64,000 nucleotides of DNA from Entomortierella parvispora E1425 (taxonomy: Eukaryota > Fungi > Mortierellomycota), in the NCBI GenBank assembly GCA_020891255.1, contig BQFW01000015.1, forward strand, positions 2,294,001 to 2,358,000, written 5' to 3'. Position numbers and translations under genes: made by a program. Each line of letters starts with the position of its first letter. The first letter of the stretch is position 1. The notes beneath the pieces were generated by a model that was not told the origin of the DNA, searched no databases, and saw nothing but the letters and a program-made list of their open reading frames with translations. Shown piece by piece: positions 1-64,000 of the stretch.

Positions 1-1755
1 GGGGGAGAAGCGGCAGCGCGGCATAGATAGGAAGCGCCAGAAGCTCCTCAACCCCTTGAGAGGGGTGGTGCAGCTGAAGAACTTCCTTGAGAACATAACG
101 CAGAAGGTTGATCGCAAAGGCCAAAAGCGCAATTCCCAGCAACAGTTTGCCAAAGATCAGCTTATGGATGACAAGCAACTGCTTCTGAATCAAACTCTTG
201 GGTCGTGGAGTGGGGTCCAGCGCTACATGCAGGATGCTCTCTAAAGGCGTTTCCAGAACCTCAAAGGTATACCGCCCTTGAAATGCATTATGCTGTCGTT
301 GTATCTCTCCTGGGGGAAGACTTTTGAACAGATCGGGCTGAAACGTCTCCTTCTTGTTGAGGAAAAACTCGCGAGATTTCCCGTGTTGAAAGTGATGGTG
401 GTGATGTTTGTGATGATGGTGGTGGTGACCATTGCGAGGCGAGTTGGGATGTTCAATGTCGTGAAGCGACAGCATACAGAGGACTCTACAGGGAGCCACA
501 TCACCATGGACCATTTCGATCAGGTCGCCTTTGACTATGAGGTTGCTGGGCAGAGTTCTAACAACGCCTGATCGAATGACTCGAACGGTGCTCACAGAAG
601 GGATGGAGGGAATTTTGAGTTCCTAGAATACGATGAAGTCTGTCAGATCCTGAACGTCATTGTCATGCGGCATATTCAGTATTCGGTCCTCAGGCTTACC
701 TGTCCTGGTTGAAGGCGAATGTTCTCCAGTTCGGCAATGATGCCTTTGACACGGTCCTTGACCTCGCGTCCTCGCAGCTGCAGCTCCCTCCTGTTCATGT
801 ATGCATTCCAGACAAAGATTGCGGCCAGTATCGCTACTTCCACGATCGTTCCAACAAGACGCGACTGGCGTGGCGAGGCGTTGAGGGTGCCATAAATGTA
901 AAATACGAGAAGGCACAGGATTGCGACCACTGTGGCGATGGAGGAGAATGCAGTGATATAATGCACAAAGTCTATTTGTCCATGGACACAAAAGAGAGAG
1001 AAATGGAGATGAGGGTCTGGTCCGTGGCAAGGTTCATCATGCGTGATCAGAGTGGTTCTTTTCATACGTTCCATGCTCGTAGCTCGGGTGTGGTACTGCT
1101 CCAACACGACGGCAGCCACATCTATCAGTTTCCTGGGATCATCAAAGGGGGAGAGAGGGGGTGAGGCAGTTACAAAACAAAGGCAAGTTAGTGCACCATC
1201 CCTGGCACAGCGTTATAGCTGGTCAATGCGCATCCTGTGTTGCCATGGAAAATATCCCTACGTGATGGCCTCGTCGGTCGTTAATCCGGAGAAGGATCCT
1301 TCTAGTTCGTTCATGGCGACGGTGATCTCCTGCACCCCTCTCTCAAGATCGTCATCCTCAGAGTGGCGGGGAAGCTGCATCGAGGGGCGATTTGTGATAT
1401 CATCTAGGAGCACCGGTTCATCCGACGCATGGGTCTTGATCTTTCTCTGCTGCTTTGCGCTGTGGTGGCGGTTGTGTCCTCCGCTGACAGAGTTGACAGA
1501 GTTGGTAGGCGTGAGCTGTTCAGAGGAAAGCGTAGCGTATTCCTGCGTCGGTGTACGATCGATCCTTGTCATGGGTATAGTCTCTACTAAAGTGGACGGT
1601 TGGCCCGCAGGCCCTTCGGGCGGGAATGAGGGGTCATTGACGAGCTGCTCCATTGGCATGGGTTCGACATCCAGTGTCTGTGCGGAGGTTGGCTGCAAAG
1701 GGGGGAAAGACTGTGGCGATGACTGGTGCTCCGGCGAGGCTTTGTTTGGGTTCAT
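1..1755 (-). CDS. TMEM94: TMEM94-like (P-type-ATPase-related ER membrane protein), 5' part; gene continues beyond window start
   Basis: Spliced exons (introns 1133-1261 and 623-699, GT-AG) give ...GLTTDEAITKLIDV...RRELQLRGREVKDRVKGIIAEL...VRTLPSNLIVKGDLIEM...FEVLETPLE. These match recalled TMEM94 motifs GLSTRKAL, RQDRLKRREVERRLRGIIDQI, LPVSLLVEGDII and FRVLETPV. Confidence 0.8.
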
Positions 1756-1830
1756 TTTCCTTCAGCTGGTTGCGTCCATTGGATGGGAGGAGGGACAGTA
1801 GCGTGGTTGGGAAAGCGGAATGGCACAGAT

Positions 1831-1970
1831 GGAGTAGAGAGGAGTAGAGAGGAGAGGAGACGAGTAGAGAGGAGAGGAGAGGAGTAGAGAGGAGAGGAGA
1901 GGAGAGGAGAGGAGAGGAGAGGAGAGGAGAGGAGAGGAGAGGAGAGGAGAGGAGAGGAGAGGGAAGGAGA
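1831..1970. repeat. (GGAGA)n pentanucleotide microsatellite, followed by a short (GAAT)n run
   Basis: Seen directly: about 28 pentamer units, perfect over 1891-1960. It lies in the divergent intergenic region between the TMEM94-like and BRE genes. Confidence 0.95.
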
Positions 1971-2373
1971 GCGAATGAAATGAATGAATGAATGAATGAA
2001 TGGAGACATTCTTTGGGTTTTCTGGTCCTCTTTTCCTTTGTTGCCCTGCAGACGGACGGACAGGACAGACGGACAGACGGCACACCTTAAAGCGTTAAGG
2101 GGCCATGCGACCTTTGGCGGGTCACTCAGTCAGTCCCGCACGCGGCAAAGACAGCCAGAGTGAGCGAATGAATGAATGAAGGCTGTTGCACAACGCGCTT
2201 GCTTGCATGCCTTGGCTTTTTCTTTTTCTTTTTCTTCCTCGTCTTCCCTCTCCTGAATCCCATCTTGGCATCTGCCCCATCCTCTACCCGCTTCCTTCTC
2301 CTCTATCAACCCCCCCTCCCTCGGCCGCATCCTCGGCACAGAAACAGGACATTGGCTCATCCAGTCTAGCACG

Positions 2374-4264
2374 ATGACTGTATACTCCACCAGCAAAGGC
2401 TCGCACTACCTTATGAGCCAGACGCTCAGTCAGTCCATCCAATATCTGGGTGAGAACGCGACCATGAACCTCTTCTCGGTCAAGAACGTCAACCTTGGAT
2501 CATCCCAGACTGTCTTTAACCCGGATGGAAGGCCCATCGCCGACACTGTTCAGCTATCGATGCGATCCAGCAGTATTGGGAGCAACTCAGTTGACTGTAT
2601 GTAGCTCTTGGTCTCAACCGTTAATTCTGTCTGCTCCATACTGCTCAGCTGTACCCCAGTTCACTAAACCTGCCTGCCTTACGTCAATCATCTCTGCAGT
2701 ACAGTTCTTTTACGATCCATACGACTGGTCATTCCCCCCAGACTTGATCATAAATGGACAATTGATCAAGCCCTCCCTTCAAGACTTGGGACTGGACGAT
2801 TCATGGGACAAGAATGACCCTGCAAACTTGAGCAGTGTCTTGGGAAAACTTTCGAGGATGATGCAGGCAAGTCAACCTTGTTTAGATGATACTGTTACTT
2901 TTACTCTGGGAAAATACTAAATCTACCTTTCTTTTACATGTAGCATGGCGAAAGAGAACGTGTAGCGCATTGTGAGAACGAGCGGATACAGGTCGAATAC
3001 AGCTGCTTGCATGATATGACCGTAGGACCACACTGGGATCAAGCTTTTCTGTACTTCATATTGGACAGTTTTACAGGACTGACCCATTCACTACTGGACC
3101 ATGCCGTGTATAGGAAATGGATTGCTGTCTGATTCCGGGAGTCGACGGACCTACCAAGGTAACTCTAGAGCCCCATAGAACAGAAGAGCATGAGATGATA
3201 GTCTCCCATATCTAACTTTTTATAACGGGTCATTGTACTTTTCAGGTCCTGTTTGCAGTTCCCTTCCATGTACCCTACACTCAGGAGGGAAAGAAGCGCC
3301 GTCTCAAGGTGGTGGCCAAAATCCAATATTTTATCAGTTCACTGATGCCGAACGATGTCAGCAATGCCAAGAGTAGACTCGAAACTCTCTCGTCATTTGA
3401 ATACCCGGAGATTCTGGAAGCGGTATGTCCTATACTGTCTCCAGCTACGCTGTGTCCTTTGCGGACGATATTCCACACGGTGAAAGCTAATGCTCCAGCT
3501 CTACTGCCTGATTTTAGATACCCGACATTGGGCAACAGGAACACATTGTGGATTTTGTGGAACGAGTTACGAGAAAAGTCAGTGATCACTTCCAAAGAAA
3601 AGAAAAGCTGGGCCAGATGAAGAAAGAGTTTATCGAGGCCACTATCAAGACCTTCCGACCGTATGTTGCGGCCCATGTAACATGTCCTTGGATATTTGCA
3701 CTTCATTCTCATTGCCGACTCTTTCCTCTTCAAATCTAGATGCCTTATCGAATACGATGACGAGGATTACAAACAGGCCTCATTTTTACTGATTGTGCCC
3801 AAGGAAGGTCGAGGGGATCAAGGCTCTACGGCGATCGCAACCTGTAACGTAATCTGCATTGTGGTCAATGATCTGTAAAGAATTGTTTTACTGACAACTA
3901 CTGTTTTCTTCATCTTTTCCTTTCATAGTCAGCTTGCCTGATGCCTTCCCGGACGAATACCCGAAGGTGACTTTGAGTTCCCCATATATGCCCTTTGACT
4001 CTTTCTTGTCTCCACCGGCACCCGAGTCCATCAAGATTGAGAAATATAGCCCGCGCTGGGGCGTGGATCGAATGATTACAGAAATCTGGTAAGGCCTGGC
4101 CCTTTTTTTTTTTTTTTTTTTTGCTCTGGTCTCAAGGGTCTTGTACCTGTTGCAGTCGGATAAACTGACCCCTTTCCTGGTCACATAGGGAGCAGCTCTG
4201 GTTTGAAATTCCTCGCTTCCATAATCGATCCTACAAGGCCTCCATTGCACCAACGATCCATTAA
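2374..4264 (+). CDS. BRE: BRE/BRCC45 (BABAM2) homolog, BRISC/BRCA1-A complex subunit with UEV folds
   Basis: Multi-exon reconstruction gives QFFYDPYDWSFPPDLII, WDKNDPANL, ERIQVEYSCL, IPDIGQQEHIVDFVERV, CLIEYDDEDY, LPDAFPDEYPKVTL and KYSPRWGVDRM. These parallel recalled BRE motifs (PELPPDFIF, WNPSNP, VVEYDAE, LPLFFPRDQPTLT, YSPRWD). Confidence 0.8.
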
Positions 4265-4340
4265 CAGCAGCCATTAAAAAGTACAATTTTATGAAATTTA
4301 CGGATAATATGATAACTATGAGGTGAATCAACTCATTTTT

Positions 4341-7465
<3,125 letters not shown>

Positions 7466-7755
7466 TCCGGACCACCTGGAGTTGCAGCAAAAGGTAGAAT
7501 GGAAGCGAGGACAAAAGAAGGGGAGGGGGGGGGGGGAAAGAAAAAAGAAATAAGAAAAATCGGTTGTAGAAGGTGTAGAATGAGCTATGTAGACTGGTAC
7601 ACTAGGCAAGGAAGAACAGGGAATGCAACCAACAGAAAAGGCCGACAAGAGGGAAGACGAGTTGAAAGAATGAGAAGAATGAATGAAATGCTGAAAGAGC
7701 GAATGCGAATGAGAGATAAGGGGAAGGAGAGGAGAGGAGAGAGGGGAACAGAGGT

Positions 7756-7796
7756 GTGGAGCGTGGCAAAGACCGTGCAGAGAGGGGTGACGGAGC
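7756..7796 (+). repeat. 41-bp direct repeat, copy 1
   Basis: gtggagcgtggcaaagaccgtgcagagaggggtgacggagc; 36/41 identical to 8960-9000. Confidence 0.85.
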
Positions 7797-8118
7797 AGAG
7801 AGCGTGCTGCACCCCTGACAGCCTGACTTGACGGACCGACCAACCAACCACCACGACAGACAAACAAGACCGACAAACACAAACACAGACAGACAGACAA
7901 GACAAGACAAGACGGACAGGACAAGACAAAGACAGCCTGTCCGGGTCTGCCTCATGCGGGGTGAAGTCATCGACTCAGTCCTTGCTGCATGTTCGTTCCT
8001 TCCTCGGAGTGCATCATGCAAGCAGGGTTGGTGGCAAACGTCACGTGGGGAAAGAGGTGTGGGGTCATTTAAACTGACCTTGCCCCTTCTGTGTCTTCAC
8101 CCACACTGCACTTCACTG

Positions 8119-8778
8119 ATGGACGATACAACTTCACTCTGGTGTGCTATGTTCTAGCTGGCACATCGTCCACGTTCGCTGTCAAAGTTGGCTCAACGAA
8201 GTCGGTCGGTTTTCTCAGGCTCGCAATCAAAGACAGGATTGAGGAATGTAGAAATGTAGATGCAGACCGGCTCACCCTCTGGAAAGTTTCGATAGCCCTT
8301 TCACTTTTTGATTCTCTCTGGAAATCAGCCTTTCTCTTCTTTCCAGCGAGAATCAAGTTACACAAAACGACCAATCAACTCAAAGAATCAAGAAAGTGAT
8401 TCTCTTGGCCCCGAAGAAAGGAGGCAGGCTACACGCAAGACGATCGACTTGTTATTTCGATGGACAACTTCAAAGAATATCTCGGCCCTGTTTTCTCTTC
8501 GCATGCCAACTTTGCCTTGACTTGGATCAACCCAAATTTCTCTGAGCAAGCCAGGATGAAGGAGTATATTCCCGGAATTGGCGACACAACTGCGGCGTCC
8601 AATTGTGGAAAAAGGGCCGTTCACATCTCTTGACGACTTCTACAAGAAAATCCCTCGTGCCAAAGCTGGCATCAGGAGTTATGAGGTTGACAACCGTGGG
8701 AAGAAATCAGGTTGGCATCCCACCCATTCAAGTAACGGTCTGGAAAGATATCTTTTGTTGCGACAAATAGTGAAGTAG
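8119..8778 (+). pseudogene. Degenerate Crinkler (CRN)-type gene: N-terminal ubiquitin-like domain joined to a CRN C-terminal helix-hairpin-helix-like tail
   Basis: FTLVCYVLAG..FAVKVGSTKSVGFLRLAIKDRI..DADRLTLWKVSI is a CRN N-terminal signature. The tail reads ISMDNFKEYLGPVFSSHA..INPNFSE..IPGIGDTTA/IVEKGPFTSLDDFYKK. The nearest ATG (8119) is out of frame, there is an in-frame TGA at 8397-8399, and a frameshift near 8598. Confidence 0.7.
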
Positions 8779-8959
8779 GCATTGTTAAATGTCGATGGGG
8801 GATCATCAGCTCTTCCTGTAAAAAAAAGAATAAAAAAAATTGAAAAAACGTTGGCTCTGGCGCTATTTTGACTGATAGGTAAGGGAGAACGGGGAAGAAG
8901 ACCAAAGAAAAGTCTAGGAGAGGAAAGAACAGTTGAATGTTGGACAGGAAGACCAAGGA

Positions 8960-9000
8960 GTGGAGCGTGGTAAAGACCATGCAAAGAGGGGTGATGAAGC
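8960..9000 (+). repeat. 41-bp direct repeat, copy 2
   Basis: gtggagcgtggtaaagaccatgcaaagaggggtgatgaagc; differs from copy 1 by 5 transitions. Confidence 0.85.
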
Positions 9001-9288
9001 TGACCGACCAAACAAGACATGCGTTGGTGGCAAAGTGTCTCGTATGAGGAGCAAGAGGGGCAAGAGGGGCAAAGGTGTTTGGGGCTGAGGCCCCGTTGGT
9101 CATTGGGCGATCAGTCTCGGCGCACCGCCACACAGACACACAGGGTTCGTCAGCAAAGTGAGCAGTCGTGCTGTCTTCGCACAGCATGGGCTTGGCATCA
9201 TTTTTGCATCCCTTATTGCAATTGTTTGCCTGCACCACTCTCACTTTCTTTCTTCAACCTACCCCTTCACCCAGCTCATTACTCCACC

Positions 9289-10336
9289 ATGGCGCCGCCA
9301 AAGTCGCGCCTGCTGTACCCTCTGCAGGGTATCGTCTATTTCTTGTCGAACCCCAGCCTCTGGCCCCGGGTGATCCTGCCCTTCTTAATCCTGGTTGTCA
9401 TTACCATCGTCTTGATGGTCGCTGCTTTCACCTACCTCATGCCATGGCAGCACGACTTCTTGACTCGTCACTCATGGCCCAGTGTTCTTGCCTACATGGC
9501 TGCGGTCGTGGCCACTCTTTTGGAAGCCGCTCTGGGTACACTGGTTGCCTACCTCGCTTTGATGCCTTTTTGGGAGGATGCGCTGTTTGATGCTGTCCTC
9601 AGGACCCGAAAACTGGGATATATCATTGAGGCTGCGCATGGAGACTATCGTACCTGCCTCAATGGTGTTCTTGCCGGTATCTACATTATTGCATTCCAGT
9701 CGATTGTTCTTCTTACGTTCCAGGTATCCGGTTTTTTCCTCTTCTTCGTATATTGACATTGGACAATCGTCGCGCTGGCTCCATGGCTAATTCACATCCG
9801 ACTCTTCCCCCCTTTAGGTGGTTTCTCTGATTGTTCTGTTACCGTTGCACGCTGTCCCCGTTGTCGGAACATTCGTGTACTGTTATCTCAACGGCTGGGT
9901 CATGACCTTCAGTAAGCGCATTCACTACGATGTTGAACTGCGAAAGTTCTCTGTGAACCAGTCGAGAAAGTATGCCTGGAAGCACAAAGGCGAATTCTGC
10001 GAGTTTGGATCAGTGGCCGTGTTCCTGGAAATGACACCGGTGCTGAACCTGTTGTTCTTCTGGACTAATGTTGTTGGAGCGGCACTCTGGGTTGCAGATG
10101 AAATTGAGGAGGCGCGGAGACAGGAACGCCTCGCGGCAAACAGAGCAGCAGCCTCGGGTGAATCACACTATGTGACCTTCCACCCCTACGACTCTACCTT
10201 GTCTGGTCTCCCAACCGAGCCACTTCTTGGAGGACATGGCTATAGCCACCCTTCTCAAGCTCAACAGCAGTTCTATGGAACCCAGCAGTCCCAGCAGCAC
10301 CCTCAGCAGCAATATCAAACCACTGGCCGCCGCTAG
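9289..10336 (+). CDS. EI24/CysZ-like multi-pass membrane protein
   Basis: Two exons (intron 9724-9817): YPLQGIVYFLSNPSLW, several hydrophobic helices, LPLHAVPVVGTFVYCYLNGW, and FGSVAVFLEMTPVLNLLFFWTNVVGAALW, typical of the fungal EI24-like family. Confidence 0.7.
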
Positions 10337-10876
10337 GCTGGGAGCATGATGAACCACCAAAATAAACACAATACCCTTAAAGAGCGCACTCATGCTCAAT
10401 TTCAACATCCAAGTCAGTTGCCTTGAGCACAAGCAGCGAACAAAAAAAAATGGATGATTGGGGATAACTTTAACTGGCTTTGAGGTCAACGGGGTGGAGA
10501 AGCCAATTGAAAATAAACAGCTCCGTCCGAGCGACGACCAGACCTGGGTCGCTCGTCTGGGACTCTTGTAAGAGGATGGAATGATAAGACCCCTGTACTG
10601 TTCCTCATCTCCGCAAGCCAGTAACGAGGAGGGGAAAGCACTGAGCCTAGACAGGGGACTCAGCAGGAGAGGTACATCCATGGCGTCCAACAGGGGCCTG
10701 CAAACAATGTCTGGGTCAGACATGGCTGAGTGGCGGACGGAGAAAGAAAAGTGAAAGCGGCCGGACTGCTCTCGCACAATTCACTCTCCACCTTTTTCTT
10801 TTTTTTTAGTTTCTTTCTTCTTTTTTTTCCTCTTCTTTTTTTCCCATCACCCTTTCTCCATCAACCCGCCACAGCA

Positions 10877-12922
10877 ATGTCAAAGACTGCAAGCCCACGG
10901 CCGACCAAGGACACAAAGCCAAAGCGGCCAGCCAAGAAGGCTGCCGCCCCTGTCTTTGCTGGATTCGTCAAGACCTTCCATCTCGAATCATACTTCAAGG
11001 ACGACAGAGGTACAGTCATCATCAGTCATCATCAACATCATCATCATCTCTTGACCTCCTTAATCTTCTCGTCATCATCCGCCTGCCTGCTCGACCTTGG
11101 GAGGTGGAAAGCCTCGGTCGGCACAGGAAGGAGGCACTGGGAATGTTATACTTTTTACTCTTGGAAGAAAACCGAGGAGGTCTCAAAAAGTCGTCCGAGA
11201 GGGGGCAACTGTCCTTGACAACTTTAGGACAACGAGCAAACAGGATAGGGATGAGGACCTGTGCACTAGCAACTGCTTTAGTGTACAAAGTGAAGAAATG
11301 CCCCACTCCTGCATGTGTCCGTGTGTACATTTTTTTATCCATCTCGGAAGAGAAAGAGCGACTCTGCGATCAGGGGCAACAAGCGGATAGTTGCACCTCA
11401 GGGACGCCTATCCTGCGACTCGGCTTTTTGTTTCTCCTCTTATCTCGCTTCCACAGGGCATGGGTGTTGACCCGAATTCCTTGTTACTGTCCCTTTCCGT
11501 GGGAAACAAACTCGATGTAGCTAAAGAAGAACCAGCTCTCTGACTACTTGTGCTGACAATACTACTCGCCTCGTTCAATCAATTAGATCTTGCTTTCAAG
11601 ATTTGCAGCTTTATTCTCTTAGGTTCCGCTTTCGGTGTTCCTCAATTCCGCAAGATGACCAGACTCCAGTACCCAGTCCAAGATGAACTCACCAACCCTG
11701 AAGAGAACTGGTGGAACGCTCGTTACTACAAGGGATGGGATGATCTTTACATTGTGGGCTTTTGGATCGTTGCCTTTACTTTCATCCGTGCCTTCATCAT
11801 GAAGGGTTACTTCAGACCCCTTGGCAAGAGCCTGGGAGTCCGTGGAGAGGCAAAGTTGGAGCGTTTTGAAGAGCAGGGTTATATTATGGTGTACTACATC
11901 ATCTCTTGGTCTGCTGGGATGGTAAGTCTTGATTTTTTTATTTCAATGCTTCACAAAAAAAAATCGAGTGGACTCCAGAGATCAAGAAGGGTGGGTCCGG
12001 TGGACCACAGAAGACGGATCAAAGTTTCTGACTAAGGAAAAAATGCGTTCGAATGGCATCACCTTTAACACTACCTGTCTATTCCCACTCTAGATCTTGA
12101 TGTACAACTCGCCTCACTGGATGAATGTGGACCACTACTGGATCGGGTACCCCCACAACAAGATGACCGGAGCCTTCAAGGCATACTACTTGATCCAGTT
12201 TGGTTTCTGGCTCCAGCAGTTCTATGTTGTCAACTGTGATATGAAGCGCAAGGATTACATCGCTATGGTGGCCCACCACATTATCACCTGCACCCTCATT
12301 GGATGGAGTTACTCATGCCACTTGACCCGCATTGGTAACGCTATTCTTGTTGTCATGGACGTCTCTGACGTGTTCCTTGCTGTAAGTCCCGGCGGTTGTT
12401 TTTGCCGCGCTATTCTTTTTATTTTTTTGATGGGGTTGTGTGTCGATCAAAGCTCCCCAATTGCTCACATCCTTCCTGCCTCACGTGATGGACTCTTTTT
12501 TGTCCTTCTAGGTCCCCAAGATGCTCAAGTACATGGGATACACCACCATCTGCGACTACCTCTTTGGTCTCTTTGTCGTTTCCTGGGCCCTCACTCGCCA
12601 TTACCTCTTCCCCATCATTATCAAGTCTCTCTACTATGGACCCCAGAAGTTCACAGATATGCAGTGGGCTCCTGAGCAGGACAAGTACATGAGCTTGAAC
12701 GTTCAGCGTGGATTCTTGGCCCTTCTCTATGGATTGGAGGCTGTTCTTTGCTTCTGGTTCCTCATGATCTTCAAGGTCATCTACAAGATGTTCAAGGGTG
12801 GCGCTGCTGATGACCACCGCAGCCACGATGAGGACTCTGGTGCGGAGGATGTTGTCGAGCCAGTGGAGAAGCTTTCTGTCAAGGCTGCCGCTGCCAATGG
12901 CGAGAAGGTCAAGTCTGACTAA
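10877..12922 (+). CDS. LAG1: Ceramide synthase (LAG1/LAC1 family, TLC domain)
   Basis: YYKGWDDLYIVGFWIV, KLERFEEQGY, KAYYLIQFGFW, Lag1 motif RKDYIAMVAHHIITCTL..RIGNAILVVMDVSDVFLA, and an acidic tail DDHRSHDED. Confidence 0.92.
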
Positions 12923-13328
12923 GCGTTCATATCGCTCTGAAAAATGAGATGAAGCAGAATGTAATTTCAATGTCTGCAGTTTGGACAAAGACTTTTCTGT
13001 TTTCATCTCGCTCATCCACCTCACCTAAACCCACCCTTTATATCCCTTTTGCCTTCTTCTCTCGCTTTTCTTTGCAAAATAAATTGTCCCTATTCATTAA
13101 ATACGTCCATTTGCGCTCGTGTCCCCGCGCACACCCTAGGCTCTAACACCGTGGGTCCAAGCTGGGCCAAGACGAGAACGGTGGACACAAGGAGAGAAGG
13201 CAGTCGCTCCGAGTGCGCGGTGACACGAATTGGAGAAACCTAAAAAAATAAAAAAAATGAGAACCACAAAATTCGCCTGCAGACACCTCTTTCTTTTTTC
13301 ATCTTCCAACCACAAAACACATTCAGCA

Positions 13329-15786
13329 ATGTCCTCGCGACCATCAGTCCGCGAGACCATCGCTGCCGCCAGGGCTAGACTCGCTCAGGAACAGGCCAGG
13401 TCAAAGTCGGTTCGAGGAGGCGCCGAGGACGAGCGACAGGCCTTTGTGGGATCCGGCATCCCTGGCGTTAAGAAGAGCGCTCTAGCACAGCGCCGTCAGA
13501 CCGATGTCGAGATTCTGGGGCATGCTCAGAAGTCCATCAAGAGTCTCATTGCAAATGCAAAAGGAAGTGGTAAGGGAGCTCTCCTGATGTTGATCATCTC
13601 TGGTTCATTACGGCTGCATTTGGAGAACAATGCTGCTCAAGACTACCGCGTTTGAATCACCATGCGCATGGTCTTGACTTTTTGTCATCACCTACTTACG
13701 TGGAACGAAACCTTTTCTTTGGCCCTTCCTCTAGGAACCATGAACTTGTCAAGCAGAGATCTGACAGAGGTCCCTCTCGAGATCTGGAATATGTACCACG
13801 TTGATCCAGACAAGATTGTTGTCGATTTCAACTCCAGTGGAAGTGCCTGGTACGATGCTGTGGACCTGACTCGCTTTATTGCAGCAGACAACAAGATTAC
13901 CTTTATTGATGCCAGGATTCAAGAGTTTGGTGCTTTGGTCACCGTCGATGTAAGCTGCCAGAGGATAATATTTTGCCTCGAATTACCTTGACGGTTCCAT
14001 TCTTGTAGTTTTGAAAAAGTAACTGACGCCATTATTTCGCATACACTTGCTACTGCTTTTTTCATCCTTCTTTTTTTCTGTGTTTGCCCACACAGCTCCG
14101 TAACAATGAACTGACTTCATTGCCAGAGGAATTCAGCCAGCTTGGTCGCCTCGCCTCTCTCAACATTTCGTCAAACAAGTTTTCAGAACTTCCTCCAGTC
14201 TTGTTTTCTTTGAACACGCTTATGGACTTGCAGCTCGGCAACAATCAGCTCTCTGGACGTTTGGACTCTGCGATGGGTCAGTTGACCAAGCTAGAGTCAT
14301 TGGATTTGTCTGGAAACCAGTTGACGGAGCTTCCAGGCGAATTGGAGCAACTGAAGGCTATCCGCAAATTGAACTTGAGCAAGAACAAGCTTCAGAGTCT
14401 GCCTGCCAGTGTTTTGGCCCGCATGCCCAAGCTGAACGAGCTCGAGATCTCTCACAACCAGCTGTTTTGTCTCTTTGATGGAGTGGGAGACATTGCTGGA
14501 GGAGACGAGGCCTTTGTTCTCCCTTCGTTGACTCGGTTGGATGCCAGAAACTCTGGAATTGAAAACATTGCGGACATGGACGTCAAGATCAGCCTCCCGG
14601 CTGTGAAGGAGATCCTTCTCGGTCAGAACAACCTCAGCAACCTTGGACAGCTTCTTCTTGGAACCCCGCAACTGTACATGCTGGATATCCGTGCCAACAA
14701 GTTCACTGGATTGCCTTTTGGAGTGCTGGATTTGGCTGAGTTGCGAAACTTTGATATGGCTAGCAACCGGATGGAGCAGATACCTACGGAACTAGGATCC
14801 ATGATCGACCTCACCACATTTGTTTGGGAAGGTAACCCCATCCGTAATGTCCCGCGTAGCACTACCACCACGGATGCCCTGATGAAGCTTTTAAGACAAC
14901 GTCAGGAATTGGACTTTCCAACAGCTGGTAAGGAATACCCCCTTCTTCATCTGCCATTTTTTTTGTAAAACGTGCGCTAACTTTCATTCATTTTCTAGTC
15001 GATACTGCTCGCGTTGAGGCACTCGCTGTGTCTTCCCCATCTGCCACGAGCCCCGCTACATCGCGGTCAATGACGCCTATTCAGCATGGACCTACAGCTT
15101 CCCGCTCGGCTTCCATGTCTGCGCGTACAGCTGCCACACCGCCAACCAATGTCTCTCCCAAGCAGCCAGCCCAGAATTTGAATCTTACCAAGAAGGCACT
15201 CAAGGAAGTCTCCTTGAATGAGATACTGGAAGCCTGTACTGCGCCTCAGGTAGCCGTGCTCGACTTTAACGCTTTCACGACTTTTCCCAAAGCTCTGGAG
15301 GAGGCTGCGGCTATGACCTTGAACAAGATCAGCATTCGCCACAACAAGATTACAGAGTTCCCGTTCACGTTGAGCTTCCCCTTCCTGGTGACCCTGGACA
15401 TTTCTGATAACGCGATTACAACGTTGGGATCTGCTACGGATGAGAGTGGGGCACTGGATCGCTTCCCCAACCTGAACGAGCTCAACCTGACCGCCAATCG
15501 ATTGACAGAGTTGCCCATCTGGTTGCCCAAAGCGTTCCCCAATCTGAAGACTTTGAATGCGAGTCGCAACAAGATTGTGGTTCTGGAGCCAAAGTCACTG
15601 GAGGGCTTGGTATCGGTGGATCTTTCTGGAAACGAGATTGCGACATTGCCGCCACTTTTGGGCAATGTTCGATCGATCAAGACCTTGTCTCTTGACAACA
15701 ACCTGTTCAGAGTTCCAAGACGGCAGATCATGGATCAGGGAACAGAGGCTGTCATGGAGTACCTCAGAGGAAGAATCCCTGTATAA
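13329..15786 (+). CDS. Leucine-rich repeat protein (LRRC40-like)
   Basis: Many LxxLxLxxNxL repeats across exons (LQLGNNQL, LDLSGNQLTEL, LDISDNAIT, VDLSGNEIATLP). AWYDAVDLTRFIAADNKI and terminal GTEAVMEYLRGRIP resemble LRRC40. Confidence 0.75.
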
Positions 15787-15951
15787 AATTTTCTCCGATG
15801 GGTGGATGATAACCATGGTGATATCCATGTCCAAACATATACGTTAATAAAACGAAGCAAATTGCCCCGTATAGCAAATCTCCATGACAGGCGCCAACGC
15901 CGTGTTTTTTGTTGTTTTATTGTTTTTTACTTTTTTTTATCCTAGGCATGC

Positions 15952-16095
15952 TCACACCACAGACCGAAAACGCGACTCACAAAGTGCACTCCCAGTTTCA
16001 AGGTATTCTGCCCTTGATACCAATCGGTTTTTGAACTCGCTGGCAAATTCTTCAGCAGTCGCAAACCGTTTCCCTCCTTTCCATGCATAGCCAGT

Positions 16096-16128
<33 letters not shown>

Positions 16129-17765
16129 GACAAGAGGAAAAAGGTCACCAAGAGGAAAAAATGTCAGCAAAAATGTTTTTTTTTTTAAAACCAACTTCTG
16201 GCGGGAAAAGATGAAAACCACTTACTCTTTGTCAAGACCAACTCTGACCTCATATTCAGAAGGGGCTAATTCTCGAAGTTCGTTCACAATCCTCTTCTTG
16301 AATCCCGGAAGGTTGGCATTGCCGCCGATCAAGACCACATTAGCGTAGAGCATTCCATGGATTTCTATTCAAGATTTTTTTTTTTTGGTGCAAGAGAAAA
16401 GATGATCAATTTGATGCAGTTAGATTATGGCGGAAACGTTTGCAAACTTGAAACAAATTCCACTCTTACCTTCATCACAGGCTGAAATAGCATCAACGAT
16501 GGCCTCTGGTATACCGGCCTGATCCATGCCAATATCGGAGGGGTTGAAAAGGATCTCTGGAACCGTAAATCGTTCATTGTTCATGGGCAAGATCTGCTCC
16601 TCGTCGTCTGCAGGTTCCATCTCTATGTCGCTATCCTCTTCCGACTCACTAGAGCGATCGTCTTCCATATCGTCATTGTCATTGTCTTGTTGGTTGTCCT
16701 CTTGTACCTCTTCATCATTATTTTCGTCCGCTTTGCTCTTTTTCTTTGCTTGTTTTGACTTTGATTGCCCTTTAACATATCCCCGTTGTTGGGTCGAGTA
16801 GTCGGGAAGAACATAATGCTGAATGATCTTGTTGGCGCGCGGTGATTTTCTAGTACAAAAACGGAAAAAATCCAGAACATGAACAACAGCACAGTAGAGT
16901 TTGACAGCACTTCATGAAGGAGGGAAAAAAAATTGCTCGTCAACTTACTTGCAGATATCCAGCTCATCCCAAAACTTGTTCGAGATATAACAACAAGCCT
17001 CCTTGACTTCGTTGACCAAGTAGGTCTCGTCCATCATGTTCCAGTATCGGAAAGAAATGATCTCCTTCAAATGATTTGTCAAGAGCTTGCCCCCGACGTT
17101 GATACGCCGGATGCCCACCAAGATGGGCTTGCCCTTCCAGAACGGGATAATATGAGTAAAAGAATATCCTGAATCGACGACGAGTCCACAGTCAATCCTC
17201 TTCCGGCCACTGGCGAGCTTTTGTCGAAACAGTTTTGGTATATCATTGTACATGGCCATTTGGGGGGCGGACATGCGGGTATAAGAGTGGAATCCATATT
17301 CCTCAAAGACGATCTGATCATAGGTCGGGGAGATGTTGGGGAGGTTGAGTACTGGCTCTGTTATCACGAGTGATGTTGATGATGGGTCGCACTATTGCAG
17401 AGACAAACACAGGCATTGAGTTAGTCAATCCAGCTCTCTCTCTCCTCCGTTTGTATGCAGCCAATTTCGAAAGACAAAAAACAAGAGTATCGACATACTG
17501 GTACGATCTTGCCTGTAAAGAGTCGATCCCATATTTGCTTCTCTACATCCCATCCAGTCAGCAAGCCCTTTTCGAATGGCAGTCGATAGTAAAGGCCAGA
17601 AAAGTCCTTGCAAGCCTCGAGCTGGTCTCCAATAAAGGTTTTTCGCTCTGCCTTGGAACGAGTGATGTTGTTGGGAATGGTCCTGTAGGTCGAGTTTGAA
17701 TCGTCTGCAAAGCCAAACTTGATGGTCGATGCGCCATTGTCGACGACCAGAGTGCGCGGCGCCAT
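15952..17765 (-). CDS. ARP6: Actin-related protein 6 (SWR1 complex)
   Basis: TLVVDNGASTIKFG, YYRLPFEKGLLTGWD, LVVDSGYSFTHIIP, RRINVGGKLLTNHLKEIISFRYWNMMDET, ERFTVPEILFNPSDIG and PTGYAWKGG. Confidence 0.93.
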
Positions 17766-17831
17766 TGTCGACGAGCGAGTTGGGGGATGAATGGAGAGAA
17801 GGAAGAGACAGGAAGAGACGGGAAGCTGTGC

Positions 17832-17834
<3 letters not shown>

Positions 17835-17867
<33 letters not shown>

Positions 17868-17868
17868 G
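17835..17868. repeat. (AGAC)n tetranucleotide microsatellite in the ARP6/exonuclease divergent promoter
   Basis: Seen directly: about 8 units. Confidence 0.9.
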
Positions 17869-18042
17869 GCGGACGCGCTGGGAGAAACATGGAGTGCGCA
17901 CAAACACCGTGGCAAGCGGGCAAAGCCACCGTTGTGATCTCCAAAAGCGGTGCACTGGATCCCGAAGGGGAAATGGATTGTCCCTCCATTCCAAGACTCG
18001 CTACTTTGCTCGGACTCGACTCGCTTGAAGCTGCAGGGATCA

Positions 18043-19983
18043 ATGTGGAAGAGAAGCATCCGCCCGGCCCACTTGCTCTCCAGGACACGGAGCACAAGGT
18101 CCCACGCGTCATGCAGGACCAGACTTAACGACCAATGTTCGGCAGCTGGAACTCAAGCCGCAGGCATGAACGTGCGCCATGCATGGAACTGGGCAAAGAT
18201 CAAGGCCGATCCCAAAAAGCCATTCTTTGCTCAAAGGAGTACCAAGAACACCCCCCACACCGCTGTCATTCTCCTCCGGAATGCAGAGATCCCCATGGTC
18301 CAAAATAGACCGCCGGTGTTTCTACCAGAAACCAGCGAGCAAGGTACAGAAAAGAGCCTGTTGGATTTTTCAGTGAAAAAAAAAGTTGAAAATGAGGATA
18401 TTGTCCTGATCTGTTGACCTCTCTGCTTTTTCATAGTTCAACACGCACTGAACGTGCTCTTGTTCATGTCCGACTTCAACATTGAGCCTCGACCACTGGC
18501 TTTTAATGTCCTGGCATGCTCGTCCACAGGATTGATTCACTACATCCAGATCGCCAACCAACATTTATCCCTGATCCTCCCCACTTACAAAATCACCAAC
18601 AATGGCCGCAACCCTGAGTTGATCCCTCAGCTCTTGAAAACATTTCTATCCTCGGCAGCATACGCCAAAGTTGGATTTGGTGCGTACGAGGATGCGGCGC
18701 GCGTCCAGGAGCAATATGGGATCACCTGTAAAAACCTGCTGGACACACATTGGATGGCAAAGATCATGGGCATTGGATCTTCGAGCGTAGGCATGCTCCA
18801 CAATGTCTTTGGTAATATCCAAGACGATTATATACCCGGCCGACTCTCTATAGGCGACAGTGATGACAGCGACAATAAGAACAACATCAACACTTCTAAT
18901 AATGGCTCTACATCTCTGCTGGGTCAAGTAATCGATCCACGTCGTATGGACTGGGAATCGTTTGGCGATCGTGAGTTTTCCAGCGAGCTGACTCGGTGCA
19001 TTGCTCAGGATGCATTCGTAACCCTGACCACATACGACAATATTGTGGCCAAAAAATTCAAGCCTGGATACCGACCCTTGTTGGAAGATCCAAGCAAATC
19101 TTGTGATTCTGCACGCGACTTTTTATTGACAAATATCCCTCGGGGCACGGTAAGAACTCTCGAGTGATTCATACCTATTCTGTGGATCCTTTGTGTTTAG
19201 TTTTCACTCATGCAACTGCTCTACTGTCTGTTCTTCTGTCTGAAATAGGCCCTCCCCGTTCGATCCATCCACCATCTTCTTAAAGGGCCCTATATGAGCG
19301 GGAACATGGATGCTGTCGAACGAGAAGCACAGGCGCTGGCGCTGGTCAAGTCATTGGTCGAACAGCAGGTCCTTATTCCTGAGCGAGGAGACAGTGCACC
19401 ACTGACGTTCAAAGAACCCTCTATCCTCGGTCGGCGGGTAGCGCTTCCTGGTGTTCGATCCAGCGAAGACCTCTTCAACAATCAACAGACCAAAAAGTTG
19501 GTAGCCCAAGCTTTCAACTGTCGTGTGGACGAGCTACGACTGATGCAGGATTCAGTCATGTCACGGAAACCGGAAAAAATCCAGGACTTGGAGTGCTTCC
19601 TTGGATTGTACGAGTGGCTAGAGTTTTTGCCTGGTGCACACCTCGACGAAGGCGACATTTCTTTAGCCTCGGCGTCCAACTCGCCCATGTCCGAGACAAG
19701 CATGGGATGTGGAAGAAAGGAGGCGACACTGATGGCGCTCTACTTGAACTTTGGTATCATTGCAGAAAGAGCAAAGGCTGAACCGGCAGAGACCCGGCAC
19801 TGGGCCACAGCACGGATACAACGGCTGCTTCAGCAAGGAGTGTTGGTCCGCTCTAGCCATGAGGGTCTTGTCCGCGTCAACCCTTCGCTGCTTCGACAAT
19901 TGAAGAGGATCGAGCCTAGTAGCAACAGAAACAACGGCGCTCGAGAAGTCATGGATAGCAATAAAGTCTCTGTGGCTAATTAG
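18043..19983 (+). CDS. WRN/EXD2-type 3'-5' exonuclease-fold protein with degenerate catalytic motifs; possible mitochondrial presequence
   Basis: LAFNVL..HYIQIA..LIPQLLKTFLSSAAYAKVGFGAYED..MDWE..CIAQDAF aligns with the WRN-exo layout GFDME..ALIQL..LKMLLEN..GVGIEGD..NWS..YAATDA. The N-terminus is Arg/Ser-rich (MWKRSIRPAHLLSRTRSTRS); the start codon is inferred. Confidence 0.7.
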
Positions 19984-20078
19984 ACCTTTTTGATTCTGAA
20001 GATTACCTTCACATGCACTTTACCGATGAAGGGTTTTTTGTGAATGATGGATTGATCCATCACATTAATCCAGTTGGA

Positions 20079-20115
<37 letters not shown>

Positions 20116-21165
20116 AAGAGATAATAAGAATAATTGTCGAGCCAGCAGAGGACACAGTGGTCCCGTTCACCACCAGAGGCAGAGCATGTTATGGGAGAAA
20201 CACGACGTCTATCAATGGGCGTTGCTATGGGCTGATAAGAATCTTTGTTCTTTGCTCACATATCCAATATCGAATGGGCATGGGGTACGCTCATCGTGTT
20301 CTACTTGTGGCATTGGTTGAAGATCTGTCCGATGGACGAATGGCGACTCCTTTTATACCATCGAGAACGGCTCTGGTGGCTTTTTTTGTTTTTGTCTTGG
20401 GGGATGGTGCAGTCACTCCTTGCCTTGACCACCGCGTTGTTGCACAAGGTTCTTGGTTCGCATGCTGCGCCCTTCTTGGATAAACAAGATAGCCCTGGAA
20501 CTGGTGAGCTGTGGGCGCCTCAGGGCCTTGCTAGATTGTGCATGTACAGTCCTCAGGTCGATCAAGCCTCGATCAGCAAAGACCTGCCTGTTTCCTTAAC
20601 AACAGACATTGCGTTGAACCCACATTCCTTCAGACGCCCATCGTGGACCCTCGCTGCCTTTCACTCTGTCTTGACGTGCAGTTGAGAGGGAGTGCCTGTT
20701 GCCTGCCATCATCCTTGGAGAGGGTATCCTGGCAGTCGCCCATCGAACAATCGAACAGCATGCCGTTCCTGCTCCGGTCCGTTCGAAATTCCTGCCTGTC
20801 CCGACTTGGGTCGTTTCTTGAAGAGCGGGATCACCACCGTTTTAAGGGAAGGCCAGGCCATTGCTGACCCGATGAGATTCATGTCGGTTGCGATTGAAAG
20901 ATTCGGTTTCTTGCTCCGAGTGGGTGAGTGAATGAGTGGGTGTAGTCGGCTTGCACCTCTTCCCTTCTCTTTTCTTTATTGACTTTTCTCTGCTCCCCTC
21001 GTTGCATCCCTCGCTTGATCTACGCTACCATCCCCCGCTGACAGACAAGCGCGCTCCTTCTTCTCTTTCCTTTCTCATTTCTCCTTTCTCCTTTCGACCC
21101 TCTTTCCTTTCTTTCTTTCTTTCCTCTAACGTCTCTTTTTTGTAAAACCTCCCTAATAACATACC

Positions 21166-23758
21166 ATGTCGACGAGAACCGCTTTCCGTCCACAGCAGCA
21201 ACAGCCTGGAAAAGCAGCATTGACAAGCTTCACGAAACGTAAACCCGTGAATACGGCCGCTTCTGGCACTCCTTCAACTGCCTCCCCGTCCTCGTCTTTG
21301 TCCTCATCGCCCATCTACTCTCCATCCCCGAGAGCAACAAATGGCGTTGTGTCCTCTCCCCCCCTCACTCCTCCTATTAATATACAGTCTATGGCAACGA
21401 CGATGGATTCACCCGTTGCTGGAGCGACCACGGCTGGACCGGGTCCTACAGTCATGGGCGGGATGGCCAAGACCTACGAAGAGACTCAGAATGAGCTGTT
21501 TGCGAAACTGGAGGCTCTGGCGACGACAATGAACCCTGTGCCAACGAAACCAGCAACAGATTCCATCGTCAGCAGCAGTAGCAGCCACAACAACCACTTT
21601 GGCAGTCATTTGACCGTGGCCAACTATGGCGGGACCAACAATGGTAACAAGATAATCTCCTTCAACAAGCAGCACTCGCCGTCACCAAGTCAATATTCTA
21701 TTCAGCAACACCTCAAGCAGACGCGCGGAGGCAATAGCCACAGCAGTCTCAGCCAGGGATATGGCGGCAATACCAGTAACTACAGCAACAACAGTACATA
21801 CCATGGAGCGTCTTCCACCGCCAGCATGTCTTCATACACCACACCCAAAACACCAGAAAGACCGCGCGAGTAAGGATGGCCTTTTGTTGTTGTTTTTTCT
21901 TGCTTGCCACTGTGGCTATTGTGGCTACTGTGGGAAGCAATCCTTGAATCATCCAGCCCTCTAACTTTCTAATCTTTCCTGATTTTAGACCTCGACGAAG
22001 AATCAACAGTGCTCAATTCAAAACACCTTCGGCTGCAGATATGACTGAGCTTGCCCAGGTGGTTGTCGCGAATGCAACCCCTCCAAAAGTTCCAAACAAG
22101 CTTCGGAAAAGGTAAAACGAGTGCCCATCTTACAAGGAAACAAGTTGAAGGCCACGTATCGTCCTCTAATTATTTTTATTGCCCGTGTAGAGCGAGTACA
22201 TTGAGTCTCACGGCCACGACTTTCCTCCCTCCCGGAAGCCAAAACTCCAGTATGATGGGCTTTACGCCTGCAGGGGCCCAGGATGCGATGGATTACGATT
22301 TCCGTCGACGGTACGAGGCTGCAGTCAAGGAAAGTAAGCAATGGGAGAAAAAGTACTCATCGGCCCAGAATCAGATCCATTACGAGCGAGAGCAGTGGGA
22401 GGCACGCTATGGGGCGCTGGAAAAGGCCTTTAAGGAATTGGAGATGAGCAAGACCGAAGCCAATGTGGACAAGATGAACACGCTTTTGGACACTGTCAAG
22501 GAACTTCAGATCGCAAACGAAGTGTTTCGAAAACAGTTGAAGGATGCAGGAGTGGAACCGGATCCCATGCCAGCTGCCAGTTATCATCCAGAACAGATCT
22601 TGGTCGGCGAGAACCTGGAGAGGACTTTTCTGGAAGAGAATGAGGTCCTCAAGGAAAAGTCGCTGATCACGAACCAAAAGATTGCTTGTCTGTCGACCGA
22701 GATCAGCGTAAGTTGGTGAATGAATGACATCCAAAGAAGAAGGTAAAAAAAAGAAAAAAAAAAAACTGAGACTGACGCGGAATGCTCCTCCATTCTCTAC
22801 ATCATAGAACACCGCGATTGCAATCTCGCAGACGATCAACTATGTCCAACTACGCTATCTGACACAGATGCTCGATGCTGCTGAGCATGTCTCGACTCAG
22901 AAGCGTTCCCGCGCCATGTCAAACACCTTCCTATCAGATATGCTCAGCCGCGGCGTCAAGAAGACACCTGGATCCACTTCAACCACCTTCCAGCCTGCCA
23001 AGCTCACAAGCACTATCGCCACTCAGACTCAGGCCTCGGCTTCCGAGCAACAACAAGAAGTTTTCTTACAACAAAATTTCAGAGGCGCCACCAATGCCGT
23101 CGGGAGTTCTACCTTTCGGCCATCGGAAGCCAAACTGAGCAAGACCTTCTCCTTCAGTTCAAGTCTTTTGAACTTGACAGGGCTAGGAGGCGGACACGGG
23201 GAGGTCGATATGATGTACCGATTGAAGGGTGGCGTCATGGATGATCGCTCTCAATTGTCGGGTCGGACTGGGATCCCACCTGTGATCGTGCAGGATCTGA
23301 AGGGGCGTCCTCCTTCACCAGAGTCCATCGATCGAGTGACCGCGAACAGGAAGACGCCCCCGCAACCTAAATTCCAGTATGCATCCCCGACCACGTCGCA
23401 GCTCAGGATCTTTGTACCGGATGCGTCAAGCCACATGTTTGGTCAAATGACAGCGTCCTCAGTCGGAAGTGGATCACAAACAGGAGGGAGTGTCCACAGT
23501 GCCTCCTCTGAGAGACCATTGAGACTGAGAAGGTCGTCCTCGGATGTCAGTCTGATGATGGTCGGTCAACACCAACAGCCTACCGTAGGGTTGTCGCCCC
23601 AGATGGAGAGGGTGGGAGGCAAGTACCCATACCCTTATGTCCATGCGTCGAGACCACCGAGTCAGAGGAGTACGAGAACAACCTCGAGCAGCCTTCACCG
23701 GACCATGAGCCAACAATTCTTGTCACCTGAGATGGCCTTCTTGTACAGCAAACAGTGA
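21166..23758 (+). CDS. Hypothetical protein: low-complexity Ser/Thr-rich termini with a central coiled-coil
   Basis: Long ORFs (21166-21873, about 22250-22710, 22868-23758) joined by GT-AG introns. Heptad-like segment YEAAVKESKQWEKKY...LLDTVKELQIANEVFRKQL. No family recognised. Confidence 0.7.
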
Positions 23759-24099
23759 TGTTCTTGTCTTGGAGATAATAAACCCTAGTGGTGAAATCCA
23801 GAAATTCCAAAAATTCCAAAAAAGGGGGGTTGGGGGGCTCATCAGCAACGTCTTGGCCACGCGTGTCAACCGCACAATTCAAATCGACAACCGCACGGAC
23901 ACATGGATAGCTGTCGTCGTTGTTTTCAGCGCGTCAAAAGAGCGTGTATCGTTGATCCTAGTTGAACCAAACTGCAGTTGTTTGACCATTGCACAAGAAT
24001 CCTGAATACAACCCTAAGCTCTGTGGAAGGCCGTGTCATGATTTTGTTGTCGTATAACAGTGTGTACCATTACATTCTTGAGACAGAGGACTTGATTAT

Positions 24100-25000
24100 T
24101 TAAACAAATCCATGGGCTATCACGGAATCGTGGGAGCTTTGAAAACGGATATCGACTTTGGAGGGTTGCTGACAGGTCCCCCTGAACAGCTACAATGGAT
24201 GCAATAAAACAAGTGATCAAAAGCGTAGGTTGCCGTGTCGAGTTCCATTCAGGACAAAAAACGAAACCCCTACAGTGGATGTGTGATTGACGGCTCGACG
24301 AGGATCGCGAGTGCACCAATTTACGAGCTAGAGGGGTAGAGCAGAAACACGAAGTGGCCATGTTAGTTACGATCTTACGAATGTCATGGACGTCAGAGTT
24401 ACAAATGGTTGGATGGTTTGAATGGGTAGAATGGACAAATTCGAGAAAGACAAGACCACTATGTTTGTTACAATCGCGTAATTGTCATGGTTGCGTCTTT
24501 GGGCGCAAGGGATTGGTTTAACTTACGGGCTGATTGGATAGAATAATACAATCAGCGAAAGACGCAGTTGAAATCTGGCAATTGTCATGGCTTCGTCGGT
24601 GCAATTGCCGTGTCCTCTTCGTTACGAGCAGTTGGTTTGTATACTTACAGGCTGATCGAGAGACGTTCGAATGTCAAGGACAGTTAGCTGACATTTTTTC
24701 TCTGTCTGTCTTCCTTGGCCCATGGAGGATTGAGACTGTTTCCCGCTTACTTTGCAGAGGTCGTGCACTAAGAAGCTTGGTATCTTGGAAGGGCTCTTGT
24801 TTTGAATGTTCAAGGCAACCACCTTCCACTCCCGACACTACAGCTGACAAAAGAACAATAATGGTTTGCGAGAGGCTTTTTGGAGTGCAGTAGCTCTTTT
24901 TCATTATTTTATTAGGAGGCGATGTTAGAAAGGAAGGGATAAATAATAGGACTGTGCTTGCATAGGGGGGCAAAAGTAGATGGATCGCGATTAATGACAT
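24100..25000 (-). other. Putative spliced transcript with three 3-nt microexons; possible 74-aa peptide or non-coding/UTR splice array
   Basis: Predicted exons 25000-24962, 24837-24751, 24651-24649, 24529-24527, 24327-24325 and 24189-24100. Donors are gcaagc, gtaagc, gtaagt, gtaagt and gtaaat, with branch-like gctaac, gctgat and actaac before three of the acceptors. All introns are phase 0 and the frame stays open. Confidence 0.55.
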
Positions 25001-25229
25001 GCTGGAGAAGGATGATTGAAATAAGACGAGAACGATGCTGGTGACAAAGAACAAGAAAAAGAAGAGAGCCCCTTCTTTTGTTCCTTCTGGTATATAATGA
25101 AAAGAAAACGGACGCTTCTCCTGTCGTTTTCCCTTCGGATATAATTTGGGGCTGGTAAGATCTCCTTCTGTGTCCATGATCGTGGAGGCACAGAGCGGAG
25201 CCTTTTTTTTGGTTGGTGTAGTTATTGAG

Positions 25230-26705
25230 TTATTGCAACCAGGGATCCGCGCAGGCCTCTGCAGCAGAGGGCCGGAGCTCGGCCGTTAGGTTCATCAATC
25301 GCTGAGTGAAGGCAATGTACTCGCGCGACATCCCTGACGATTCCAGTGCGGCCCAGTTGGGTGGAGATTGAGCCTCGAGGGCGTCGTGGGTGTGATAAGG
25401 GTATATTCCACTGGCGCTATTGTCGACGAGCAAAAATAGTAGGAAGCGTTAGGAACAGTGCCTGTCTTCATCCATTTGCACCGAGAAAGAAGATCGCCAA
25501 ACCCCCCCCCCCCCCGAAGAGAAAAAAGAGGAGGGATCAACTTACACAACAAACATGGTCACGCCCAAACTCCAGATATCGCAAGCGCGATAGTTGATCC
25601 ATTCACGACGACGGATCCGCTTCATTTTTCGGACAACCTCGGGGGCCGCGTAGAGCGGGGTGCCCACAGGTTTTCGACCACTGTTACAATCGTGCTCGAC
25701 GGCCAGGCCCCAATCGGCCAAGAAGGCATCAAAGCGATGATCGAAATTGTAAAGAGTGGCCGAATCCATGGACGATCGACCATCGGTCGTGTCCATGTCC
25801 ATATAAGAACTTTCGTTTGCAAAGGTACTGCTCAGAATGCTAGAGTCATCGTCCACATGACGCAACGACCGACTGTTGTGGTTACGGTTGCGACGGCTGC
25901 TGTTGTTGCCCGTCAAATGCAAAGGGCTCTTTTTGCCCTCGGTCTTGTTGCATCCATTGCTACCTGTCTGCTCATTGGGTCTCAACCAATCCTTCCTGGT
26001 ACGGAGCAAAATATTCTCGGGCTATGTTCATAAATACACTCTGCTGTTAGTGTCAGGAACCACAAGAGGGCCTTCAATTGCAAGACAAGGGTAGGATCGC
26101 CTTACCTTGATATCACGATGGGTAATATCGTGGCTGTGTGCGTATTTCAAACATTCAAAGATGGGTTTGAGAATATGTCGGATCTCCTCTTCTCGCATGT
26201 TGATGCCATTCGAGTACGAGTTCAGGTCCGATTGCGCCAGCTCCATCACAAAGTAAAACTTTGTTGCCGTCTCGACCACCCGGATCATCTTGCAGATACC
26301 CGGTCCGTCCTTGAGGTAGTCGATAAACCAGGCTTCGTTCAACAACCGTCGGTTCTTGATCTCCTGCGTAGAGTCTTCATTCACAAAGCCGAGACGACGT
26401 GTCACGGTCTTGTAGATCACCTTGATGGCCAGATCTTGACCTGTCACGAGATCGACTCCTTTGTACACGTCTGCATGGTGTCCTTTACCCAGGACCTGGC
26501 CCTTGAACAACTTGTAGGAGTCGGCCAAAATCTTTGTCTTTTCCAACCAGTTGTTTTTGGTCTATTGGATGATTCAAGGATTGCCACCAAAAAGGAGAGC
26601 CGTTAGAAAATGGGTGAAGCAATAAAGGGCTTTTTTTGAGGGGGCTTGTGGGAAAACTCCTTACACTCCGACAGTACACCCAGTTAGGAGGTCTAGGATA
26701 AACAT
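25230..26705 (-). CDS. Ser/Thr protein kinase (CAMK-like) with a large insert before the DFG-equivalent motif
   Basis: LGKGHHADV, LAIK, HRDIK|PENILL (intron 26022-26105), ADWG, GTPLYAAPE, CDIWSLGVT and RPSAAEACADPWL. The start exon (ATG 26705) is tentative. Confidence 0.85.
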
Positions 26706-26832
26706 CGCGTCCTTTCCATCGACGCGCAGGCTCAAAGAAGCCTCTAGCTTCCAATTCGGCCTCCTTTTGCTCTGCAGCAAGCTATTGTGGATTTGGAATA
26801 AGTACTGTTAGCAGAGGCACTTTTTCATCCTT

Positions 26833-26873
<41 letters not shown>

Positions 26874-27189
26874 CTGGTGGGACAGGGGGAGACGGCTGGA
26901 CCACACGGTGGACGGTGGTGTTTGAATGGTGCTTGGTATGATAGGATTGGCAAGAGTTTGCTGGGCATCTTGATTGTCGTTTACCTTCTCTTTCGCAGCT
27001 CGGCTCAATGGTTTTTCTTTGTTGATCACTCGGTCAATGCGTTCTGCTGTTACGGGATCAAACTCTTTGATGACCTAGCACATATGAACATAGGGGTGGA
27101 TTGGGGGAAGCAGTGAAAATTGGCGGGAAGGACGTTCTGTTAGGTGTCTGGAGAATAGCTTCCAAAGGGGAAGAACACTGTGCGCAGGT

Positions 27190-29390
27190 TCATCTCCCCC
27201 TGCGCAGAACAGGAGGGTCAGAGTGAACCGGCAGAACGCACAGCAACGGAGAGCAAGAATGAGGACGCACAAAAGTCCGGCGCAACATGGACGAAAGGTT
27301 TCTGTCAAGACGGGGGAGAATAGAGGGGGCTGGAAAGGGGATTCGAGAGGGTCTCTCGTCCAACGTGCCCCCGAACAAGAAAAAGGAAAAAACAAGAAGG
27401 AAAAAAAAACGAAAAAAATAAAAAGGAATAGCAACAGGGATATGCATGTGTACTTGGGAGGGCAGGTGCATGGGTGAGTGAGTGAATGGGTGAGTGCGTG
27501 AGAGGGTGGGGTTGCTAGAAGGATATGTGGGGGAGGGATGCCCAAACAACGCGTCCATCTCGCTCGCACCTGCCCACGGGTCTCGTTCTCGCTTTCTCGA
27601 TGCTGCAGTAACGAATCATGCAAAATTTCAATCTCAAAAAGGAAGAGAGTCCCTCATCCAAGCAACTCAGGTCCACCCCTTGAACCTGATTCCCGCTCTT
27701 TTTGTCTTTTTCTGCACCCCCTCGACTTTGGACTCTCCTTGGATATGCTTCCCCTGCCATAACCTTCCTGTATTCGGCACGCAAGGTCCGGATGCAAGAT
27801 CAGGTCACACACGTCTCTGAAAGCGCACCACCCCTCAATCATCATTCTCAGAGAGAGGAAAAAAGAGAGGGAGAAAGGAAAAGAAAAGAACGGAGTATTC
27901 AAAATAAAATACAAACAGAATACAATCCGACTTACTGCAGCCTTGGTGCCCTTGGCAACAAAGTGATGGTGCAACGTCTCCTGGGATGCTGGCCACTGGC
28001 GAGGGATCTTGTTAAAAATCATCAGGTTCTTGGTCGGTTTGTCCAACTCGCCAGGAATCGGAGTCAAGGGCGTGGACGGTGCCAACAAGGGGGATGACCC
28101 CTTGGCGCTGTGGTTGTTGCTCCCTTGATCGTGGTTGTCGCTGCCGCTCTTTGTGCCGTTCTTGTTGACATGATCGTCGTTGCTACTGCCACTGTTGCTG
28201 ATGTTGCCACGCGAGTTGGCGGGTCGGACAGGAGTCGATGGCTCAATCGTCAGGCGCGCCCCCGAGATGGTCCAGGAGGGGCTCTCCGCACACGAATTGG
28301 TGCTGGCGCTCCCACCTGTGTTTTGGCTCGGATGCGACCCCAACGAATCGCTCTGACCTTTTTTGTGCATACGCCCACTATAGTCCTGACTATGATGATT
28401 CTTGTAGGGCTGTTGCTGATGATCCACAAACACAATGGCGGCCGTGCGACCACTCGAGGGCGAGTCATAGGTATTGCGGTAATGTTTGGAGGATAGTTGT
28501 TGCTTTTCCACCTGTTGTTGTTGTTCTTGGGCGACAGACACAGAATGGCCGTGGACAACTTCACTCTCAGAGCTGATAGTCTTGATGTGGTAACAACTCT
28601 GTTCCGACGGTGGTCGTGAGGCATCATCAAACAGGGTCGAAGAGGAGCAGCGGGCCCGCGATTGGCGCATGTGGGCTGAGGTCCCATAGGGATATGAGAG
28701 ATGCTCATGCGCCCCCCAACGTGCGTCCCCCTCTTCATCCCCGGCCATCTCGATCTCGAGCACCTCACCCTCTGCAAAGGCCTCCAAGGGTAGCACATCC
28801 TCGGAGATGTCGCTGGCGTTAGGAGGCGGGAGCCTCACTTTGTCACGGCTCTCGTGTGCACGGACAACGGGGTAGGAAGACGGGAAATGGGTGGAGCCAA
28901 CAGAAGCCATCTTTGTATGAGACGATGGTTGTTGTTGGTGTTCGTGTTTGTGTTCTGGTTGAAATAGATGTGGTTGAGGTTGTTGTTGTTGACTGTGTTT
29001 CGAGGAGCGATGGCGGGAAGAAGCAACAGAGGAAGAGGAAGAGGGAGGAGAATGGGGTATCGTTGTTGGACACTCTGTTGTCTTTGTGTTTGGCTGGGGT
29101 GGAAAGTACGAGATGGGATGGTAGTCGTGGTGATGAGAATGATCTTTGGTGGCAAACGAGACAGGGGTCAGCAACACGGCCGAGACTTCTGCAGAGTCCT
29201 CGTCGTCCATTCCTGGGACCATGTGACCGCGATCGTCCTTGTATTGCTGTGTTTGCAGCAACGAGGAGCAGATGGCGGCTGCAGAGGCCTCTTCCAGACC
29301 TGTGTTGGTGTGGTGATGGAGGGAAGGCTGCTGGTCGAGAGCGAGGCCGAGGAGGCGCTCGTTGACGTTGACAAGAGAGATCCCGTCCAT
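27190..29390 (-). CDS. Hypothetical low-complexity (Ser/His/Gln-rich) protein
   Basis: Long first exon within the 578-aa ORF ending at a gtaagt donor near 27935, followed by smaller exons. The 3' exon structure is uncertain and no family was recognised. Confidence 0.6.
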
Positions 29391-31776
29391 GGTTCGGCCG
29401 ATCGATCAGTTGAAAGGAGGGGAGAAGGGCGAGGAGTGGAGTGGAGAGTGGAGAAGACCGACGGCGTGTTGGGGGGAAGGGAAGGTGCCCGACCTGTGAA
29501 GGTTGATGTGGAAAGAAAGGGAAAGACAATTGTGAGACAACACGCGTGTGGGTCGTGACAAGACAGATAGACCAGATCGATCAGACGGAGGGAGAAAAGA
29601 GTGGAGAGAGGAGAGAGAAAGTCAAGGTGCGGTGCAATGGACAGTCAGTGTGATCAGTGAATGCACAGCATTACATCCCATGACATGAGCAGAGAAGAGG
29701 AAGAGGACGAGGAAGAGGAAGAAGAGGGGGCACACCCAAGCAAGCAGTGGACAATGGGAGCAGGACGGGGGGTGGCAGGACTGCTGGCGGGAAAATCTGC
29801 AGTGTGTGCATGATCTGGGAGGAATAAAATCAGGTGGAGAGTGCAGTTCCACCAAGGGAGCGAGAGGCAAGCGCGACAAGAGGACTGTGCCTGGATCAAC
29901 TGGTGGACGAATGCGAATGGATGCAGAAGGAATGAATGGAATCAAGAAAGAGAAGTGTCGCCCTCTTCTGGTCGCTGCTCTGTCAGGAAACGGACGCTGT
30001 CGTCAATTGCAATCAACGGGTCACCATGACAGCGCCTGGGCGGGAAGGCAAATCCCACGGAGGAATATGCTTAAAATACGCTCAAGGAGTGAGTCCACAT
30101 TGCAATTTAAGGTGTCCCGAGGCGGATCTTCCTCTGCCAGCCTCCGCTCGGCGTCAGTGCACCCGTCTAAAGACGGCCGATTGGATCCCAGCTGGTCAGC
30201 GCCCTTCCTCTCACCTCGCTCTTCTTCAAAAAAAGGGCGAAAAATGTTGCAGCTAGCGGGAGCACCACAAGCCCTGCTCTCTTTCCCTCTATTTTTTTTT
30301 TTTTTTTTTGAGCCTGCACATGGCACAAACCAGGGGTGGGCCACGATGTTTGTTGCAGGGTTTCTTGTGCAACAGAGAAACGAACAATGGCGGGAGTGTA
30401 TGGGTAACTGAAAAGAGTGTTGTGCGATCTAGGAAAACTTGATTCAGGGCCAACTTACGTGTCGTATCGAATTCGGAAAGGAGGTGTTTGCAAAAGGATT
30501 GCCGGTGTGTTGGTCAATTGGGAAGGAAGGAGAAGGGGAAGAAGGGGCAGAGTCCTTTGTTTAAGAAGGCCGCAAGTGTTGAGGGTCGAGGGTTCTGATG
30601 GAGGGCGCAGTTGAAGAGGACAGTGTTTGGTGAACGAGAAGATCGAGTGCGGAACTTGACGCAAGGACCAAGGTCGGTCTGGCGACAGAGACAAGTTCGT
30701 CAAAGGTAAAAGGAAGGAAACAGGAGAAAAGACGATACCAAACTGCGCGAAGCAATGATATGAGTCAAAGAGTAAAGGTGTGCAAGAAGCGAGAGAATGT
30801 TTGTGAAGTGATGATGATTGCCTAACCCTCGCCGCGTGTGCTGGCACGAGGACTTTCGAGTGGCAGACAGAATGATAGGGAGAGAAGAAAGAGTAAAAGA
30901 AGCACAGGATGGCAGAAGACGAGTTGGGAGAGTTGAGCAGGCGAGAATGAGGAGAAATAAGTTGGACAGGAGTGAATGTATGAAAGAGAGAGAGAGAGAG
31001 AGAGAGAAAAGAAAGAGAGCACAAAACCAACGACAAGCAAAAAGAATGATATGATAAAACAAATAAAGGTGAATGAGAAGAACAGGATGACAATGGACAG
31101 AAAAGATGTGTGTGATTTTGTGCAAGTGTAGAGGGAGAAAAAGAAAGGAGAGGGAGCGACGGACGAGAAAGAGAGAGCAAAGGCAATGGGTCATGTCCTA
31201 TTGCAGCGCCATCAAAGCAAATGGAACCACAAAGACAAAGCTGAGCCTTCGTTCAGGAGACAGACCCATTCTTGCGACGGAGACATTATCAATGAGCCAG
31301 GACAGCTTCAACGCGCGTGAGAGTTGAACCGTCCGTGTGCAGCTACGCTTTGTACACACCCCCGTCCTTTCTTGACTTTGTATTATGTTGTTGCCTGTTT
31401 GGTTCCTGTTCATGTGGCCCGTGCTAAAAGACCATGGGCTTGAAGTCATATTTGAACTGTACATGTATACTCTAAAGAGTTGCACACCAGGCAGGACAGT
31501 AGCGTTCATGATGAACGTTTTTGTTTGTTTGAGTGCTCTCGTCAACACCCCCACGACCAGGGCATATTAAACAGGAGTTGCAAGAAGGGGACTCTGTCCA
31601 CCTTTCCACCCAGATTGCTCTTCTGTTGTACCGCAATTGTGTCTGGATTTAGACAAACCAAAAAGAATGCTGTTCCTTGATCCACAGCTGCCTCTAGCCG
31701 TTGCATTCATGTCCAGTCGACTTGTATGTTTTCTTAATAACAGCCCCTCATCCCTTGTTTTATTAAAGCGCGTCCT

Positions 31777-31811
<35 letters not shown>

Positions 31812-32880
31812 CCTTCGGCAGTTTGTTGTATCAATACCAATGCCAGTTCATCCAATACAAGGATTGAACTCGGCGGCCTCGACACCGTCTTAAGGCAGCC
31901 TCCCTACACCAGGTTAGCTACTCGATCTAGTCTAGTATCACAGCCGAATACACGGTGGGAGGGAGATAGTTTTGTATGCAATGCCTTTCAAATGTGGGCA
32001 AGGACCCGTCCCCAATCCGAGACAACGTGTACCTGTTGGAACATAAAACGACCAGCTCAGGAGTCCCGCAGCGCAAATATGGATGTTATTCTTTCCAGGC
32101 ATCATGCAAGATTGTCCAGTGCACTCGAGATGTCGGATGTGGTTATATCTGGTCCATCATCTCTGCTCCGACCTACTCACCAGCTGATGCTGCTTTGCAT
32201 GACGATTTTCTGGTCTCCTACCATTTGTTAGCTACCGACAGAGTCTCGATCCCTCCAGTAGACTGATGACTCGGATCGGTCGGCGGTGCAGGAGAAGAAG
32301 AGATCGGTTAAGAGGAGTGCGGAACTGTTTCGTCTTCCAGGGACGAAAGAAAAATGTCGACTAGGAAGGAAAAATGTCGACTATGAAAAAAGACGCGGCC
32401 GATCTGGCCGATGAGTCGCGTTGGTCCGATGTTGCACAGCAACGAGAACGCACTTGTTGTCCCCACACGCGAAGCGACTGTCCGTTCCTCCAATGGCGAA
32501 TCGAGCCGAAATGTGGTCAGGTGATGATTTTTTTTTTTTTTTTTCCTTCTGAACAAAAAAGAAAAAGAACAAAAAGGCTATTTCACATGTGATCGGGACA
32601 GAACACACACACGGCACATCAGACACCCACAGGCCGGAGAGCGCGGCCCTGGCTGACTGGTTCTATTCCTCGTCATTTCTTCATTTCATTCTTTTTTTCT
32701 GTCTCTGCTTTCTGCTTGTGTTCTCCCTCCACATCCAACATCCAACATCCTTCCATTCCCCCCACCTCCTCTTTTTTTTTCTCTCTCGTTTTTTCTCCTT
32801 TTTGGTCTGATCAGTCCATCCTCACTCCTCTCACCACTCACCCCTCACCCCTCGCTCTCCTGTCACACTCTTCCTCCCCA

Positions 32881-33243
32881 ATGGCCTCACCCCCCAAACC
32901 CTGGGAGCGAGCAGGCGGTGTTTCTGCTGCTTCCTCCGCTTCTTTGCCCTCCACCCCTTCCGTCGCCTCCTCATTGCTTGCTCAAACTTCTGACATCGGT
33001 CCACCTGCACTTCCTGCCCGGTCCTCTGCCATGACTGGAGCTGCTTCCGCCTATAATCGTCCAGGTAAGCCTTGGCCTTGTGATTTGACCTCCCCACAGA
33101 CGCATACTCTGCATGTCCGCTTGACACACCTGGTGTCAAACGCATGTTTCTTTCAGTCTGGACTTATGAAGGAAGGCATGCACTCTTGAGGGGAGTGCTG
33201 TACAGCTGAGGAAAAGAGATGCAACTGTCTTCTTGATTGTCTA

Positions 33244-33276
<33 letters not shown>

Positions 33277-34812
33277 TGTTCTCTGCTCCTTCCCCTCTCG
33301 CTAAAGTGAGAGTGCCCATCGGCCGTGATTGTGCACCCGTGGGATGCGGATGATTTAATATTTTTTTGGGTTCAGAATGCGGCCAACTCAACCCTCTCCC
33401 CAGCCGAAGTGACCCACACATCCCCCGTGTGCATCCCTTTCTTCCGTCTGTTTTCTGTCTCTTTCCCGCATCTCTTTTTTCATCTCGTCTCATCTCCTTA
33501 CTGTCACTTTCCTCTTCCTTTGTTCTATCTCTCTCGTTCCCTCTTTTCGATCCGACTAACCCTCGTTCTCCCCGCTCTCTCTACTTCCTCTCTATCTCAA
33601 GGCTTAACCGGAATGAACGGATACGGCTCAAGCTACGGTACCGGCGCCGCTGGTTACGGAATGTCTGGCTACGGCTCCAGCTACGGCTCATCTTATTCCT
33701 CGCCATACAGCAGGATGGGCATGGGTGGATATGGTTCTACCTATGGCTCTTCCTACTCCTCACCATACTCCCGCATGGGTGGTGGCATGTACGGCTCTTC
33801 TTATGGTGGTTATGGCTCTTCTTACGGCTCTGGATATGGCTCAAGCTACGGCGGATACGGCATGAACAGGATGGGCATGGGCATGGGCATGAACGGCATG
33901 AATGGCATGAATGGACCTATGGGGCCTGAGGAAATGTCTCTCATGCAGCGCATGGAACAAGGATCCGCTCCCACTTTCCAGCTGATCGAGTCTGTTGTGG
34001 GCGCTTTTGGAGGATTTGCCCAGATGCTCGAGTCGACCTTTATGGCAACCCACTCGTCCTTTATGGCCATGGTCGGCGTTGCCGAACAATTTGGCCACCT
34101 GCGCGGCTATCTCGGACAGGTGCTGAGCATCTTTGCATTGTTGCGGTGGGCCAAGAGTCTTGCTTACCGTATGGTAGGCATGAAGGCCCCTGTCAATACC
34201 CAGGAATTGACAGCAGGAAACTTCCAAGAGTTCCAAGCCCAGCCCAGATACTCCAAGAGGCCCATCGTCATCTTCTTGTTGGCTGTCTTTGGACTTCCTT
34301 ACTTGATGGGCCGCCTTATTCGCGCTCTCTCCAACAGAAACCCCGCCCCCCAGCAGGGTCTCTTGCCTGGTCAGGAAGGTCAGGCTGTGCCTGCAACGGC
34401 TGTCGCACCCGTCAACCCCCAGAACCTGGACTTTGCTCGTGCACTGTACGACTTTACTCCCTCAAACACCCACCAAGAATTGGCCTTCCGTCGCGGCGAC
34501 ATTATCGCCATTCTTAGCCGCCAAGATCCTATGGGCCAGGAGTCGCAATGGTGGCGTGGTCGCCTTCGCAATGGTGAAATGGGTCTGTTTCCAAGCAACT
34601 ATGTTGAGATTATCAACAAGGGTGGCAATGGAAACAACGGCAATGCTTCGGGAAACACCTCCGCTGGTCTCCCCGGCGCCCCAGGCGCCCCCTTATCCTC
34701 GGCTTCTGCCCCTTCACCGTCCAATGGATTTCCTGCTCAGCCAACATCACAACAAACTGCTGAAATTCAAGCTGCTCTTGCAGGGTCAGCGTTCGAAGAG
34801 TTCAAGTTTTGA
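32881..34812 (+). CDS. PEX13: Peroxin 13 (peroxisomal docking complex, SH3 domain)
   Basis: MASPPKPWE start, Tyr/Gly-rich region, TFQLIESVVGAFGGFAQMLESTFMATHSSF, and SH3 FARALYDF..ELAFRRGDIIAIL..WWRGR..GLFPSNYVE. Confidence 0.95.
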
Positions 34813-35168
34813 GAGTTGGATCCTTTACTTCAACGACAATAGCCCTGTATTAACATCCACCCCTCCTTCATCTATTACTCCTCCACTCTTCCCTACTACT
34901 TGTCCTGCCTGTGCGACAATGTCAACCTATACCTGTACTATATATGACCCCACCAACAATAAAAACCACCTTTTGATGATGACCCATGCATGGCCCTGTC
35001 ATGAATATTAAAAGTGGAATGGCGGGAGCAGTCACTTTTTTTTTTTTTTTTTTTTTTTTTTCATGTATATACTCGTTTTTACATGCATGCTTTAGCTTCA
35101 GTCAGTCAGTCATCCCACACTCATTCGTTCACTATTGATTCAACCTCCACCTCTTTCAACTCAACAGG

Positions 35169-37250
35169 ATGGCCGCATCTCCGACCCGACCCTTTGTCTG
35201 TCAGAAATGCAACCAGCAGCTCAACATTGACGACTCGTTACAAGATATAAACTCGGCCGCGTTTGACCTTTTACTTGGTAAGCATGTCCTCACCATGACG
35301 CATTCGGTAGTGCCCATCGCTCACAGAGCTAACGTGCTGTCTTCTTTTGCTGTCTCCAGGACCTCTATCGGACCAGCATGGTCACGAACATACAACGGAA
35401 GGAAGTGACCAGAGTCATCCACCTCAAGGACTTCTAGGACAGGGGCAGAGGCGGCGAGGGACAGTCTCCACCGAAGCGGCCTTTTCGCGAACTATTCCCA
35501 ATCGTCAAAATGGTCAGGACTCTGGTGGGTATGGTCACCCGCCTATTGATGCCGCAGAGTCGTTTGTCATGCTTTCAAAAGGAAACCCAGGCGACGGAAA
35601 CAACAATATCAACAACAACCACAGCAACCACAGCAACATCAGCACTTCCCACAGCTCTCCTATCAACAATTATACCCGAGGAACTCTGTCTCCTTCCAAC
35701 TCCAACCAAAGTACCCGGCACAGCCATAATCAGTCCAACAACAGCACTCTGCCTCCGAACGGAACTCAGTCGTCTACAGTCAGTCGAATGAAATCCAACG
35801 GTGGTGGAGCAGGTGAGGTGATGGATATTGGCCAAAATCCAAATGACAGGACGGCCAAAGCGAACCGACTTCGGACAACTGGCAAGTTGTTTGACCTCAT
35901 GTCTGCAAAGTCAGATGTGGATCACCCGCTGTGTCACGAGTGCGCAGAAATGCTTCTGGAATCGCTAGCGAAGCAACTTCGAGATGTCTCTAGGGAGCGG
36001 GATTGCTATATCGACTTTTTACGAACTGTCAACTCGAATGTGGCCAGTGATGCCGAGATGGAAAACCTGGAAAACGAAATCAAGAATATTCAGGTGGACG
36101 AGGAAGCCTCCATTCAGTCCCTTCGGGACATTGAGGAGCAGCAAAGAGTGGTCCAGGAGGAGATTGCTATGTTAGAGCAAGAGGCTTTGGAGCTAGACAA
36201 AGAGGAGGAAAGGTATACATGCGTGTTTCTTTCATGTTTTGAAACATCGTCGCAATGTGTAGCCAAAGCTAACCGTCTTTGAATCGGGGCCGTTAGATAT
36301 TGGCAGGAATGCAATGAGTTCCAGATGGCCCTTCAGTCTTTTCATAACGAGCGGGATAGCGTCAATTTGAAATACGACTATGACACACGGCAGCTTGAGA
36401 AACTCCACAAGACGAATGTATACAATGATACATTCTGCATTGGTCATGATGGACATTTTGCAACAATCAACGGTTTCCGCCTAGGCCGCCTCCCTACCCA
36501 ACCTGTAGATTGGCCAGAAATCAATGCGGCCTGGGGTCAGACCTTGCTTCTTTTGCATACCATTGCCAACAAATTGAATTTTGAATTCAAGACTTATCGT
36601 TTGGTCCCACTCGGTTCTTACTCGCGGATCGACAAGATTGAGGGCGACCGGGCCAGTTATGAGCTTTATGGGTCAAGTGAAATTGCAATTGGAAGGGTCT
36701 TCTTGAACAGGCGTTTCGATCATGCCATGGTGGCATTCCTCAATTGTCTCCAACAATTAGGAGACTATGCAGAGCAGCTGGGGAACAACAACAATCAGCA
36801 GGGTCCTAAATTGGAGCTCCCTTACAAGTAAGGAGAAGCGCTCAGAGAATGTTGTGAAGGCCCGTACTTTTTAGTCCGCTTGGGTTGCTTACTTTGAAGG
36901 ATACTATCCTAACTCTGTATCTAGAATCAACAAGGACCGCATCGGCGACGCGTCTATCAAACTTCAGTTCAACCAAGGAGAGACCTGGACCCGCGCGTTG
37001 AAGTTCACGTTGACAAACACCAAGGTAAGTGGCGGTTACTTGGCCCTATGAACGTAGCCAATGAAATGAACAACGGGCTATGAACTAATCCTTTCTCTCC
37101 ATATGCTGCTCCGTGTGGGAACAATAGTGGATCCTTGCGTATGCCTCAAGCTCTGCGGCATCCAACATGACCTCATATACGCCATCTGCACCATCCTTGC
37201 CTATATCGCGACGCTCCTCTCCGGTCGTCAAGAGCGATCCAGTGTCATGA
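35169..37250 (+). CDS. ATG6: Beclin-1/Vps30 (class III PI3K complex)
   Basis: FVCQKC, AAESFVML, DVDHPLCHEC, a coiled-coil, KLHKTNVYNDTFCIGHDGHFATINGFRLGRLP, WPEINAAWGQ and WTRALKFTLTN. Confidence 0.95.
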
Positions 37251-37558
37251 TGAAGAGAGCGAAATAAAGCGGATACCATCCGCCCGTGACTTTTGTGCCT
37301 GATTTTTTTTTTTTTTTTTTGGGACAAAGGTGAAAGGTTTGCTTTTCCTTTTTTTTGCTCCTCGTTCCATTGTTCCTTCATTGTTGCTTCATTTCATCCC
37401 TTTCGGTCATTCTCCTCACACACTGTTTTGCGAACCAAGACCATTTAACTCGCATCTTAAAACAGGAGTAGCAACATTACGCGTTTTTTTGCAGTTCATC
37501 ATCTCCCGACAAAGTCTCATCTTCATCCTTCAGTTAAAACTCAAAAGACAGCCGCATC

Positions 37559-40278
37559 ATGGAGCGCCGACAGGAACTGGAGATAAAACGACTCAAGCTC
37601 GCAGAGCTCAGGAGGGCACGCGAGGAGAGAAAGCTGCAACTCTTGGCGACGCAGCAGCAAGAGAGTAATAATGTATGTTCACAGTGCACGCATGCATGCA
37701 TGTTGCATCTGGCTGCCAGACCACGTTTATTGAAACTCCTTGAGTTGTTGCTGTCACGAGGAGTCTTTTGGTCAAGGAAGAAGCGACGAGCACATTTTTT
37801 TTTATTTTTTTTGTCTCCTGACACGAGGCAGCGAACGAACGACACTAAAGAAAAACCACCTATGGGGACACACTTTATTGTAGGCCGCGGCTGCAGGAAG
37901 TACGATTGCACGCCGTCAGATCGACGACTTGGTCACAGCGTTGTTGGTCGAACGTCCTTCGACACCCACGACAACCGTTGACGGAAGCTCGGACACTGGA
38001 TCTGAGCGGGATGCTACCTCGAGCACCGCCGTCATGTCCCCTCCTCCCTATAACTCCAGGTAAAAGAGAAAATAGCCTGCAGGACAATTGCAGCTTGCCT
38101 TCAACAAACGGAACAGCATCTAATGTACCAGTGGTCCAACCTATCCAAACAGCTCTTCGGCAATTCCAGGATTGCCTCTTGGAGGACGGATCATTCCAGA
38201 GTTCAGGTCTGTCGAGGCCGTTGTCTTTGATATTCCTCCCAAGGTATGTATACAGCGTCTAACGAATAGGCATGACCAAAAATCAATATTGACCAAGGCT
38301 GAGAATTTTTTTTAGGAACGAGTCGTTTACAACAAAGAAGTTCAGACTGTTCAGGGCTCGTTCGAGCCACAGGGACCAACAGCGGATGAACTCAGGGAGC
38401 AGATCAAAGAAGAGTTCGCCAAGGAGGAGGCCCTCCGCCTTGAGCTTCTTGAGGCTGAGAGATTGGAAGCTGAAGCGGTGATTCCTCAGGAAGTGCCTGG
38501 TACGAAACTCGTCCAGCCACCACACTCAACAGTCCATGATGACCTGCACAGTTACCATGAAATTTACATTATCTCTCTTTCAACACTCATTGATTTAGAA
38601 CTCACGGATGAGGAGCGCAAGGCTATCTTGCATTCGACCGATTTTGTCGAGTTTTTGGATCATTCCTCCAAGATTTTGGAGCGCGCTATGAGTGAACGAT
38701 ACGACTTTATGAAAGATTATACCCTCGGTTTAGATGACACTACGTAAGTTGTTGTTTAATTGTTGGATGGGATCTACATAAGGAAGAAGAGCCGATGCTA
38801 ATGGTGAATCCATTCCTTTCACTACTGACCTCTAGCGAAGCTGTTCATGGGAACAGAATGCGACTTGTATGCTCTTTCCATGATGAGCGCTGGTCCAAGA
38901 ACCGCTCCGTAACTGATGTGGGCTGGTCAACGAAGGTAAAGACTTTGAACCCAAGCAAAGACAAAGAAGAGGTTGGCAGCTAATATCAACTTTCTTGGCA
39001 TTCTCTCTAGCACCCGGAACTCATCGTCTCTTCCTACAACAAAAACCCTCTCGCAGTCAATGAACCCGATGGCATCGTGTGCATCTGGAATATTCATTTG
39101 GCAGATCGTCCAGAGTTTGTCTTTCACTCTCAGTCGGATGTCCTCACAGTTCGATTCTCTGAATTTCATCCCAATTTGGTGATTGGAGGAACATATTCTG
39201 GCCAGATTCTGCTGTGGGACACTCGAGCAAAGTCCTTGCCCGTGCTCAAGACACATCTCTCTGTGGGAGGCCATACTCACCCTGTATACGCGTTGGACAT
39301 GGTCGGAACACAGAACGCGCACAACTTGATTAGTGTGAGCACAGACGGGACCATGTGTTCGTGGCAACTGGACATGTTGGCACAACCCCAGGAGACCTTG
39401 TCACTTGATTACCCCGCCCACCCTGTTACGGACGAGGTTGCAGTGACCACCATGGGCTTCCCTGATGGCGAAACAAACTCTTTCTGGGTTGGTACTGAGG
39501 AAGGAAGTGTTTACCAAGCTAACCGATATGCCAGAGCTGGAAGGTTCGGACTTGATATCCTCGGTGTTCATTTATCGTTTGACAAGGTAATACTGCCATG
39601 TTTCTTACCATTTTCTTTATTATATCTAGCCAAGCGGGCATCAACACTGCGTACTCGTACAAGGGACACTTTGCACCGATTACAGGGCTCCACTTCCATC
39701 CTCTGTTTGGACCCATGGACTTTTCAGATCTGTATTTGACCTGCTCTGTGGACTGGACCGTGAAGCTGTGGCGCAAGAGAACGCACCCAAAGCCAGCGAC
39801 CCCTGACAACGCTGTTGTCCTTCCATTGTATTCTTTTGAGACTGCAGATGATTATGTTTACGATGTGAAATGGTCTCCCTCGCATCCAGCCATTTTTGGA
39901 ACAGTCGAAGGCAGCGGCAAGTTTGACGTGTGGAACTTGAACATGGACACGGAAGTGCCAGTGATGAGCACGATCGTTGGCGCTGGCAAGGCTTTGAACA
40001 AGCTTAGCTGGAGCAAGGACGGTCGACATGCCGCCATTGGATCGAGCGATGGTCATGTTTACGTCTATGATATTGGAGAGGTAAAAGCCGTGATATGGTT
40101 GCCTTGATCTACTGAGGATGACCTTGCTCGTTTTTGAAGCGCTGCTGACGATTTGATCCTGTTTATTTCGGCATAGATGGCTACACCGCGCGCTGAGGAT
40201 TGGAACATACTCCAGAGGACAGTGAACGAGATGATTTCTACACAAGCCCATGGCAACAGCCTCGGAAATGACTATTAG
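37559..40278 (+). CDS. Cytoplasmic dynein intermediate chain (WD40)
   Basis: N-terminal helix ELEIKRLKLAELRRAREER, YNKEVQT light-chain site, FLDHSSKILERA, and WD40 region GGTYSGQILLWDTR..GHTHPVY..SVDWTVKLW..DYVYDVKWSPSHP. Confidence 0.92.
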
Positions 40279-40571
40279 AGCAGAGGATATGCCCTTCCCT
40301 TTCATCTTTGGGTATCCTTCTAGTTCATGACAACAAGAACATCCATGACGATTCCTTTATGTACTCGCAATCATTCATATCCTCCCTTTCCCAATGCACC
40401 AAGAAAGAAAAAAAAAAAAAATGAAAATTGATCTACTGGTGGCTTGGCAATTTTTTTCATGGTCGAGGGACAGGCAAAAAAATATCAACAACAAGAAGAG
40501 CATCCATCGCTCAATTCATTCTTTTTTTTCTTTTCTCATTGCCATCATCTCGTCGCTCTCGCACCATTACC

Positions 40572-41055
40572 ATGAACTACCAATCAGCCGCACCACCCAA
40601 GCCCGCCGCGGCCGCCATGACCTATATCTGCGCTGAATGTGGTTCTGAAAACGAAATCAAGCCCAAGGAGCCCATCCGTTGCAAAGAATGCGGCTACCGT
40701 ATCATGTACAAGAAGCGCACCAAGAGAAGTACGTCTCTTTCCAATCGAGCTCCCCATTCCGCTTTCCTTCTTTCACTTGCTCTGCTTTTTCATTTCAACA
40801 AGTCTCATTCATGGAGAAATGGAACGACCCTCTTGCATACACAGTCATGAGAACCAGAGACGCGATGCAACCGCAGCCTTTTACTTTGTGCAGGCGGCGC
40901 GGGAAGCAAAACAACCAAACTGCTGCGCCAGAGATGTTTGAATGACTCTTTTTTTCTTCAGCTGGTGAAGATATGATCCATTCAAGAAACACCCTACTGA
41001 CTGACCTTTCTTCTTTTTCATTCGTATCATAGTGGTCCAATTCGAGGCTCGTTAA
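40572..41055 (+). CDS. RPB12: RNA polymerase I/II/III common subunit RPABC4
   Basis: [27 protein letters not shown]|MVQFEAR*; one intron. Confidence 0.96.
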
Positions 41056-42027
41056 ATTCTCTCATTGCTGTGGGCTTCCTTTACTGGATCATTGGGGGGA
41101 CGATCAGGATCACCCAACACTGCCTGGCGTTTTTTGCTTTTTATTTGCGGTCGTACGAAAGCTTTTCACGTCGGGCTGGAAAGGGATCTATCTTCACAAA
41201 AAAAGGTGGATCAATATCAGGATCTGCCTCTCAATGGAACAAACAAGGGAAATCCAACAACAGCAACTATAACAGAATACAACCAACATCCAACATCAAA
41301 AACTCATCAACTTAACACACATCACTCAAGTTACCATTCCGTCAAGGTGGAACGAATTCATGGAGAGAAGAAAAAGAAACAAGGATACATCTGCTGAAGA
41401 GGGACGAACGAATCCAAGTCGCTGGCCTGATCAAGGGCAAGGAACGGAACAGAAACAGTGGACCTTTGACTGGGGTGGAACATAAGGATGAGCAGAGAAT
41501 TATGTTCAGACTGGATGAACCCACTCAGATCAACTACGGACCATCTCCTTTTTTTCAATGTCCTGGATCCTTTCTTTCTACCCTCTCACTTTGTTTCCTT
41601 GCCTATTTTTTTCCTCATCTTGAATATCAACCTAGCGGGTGGCTGTACAATAAAATCCCACTCTTTTTAAACTAACTTGGAGGAAGCTGACAACCTTGAA
41701 GCACCTTATGATAAAGCAATTGACATCGAAGACGAGGGAACTCGACGAAGGGATCACGTGTAACAGGCGACCTTCAGTCAAGGTTATCTGATTCGTTCTC
41801 CTGCTGGGGAATGAAGGAACTTCTGGTCACAAAAAAAAATACTTTTTTAAGCTACTTGGGCTTTCTTTTTTCTTTTTCTACTTTTCTCTCTCCACCTCTT
41901 CTTCTCCATCATCCTCTGTTCCTGGACTGTCATCTTGCTCCATCTTGCCTTCCTTCATCTCCGTCTACAACAAACACATCCTTCCGCGAGACAAACTTTT
42001 GAAGAGAAAAAGACCGAGAGCACAAAG

Positions 42028-43473
42028 ATGACCACCGACAAAGTCTACAGTTTGGCCGAGGTGGCCAAGCATAGCAAGGCCGATGACTGCTGGGTCATTC
42101 ACAACCAAAAGGTCTACAATGTCTCTGACTTTGTTCAGGACCATCCCGGTGGTGAAGAGTTTATCTTGGACCATGCCGGCGAGGACATTACGGCATTGAT
42201 GAAGGATGAGCTGGAGCATCTTCATTCCGAGGGAGCATACGAGATGTTGGACGAACTTTTGGTGGGACGACTGGAGAGCAGTGGCAACAACAACAACAAG
42301 GACAAGAAGACATCCTCAGGAGCATCATTATCTGCCTCCAAGGTCGGCAAGGAAATGATCACTGATGTGAACGAGGACGACCCCGATTCATTGAGGACCG
42401 ATATTCAAGCGGACAAGAAGGAAAAGTTCCTGGATCTGAGCCAACCCTTGTTGTACCAACTCTGGAAGGCCAATTACCCAAAGGATTTCTACATGAAGCA
42501 GGTGCACATCCCCCGTCATTTGCCGCATTCGGCTCGGGTCTTTGAATCGGATTTCTTGGAGGTCTTTTCCCGCACCCCCTGGTGGTTAGTCCCGGTCCTG
42601 TGGCTGCCCGTCGTGGCTTTGATCTTTTCGTGGTCGATGCAAGGGGGCGAGGCCGCAGGAGCGCTCTCGAGGGAGAAGGCCGGATCGACGTTCGTCACAG
42701 GAATCTTTGTCTGGACCCTGGCGGAATACTCGATCCATCGGTTCTTGTTCCATGTCGATGACTTGTTGCCGGATAGCACCTATTCGAACGTGGCTCACTT
42801 TTTGCTCCATGGTATTCACCATTACTTGCCCATGGACAGGTAAGAGAAGCGAACCGCAGATATGAGGAAAAAAAAAAATGTGGCATGATTTTTTTTTTTT
42901 TGTGTCAGCCCCAGTTTGGGTAGTGCCCATTTTGGGGTACATTCCAAGATGCTGAAGATGCTTTTTTTTTTGTTACTTATCTTCCTCCCCCTTATTTGAA
43001 ACGATGATAGACTGCGCTTGGTGATGCCTCCTGTGTTGACAATTTTGATTGGATCCCCCCTGTACTTGTTGGCGCATGTGTTGTTTGAGACTCACTATGC
43101 GGATGCGTTGATGGCGGGTACATACTTTGGCTACATTTGCTACGATATGGTCCATTACTCTCTCCACCATTCCGCACACAAGGTCCAGCACCTCAAGGAG
43201 ATGAAGTCGTACCATTTCAAGCATCACTACAAGCAAGCGGATCTCGGCTATGGTATCACCTCCAAGGTCTGGGATCGGGTAAGTTTTCTCCTTTTTTTTA
43301 TATTTTCTGCACTTGCTGCCTTGCTCGGAAATCAGTTGGACGGAGACCAAACATACGGAAGAGGCGGGAGCATTGTGGAGAGGGGAGATTAGGGGTTGAA
43401 TCCTTCCAAGCTTACTTATCAGTTCTCCCTGTTCGTGTGAAAATAGATCTTTGGAACCCTTTTGGAGATGTAA
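42028..43473 (+). CDS. SCS7: Sphingolipid/ceramide fatty-acid 2-hydroxylase with cytochrome b5 domain
   Basis: b5 motif HPGG, SRTPWWLVP, EYSIHRFLFH, LHGIHHYLPMD|RLRLVMPP, YDMVHYSLHH, YHFKHHYK and GYGITSKVWD. Confidence 0.95.
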
Positions 43474-43734
43474 ATGGATGAAAATTGGCGCGCGGAATCT
43501 TCGCGCTCTTTCCCGAACTTCCTCTTTTGTCTTACCGGGCAGCACGTCCCTCGATCCTTTTTTTTCAGTGTAGCATCCAACATAACCCTTATCCCCCCCG
43601 TATCATAATACATTAAAGTACTCTTCTCAAGCTTGAATGATGATTTATAATTGTGTGAAAAGAATATGAAAAGTCTGCGGCCATCAGGGGACCTCCAAAT
43701 GAAAAGAAAGCGTACGTAGGATGCACTCCCTTTT

Positions 43735-46358
43735 TTACAACACGTTGAAGGCTTCGAGAGCCTTGTCCAAGTTGCCAGCGCGAGGATCCACAACAGTCAA
43801 GATGTTGTTCAAAAACTCGGGATCGTATTTACAAGCACGGGTGCAGTCGGGCGAGAAGTTGACCTCGACCACTACGGGTTGGCAAACGTCGTCCTTGAGC
43901 ATCACATCGATACCGTAGACCGAGAAGGCCTCATAGGGGTGAGTCTTGTCCCGGCCTCCCAAGCCCTGGGGCTGGGGCTTTACGACCGCTGCCGCAAAGA
44001 TCGACTTGATGGCCTCATTGATGTCGGCCTGAATCTCGCTCCACTTCTTTTTGTCCGCATGCTCCTTCTCAAAGTTCTCAATAAACTGGGTGTACAACAA
44101 CTGGGTCAAGTTGTAGTTGCCATAGTTCATGACCGTGAAGTGCTTCTCATAGTTATCATAGTCCTCAAGCTCAAAGGGCTGGTTGGCAAGTCGGATCCAG
44201 AACATCTTGTACACCATGACCTGGAACTCGTAGCCCTGACTGGGGTCGTTCTCGACCTTGTGCGTCGCCTTCAACAGAACAATGTAGCGAAGATCAAACT
44301 TGCGACCCTCGTACAGGACGGGGGTCTGGATGTACTCCTGGGCAATCTTTGGGCCAGTGTCGCGCAAACGCACCAAAGGAGCCAAATCTTCCTGAATGGT
44401 GATTTGCAACCCACGGGCCAAGTTCCAGGGCTTGCAGATCCACAAGTTGCGGTGTCCATGGTGCTCGTTCCAGAGGTAGTGACCCACAAAGGGGGCCAAT
44501 TCCGAGGTCAAATTGTAGGTGGTCGAGCTCCAGGGGACTTGACCATAAGCGGACTTGACCAACGCAGCCAAGTTCTGCTTGAAAGTCACACACGACTCGT
44601 TCTCGAACTGGTTAATCTTCTGGCCTCTGGTCAGCTTGCTAAAGTCCTTGAAATCCTGGCTGAACCAAAGCAGATCCGCCTGATCCTCCGAATCGACCAA
44701 CTCGACATTCTCGAGCTTGCAGTTGGTGGCGACCCACTCTGTGGTAGTGTAAAGACGCAACTTGCGCGATCCTGCCTTCTTTTGTTCACGAGCGTTGGTA
44801 AGCGTCTTGGTGAAGGGTTGGTCAAAGGGCTTGACCTCGTTATCCTCCATCTTGTCCGACTCATAAACAGCAATCAACTCGGCAGCATCCTCCTCGTTGT
44901 TGAAGATCTGGAGGTAGGCCTTGCGATCAAGAGGGTCCTTGATATCGGCGGGCACGAAATCACGCGTCAAGGCGCCACCCTTGGGAATGTCCTCGATGGG
45001 GTAGATGATGCTGTAAGAGACAGTGCCGCGTCCAACATAGATGAAAGGAGCGCAGACACAGTTGGGAGTATCAGAATGAGCCATGGAGGATCCGACCTCG
45101 TCCATGATGTCTATTATTTTTGATCCGCAAAGGTTAGATTCTGATCAAGCCAGAAAGAGGTGCCCAAACAAATTCGAAATCCCAAAAAAAGCATACACCA
45201 GGCGCTCTCCTTCTTGGTCTGTCCTGAGGGATCAACGACTGCGTACTCGTAGGTCTGGCTGTACTTCCACATTTCAATCATGATCTTGTTGACGGTCTCC
45301 TGCTTCTTCTTTTCCGCAGCCTTGGCTTCCTTGTCTCCTATTGAATGGAAGGAAAGAAAAAAAAGGGTGTATTAGGGGGGAAGATAAAAAAAAAGAGATC
45401 AACGGATATCGCAGCAGTTAAAATAAAACGTACTCTTGACTTGTCCACCGATAGCCTCCTCAAGGTTCTTGAGACCCTTGGCATCATGGTCAGGGTGCAA
45501 AGTCAACGACTGTATACACAAGATGTAGGGAAACAGGTTCTATGTTAGTAACCAGTTCTCTTGGATTCCGCTGGATGTGCCTGGTACACTTGTTCATTTA
45601 CCATCAGGGCCGAAATGACATCTCCCTTCTCGTTCTGAAGGGCAATCTTGGCACGATGCTCCGACACATCTCCCTGCTTGGCAACCAAGGCGACCATATC
45701 CTCATCCACCTCCATATCCGGGAAGTTGCTAACCACTTCATCGCCTTCCTGGGGTTCATGGTTATGCTCCTCTTCTTCTTCTTCAGCGTCAACAGAGATG
45801 TCCATCATCGATGTCAAACGCTCCACCAGCTGAGGGTTGTCCAAAAGCTGAGCACGCGAGGTCTCGGGCTTGGTCGTCCAAGCGTGATCAACTAGAAAGA
45901 TGTCACTAGATTCATAAACCAAATAAAAGGCGGGGGTTGGTTAAATGGTCATGTCCGTCTCCTTTTGCTTCTGTAAAAGAGGAAAAAAACTTGTCGACAG
46001 ATCAGCCAATCCTTGTTTTTGTTTGTTTTCTTTACCCGTGCTTCTTGAGTCCACCCTCCTTCTTAACATGAAGCGAGTACTTGTCCAATGGATCTCCATA
46101 GTGGAGCTCCAAGAACTCGCCGGCATCAAAGAGATCTGCTCCAAGCTTCTTGAAAAGAGGCTAGTAAAAAAAAAAGTTCAAAGACCATTGGGGTCAACTA
46201 CAAAGCCTCTTGAAAAAGTCTGGTGGCGGTGTCTCGCAAAAAAAAAGTCTGCTGGTGAAGAAGAAAGAAAAAAACTACTCCTCACTTTACCTCCCATAGC
46301 GACTCTGGGATGCTGGCCAGTTGGTACTGATGAATCTGCAGGAACTGTTTGTACTCCA
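43735..46358 (-). CDS. TTLL12: Tubulin-tyrosine-ligase-like 12 homolog (SET-like plus TTL domain)
   Basis: QFLQIH..IPESLWE|PLFKKL..FDAGE, IFLVDHAWT, MDEVGSSMAHSD.PN..APF, WICKPWNLARG, KFDLRYIVL and EVNFSPDCTRAC. Confidence 0.88.
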
Positions 46359-46615
46359 TTGGTCTCGAGGGTTGATGTCGAAATGCGGGGGATGAAGGTT
46401 CAATGTCCTAAGGAGCAAATGCAACTACGGTTTTTTTTTTTTTTTTTTTTCTTGTCGCGAGCAAAGCGCGCGATGTGACTGCGGCAGGGTGCCACAGACA
46501 TGCAGCAAATGCACTTGAAAAAATACCCAGACATATCCCCACCCACTGAAAATTGGCGTTTCAATTAGTCTACATTTTTTTGGTTAGGCCGCTTGCTCTA
46601 ACGTAGGAGACTAAG

Positions 46616-49471
46616 CTAAGAAGAGGCGCCGCCACCAATATCTTCGTCCGATTCAAAGCTACTGGCCACGCCATCAAGGTGCAGAGGCGACGCTGTTTCT
46701 ACCGTTTCCATGGCTGTTGAATGACCAGGATCCAGGAGGGCCGATGCCATGGACTCGTGCGCGGCAGAAGCTGCTACCACGACCGCCGCCAGACTCATCG
46801 AGTGGTGGTTGGCCGTCAGTTCATCGAACCGACTCTGTGGTGATGAGGGCTGGAAATAGGAAATGTCTCTATTACCGCCATACCAGGAGACCGGCTCGAC
46901 ATCCTCGCCCATGCTGTCCTCATATAGACCACCAGTCGTGGCCGCTTCTTTGTCATCCTCCATACCTGTGACCGTCGTGCCATTCGTAGAGGAAACAGAG
47001 GCAGTGGTGGTGGTCGATGCAGTTGAGGATGCGGCTGTCATCTCTTCTCCGTAATAGGATTGTAGATTGGGAAAGGAGAGCTCTAGGGGGTGATGTGGTG
47101 CCTGGTACAGTCCGAGATGGAGGCTCTGGCGTTGGTGTTGTTGACTCAATGGGTGCACCGAGGTCGTGTTCATGGTACCGGGAAGGGGTGGTAATGTTGA
47201 ATTAGCGTAGTGTGCTCCACCGTCCTGATGGTATTGTGAACTGTGTGCATCCTGATAGAGCGAAAATGGCGAAAACAACGTGTTTGCCGTGCCAGTCCCA
47301 GTTCCTGCTACCGCGAGATCAGCTGGATTCCCTATCCTGGTAGCCCCCGCTGCTGTTGGGGTTGAGGATCCATAATTAGAATAGTCTTCGAATCTTGAAA
47401 ATATGGAAAGTGGGTTCGTCGAGTCCATAAACGATTGAGCCGTAGTGGCCGCAGTGCTATCTTCCAATTCAGCGGTGGATGGTGAAGAGGGACCAAAAGC
47501 GCGCACCATCCCCCCAGGACTTTGTGTCAAGATTGTTAGATGGGAGGAAGGGGCCGTAACCGATCCTGCTCCGCTAGAGGCCGAGGTCGGCAAGGGTGGT
47601 GGACGATGCTGCGGTTGAAGAGAAGAGGTGGAGGAAGATCGAGGCTGATGAGTCTGAAAGTGGGATCGACTGTTCCTTTTTTTCAAAGAGGGCTGCGATT
47701 GTGTGGGCTGTCCTGTGGGATTATACGTGTACGGATGACTGCCCGGGTGGTAATAAACTGTGCCGGCATCAGCCTTTGGAGTGCCGAGTGTGTAGAAAGT
47801 ACCACCATTCATTCCAGGATGGGTGCTATTATTGTTGCCCTCAGACTCTGTTGTGCTACTACCATGGTAGGAGGACGGCGCGTAGGACGAATCTGAGCTG
47901 TTGGAGATGGTGGATGCCACAGAGGATCGGCGCCTTCCACTGGCCTTTTGAGGCTTGGGTGGGTGCCTATTCGCATGACAGACACGACAGACTTTGGTAA
48001 AGAGTCCTACGAGCTCGGATGGAACGCGCGAGTATGCACTCGAGATCTAGAAAAAGCGTCCATGCACGAACAAAAGACAAAAATCGAAGCATTTATTTAG
48101 GTCAGTCAGGGCAAAGGGCTCACATCTGGGATTTTGCACAGTTTGCGCAATGACGCTACGTGGATAGGTAAGCCAAGTTGGGGGAGAGAAATCCAGGCGC
48201 GGGAAGGAGCGGGGGGGAACATGGGGTCGTAGGATAGCGAACCCAAAAGCGGTGTGGAGAGCCATTTGACCAAAAGTGCATGCGAAAAACAACAAGCAGC
48301 CAAAAAAGACGCGCCCACTGGCCCGTGCCCCCTCAAAATCCAAGAGAGAGAGAAAGAGAGAGAAAGAGAGAGAGAAGAGAAAGAGAAGACAGGAAAAGCG
48401 TGGTTCCTTCTGCCCTCGTGTGGTTCTCTTCTGTGACAGACCAACAGGGTTTGCCCTCACAAATTGAGCACCTTGGATGACATGACCCGGGTGGGGAGAA
48501 GAAAGAGGAGAAGAAAGAAGAGGAGGGGCGAGAGTCAACAAGGGAGAACAGGGAGGGGAAGAGGGGAGAGAAAAGGGTCCATCTGTCTGCACACTGGGAG
48601 GGGGTAAGAAAAAAAAAGTGCAGAGCCCAAAGAAAGGACAGAAAAGAAAAGAAAAGAAAAAACTTACTGCTTTGAAAGTCTTATCCCTGCCTCCGTGTCC
48701 TGTGGCTTCATGGAAGTGGGCTACCTTCTCGTAGAGCTTCTCCTTCACGCACACTGGCTTCCCGTTCTTACGGTCCATTAAAACACACTGTTGTTGCTGC
48801 TGCGGTTCACTACCATCTTCAGGGGTGATCATAGAGGTTGTGGTCGTGTAGACAAAGTGTTTCCGGACCCACCACCGAAACTTGGGTCCAAAGATCTTTG
48901 TGTTTTCTGGGTTGGTCAAGACCATGAGACAGTCATCAGCCATGGATTGCTCAATCAGGGCCTTGGATCTTTTCCGAACATGGAGGGATAGCAAGTAGCC
49001 CTGTAATAGTCCCTCAAATTCGAGAGGGCACACGAAAGGATAGGACAGTGACGCACCCAGGGCACCTGACGCTGCAAAGGAATCCAGAGAAGAAGACGAG
49101 GCAAAAGAAGACGCGTTCAGGGAAGAAGACAGGGAGTTGGAGGATGAGCCTGCGGCGTTGGCTGGATATGGAAGGTTGGACCCTAATAGCGTGCTTGTCG
49201 ATGATCCGATATCAAAGGACGAGAGGGAAGAGAGCGAGTTCATGGAGGACAGGGAGGGGAGACTCAGGTTGGAGGACGACCAGGGGTGGTAGTATTGGGG
49301 TCTGTTGGAGGCATCTGATGGAGGTGGTGGTGGCGGATATTGATACTGCTGTTGCTGCTGTTGGTACTGTTGGTGGTGATAGTGATTGTGAATATTGACG
49401 TGGTCAGAGAGATCATCAGAGGGGTCTTGACAGATTTCTGGTTGAGGTTGAAGATCGAACGAGGTGTCCAT
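46616..49471 (-). CDS. Integrase zinc-binding (HHCC)/NOL4-like domain protein with low-complexity flanks
   Basis: One intron (48047-48667) joins EFEGLLQGYL..KALI..KFRWWVRKHF..EKLYEKVAHFHEATGHGGRDKTFKA to ISSAYSRVPSELVGLFTKVCRVC. No DDE catalytic core follows. Confidence 0.75.
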
Positions 49472-50392
49472 GGTGACGAGAAGTAGTAAAAAAGGACGGA
49501 GGGAGGGAGGGAGGGAGGGAGGACAGGACAGGACAAGACAGAGGGAGGAGGAAGAGGAGGAAGAGGGAAGATGAAAAAATAGACGATAATTGTGGGACAG
49601 AGGGAGGAATGATCGAAGTGGAGGAAGAGAAAGAGTGCAGCGGAAGAGTGCAAGCGATTAATAAAAAAACAACATACACACTCGCACGCAAACACACTCG
49701 CTCACCACATACACTCTCTGTTGTGTCTTCAGAAGACATTGGAATGCCATCAAGAGAGGGAGGGTACTCATCATCGATTCTACAAAGGGCCCTTGAAAGG
49801 GGGACGGGCAAGAGCACGTTTAATCCCTTTTCAACAATCAGATACAAACGCCAGGATAGATCAGCATGCCTCAACAGCGTGTGGTGTCTGTCTGTGCTTC
49901 CTTCATCCCCTTTAGAGTAACCCTTTCTTCTTGCCACACCCTTGGCTGACTCCCCCTCTTTCTCTCTGTGCTTTTATGGCATTCAGTGGACGATTTGTCT
50001 GCCCTGATCTGTTTTTTTTCTTTTCTTTTGGCGTTGCCAGAGTCACGCTTCTTGTTTTTTCCTGCTTCTTTCTGCCTCTGCCCTGAAATGGATCACGGGC
50101 AAGCTAGTCCACCTCTCTCCCCTCGCATGGTGTGTACGGTTTGTGTGGGTGCGAGTGGATGCACCAAAAGATTCCTTTGGTCCAGACACTGCAGCCTATC
50201 CTCAGGACTTCAGGTCCAGTCGGTAGACCTGGTCTTTCAGTTGCCCAAAAAGAAGCGGTGGCAACTGGGCCTCAGTTGACACTGTCCAGATTCCAGCATC
50301 TGGAACGACAACTCGGAATAATGGAAGGATGCGCGTTTTATTTTCTATTTAATGTTTTTTCGTGATAGATGGTATTTGTCGTCCACAAGAAT

Positions 50393-51807
50393 TTACTTGG
50401 AGTTCTCAGCAAGCCACTTGTAAGCGGCACTGAAATCAAGGTGCTCAAACTCCTTGTTGGCTGCCATTTGGTTGTACAGCTGCTGGGCCAAGGCACCGAG
50501 CATGACTGTCGACTTTGTGTCAACAGCAGCATTGACAGCCAGACGCAAGTCCTTGGCCATCAAGGGCATGCCGAATCCACCTGTGTATCCGCGAGTGGCA
50601 GCAGAGTTCTCTAGGACACCGGGGCAAGGGTTGTAGACCTCACTGCTCCAACAACGACCGCTAGAGGTGTTGAGAATTCCAGCCAAGAGCTTGGGGTCCA
50701 TGCCCATACGAACACCCAAGTTCATGGTCTCCGAGGTGGCAATCATGGAGATTCCAAGAAGCATGTTGTTGCAAATCTTGGCCACTTGACCGTTGCCGTT
50801 GGTTCCACAGTACACAATGTTCTTGCCCATCTTTTCAAGGTATGGCTTGGCAACATCAAAGTCCTCAGTCGAACGCGATCCAACCATGAAGGTAAGAGTT
50901 CCAGCCTGTGCTCCTCCAGTGCCTGTTGTTGTAAAAAGGCCAATTTCAATTTGAGGTGAGTGAATGTGATTCGTTTTGTCAGGGGGTCTGTTTGACCATG
51001 GTTCAATTGATAGTTCGCGCTATTTCTTGTGCTCCTACCTCCAGAAACGGGAGCATCAACAGCCTTGGCACCCTTTTCTTGAAGGACCTTAGCGACACGG
51101 GTAGCCATGGACTGATCAATGGTCGAGGCATCAACGACCAAGTGGTTCTCACCCAAGCCCTCCAAGAGACCATCCTTTCCAAAGTAAACGCTCTCAACAT
51201 GCTGCGAAGCAGGGAGCATGGTCACAATCACAGTAGCCTCCTTGGCAACCTCCAGAGGGCTCTTGGCGACCTTGACCTTGTCCTTGTTGTTGGCATCAGT
51301 GTTGTGATCCTTGAGAAAGTTGGAAGTGGTCGTCTGGTTGATATCGTAGATAATAAAGTCGGCCTCATTCTTGAATCCGTTAAAGAGATTGGTGGCCATA
51401 GGGAGGCCCATGTTGCCGAGTCCAACGAATCCAATCCTCATGACCTTGGACTAAAAAAGAAGCAAAAAAAAAGAGAGTAGACGTGATGATGTCAATCACA
51501 GGGTCATGCGATCGTGGACACTGCGATGGTTGCTGACAAGGATCCTCGCGTGAAAGAAAGGCTTACATCTACAGAGAAGAGCGGGAGTAGAAATGAGTTA
51601 GCACGCGAAAAAAAAAAAAAAAAACGAGAAGGAGAGCCGTTCGAGAGGAAAGAAACCGACAGACTAGTCAGGCGGAGAAGGGGAGACGTGGGGTAAGAAA
51701 TAATACGTACCTGTGGACTTGAAGCGGAGAGTGGTCATGGGCGTGGCAACCTTGGAGACCAGGCGACCCTTGGACTGGGTGGAGCGGGTGAGGAAGGAAG
51801 CGATCAT
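50393..51807 (-). CDS. HIBADH: 3-hydroxyisobutyrate dehydrogenase, mitochondrial
   Basis: Presequence exon MIASFLTRSTQSKGRL, then IGFVGLGNMGLPMA, DAPVSGG, GTLTFMVG, AKICNNMLLGI, NTSSGRCWSS and GGFGMPLMAKDL. Confidence 0.94.
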
Positions 51808-52416
51808 GGTGGGCGAGGGATGGAGAATGAATGAGGAGTGAGAAGAGATGAGAAGAGATGAAGAGATGACGAACAACAGAAAGAAAGAGAAGAGAAAGAG
51901 ACAGAGACTGTTGTGGGGGTGAGTTCCTCCTTTGCCCTTCTTCCTTTGTTCTCCACACGAAAGTCGGTCGGCTCACTCTCATCAAAAAGAAGCGATCGTG
52001 AGAAAGTTGGGCGGTTGGTTCAGTGTCTGGATTTACATATCTTTTTTTTGTGCAAGGAAATAGCGCCCCCTTCCCTGATTCGACCTTTTTTTCTTTCTCT
52101 TTCAAAGTTTCGTGTGTGAATGCACCCCTCCCAACGAACTCTGGGGGCGAACGACAAGACGGCCATTGTGCGCAGAGTGGAGAAGCGCCTGCCGGCTGCA
52201 CTCACTCAGAGATCTGCCGATGACTAACCGTCTGTGTGATACCATGCACGGGTACTGCTGAACTGAGCTGCTCGAGTTCTTCCCCCTCTTTTTTCCCCAC
52301 CCGTTCTGTCCCTGCCTATTCTCTTTATTTCTCTCCATTCCTCTTCTCATTCCTTTTCTTGTCTCTTTCGTTTTCTTTGACCCACTTTCATTCCTTCATT
52401 TCAACTTGCATTCACA

Positions 52417-53700
52417 ATGACTGGCCATTCTATCCCATACTCTCGTATCCTTACAGGTAGAGTACCACCTTCGTCCTGTCCTACCGACCATACTTTGGCT
52501 CGCTCGGGAGAACGAGAGCAATTGATATTCGTCAGTGATGTACAGTAGCCGAAGACAATCTTTCCTCCCTTGTTGCTCCAACTCCTTGCAATCTGCAGCT
52601 GAAACTAATGCGATCTGGCGGACTTTTTTGTTTCCCTCTCCTTCCTTCTTCACAAAGTCGGCACCGGCGCCATCGGAGCTTATTACACCTGGCGCATGCA
52701 GCAGGCGGGCAATTGCACCGTCACCACCGTCTGCCGATCCAACTACGAAGCCGTCAAGGCCAAGGGTATTGAGATCCAGACCACGGCTTGGGGTGAGGGT
52801 CCTCATGTCTTCCAGCCAGACCGTGTTGTCAAGACTGTGCCAAGTGAGACGTTCGATTATATCCTTGTCTGCATGAAGGCATTGCCCGATGTTTATAGTA
52901 TCGCCGATATCATTGCACCTGCAGTCGAAGCATCTCCCGATGCAGCCATCGTGTTGATCCAGAACGGTATCGGAGTGGAGGATCCCGTCAAGAAGCGTTT
53001 CCCTCGTAACCCCATCCTGTCCTCGATCGCCTACATTGGTGTCACTCAGAACACTGCTGGAGTCGTCTTCCACTCTGGCCCCGTTCAAAGACTGGTGGTT
53101 GGACTGTTCGAGCCCATTGAAGGCATTGATACTGCTAAGTGTCTTAAAGAGTTTGGAGAGCGATGCAAACTCGGAGGCCTCGAAACTGTCGTCTCTGACG
53201 ATATCCAGAACTATAGATGGCAAAAGCTGGTCTGGTAAGTCCCGTCCTTCGCTGGCGCTTTTTTAAATGGTGGATACAAAACATGAAAGAGACATCTCTT
53301 TAACCTGATGTTGTCAAATAGGAATGGATCAATGAACCCTGTCTGCATCCTGTCAGATCTCTGGACCGTCTCTAACGTGCTCGCTGATGAAAAATACAAG
53401 GCCATGGCGCGCCAGACAATGACCGAAATCGCAGCCCTGGCCGAAGCTCTTGGTCACCCAATGCCTCCCACCCTGGTGGAGGTCAGCATGACCACCAGTG
53501 CTCGCCTCGCGGACGGATACAAAGCCAGCATGGTTGTTGACTTGGAGGAGGGCAGACCATTGGAGACCGAGGTCATTTTGCACAACCCCATCAGAATCGC
53601 TGAGGAGCGCAATCTGACTCATGTTATCCCAACCTGGTACAAGCTTTACTATGACCTTGTCAAGTACTTGGATGAGCGCAAGGCCTCTGGCAAGCTGTAA
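52417..53700 (+). CDS. Ketopantoate reductase (ApbA/PanE) family oxidoreductase
   Basis: ILTVGTGAIGAYY Rossmann motif, VLIQNGIGVE, RWQKLVWNGSMNP and YKASMVVDLEEGRPLETEVI. Confidence 0.9.
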
Positions 53701-53912
53701 ACGCAATGATATGGACCATACACCGCCAGATCGCCTCTATGCACGTGACCAGCATTTCAATGAATTGAAATAAAAAATAAAAAAAACGAGAAAAGAGCCC
53801 TCATTCCTCTCCATTCACTCCATTGAAAGAGCGGAGACACCCTTCTTCACTGCTTGCCCGCCCTCCTTTCTTCCTTTACTACCCTTCACATTCACCTCCA
53901 TCCACCCACACA

Positions 53913-56900
53913 ATGCCCAAGCTGCGCTTTGGTTCTCTCGATGTGCGTGCCACCGTGGCAACACTCCAACAGCAGTAAAATACCCACGCACTGTTGTTTC
54001 TCGAAGGGAACGCTCCTTGCTGCTCGGTGTGAACTAAGACGCCTTTACTTTACTTTCTCGCGTACTTAGGATCGTTGGTCTCCGTCTTCAAAACGTATAC
54101 GATGTCAACTCAAGGACATACCTCTTCAAGTTTTCAAAGGCAAGAAGGTGAAAAGAGTGTGTAAGCGTCGCGTGCTTGTCCAACGAGGCTGACCGCCCTT
54201 GCTCTCGTGTTTTTTTTTATCTTTGCCACGTTGACTTAGCCCGACCGGAAGGAGATGGTGCTGATCGAGTCAGGAATCCGCATGCACACGACCCTCTATG
54301 TCCGCGACAAATCTATTACCCCTTCAGGATTCTGCATCAAAGTAATTGACTCGAAGGCGAAGCAGTGACGACTGACCTTGTGGCAGTATGAGTCTCTTTG
54401 AGTCGACAGATCGAGGACTAACGCGATGGACTTTGCGCACATGCACATACACAAACAAATACATCTCTATGCTCTGGTCACACTCTAGATTCGCAAGCAT
54501 CTCAGGACACGACGTCTCACAGGAGTGAAGCAGCTCGGATCAGATCGCATTGTCGACTTTGAGTTTGGCGCTGATGACATTAACAACACATACCACATCA
54601 TTGCAGAGTTCTATGCTGCGGTAAGGATGAACTCAATAGCTCGAAAGACGATTCGATCTCAGCTGAGAAGGAAAAAAAAATGTTGATTTGTAACCTTTGG
54701 ATACTGCTGGAGGCGTGAAACAAAAGACTCACTGTGCTTCGCTATGCTGTCATTTTGGATTGCTTTCATAGGGTAACTTGATCTTGACCGACGGTCACTA
54801 CAAGATCTTGTCGATTCTCCGAGTGGTGCAACCCAATGAAAAGGTCAGGATGGCAGTCGGGGAGACCTATGATATTGGCGCGTTGACGCGTAGTTTTGAA
54901 CCCATCCAAAAGAATCAACTTGTCGACGTCTTGAAGGCTGCTGGACCCAAGGACATCTTGAAAAAGATCCTCAACACAAAACTTTGTAGGTGCCTTTGGT
55001 CTACTTTTTACTCATGGACATGGACAAGGGGGCATGCTAGCAGATTTCTAGTTGTTTTGCGCATCCGATCTGACCTGTTGAACCTTTTCTCATTCTTTGT
55101 TGATCTGGATATGGTGTACGTCCTCAAGTCTATGGACCGGCTCTTACAGAACATGCGATCTTGTCCGCCGAGCTGTCTCCCAATACTGTCATCTCGACCG
55201 GATTTGATATTTCAGAGGGATCACCGCAGGTCCAGGCGCTCTTTGAAGCTCTACAGGAGGCGGACAAAATTATTGAGGCAGGCGGAGGCGCAGAAAAGAA
55301 AGGATATATCATTATGCTCAAGCACAAGAAGAAGAACCCTGATGATCCAGAGGAAAAGGAGCTTGTCACGTAAAGTTGCCCTCTCGCGCTCCCCTGCGTT
55401 GACCAAGGCACTTGGAGAACAAACATCGCTAACTGGCCCTATTTTTTGTCGTTTCGATTTAGTTATGACGAGTTTCATCCTTTCCTCTTTGAACAGCACA
55501 AGCTGCAGACATACAAGGAGTTTGAATCCTTTGATGCGGCGGTGGATGAGTTCTTTTCCGCAATCGAAAGTCAGCGTCTGGAGGTCAAGAAGCGATCACA
55601 GGAGGAGCATGCCCAGAAGAAGCTGGACAGCGTCCGCATGGAACATTTGGGTCGAGTCCGAGGATTGGAGGAGGCTCAGCAACTGAACGTACTTCGGGCA
55701 GAATTGATCGAGGCCAACCTGGAGATGTGCGACCAGGCCATTATGATTATCCGGAATGCAGTCGCCACAGGCATGGACTGGAAAGATTTAGCCGATCTGG
55801 TGGAGGAGGAGCGGAAGCATAACAATCCCATTGCTCTCATGATTGATGCCCTCAAACTCGAGTCGAATCAGGTCTGTGTCATCTTGAGCGATCCTTACGA
55901 TGAGGAAGAGTATGATGAACAAGAAGAGGAAGGAGAAAACGACGATGAGGATGAGGACGACAATTTGGAGGCAGAGGACAGACATCAGCCCAAGGTCAAA
56001 CCAACTGTGCTTGTAGATCTGGATATCTATCTCACAGCTTTTGCGAATGCCCGAAAGTATTACGAGGTCAAAAAACAGTCGGCGATCAAGCAGGAAAAGA
56101 CCTTGGCCCATGCGTCCAAGGCCTTCAAGAGTGCAGAGAAGAAGATCCGCCAACAGCTCCAAGAAGTCAAAATTACGACTACAATCCAGCGTGCACGCAA
56201 GCCCTATTGGTTCGAGAAGTTTATGTGGTTCATCACCTCGGAGAACTATCTTGTCATTGCTGGACGGGATGCACAGCAGAACGAGATGATTGTCAAACGC
56301 TACATGAAAAAGGGAGATGTTTATGTCCACGCGGATATCCACGGTGCAGCCACGGTCCTGATCAAGAACCCCTCGGACAAGGATCCCATCCCTCCAAGCT
56401 CTCTCTACCAGGCTGGTATCATGTCGGTCTGTCAGAGTAAGGCCTGGGATGCCAAGATTGTCACATCAGCTTACTGGGTCCATGCGGATCAAGTCAGCAA
56501 GTCTGCGCCTACTGGAGAATACCTCACCACAGGAAGTTTCATGATTCGAGGCAAGAAGAACTTTTTGCCCCCAGTACAATTGGTCTACGGATTTGGATTC
56601 CTGTTCAAGTTGGACGAGTCCTCGATCGGTAATCACTTGAATGAACGCCATGCACCTAGACTGGAAGAGACTGAGGGCGGCGAGAACTCCAATCCTGCGA
56701 CACATGCCACAGCTAAGGATGCTGCTGAGAATGATCAGGGCGATGAGCATCAAGCAGCAGACAAAAAGGAGGATGAGCCTGAGGGACATGACGATCTCGA
56801 GGGATCCGATGGTTCTGATGATGACGATGACGAGAGTGAGGACCGTTCCGAGAATACTGTCGAACCACAAGAGACCGAGAGCCAGGGTACTAATACGCCC

Positions 56901-57453
56901 AAGTCTGCCCAGAGCCATGGCGATGATTCTGATTCCGAATCCGAGTCTGAGGCTGCAGAGTCTTCCGACGAAGAGTTCCCCGATACTCACATCCAGTTCA
57001 ACAAGTCGTCCCTTCACAAGGATTTGGCTCCAGTCAAACCTGCAGGAGACAAGTATGCACTTCAGGATTATGGTGATGATAGCAACGATGAGGGTGAGAA
57101 GGGAGGAGATGACACCTCCTCCTTGGCTTCGTCTGACCGAGCTCCTCAGAAGTCTGCCTATATTACTGCCAAGATGAGACGTGACATGAAGAAGGGCAAG
57201 GTTCCCGGATCCCAGACTGCCGAGTGTGAGGAGGGTCGTCATGAGGGTGCTGTTAGCCCCAAGCCTGTACCTGCCAAGAAACAGCAGCAGCAAGGTGGAG
57301 CCAAGAAGGGAGGTGCCACTGCTGCACCCACTCCCCCACCTATCAGTCTCCGTGGCAAGAAGGGCAAGGCCAAGAAGATGAAGGAGAAGTATGGCGATCA
57401 AGATGAGGAAGAGAGACAGCTCCGACTCGAACTTCTTGCTGTAGGTTTTCATT

Positions 57454-57488
<35 letters not shown>

Positions 57489-58353
57489 CTTACTGATTCT
57501 ATGGTTGTTTATCTTCTTTCTATATGCACTATAGCCTGACAAAGGACCTCAACTGAAGGGCAAGCGTGCCAAGAAGGAGGCCGAAAAGAAGGCCGAAAAG
57601 GCCGCCTTGTTGGAGAAGAGACGTTTGCAAAACGAGGACTATCTGAAGAGCAACCCCAAGGGAGGAGCCAAGGGTGGCAAGGCTGGAGGACCCAACAACA
57701 GAAGGTCCGAGAACAAGGGTAGATCTGAAGGTGAATTCCATGACCGAAAACCTCAAAGTGTTCCAGCGGCTGTGGAGGGGGGTGCCCTTGCGGACGAGGA
57801 CGAGGATGCTGAATCCGCTGCGCCTGCTTTGGACGCCAATGCGAACGAGGATGAGGCCGAGGAGGTGCGTCGCCTTTTGCAGGAAGAGAACATCAAGATG
57901 CTGGAGCCAGAGGAGACTGAGAACTTGACTGTCTTGGATGGACTGACTGGACGCCCTCTGCCCACGGATATCCTTCAGTTTGCGGTGCCAGTATGTGCCC
58001 CTTATGGAGCACTCCAAAAGTTCAAGTACAAGGTCAAGTTGATTCCTGGAACGATGAAGAAGGGCAAGGCGGTCAAAACTGCCATCAACCACTTTTTGGT
58101 CAATGTCAATGGCCACACCCCTCCTTCGAGTGCCGCATCCCAGGCGCTGAATGCCGATGGAACGAACGCGGTTGGTCTTTCGGGAGCTGAACTTCGAGAG
58201 GCTGAGGCGGCCTTGGAGATTCGAGAGAGGGATCTGATCAAGATGGTCAAGGACGAGGAGGCCATCAATGCCATGATTGGAAAGAGCAAGGTGTCTGCTC
58301 CCGGTGTCGAGTCTTCCAAGAAGAAGGGTCCTTCGAGCAAGGGTCGCAAATAG
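53913..58353 (+). CDS. RQC2: Ribosome quality control complex subunit Rqc2/NEMF/Tae2
   Basis: [108 protein letters not shown] and KYKVKLIPG. Confidence 0.95.
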
Positions 58354-58480
58354 AAGACAGAAACCCCATATGTATAAAATAATCGTTCATATCTTCACTG
58401 CATGCAGTGCACAAGAGCGCGTTTTTTTGATTTTTTTATTAATAATGAAGGGATATACAACGCGGAGGATCACTGCTTCT

Positions 58481-59649
58481 TTACAGCTCATCGCGAGCAC
58501 GCTTCTCGGCCTGCTCACGCTTGATCTGTGCAAGACGGGCCTTCTTGATGGAGGTGTTGACGTAGGTTCCAAAGGTGAAGGCGACCAAGTTGAAGAAGGG
58601 GACCCAGACATTAGGAGGCAAGAACTTTTGAGCAATGGCCATGGAGATGGGGGACAACATCCAGGAGGTCTTCATCATGGGCAAGTAACCCTGCTTGAAG
58701 GCACCCTTGATCTGGGCAGAAGTGCGGGCACCGGCAAAGAGGGCCATGGCCAAGATGTAGGCTAAAAAAAAAAGTCGAGCAGGATCAGGGGACATGTTAG
58801 TCATTGGAATGTTATCAACGATGACCATGCGAAGGACGACGGTCAAAACTAAACAAGGACGAGGACTTACTGGCGTTCTGGATGGGGGAGGTGATGAGCT
58901 GGGTGGACATGATCTGCGCAACCTTCCACTTGGCGCCCTCCTTGCCCATGAAGCGCTTGGTGACGAGCTCGAAAAGAGTGTGGGCCAAGGGACCGCTGAC
59001 CAAGAGACCTGAAAAGAAGCAAAGATAAAAAGGAAAAAAGTCATGTCAGTTGGATGGATGCCCTGAAGAAGGGGGGGAGGTTTTTTTCCTCTAACATTCG
59101 ACCTTCACCACCGGATAATAGATTTCCAGTCATCTCGTTTCGTTGTGCCGGTCGATCCCTGTCCGTTGCAAAGTTTCCAATTGTTCCTCCTTGTCCGTGG
59201 GAGGAAAAGGGTTGTTGTTGTTTCGTTTCGCCAGCGTGCTTTTTTGTTGAGTGTCACTCGAATATAATTTGTCCGTGGTCCGTCCCTGTGCTGGCTCGGT
59301 CGAGTTCTTTGTCCTGTTTTCTAGTCGAGCCGGTCCATGCCTGTTTTTCTAATGAGAGTATTTCGTCGATGGGGCATGCAACCTATGAATGAGCCCTTCT
59401 TTGTTCTTCTTTCTAATTACCATAGAGAGCCATCTGCACGACACGCTTGTTGATGCCAAAGATGAAGTCATTGGGGTTCTTTGACTTTGGCATGCCCGAG
59501 AGCTTGGTGGCGGTGATCTCCTGGAGACCTGAGAGGGTGCCGGAGGTCAAGGCCTTGGTGCGGAGGGGGTTGGCGGCGAGCTCCGTGAGGTAGGCGGTCA
59601 AGAGGGTGGAGGCAACAGAGCCCTGGGGGGCGGCAACAGCGGCGGTCAT
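58481..59649 (-). CDS. Mpv17/PMP22 family membrane protein (PXMP2-like)
   Basis: YLTELAANPLRTKALTSG, RVVQMALYG|FLVSGPLAH and MMKTSWMLSP..AQKFLPPNVWVPFFNLVAFTFGTYVN. Confidence 0.9.
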
Positions 59650-60886
59650 TGTGGGGTAATAAAGAGGGGGAGAAAGAGTGGGGAAAGCGAGGGAGGGTAT
59701 AGTTGAGTGGTGAATGAATGAGGAGAGAGGAAAAGAAAGAAAGAAAGGAAAAAGAGAAAAGAGATGAGACCCGAGAGAATGAACCAACAACAACACATTT
59801 CACTTCCGGGCCCATTCTTTTTCTTTTCCTAGGCCAAGAGGAACGGCTAGTTCTGTGCCCCACGGCAAGGAAAGGTCGCCATGAACAAGAAACAAGGGTG
59901 GATCCTCGTTAGAGTTCCATTTCGCAACAACAGCGGGGCGGGCAACAACTCGCTGCTCCACAATCCGATCGCTCGGTCGGGTGGGACGGGGCGGAGAGCG
60001 GACGGGGTTGGACGGGTTGAATGGGGTTGAGGTGGATACTCTGGCCTTCCATCGCCGTTGCTTGCTTTTCCTTTTATTTTCTTCTTTTGTTCCTCCGTTC
60101 TCTCCACCCTCTTTGCTATTCTCCATTCTCATCATTGTTGACCATTCAGGGACAGCTACTGCTTTCGTTCAAATACTGAATCATTTTTATTCGTATGGGA
60201 AAAAAAGGTGATATGAAAGCAATTGACCAAGGGGTGGGCAGGGTGCGGGCAAATGCCATAGATGCGAGCGGGGCATGTAGCAAGGAGGGAAAAAAAGGAC
60301 CTCCGTCGCTGCATGCAATTCGAGGCGGGGAGAATGGATCCTTGGGCCTCTGAAAGGTTGCCAGAGTATGGTTGTGTGTATTGGTTTTGGCTGGAAGGTT
60401 GGGTTGTGCCCGTTTCTTGAGCAGAAACCAACCTAGACAGACCCAAATGTTGGTGAAGAGGGACAGGGGCGCGAAGGGGGTCCGGGTTCATTCATCGATC
60501 TCAACCGTCGTCGCACATTGGGCTAGTGCCTGTCACAGAGGGCAAAGCACCGCAGGGGTGTGGGCGAGGTCCGAGTGAGAGTGAGGGAGGAGGGGACCAA
60601 GAAGAAAAATCATTCGACGGCATGGTTCCACACGGCCCAAGGAGAGTTCATTTTTGGTTTGGTCCTCGTGATGTCAGCCTGCAATTGTAGACAAAACAAA
60701 GAAGACGCGGCCATGGCAAGGACGGCTTGAAAAAGGACAAGGAAAAAAAGTGTGGATGATGGGATGAAAACGAAGGGCAAGGCGGCAAACAAGAATTTAC
60801 AGGAAGTTGGACTATGCAGGTAAAACAAAACTGGCGTGGCAAAAGAAGAAAGAGTGCGGGTCTGCGTGGGGATCCTATGCCTTTTT

Positions 60887-61493
60887 TTAGAGGGTCTGTT
60901 GCTCACCCCCGGTGTTGCCTTGGATGGTCATGTTGGCGAGTGAACCTCTGCGAGCAGGAACGGAGCCGTAGATGGGGTTAACGGGCACCGAGTGAGGGAT
61001 ATTCTCTGGTTGAGGATGCTCTGATCCAACGGTTGCATCCTTCTTGCCAGCCAAGGAGAGAGCGTAGTCGCCTGAATCGAAATATTTGCGCTTTTTTTTG
61101 TCATCGGGGGAGGAAAAGATGGACTGAAGGTGAGTAAAGATCACCTTGTCATCGATACCATCATGAAAAGACATCCTCCCTCTCTCCATCCTCTCTCAGT
61201 GTTCATCGTCCTTCTCATGAAGGAGACAACTACTGATGGATTGAAAGATGAAGAGTGCTTTTTTGGTCATAAAAAAGGACCCTTGAAAAAAGGCCTTGTT
61301 GCACCATGGCAGTAAAGAAAGTAAGAAAAAAAAAGCCATAGATCTGGTAGATTACCTGTTGGCCGAGAAGTGACTTTGAGAAGGAAGGAAGGCTACCGTA
61401 CTTGCTCTGCAACTTGGCGACCTGTTCGGCCATCGAGGATTCCATGGTGCTGTTACTGCTGACGCCCAAATGCTGGTCTTGATGGCTTTGCAT
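60887..61493 (-). CDS. IGO1: Endosulfine/ARPP19 family (Igo1/Igo2-like PP2A-B55 inhibitor)
   Basis: KLQSKYGSLP and the Greatwall/Rim15 site RKYFDSGDYAL, followed by VGSEHPQPENIP; one intron. Confidence 0.9.
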
Positions 61494-62632
61494 GAAAAAG
61501 TGGATTGGTAGGGTGGGGTGTGTTGTTTAAGGGATGATGTCTTTGTTGTTCGAGGGGTAAAAAAGGGAAAACTTTCAAGCCTTTCTTCTTCTTTACTCGC
61601 TGCGAGTGTTACTGATTTGTGGGAGAATGAGCGGGTGGTGGTGTGGAGGCGGGTAGGAAGGGGAAGGGTAGAGGAGAAGGTGGATAACAGTGGCAAGAAA
61701 AGGTGCTTGTGGAAGCGGTGAGGTTATGTAAAAGAGTAAAGATGGAAAGTGAGAGGAGGGGATGGGAAGGTAGAAAGTGCGTGCGAGAATAGGTCGAGGA
61801 TGGAATGGATAGTCAGTCAGTCCGGTGTCTTCAATGAACGAGGGGGGGGGATAGATACAGAAGGGTGAAAGGTGGTTGCCTGGTTGGTTGTGTTCAACGC
61901 AGCCAAAAGGGCAAAGTGAGGTGGGTGAGTTGTGTGATCAAGTGAAAGGGAAGGGATATGGGGAAGAGAAGAAAGAAGAAAAGAAACAAAAACGCTGCTT
62001 TTGAAGGACAATGACAGAGTGCATGTCCTTGTGTTCGGGGGCTAGCAATTGAGGGTTGCAACGGTGGGCCCACCGTCTGTGCTTTTGCTTGGGCGCAATG
62101 ACCCACAAACTATTTTTTTTTCCTTCTTTCTTTTCGTTTGGTACTTTTGGGCATCCAAGCGTACTAGGGGCGAGGTATTGTGGGGAAGGTCCAATCAAGG
62201 CCTGTCTGGATGAGGATAGAGTACATATAATACACCCAGCAAACAAACAGAGATCTGAATAAACGTATGGAATCCTTACTTTGAGACACACATAGCCATC
62301 GTCACCCCCCGCACCTGACCAGAGGACCTACCAGGAAAGCCCGGTTGTCCTGAATGTCCTTGAATCCTCGCGACTGACGCTCACCTGGACCCTGAGCAAC
62401 GGCGGCGTCTGGTTTGCCCTCCTCCGTGATAGGGCAGGTGGGATACACGCCCGCCTCCACCAGGCACGTCGGCCGCATTGAGAGCGTGAACGTGACCCCC
62501 GTTCGTCCTCCAAAATGATTGCCGTGGTTTCACAGCTCATGGAAGGACAAACAAAACGAAGGCGACGACTGGTGATGGTATGGCTGTTTGTGAGTTTTAC
62601 TGGTTTGTTTTTTTTATTCAAAGGGGGCGCCT

Positions 62633-64000
62633 TCACTCGTAGTACCGACTTGTGGTGGACGAATCGATGGAGCCACGCTGGACACTACCCCTGCGGTCAT
62701 GGTAGTGTTGTTGTTGCTGCTGCTGTTGTTGCTGATGTCGCACAGATCCCATCGATCCCATCGATCGGATCGATGGTCTCGAAAGCGGTCTCTCACTCAT
62801 TTCATCCTGAAGTTCACTCAACTCTTCCTCATTCAATGCAGCTAGCGGAGTCTGGATGGCCTGTGGTCCGCGACCGAATGCGGCTGCGGCGGATGAAGTG
62901 GATAAAGAAAGCGGCTCCTTGTAATTCAGGTGTGATGCATCCCCTTGAGGCACTGAAGGATGAGGAAAAGGCTGGAAGGTAGCGCCGCCAGCGCGAATAC
63001 TATTGTAACGAGAGATCATCATTGGTGGGAAGCTTGGCTGCTGCATGTGCATGGCGCCACTTTGTCGCGGATGGAGTACAGGAGGGGGAGGGAAGTGGGC
63101 ATTGGAGGGGGGTAAAGGAATAGCCTGATGATGATGGTGATGAATACTTGTGTTTCGATAGAGAGGGGATGACCGCGTATAGTCGTGGCCTTCCAGCTCG
63201 TCGTCATTCGAGGTGTGGATCAGGGATGAAGGCAGGAGCATGTTCTCTGTCCACACGGCCTGGGCCAGTCGCTGACGGCGACGCTTACTAAACACCACCG
63301 CCACTGCGAAAAGGACACCAAACCCAATGATGGCTAAAACTCCGGCTGCCACCGCCCCTGCACTTGTTCCGCCCGAGCTAGAGTTTCCATCGTCTATTGG
63401 ATCCAGCGTGAAGCACGGAGAAAGTAGAGAAAGAGGGACAATCGGCGGTCAGTAGCTGGGTCTTCAGTCGCCAAGCAGACAAAAACAGTGTCATGGTGCT
63501 TCTATCTGGGCCAGCCTCTTTTTTAGGCTAGGTTCAATCCCTTTGTCTCTTTTGCTACTCTCTTTTCTTTTGTTGTTCTTTTTTTTTTTTTTTTGTGCAT
63601 TTCCATTATGACTACCTTCGACGGGTGCACTCGCGCTCGGTACACTCTCAGTAGTAGAACTTCTCTCATTCTCCTTTTTTCTGTCGCCGAGAACGCTCGA
63701 GGGCGAGCTCGAGCTCGAGCTCGGTTCCGGAGGTGGTAACGTACCGGGATTGTTGGCGTTCAAAGCCTTGCCTCCATTCACGACCTGAGAGCCTCCATTG
63801 CTACTACTGCTGACATTATTGTTGCCGTTGCTGCTGCCGCCCGATCCAGTTGTAGCTGAGGGAATCGATGTAGAGCTGCCAATCAACAGCACATTGGCCA
63901 GTCCCGCACTCGACGTTCCGCCACACATCTCGAATGGATAGCCCATACATGGCTTGTCACATTTGCTATCATCGACCTTGTTGGAGCCTAAGGGTGCTTG
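62633..64000 (-). CDS. WSC-domain cell-wall-integrity sensor, 3' part; gene starts beyond window end
   Basis: SKCDKPCMGYPFEMCGG (end of a WSC domain), a Ser/Gly/Asn-rich stalk, intron 63394-63615, a single TM helix (AVAAGVLAIIGFGVLFAVAVVF) followed by SKRRRQR, and a cytoplasmic tail. Confidence 0.8.

Follow-up and report, generated by a model that had tools for sequence, protein, structure and literature searches.

The question raised by this locus is what kind of gene, if any, is represented by trinucleotides that are flanked on both sides by splice signals. The array is read on the minus strand of a 64,000-nt stretch of DNA from the fungus Entomortierella parvispora (the window, to which all coordinates refer), and the first-pass annotation had described it as a gene with three consecutive 3-nt microexons. 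The letters behind that description are correct: CCT (24649-24651) is preceded by ...gatcag and followed by gtaagt, CCC (24527-24529) by ...aatcag and gtaagt, and CTC (24325-24327) by ...ctctag and gtaaat. The proposed intron lengths (99, 119, 199 and 135 nt) are also right, and the translations given for the exons could be reproduced, each exon separately. Two copies of AGNNNGTAAGT are present in the 64-kb window, both at this array, versus 0.77 expected; since 23 of 100 shuffled sequences also gave two copies, the bare count is not significant. Tandem Repeats Finder reported no repeat in the region, because the units in the window are too diverged. The non-randomness of the CCT and CCC junctions rests on their homology to a family of intron units found elsewhere in the genome.

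A DNA search of the same genome revealed arrays of a tandem ~113-nt intron unit at eight other loci, on C8 (two), C11 and C13 (five), with 5 to 48 three-base spacers each. Two further, more diverged members were found through their signal-peptide exon, bringing the number of other loci to ten. The proposal of a hidden array of spliceosomal-looking introns with 3-nt exons, missed by gene finders, is borne out by the same architecture at these ten loci. A profile built from 148 family intron units matched the window at 24649-24600, 24599-24529, 24528-24420 and 24388-24336 (nhmmer, E = 9e-8 to 2.5e-5), with no match in the 64-kb window outside 24649-24336. Blastn also matched the window copy to all eight arrays. 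The family is probably lineage-specific to E. parvispora.

Parsing of the arrays yielded 159 junctions, nearly all of the form AG|NNN|GT, and the spacer is 3 nt long (once 6) in nearly all of them despite indels elsewhere in the units. As many as 48 such spacers follow one another in one array, which also contains higher-order repeats. In the window copy, consecutive introns are spaced exactly 3 nt apart in this manner twice, at CCT and CCC. Seven of the eight arrays possess a conserved 62-nt ATG exon, which ends in phase 2 and encodes the signal peptide MKI(E/Q/K)FLLVLVAFLG..AAP plus two bases. For six arrays a homologous AAA-TAG or TAA site was found, and the phase-2 product is free of stops up to it; for the seventh, C13b, the automatic parse gave no terminal exon, and reading by hand led to a TAG in a variant start CGACAACTAG. 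The first base of the spacer is mostly C, so that finding no in-frame stop in an array counts for little. A tail of about 450-600 nt follows the stop. An old member with non-repeated introns still carries tiny exons, and in L061, an older member, the tail is barely alignable, yet the signal-peptide exon is 78% identical.

The architecture of the family, the homology of its members and their pattern of conservation are plain from these comparisons, and they suggest how an intact member would work. A TATA-bearing promoter would drive transcription of the 62-nt signal-peptide exon, ending in phase 2, which would be followed by 10 to 48 modules, each consisting of one 3-nt exon and one spliceosomal intron of ~110 nt. 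A terminal exon opening with 'C AAA (AAA) TAG' would close the frame directly after the array. Every codon would be split 2+1 across an intron, and the spliced mRNA would encode the signal peptide, 11 to 50 residues and a final K or KK. Arrays would grow by tandem duplication of 'intron + 3 nt', with the two variable exon bases diverging later.

Column entropy was computed over 148 family units (116 columns). The most variable columns are spacer bases 2-3 (1.92-1.96 bits), corresponding to codon positions 1-2 in the family frame, whereas the least variable are the GT (0.14-0.20 bits), the branch A (0.00) and the AG (0.00-0.06); GT, CTAAC and AG are the best-conserved columns. The interior of the intron is also partly conserved, with GA.GA at unit positions 33-37 and CATGACAATTGC. 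These values bear on the possibility that the arrays are plain minisatellites, the unit being derived from one duplicated intron, without splicing at the junctions and with an intron-like appearance that is inherited and not maintained. Growth by tandem duplication is clear, down to the higher-order repeats of the 48-unit array, and searches outside the genome were blank: a protein word search with a 46-aa ORF holding the family signal-peptide exon gave no match, and neither did metagenome scans with a 22-nt core of that exon and a 20-nt core of the intron. However, a minisatellite of this kind does not account for splice-signal columns that are the most conserved of the 116 and spacer bases 2-3 that are the most variable, for a spacer that keeps its length while the units suffer indels, for the conservation of the signal-peptide exon and of the stop position, or for tiny exons in the old member whose introns are not repeated. 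We therefore regard a minisatellite as unlikely.

Still less credible, to the point of being nearly negligible, is a host transcript for small RNAs released from the introns (snoRNA- or mirtron-like), in which the 3-nt exons would be incidental; an intron-RNA host had been among the proposals of the first-pass annotation. Parts of the intron interior are conserved, a point in its favour, but RNAalifold on 34 units gave zero consensus pairs, no Rfam family reached the gathering score in the ten family loci, and C/D and H/ACA boxes are absent. Nor would such a host explain why spacer bases 2-3 are hypervariable, why there is a signal-peptide exon or why the stop is fixed. An Rfam scan of 23000-26500 (E <= 10) returned weak matches only, none of them relevant; an snR190-like match at 25350-25462 was rejected as spurious, as it straddles the last intron and exon of the neighbouring kinase gene. 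Recursive (ratchet-point) splicing, as known from animals, involves a zero-length exon inside a very long intron. The family is similar in having an acceptor and a donor nearly back to back, so that ordered splicing would be needed, but it has short introns and keeps 3 nt, which would form part of the coding sequence. The ratchet suggested for the window copy likewise disagrees with the three bases between AG and GT and with introns of 99-199 nt.

We infer from the family pattern that the arrays are transcribed and spliced at AG|NNN|GT. The broader proposition, namely that the family including the window copy is truly spliced, that secreted peptides are produced from up to 48 single-codon exons and that the junctions of the relic were kept under selection, is put forward tentatively, at somewhat less than an even chance. 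The RNA-seq set DRA013164 belongs to the probable strain (PMC8759367).

Within the window, homology to the family begins with the last ~11 nt, including the cag acceptor, of a truncated intron unit (24652-24662). Blastn matches to units of six paralogous arrays begin at 24660-24662, and the unit profile found no match upstream of this segment (24960-24640 scanned). Next comes the 3-nt exon CCT (24649-24651), a C-first spacer as in the family arrays, set in a family-type cag|CCT|gtaagt. The following intron unit 2 (24530-24648; 119 nt, GTAAGT donor and CAG acceptor, identified with nhmmer) is 69% identical to the unit consensus. It contains a 23-nt internal duplication, nhmmer aligning 24649-24600 with unit positions 3-53 and 24599-24529 with positions 31-114, and has its family CTAAC branch region deleted, with CTGAT at 24551-24555 as a substitute. 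The second 3-nt exon, CCC (24527-24529), is again of the family type, cag|CCC|gtaagt, by sequence and unit profile. Intron 3 (24328-24526; 199 nt) consists of two fused units, as seen with nhmmer and with hmmalign to the unit consensus. Its halves were matched at 24528-24420 (E = 9e-8) and 24388-24336 (E = 4e-7), and at the inter-unit junction between them (about 24405-24424) both AG and GT are gone. Intron 3 has kept its outer GTAAGT donor, its TAG acceptor and, at 24362-24368, a branch site that is a perfect AACTAAC.

The third trinucleotide has a different nature. In the window, CTC|gtaaat aligns without gaps to the family sequence C AAA TAG GTTGG, which identifies 24321-24327, 'C TCG TAA', as the start of the terminal exon. 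The TAA at 24321-24323 occupies the family stop position in phase 2 and translation from 24326 gives S*, a positional match only, no ORF running into this TAA. Thus, CCT and CCC stand as family-type 3-nt exons, whereas CTC does not. The proposed fourth intron, of 135 nt, likewise falls in the terminal exon, which carries the family stop, and the AG of its acceptor, ttgtag|CTG, is shared by just one of eight paralogues. The P-P-L peptide is left unsupported. The proposed introns are indeed all phase 0, but the frame of the family is phase 2. The stop is followed by the family tail (23880-24320, ~450 nt), a presumed 3' UTR homologous to all eight paralogous tails, with 57-66% identity over the alignment; the best block (24047-24195) is ~70% identical, with E down to 7e-16. 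Complementary conserved arms lie in the tail at 24146-24157 and 24102-24112. In total, the window copy comprises three or four decayed units and the tail. If spliced, it would read: exon end, CCT, CCC and CTCGTAAATT.

Upstream of the truncated unit the sequence is foreign to the family. The body of 'intron 1' (24663-24750) has no unit homology, and that intron (24750-24652) is not unit-derived except for its last ~10 nt. It does have a GTAAGC donor (24745-24750), the only strong donor between the stop of the upstream kinase gene and the array, and a CTAAC (24683-24687), and could be a working intron if transcribed. The adjoining segment (24751-25000), in which two exons and a GC-AG intron had been placed, is unrelated to the family; it is situated 230-480 nt past the stop codon of the kinase and most likely belongs to the 3' UTR of that gene or to intergenic DNA. 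Neither the GC-donor first exon nor the 87-nt exon has a homologue in the family 5' region. An independent phase-0 gene composed of these two exons, P-P-L cassettes giving one-residue isoforms and a 30-codon last exon, as in the first-pass annotation, is therefore very improbable. Its exons translate as claimed in consistent phase, but the frame, the third microexon, the fourth intron and its non-conserved acceptor all conflict with the family alignment, the first exons are without relatives, and MSLIAIHLLLPPY with a GC donor is an ad hoc choice.

The family 5' region was also searched for directly. A profile of seven paralogous 5' regions had no match in the window outside the units, and pairwise local alignments were no better than with shuffled sequences, so that neither a family-type promoter nor a signal-peptide exon was found. 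Upstream of the only donor (24750), the family frame (phase 2) is interrupted by a stop 5 codons away. Given that L061 has a readily recognizable signal-peptide exon next to its poorly alignable tail, the absence of this exon from the window reflects loss, not divergence. On these features, the window copy cannot make a family-type secreted peptide.

The window copy is also the most diverged one, with the longest branch (0.47) in a tree of the tails. Its extra 3' flank is common to the C8b and C1 copies, and in a co-duplication test the C-terminus of the convergent neighbouring gene was shared, among the paralogues, with C8b and C1 only. The copy would thus stem from a block duplication that included the convergent gene. 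The promoter, the signal-peptide exon and the greater part of the array would either have disappeared from it or never have reached it, leaving the CCT and CCC junctions, the fused-unit intron, the tail and a terminal exon that still has its stop. We consider it probable (roughly 0.7) that 23880-24662 on the minus strand is such a paralogue, old, strongly diverged and truncated at its 5' end. It is best regarded as a relic, which may be included in a spliced kinase transcript.

Although the units of the relic share only 64-69% identity with the consensus, both junctions that were kept are perfect cag|NNN|gtaagt, while at the third junction both sides are gone. All signals needed by the present three-intron structure are canonical, whereas signals that the fusion left without a role have decayed, which suggests a long stay in a spliced transcript, most simply through read-through from the kinase or as part of its 3' UTR. 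The argument from kept and lost signals was made after the fact, and a similar pattern could arise by gene conversion from other copies.

The kinase gene itself lies upstream on the same strand and was recognized by ORFs with kinase motifs; its last intron (25416-25545) is followed by the C-terminal exon and a TAA stop codon at 25231-25233. The first donor is located ~480 nt, and the window copy ~570 nt, past this stop. That the relic now serves as a spliced 3' UTR or read-through region of the kinase, with the three introns removed, is a statement about present use and is compatible with relic origin; we think it possible but rather doubtful. The common strand, the short distance to the first donor, the canonical signals of all three introns and the absence of a family promoter between the kinase stop and the array speak for it. 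However, a TATATA (about 25090-25098) and an AATAAA (about 24916-24921) intervene, and the kinase mRNA may end earlier. Moreover, the spliced 3' UTR would measure ~0.9 kb, which is long for a fungus. Should the read-through be true, the level of kinase mRNA could be coupled to splicing or to nonsense-mediated decay.

Removal of the three introns brings the ORFs 25177-24674 and 24361-24014 into a single frame, which would fit a live gene instead. Such a gene would have acquired a new first exon, starting after the TATATA with an ATG at 24904 and a signal-peptide-like sequence MKKSYCTPKSLSQTIIVLLSAVVSG..., and ending in phase 1 at 24751; the 3-nt exons would fall within T-S-P, and the frame would continue in the tail ORF as far as 24014. 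The product would be a secreted, cysteine-containing protein of ~160 aa. Its N-terminus is hydrophobic and the splice signals are kept. The 5' ORF, however, has no relatives in the genome or among 5.8 billion proteins and matches Pfam only below threshold, the tail, homologous to post-stop sequence in all paralogues, lacks codon periodicity and has a frame that the paralogues do not share, and the pyrimidine-rich strand inflates ORF length. We judge a live gene of this form to be improbable, somewhat more so than a minisatellite origin of the arrays. A 167-aa ORF across 24751-25000 was dropped as a gene candidate: it had no paralogues in the genome, no relatives in the protein word search and, among eight flanking ORFs scanned, only a sub-threshold Pfam match to DUF5378. 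A coding tail was likewise rejected; around a shared motif every copy has one frame open, but tail substitutions by codon position number 21/27/23 and the frame of the window copy differs.

A search of the literature on 3-nt exon arrays, tandem introns and Mortierella micro-exons found nothing comparable, although parallels exist for parts of the design. In Schistosoma mansoni, the products of micro-exon genes (MEGs) are small and secreted, with the signal peptide encoded at the 5' end, and most of the coding region is divided into very short exons of 3-81 bp whose lengths are multiples of three; these genes form lineage-specific families that are poorly annotated by standard gene finders, and their splicing is documented (PMC10526429). 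At the DNA level, intact fungal members are organized similarly, with a signal-peptide exon followed by many symmetric (3n) micro-exons. They differ from MEGs in that nearly all internal exons are exactly 3 nt, codons are split 2+1 (phase 2) at each junction, and the introns, long and unrelated in MEGs, are ~110 nt and tandem copies of each other. The likeness is one of architecture only, with no sequence relationship, and splicing, documented for MEGs, is predicted from DNA for the fungal family. The window copy, being without a signal-peptide exon, does not qualify as a MEG-type gene.

Introner-like elements are near-identical spliceosomal introns, numerous within a genome as a result of recent multiplication, scattered through unrelated genes and predicted to form stable structures (PMC3609843, PMC4457414). 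The family unit similarly consists of many near-identical introns in one genome, but is confined to head-to-tail arrays, which contain all 42 genome matches to the unit core (42/42, at family loci), and is devoid of consensus structure. The unit was accordingly rejected as a dispersed introner, no dispersal having been found in the genome search with its core. Closer is intron gain by tandem duplication across AG|GT, where the copy brings its own splice sites and the frame is undisturbed (PMC3443670). Each duplication in the family would also add an intron without breaking the frame; however, the classical model concerns single gains, whereas in the family an entire intron is duplicated together with 3 bases of exon, in up to 48 copies, and each event also adds one codon.

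The window copy, as the deepest-branching and beheaded member, illustrates how such a gene may die: its 5' exon is lost, introns have fused by paired loss of AG and GT, and a branch site has disappeared. The junctions kept better than its divergence predicts are indirect evolutionary evidence for their use, and the locus is a warning for annotation, splice motifs alone being no ground for calling a protein-coding gene here. If the proposed reading of the family is true, its members would have the most extreme micro-exon architecture found in the searchable literature, with whole coding regions made of consecutive 3-nt exons through repeated duplication of an intron and one codon. They would constitute a concrete, datable case of intron gain by tandem duplication and a natural test bed for how the spliceosome handles 3-nt exons; since the footprints of U1 and of the 3' splice site overlap on such an exon, intron definition would be put to a severe test. 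The window copy would show that intron arrays can be held under splicing selection long after coding capacity is lost, for instance by capture into the 3' UTR of a kinase, and the family as a whole would provide a mechanism by which secreted peptides grow and diversify residue by residue.

The minus strand of the window reads ...gatcag/CCT/gtaagt (24649-24651), ...aatcag/CCC/gtaagt (24527-24529) and ...ctctag/CTC/gtaaat (24325-24327), which the first-pass annotation took for three 3-nt microexons of a minus-strand gene at 24100-25000. On re-reading the sequence, the interval lengths given for that model (99, 119, 199 and 135 nt) are correct, and the translations of its exons, taken singly, were reproduced. 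The 64-kb window contains two copies of the motif AGNNNGTAAGT, each at this locus, against an expectation of 0.77; since two or more occurrences were reached in 23 of 100 shuffles, the count by itself is no proof, and we judge the weight of evidence for the junctions to lie in homology, not in motif count.

The homology came from a DNA search of the organism's own genome (38.9 Mb, 20 contigs). Queried with window positions 24100-25000, the genome yielded short clustered matches at two other loci, and a query of three units from one of these retrieved arrays at eight loci on contigs C8, C11 and C13: C8:2817890-2819992, C8:3058802-3061772 (the second C8 array, L040, hereafter C8b), C11:1529642-1531329, C13:253130-253766, C13:809843-812960, C13:853310-854560, C13:917110-918410 and C13:1843563-1848937. 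Of the matches to this query, that of the window copy was the weakest. At all eight loci units of ~113 nt follow each other head to tail, each starting with GTAAG, GTACG or GTATG, carrying a perfect branch motif, (A)ACTAAC, ~48 nt before its end and closing with a pyrimidine tract and CAG or TAG. Nearly all of the 159 junctions parsed with a position weight matrix have the form AG/NNN/GT, next to one 6-nt spacer and a few broken junctions in two loci; the arrays hold 5, 10, 11, 15, 18, 28, 28 and 48 spacers. All 42 genome matches to a 38-nt unit core (up to 3 mismatches) fall inside arrays, so it cannot be classed as a dispersed introner.

Upstream of seven of the eight arrays lie a conserved promoter and 5' UTR and then a 62-nt exon, ATG AAR ATC ... 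GCT GCY CCA NN/GTAAGT; in the eighth (C13:253130) this exon is deleted. The encoded sequence, MKI(E/Q/K)FLLVLVAFLG(L/V)(T/A)IAAP, is a secretion signal of typical form. The exon closes with the first two bases of a codon, and when each 3-nt exon is read from the family ATG its first base completes one codon and the other two open the next. The family frame is thus phase 2, not the phase 0 proposed at first, which turns the arrays into implausible strings of R, P, H and Q. The predicted phase-2 products of six of the seven arrays are stop-free through the array, weak evidence in itself because C at codon position 3 excludes most stops, and end at a homologous 'C AAA (AAA) TAG' at the start of the terminal exon. 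In C8b (28 exons) the stop is built from two successive 3-nt exons (CAA/ATA/A.., giving AAA TAA) just before the homologous site, and three further intron units lie downstream of it. For array C13b automatic parsing gave no terminal exon, and reading by hand placed a TAG in the variant start CGACAACTAG. The predicted mature peptides are locus-specific, 11 to 50 residues long and mostly end in K or KK (for C13:917110, ...ILDLTAIDIDLKK), and look like ordinary peptides. Neither a word search of proteins with the signal-peptide exon, for transcript-derived products, nor two metagenome scans for the family gave a match.

Column entropy over 148 aligned units (maximum 2 bits) is lowest at the splice signals, namely the donor G/T/A (0.20/0.14/0.10 bits), the branch CTAAC (0.06/0.06/0.39/0.00/0.48 bits) and the acceptor AG (0.06/0.00 bits), and highest of all columns at spacer bases 2-3 (1.92-1.96 bits). 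Spacer base 1, mostly C, is about as variable (0.7 bits) as the average intron column. Translated into codons, variation is free at positions 1-2, whereas the splice signals and the spacer length of 3 nt stay constant, a pattern that a spliced, peptide-coding array would show and an unspliced minisatellite would not. The alternative raised initially, that the transcript hosts structured intron-encoded RNAs, is argued against by RNAalifold, which found no consensus pairing in 34 units, and by Rfam, which matched nothing in ten family loci or the window region. At unit consensus positions 31-52 (e.g. window 24599-24575), ACGACGAAGACATGACAATTGC is conserved well above adjacent columns, with two A columns at 0.06 bits; no structure was predicted in it, and it might be an intronic splicing signal.

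Within the window, the unit profile matches only 24649-24600, 24599-24529, 24528-24420 and 24388-24336. The CCT and CCC junctions are real and homologous to those of the family, whereas CTC is the start of the terminal exon. Intron 2 (24648-24530, minus strand) corresponds to a single unit in which 23 nt are duplicated internally; it has lost the CTAAC region, for which CTGAT at 24551-24555 could act as a substitute branch site. Intron 3 (24526-24328, minus strand) consists of two fused units: AG and GT are both lost at the old inter-unit junction (about 24405-24424) and the first unit's branch is mutated (CAAAC), while three signals survive intact: the outer GTAAGT donor, the AACTAAC of the second unit (24362-24368) and the closing TAG. 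The proposed 'intron 1' (24750-24652) resembles the family over its last ~10 nt only, so family homology begins at ~24662. At the other end, tag/CTCGTAAATTGGTGCACT of the window aligns without gaps to cag/CAAATAGGTTGGGGCACT at the family's terminal-exon start and stop. As the family phase here reads C/TCG/TAA, the TAA at 24321-24323 occupies the position of the family's TAG, and the supposed third donor 'gtaaat' is the family stop region. The acceptor of the fourth proposed intron (135 nt), ttgtag/CTG, has AG in the window and one paralogue only and AT in the others, and a 30-codon last exon finds no support in the family tail alignment. The observation is therefore partly confirmed, and the gene model built on it is wrong in frame, ends and third microexon.

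The family 5' region is missing from the window. A profile of promoter, 5' UTR, signal-peptide exon and first intron, built from seven paralogues, matched nothing in the whole window except the unit-like 3' half of the first intron, and local alignments of 25230-24651 with each paralogous 5' region scored no better than shuffles. We attribute this to loss and not to divergence past recognition, because L061, an apparently much older family member, still has a signal-peptide exon that matches the family's at 78% identity. The only good donor (24750, GTAAGC) is preceded, in the family phase, by a stop at a distance of five codons, and to judge from its sequence the window copy is unable to make a family-type product. 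Directly upstream on the same strand a protein kinase gene ends, its exons carrying HRDIK, DWG and APE-type motifs, with the last intron at 25545-25416 (minus) and a C-terminal exon ending in ...ADPWLQ before the stop TAA (25231-25233, minus); the first exons and TATATA of the initial model therefore fall within 140-480 nt of the kinase stop. From 54 nt after that stop, a 167-aa ORF with three hydrophobic stretches (25177-24674, minus) runs across the 24750 donor. The genome contains no paralogue of it, a protein word search returned no relatives and its one Pfam match (DUF5378) is sub-threshold; it is probably an artefact of the pyrimidine-rich strand. An Rfam match to snR190 at 25350-25462 (minus; 22 bits, E 0.03, below the gathering score) spans the kinase last intron and exon and is most likely spurious.

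The window tail, from the last branch site to about 23880, aligns to all eight paralogous tails at 57-66% identity, reaching ~70% in the block 24047-24195 (E down to 7e-16), and the branch of the window copy in the tail tree, at 0.47 changes per site, is much longer than any other. Two of its stretches, AGACGAAATCC (24146-24157) and GGATTTGTTT (24102-24112; both minus), are the most conserved, occupy the same columns in 8/8 paralogues and are mutually complementary; they would pair as an 11-12 bp helix closing a ~40-nt loop. In the window copy both bases of one pair differ (UA to GU); the helix being almost invariant, covariation neither supports nor refutes it. The tail also bears on the possibility that a live gene at this locus has acquired a new first exon. 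An ATG at 24904 gives a signal-like start, and its frame meets a 115-aa tail ORF once three introns are removed, but such a gene has no relatives, the tail is homologous to post-stop-codon sequence in every paralogue, its substitutions lack codon periodicity (21/27/23 by position) and its frame differs from the paralogues'; we consider a live gene very improbable.

The window copy is best read as a beheaded relic, which may still be spliced within another transcript. Although its units share just 64-69% identity with the family consensus, the two junctions that remain are perfect cag/NNN/gtaagt, and in the fused intron the outer signals are perfect while every signal made redundant by fusion has decayed. 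By our own estimate, both sides of two junctions would be kept with a chance of ~0.003 at ~0.66 identity per site, (0.66^2 x 0.66^5)^2, a lead and not a result, since the reasoning is post hoc and the same picture could arise by gene conversion. These features hint that, over much of its history, the copy was part of a transcript that underwent splicing; read-through or the 3' UTR of the kinase would be the simplest host.

Sequence beyond the tail is common to the window copy, C8b and L060, a member on contig C1 (C1:~2309500-2311850, minus) found through its signal-peptide exon. The shared flank is the C-terminus of a convergent plus-strand ORF (22868-23758), whose C-terminal part (23334-23758) is conserved beside the C8b and C1 copies at 67-81% DNA identity and in which no Pfam domain was found. 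The micro-exon gene and its tail-to-tail neighbour were thus duplicated together as one block. Upstream of C8b there is no kinase, and the 5' break point of the window copy may have fallen inside the array, or the 5' part may have been deleted later. Among the copies, L060 most resembles the window copy in its tail and extra 3' flank; its units are diverged, with ACTAAT branch sites, GTAAGT donors and 3-nt spacers such as ACG, CTG, CGG, TTT, CGA, CAT and CCT.

The nearest known kind are the micro-exon genes of schistosomes, whose products are secreted and whose exons have lengths divisible by three, from 3 to 81 bp (PMC10526429); they differ in having long introns that are unrelated to each other, and splicing, predicted here, is documented for them. 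Introner-like elements (PMC3609843, PMC4457414) are also introns that have multiplied, but they differ from the family in being dispersed and structured. The arrays were probably generated by intron gain through tandem duplication (PMC3443670), which would have been repeated up to 48 times, adding one codon per event. Literature searches returned no account of consecutive 3-nt exon arrays in fungi. For strain E1425 the genome announcement gives 38.66 Mb in 19 contigs plus the mitochondrion, 49.4% GC and an N50 of 2,802,632 bp, and lists the stranded RNA-seq run DRA013164 (PMC8759367). L061, also found through its signal-peptide exon (62 nt, phase 2), lies at C15:~2454000-2455604 (minus), outside the window and 137 kb from the window locus. 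Its introns are unrelated, non-repeated and unequal in length, the exons between them measure ~3, 6, 9 and 18 nt, and its barely alignable tail keeps only the GGATTTGTTTCAA motif. If L061 is real, the micro-exon layout outlives similarity among its introns.
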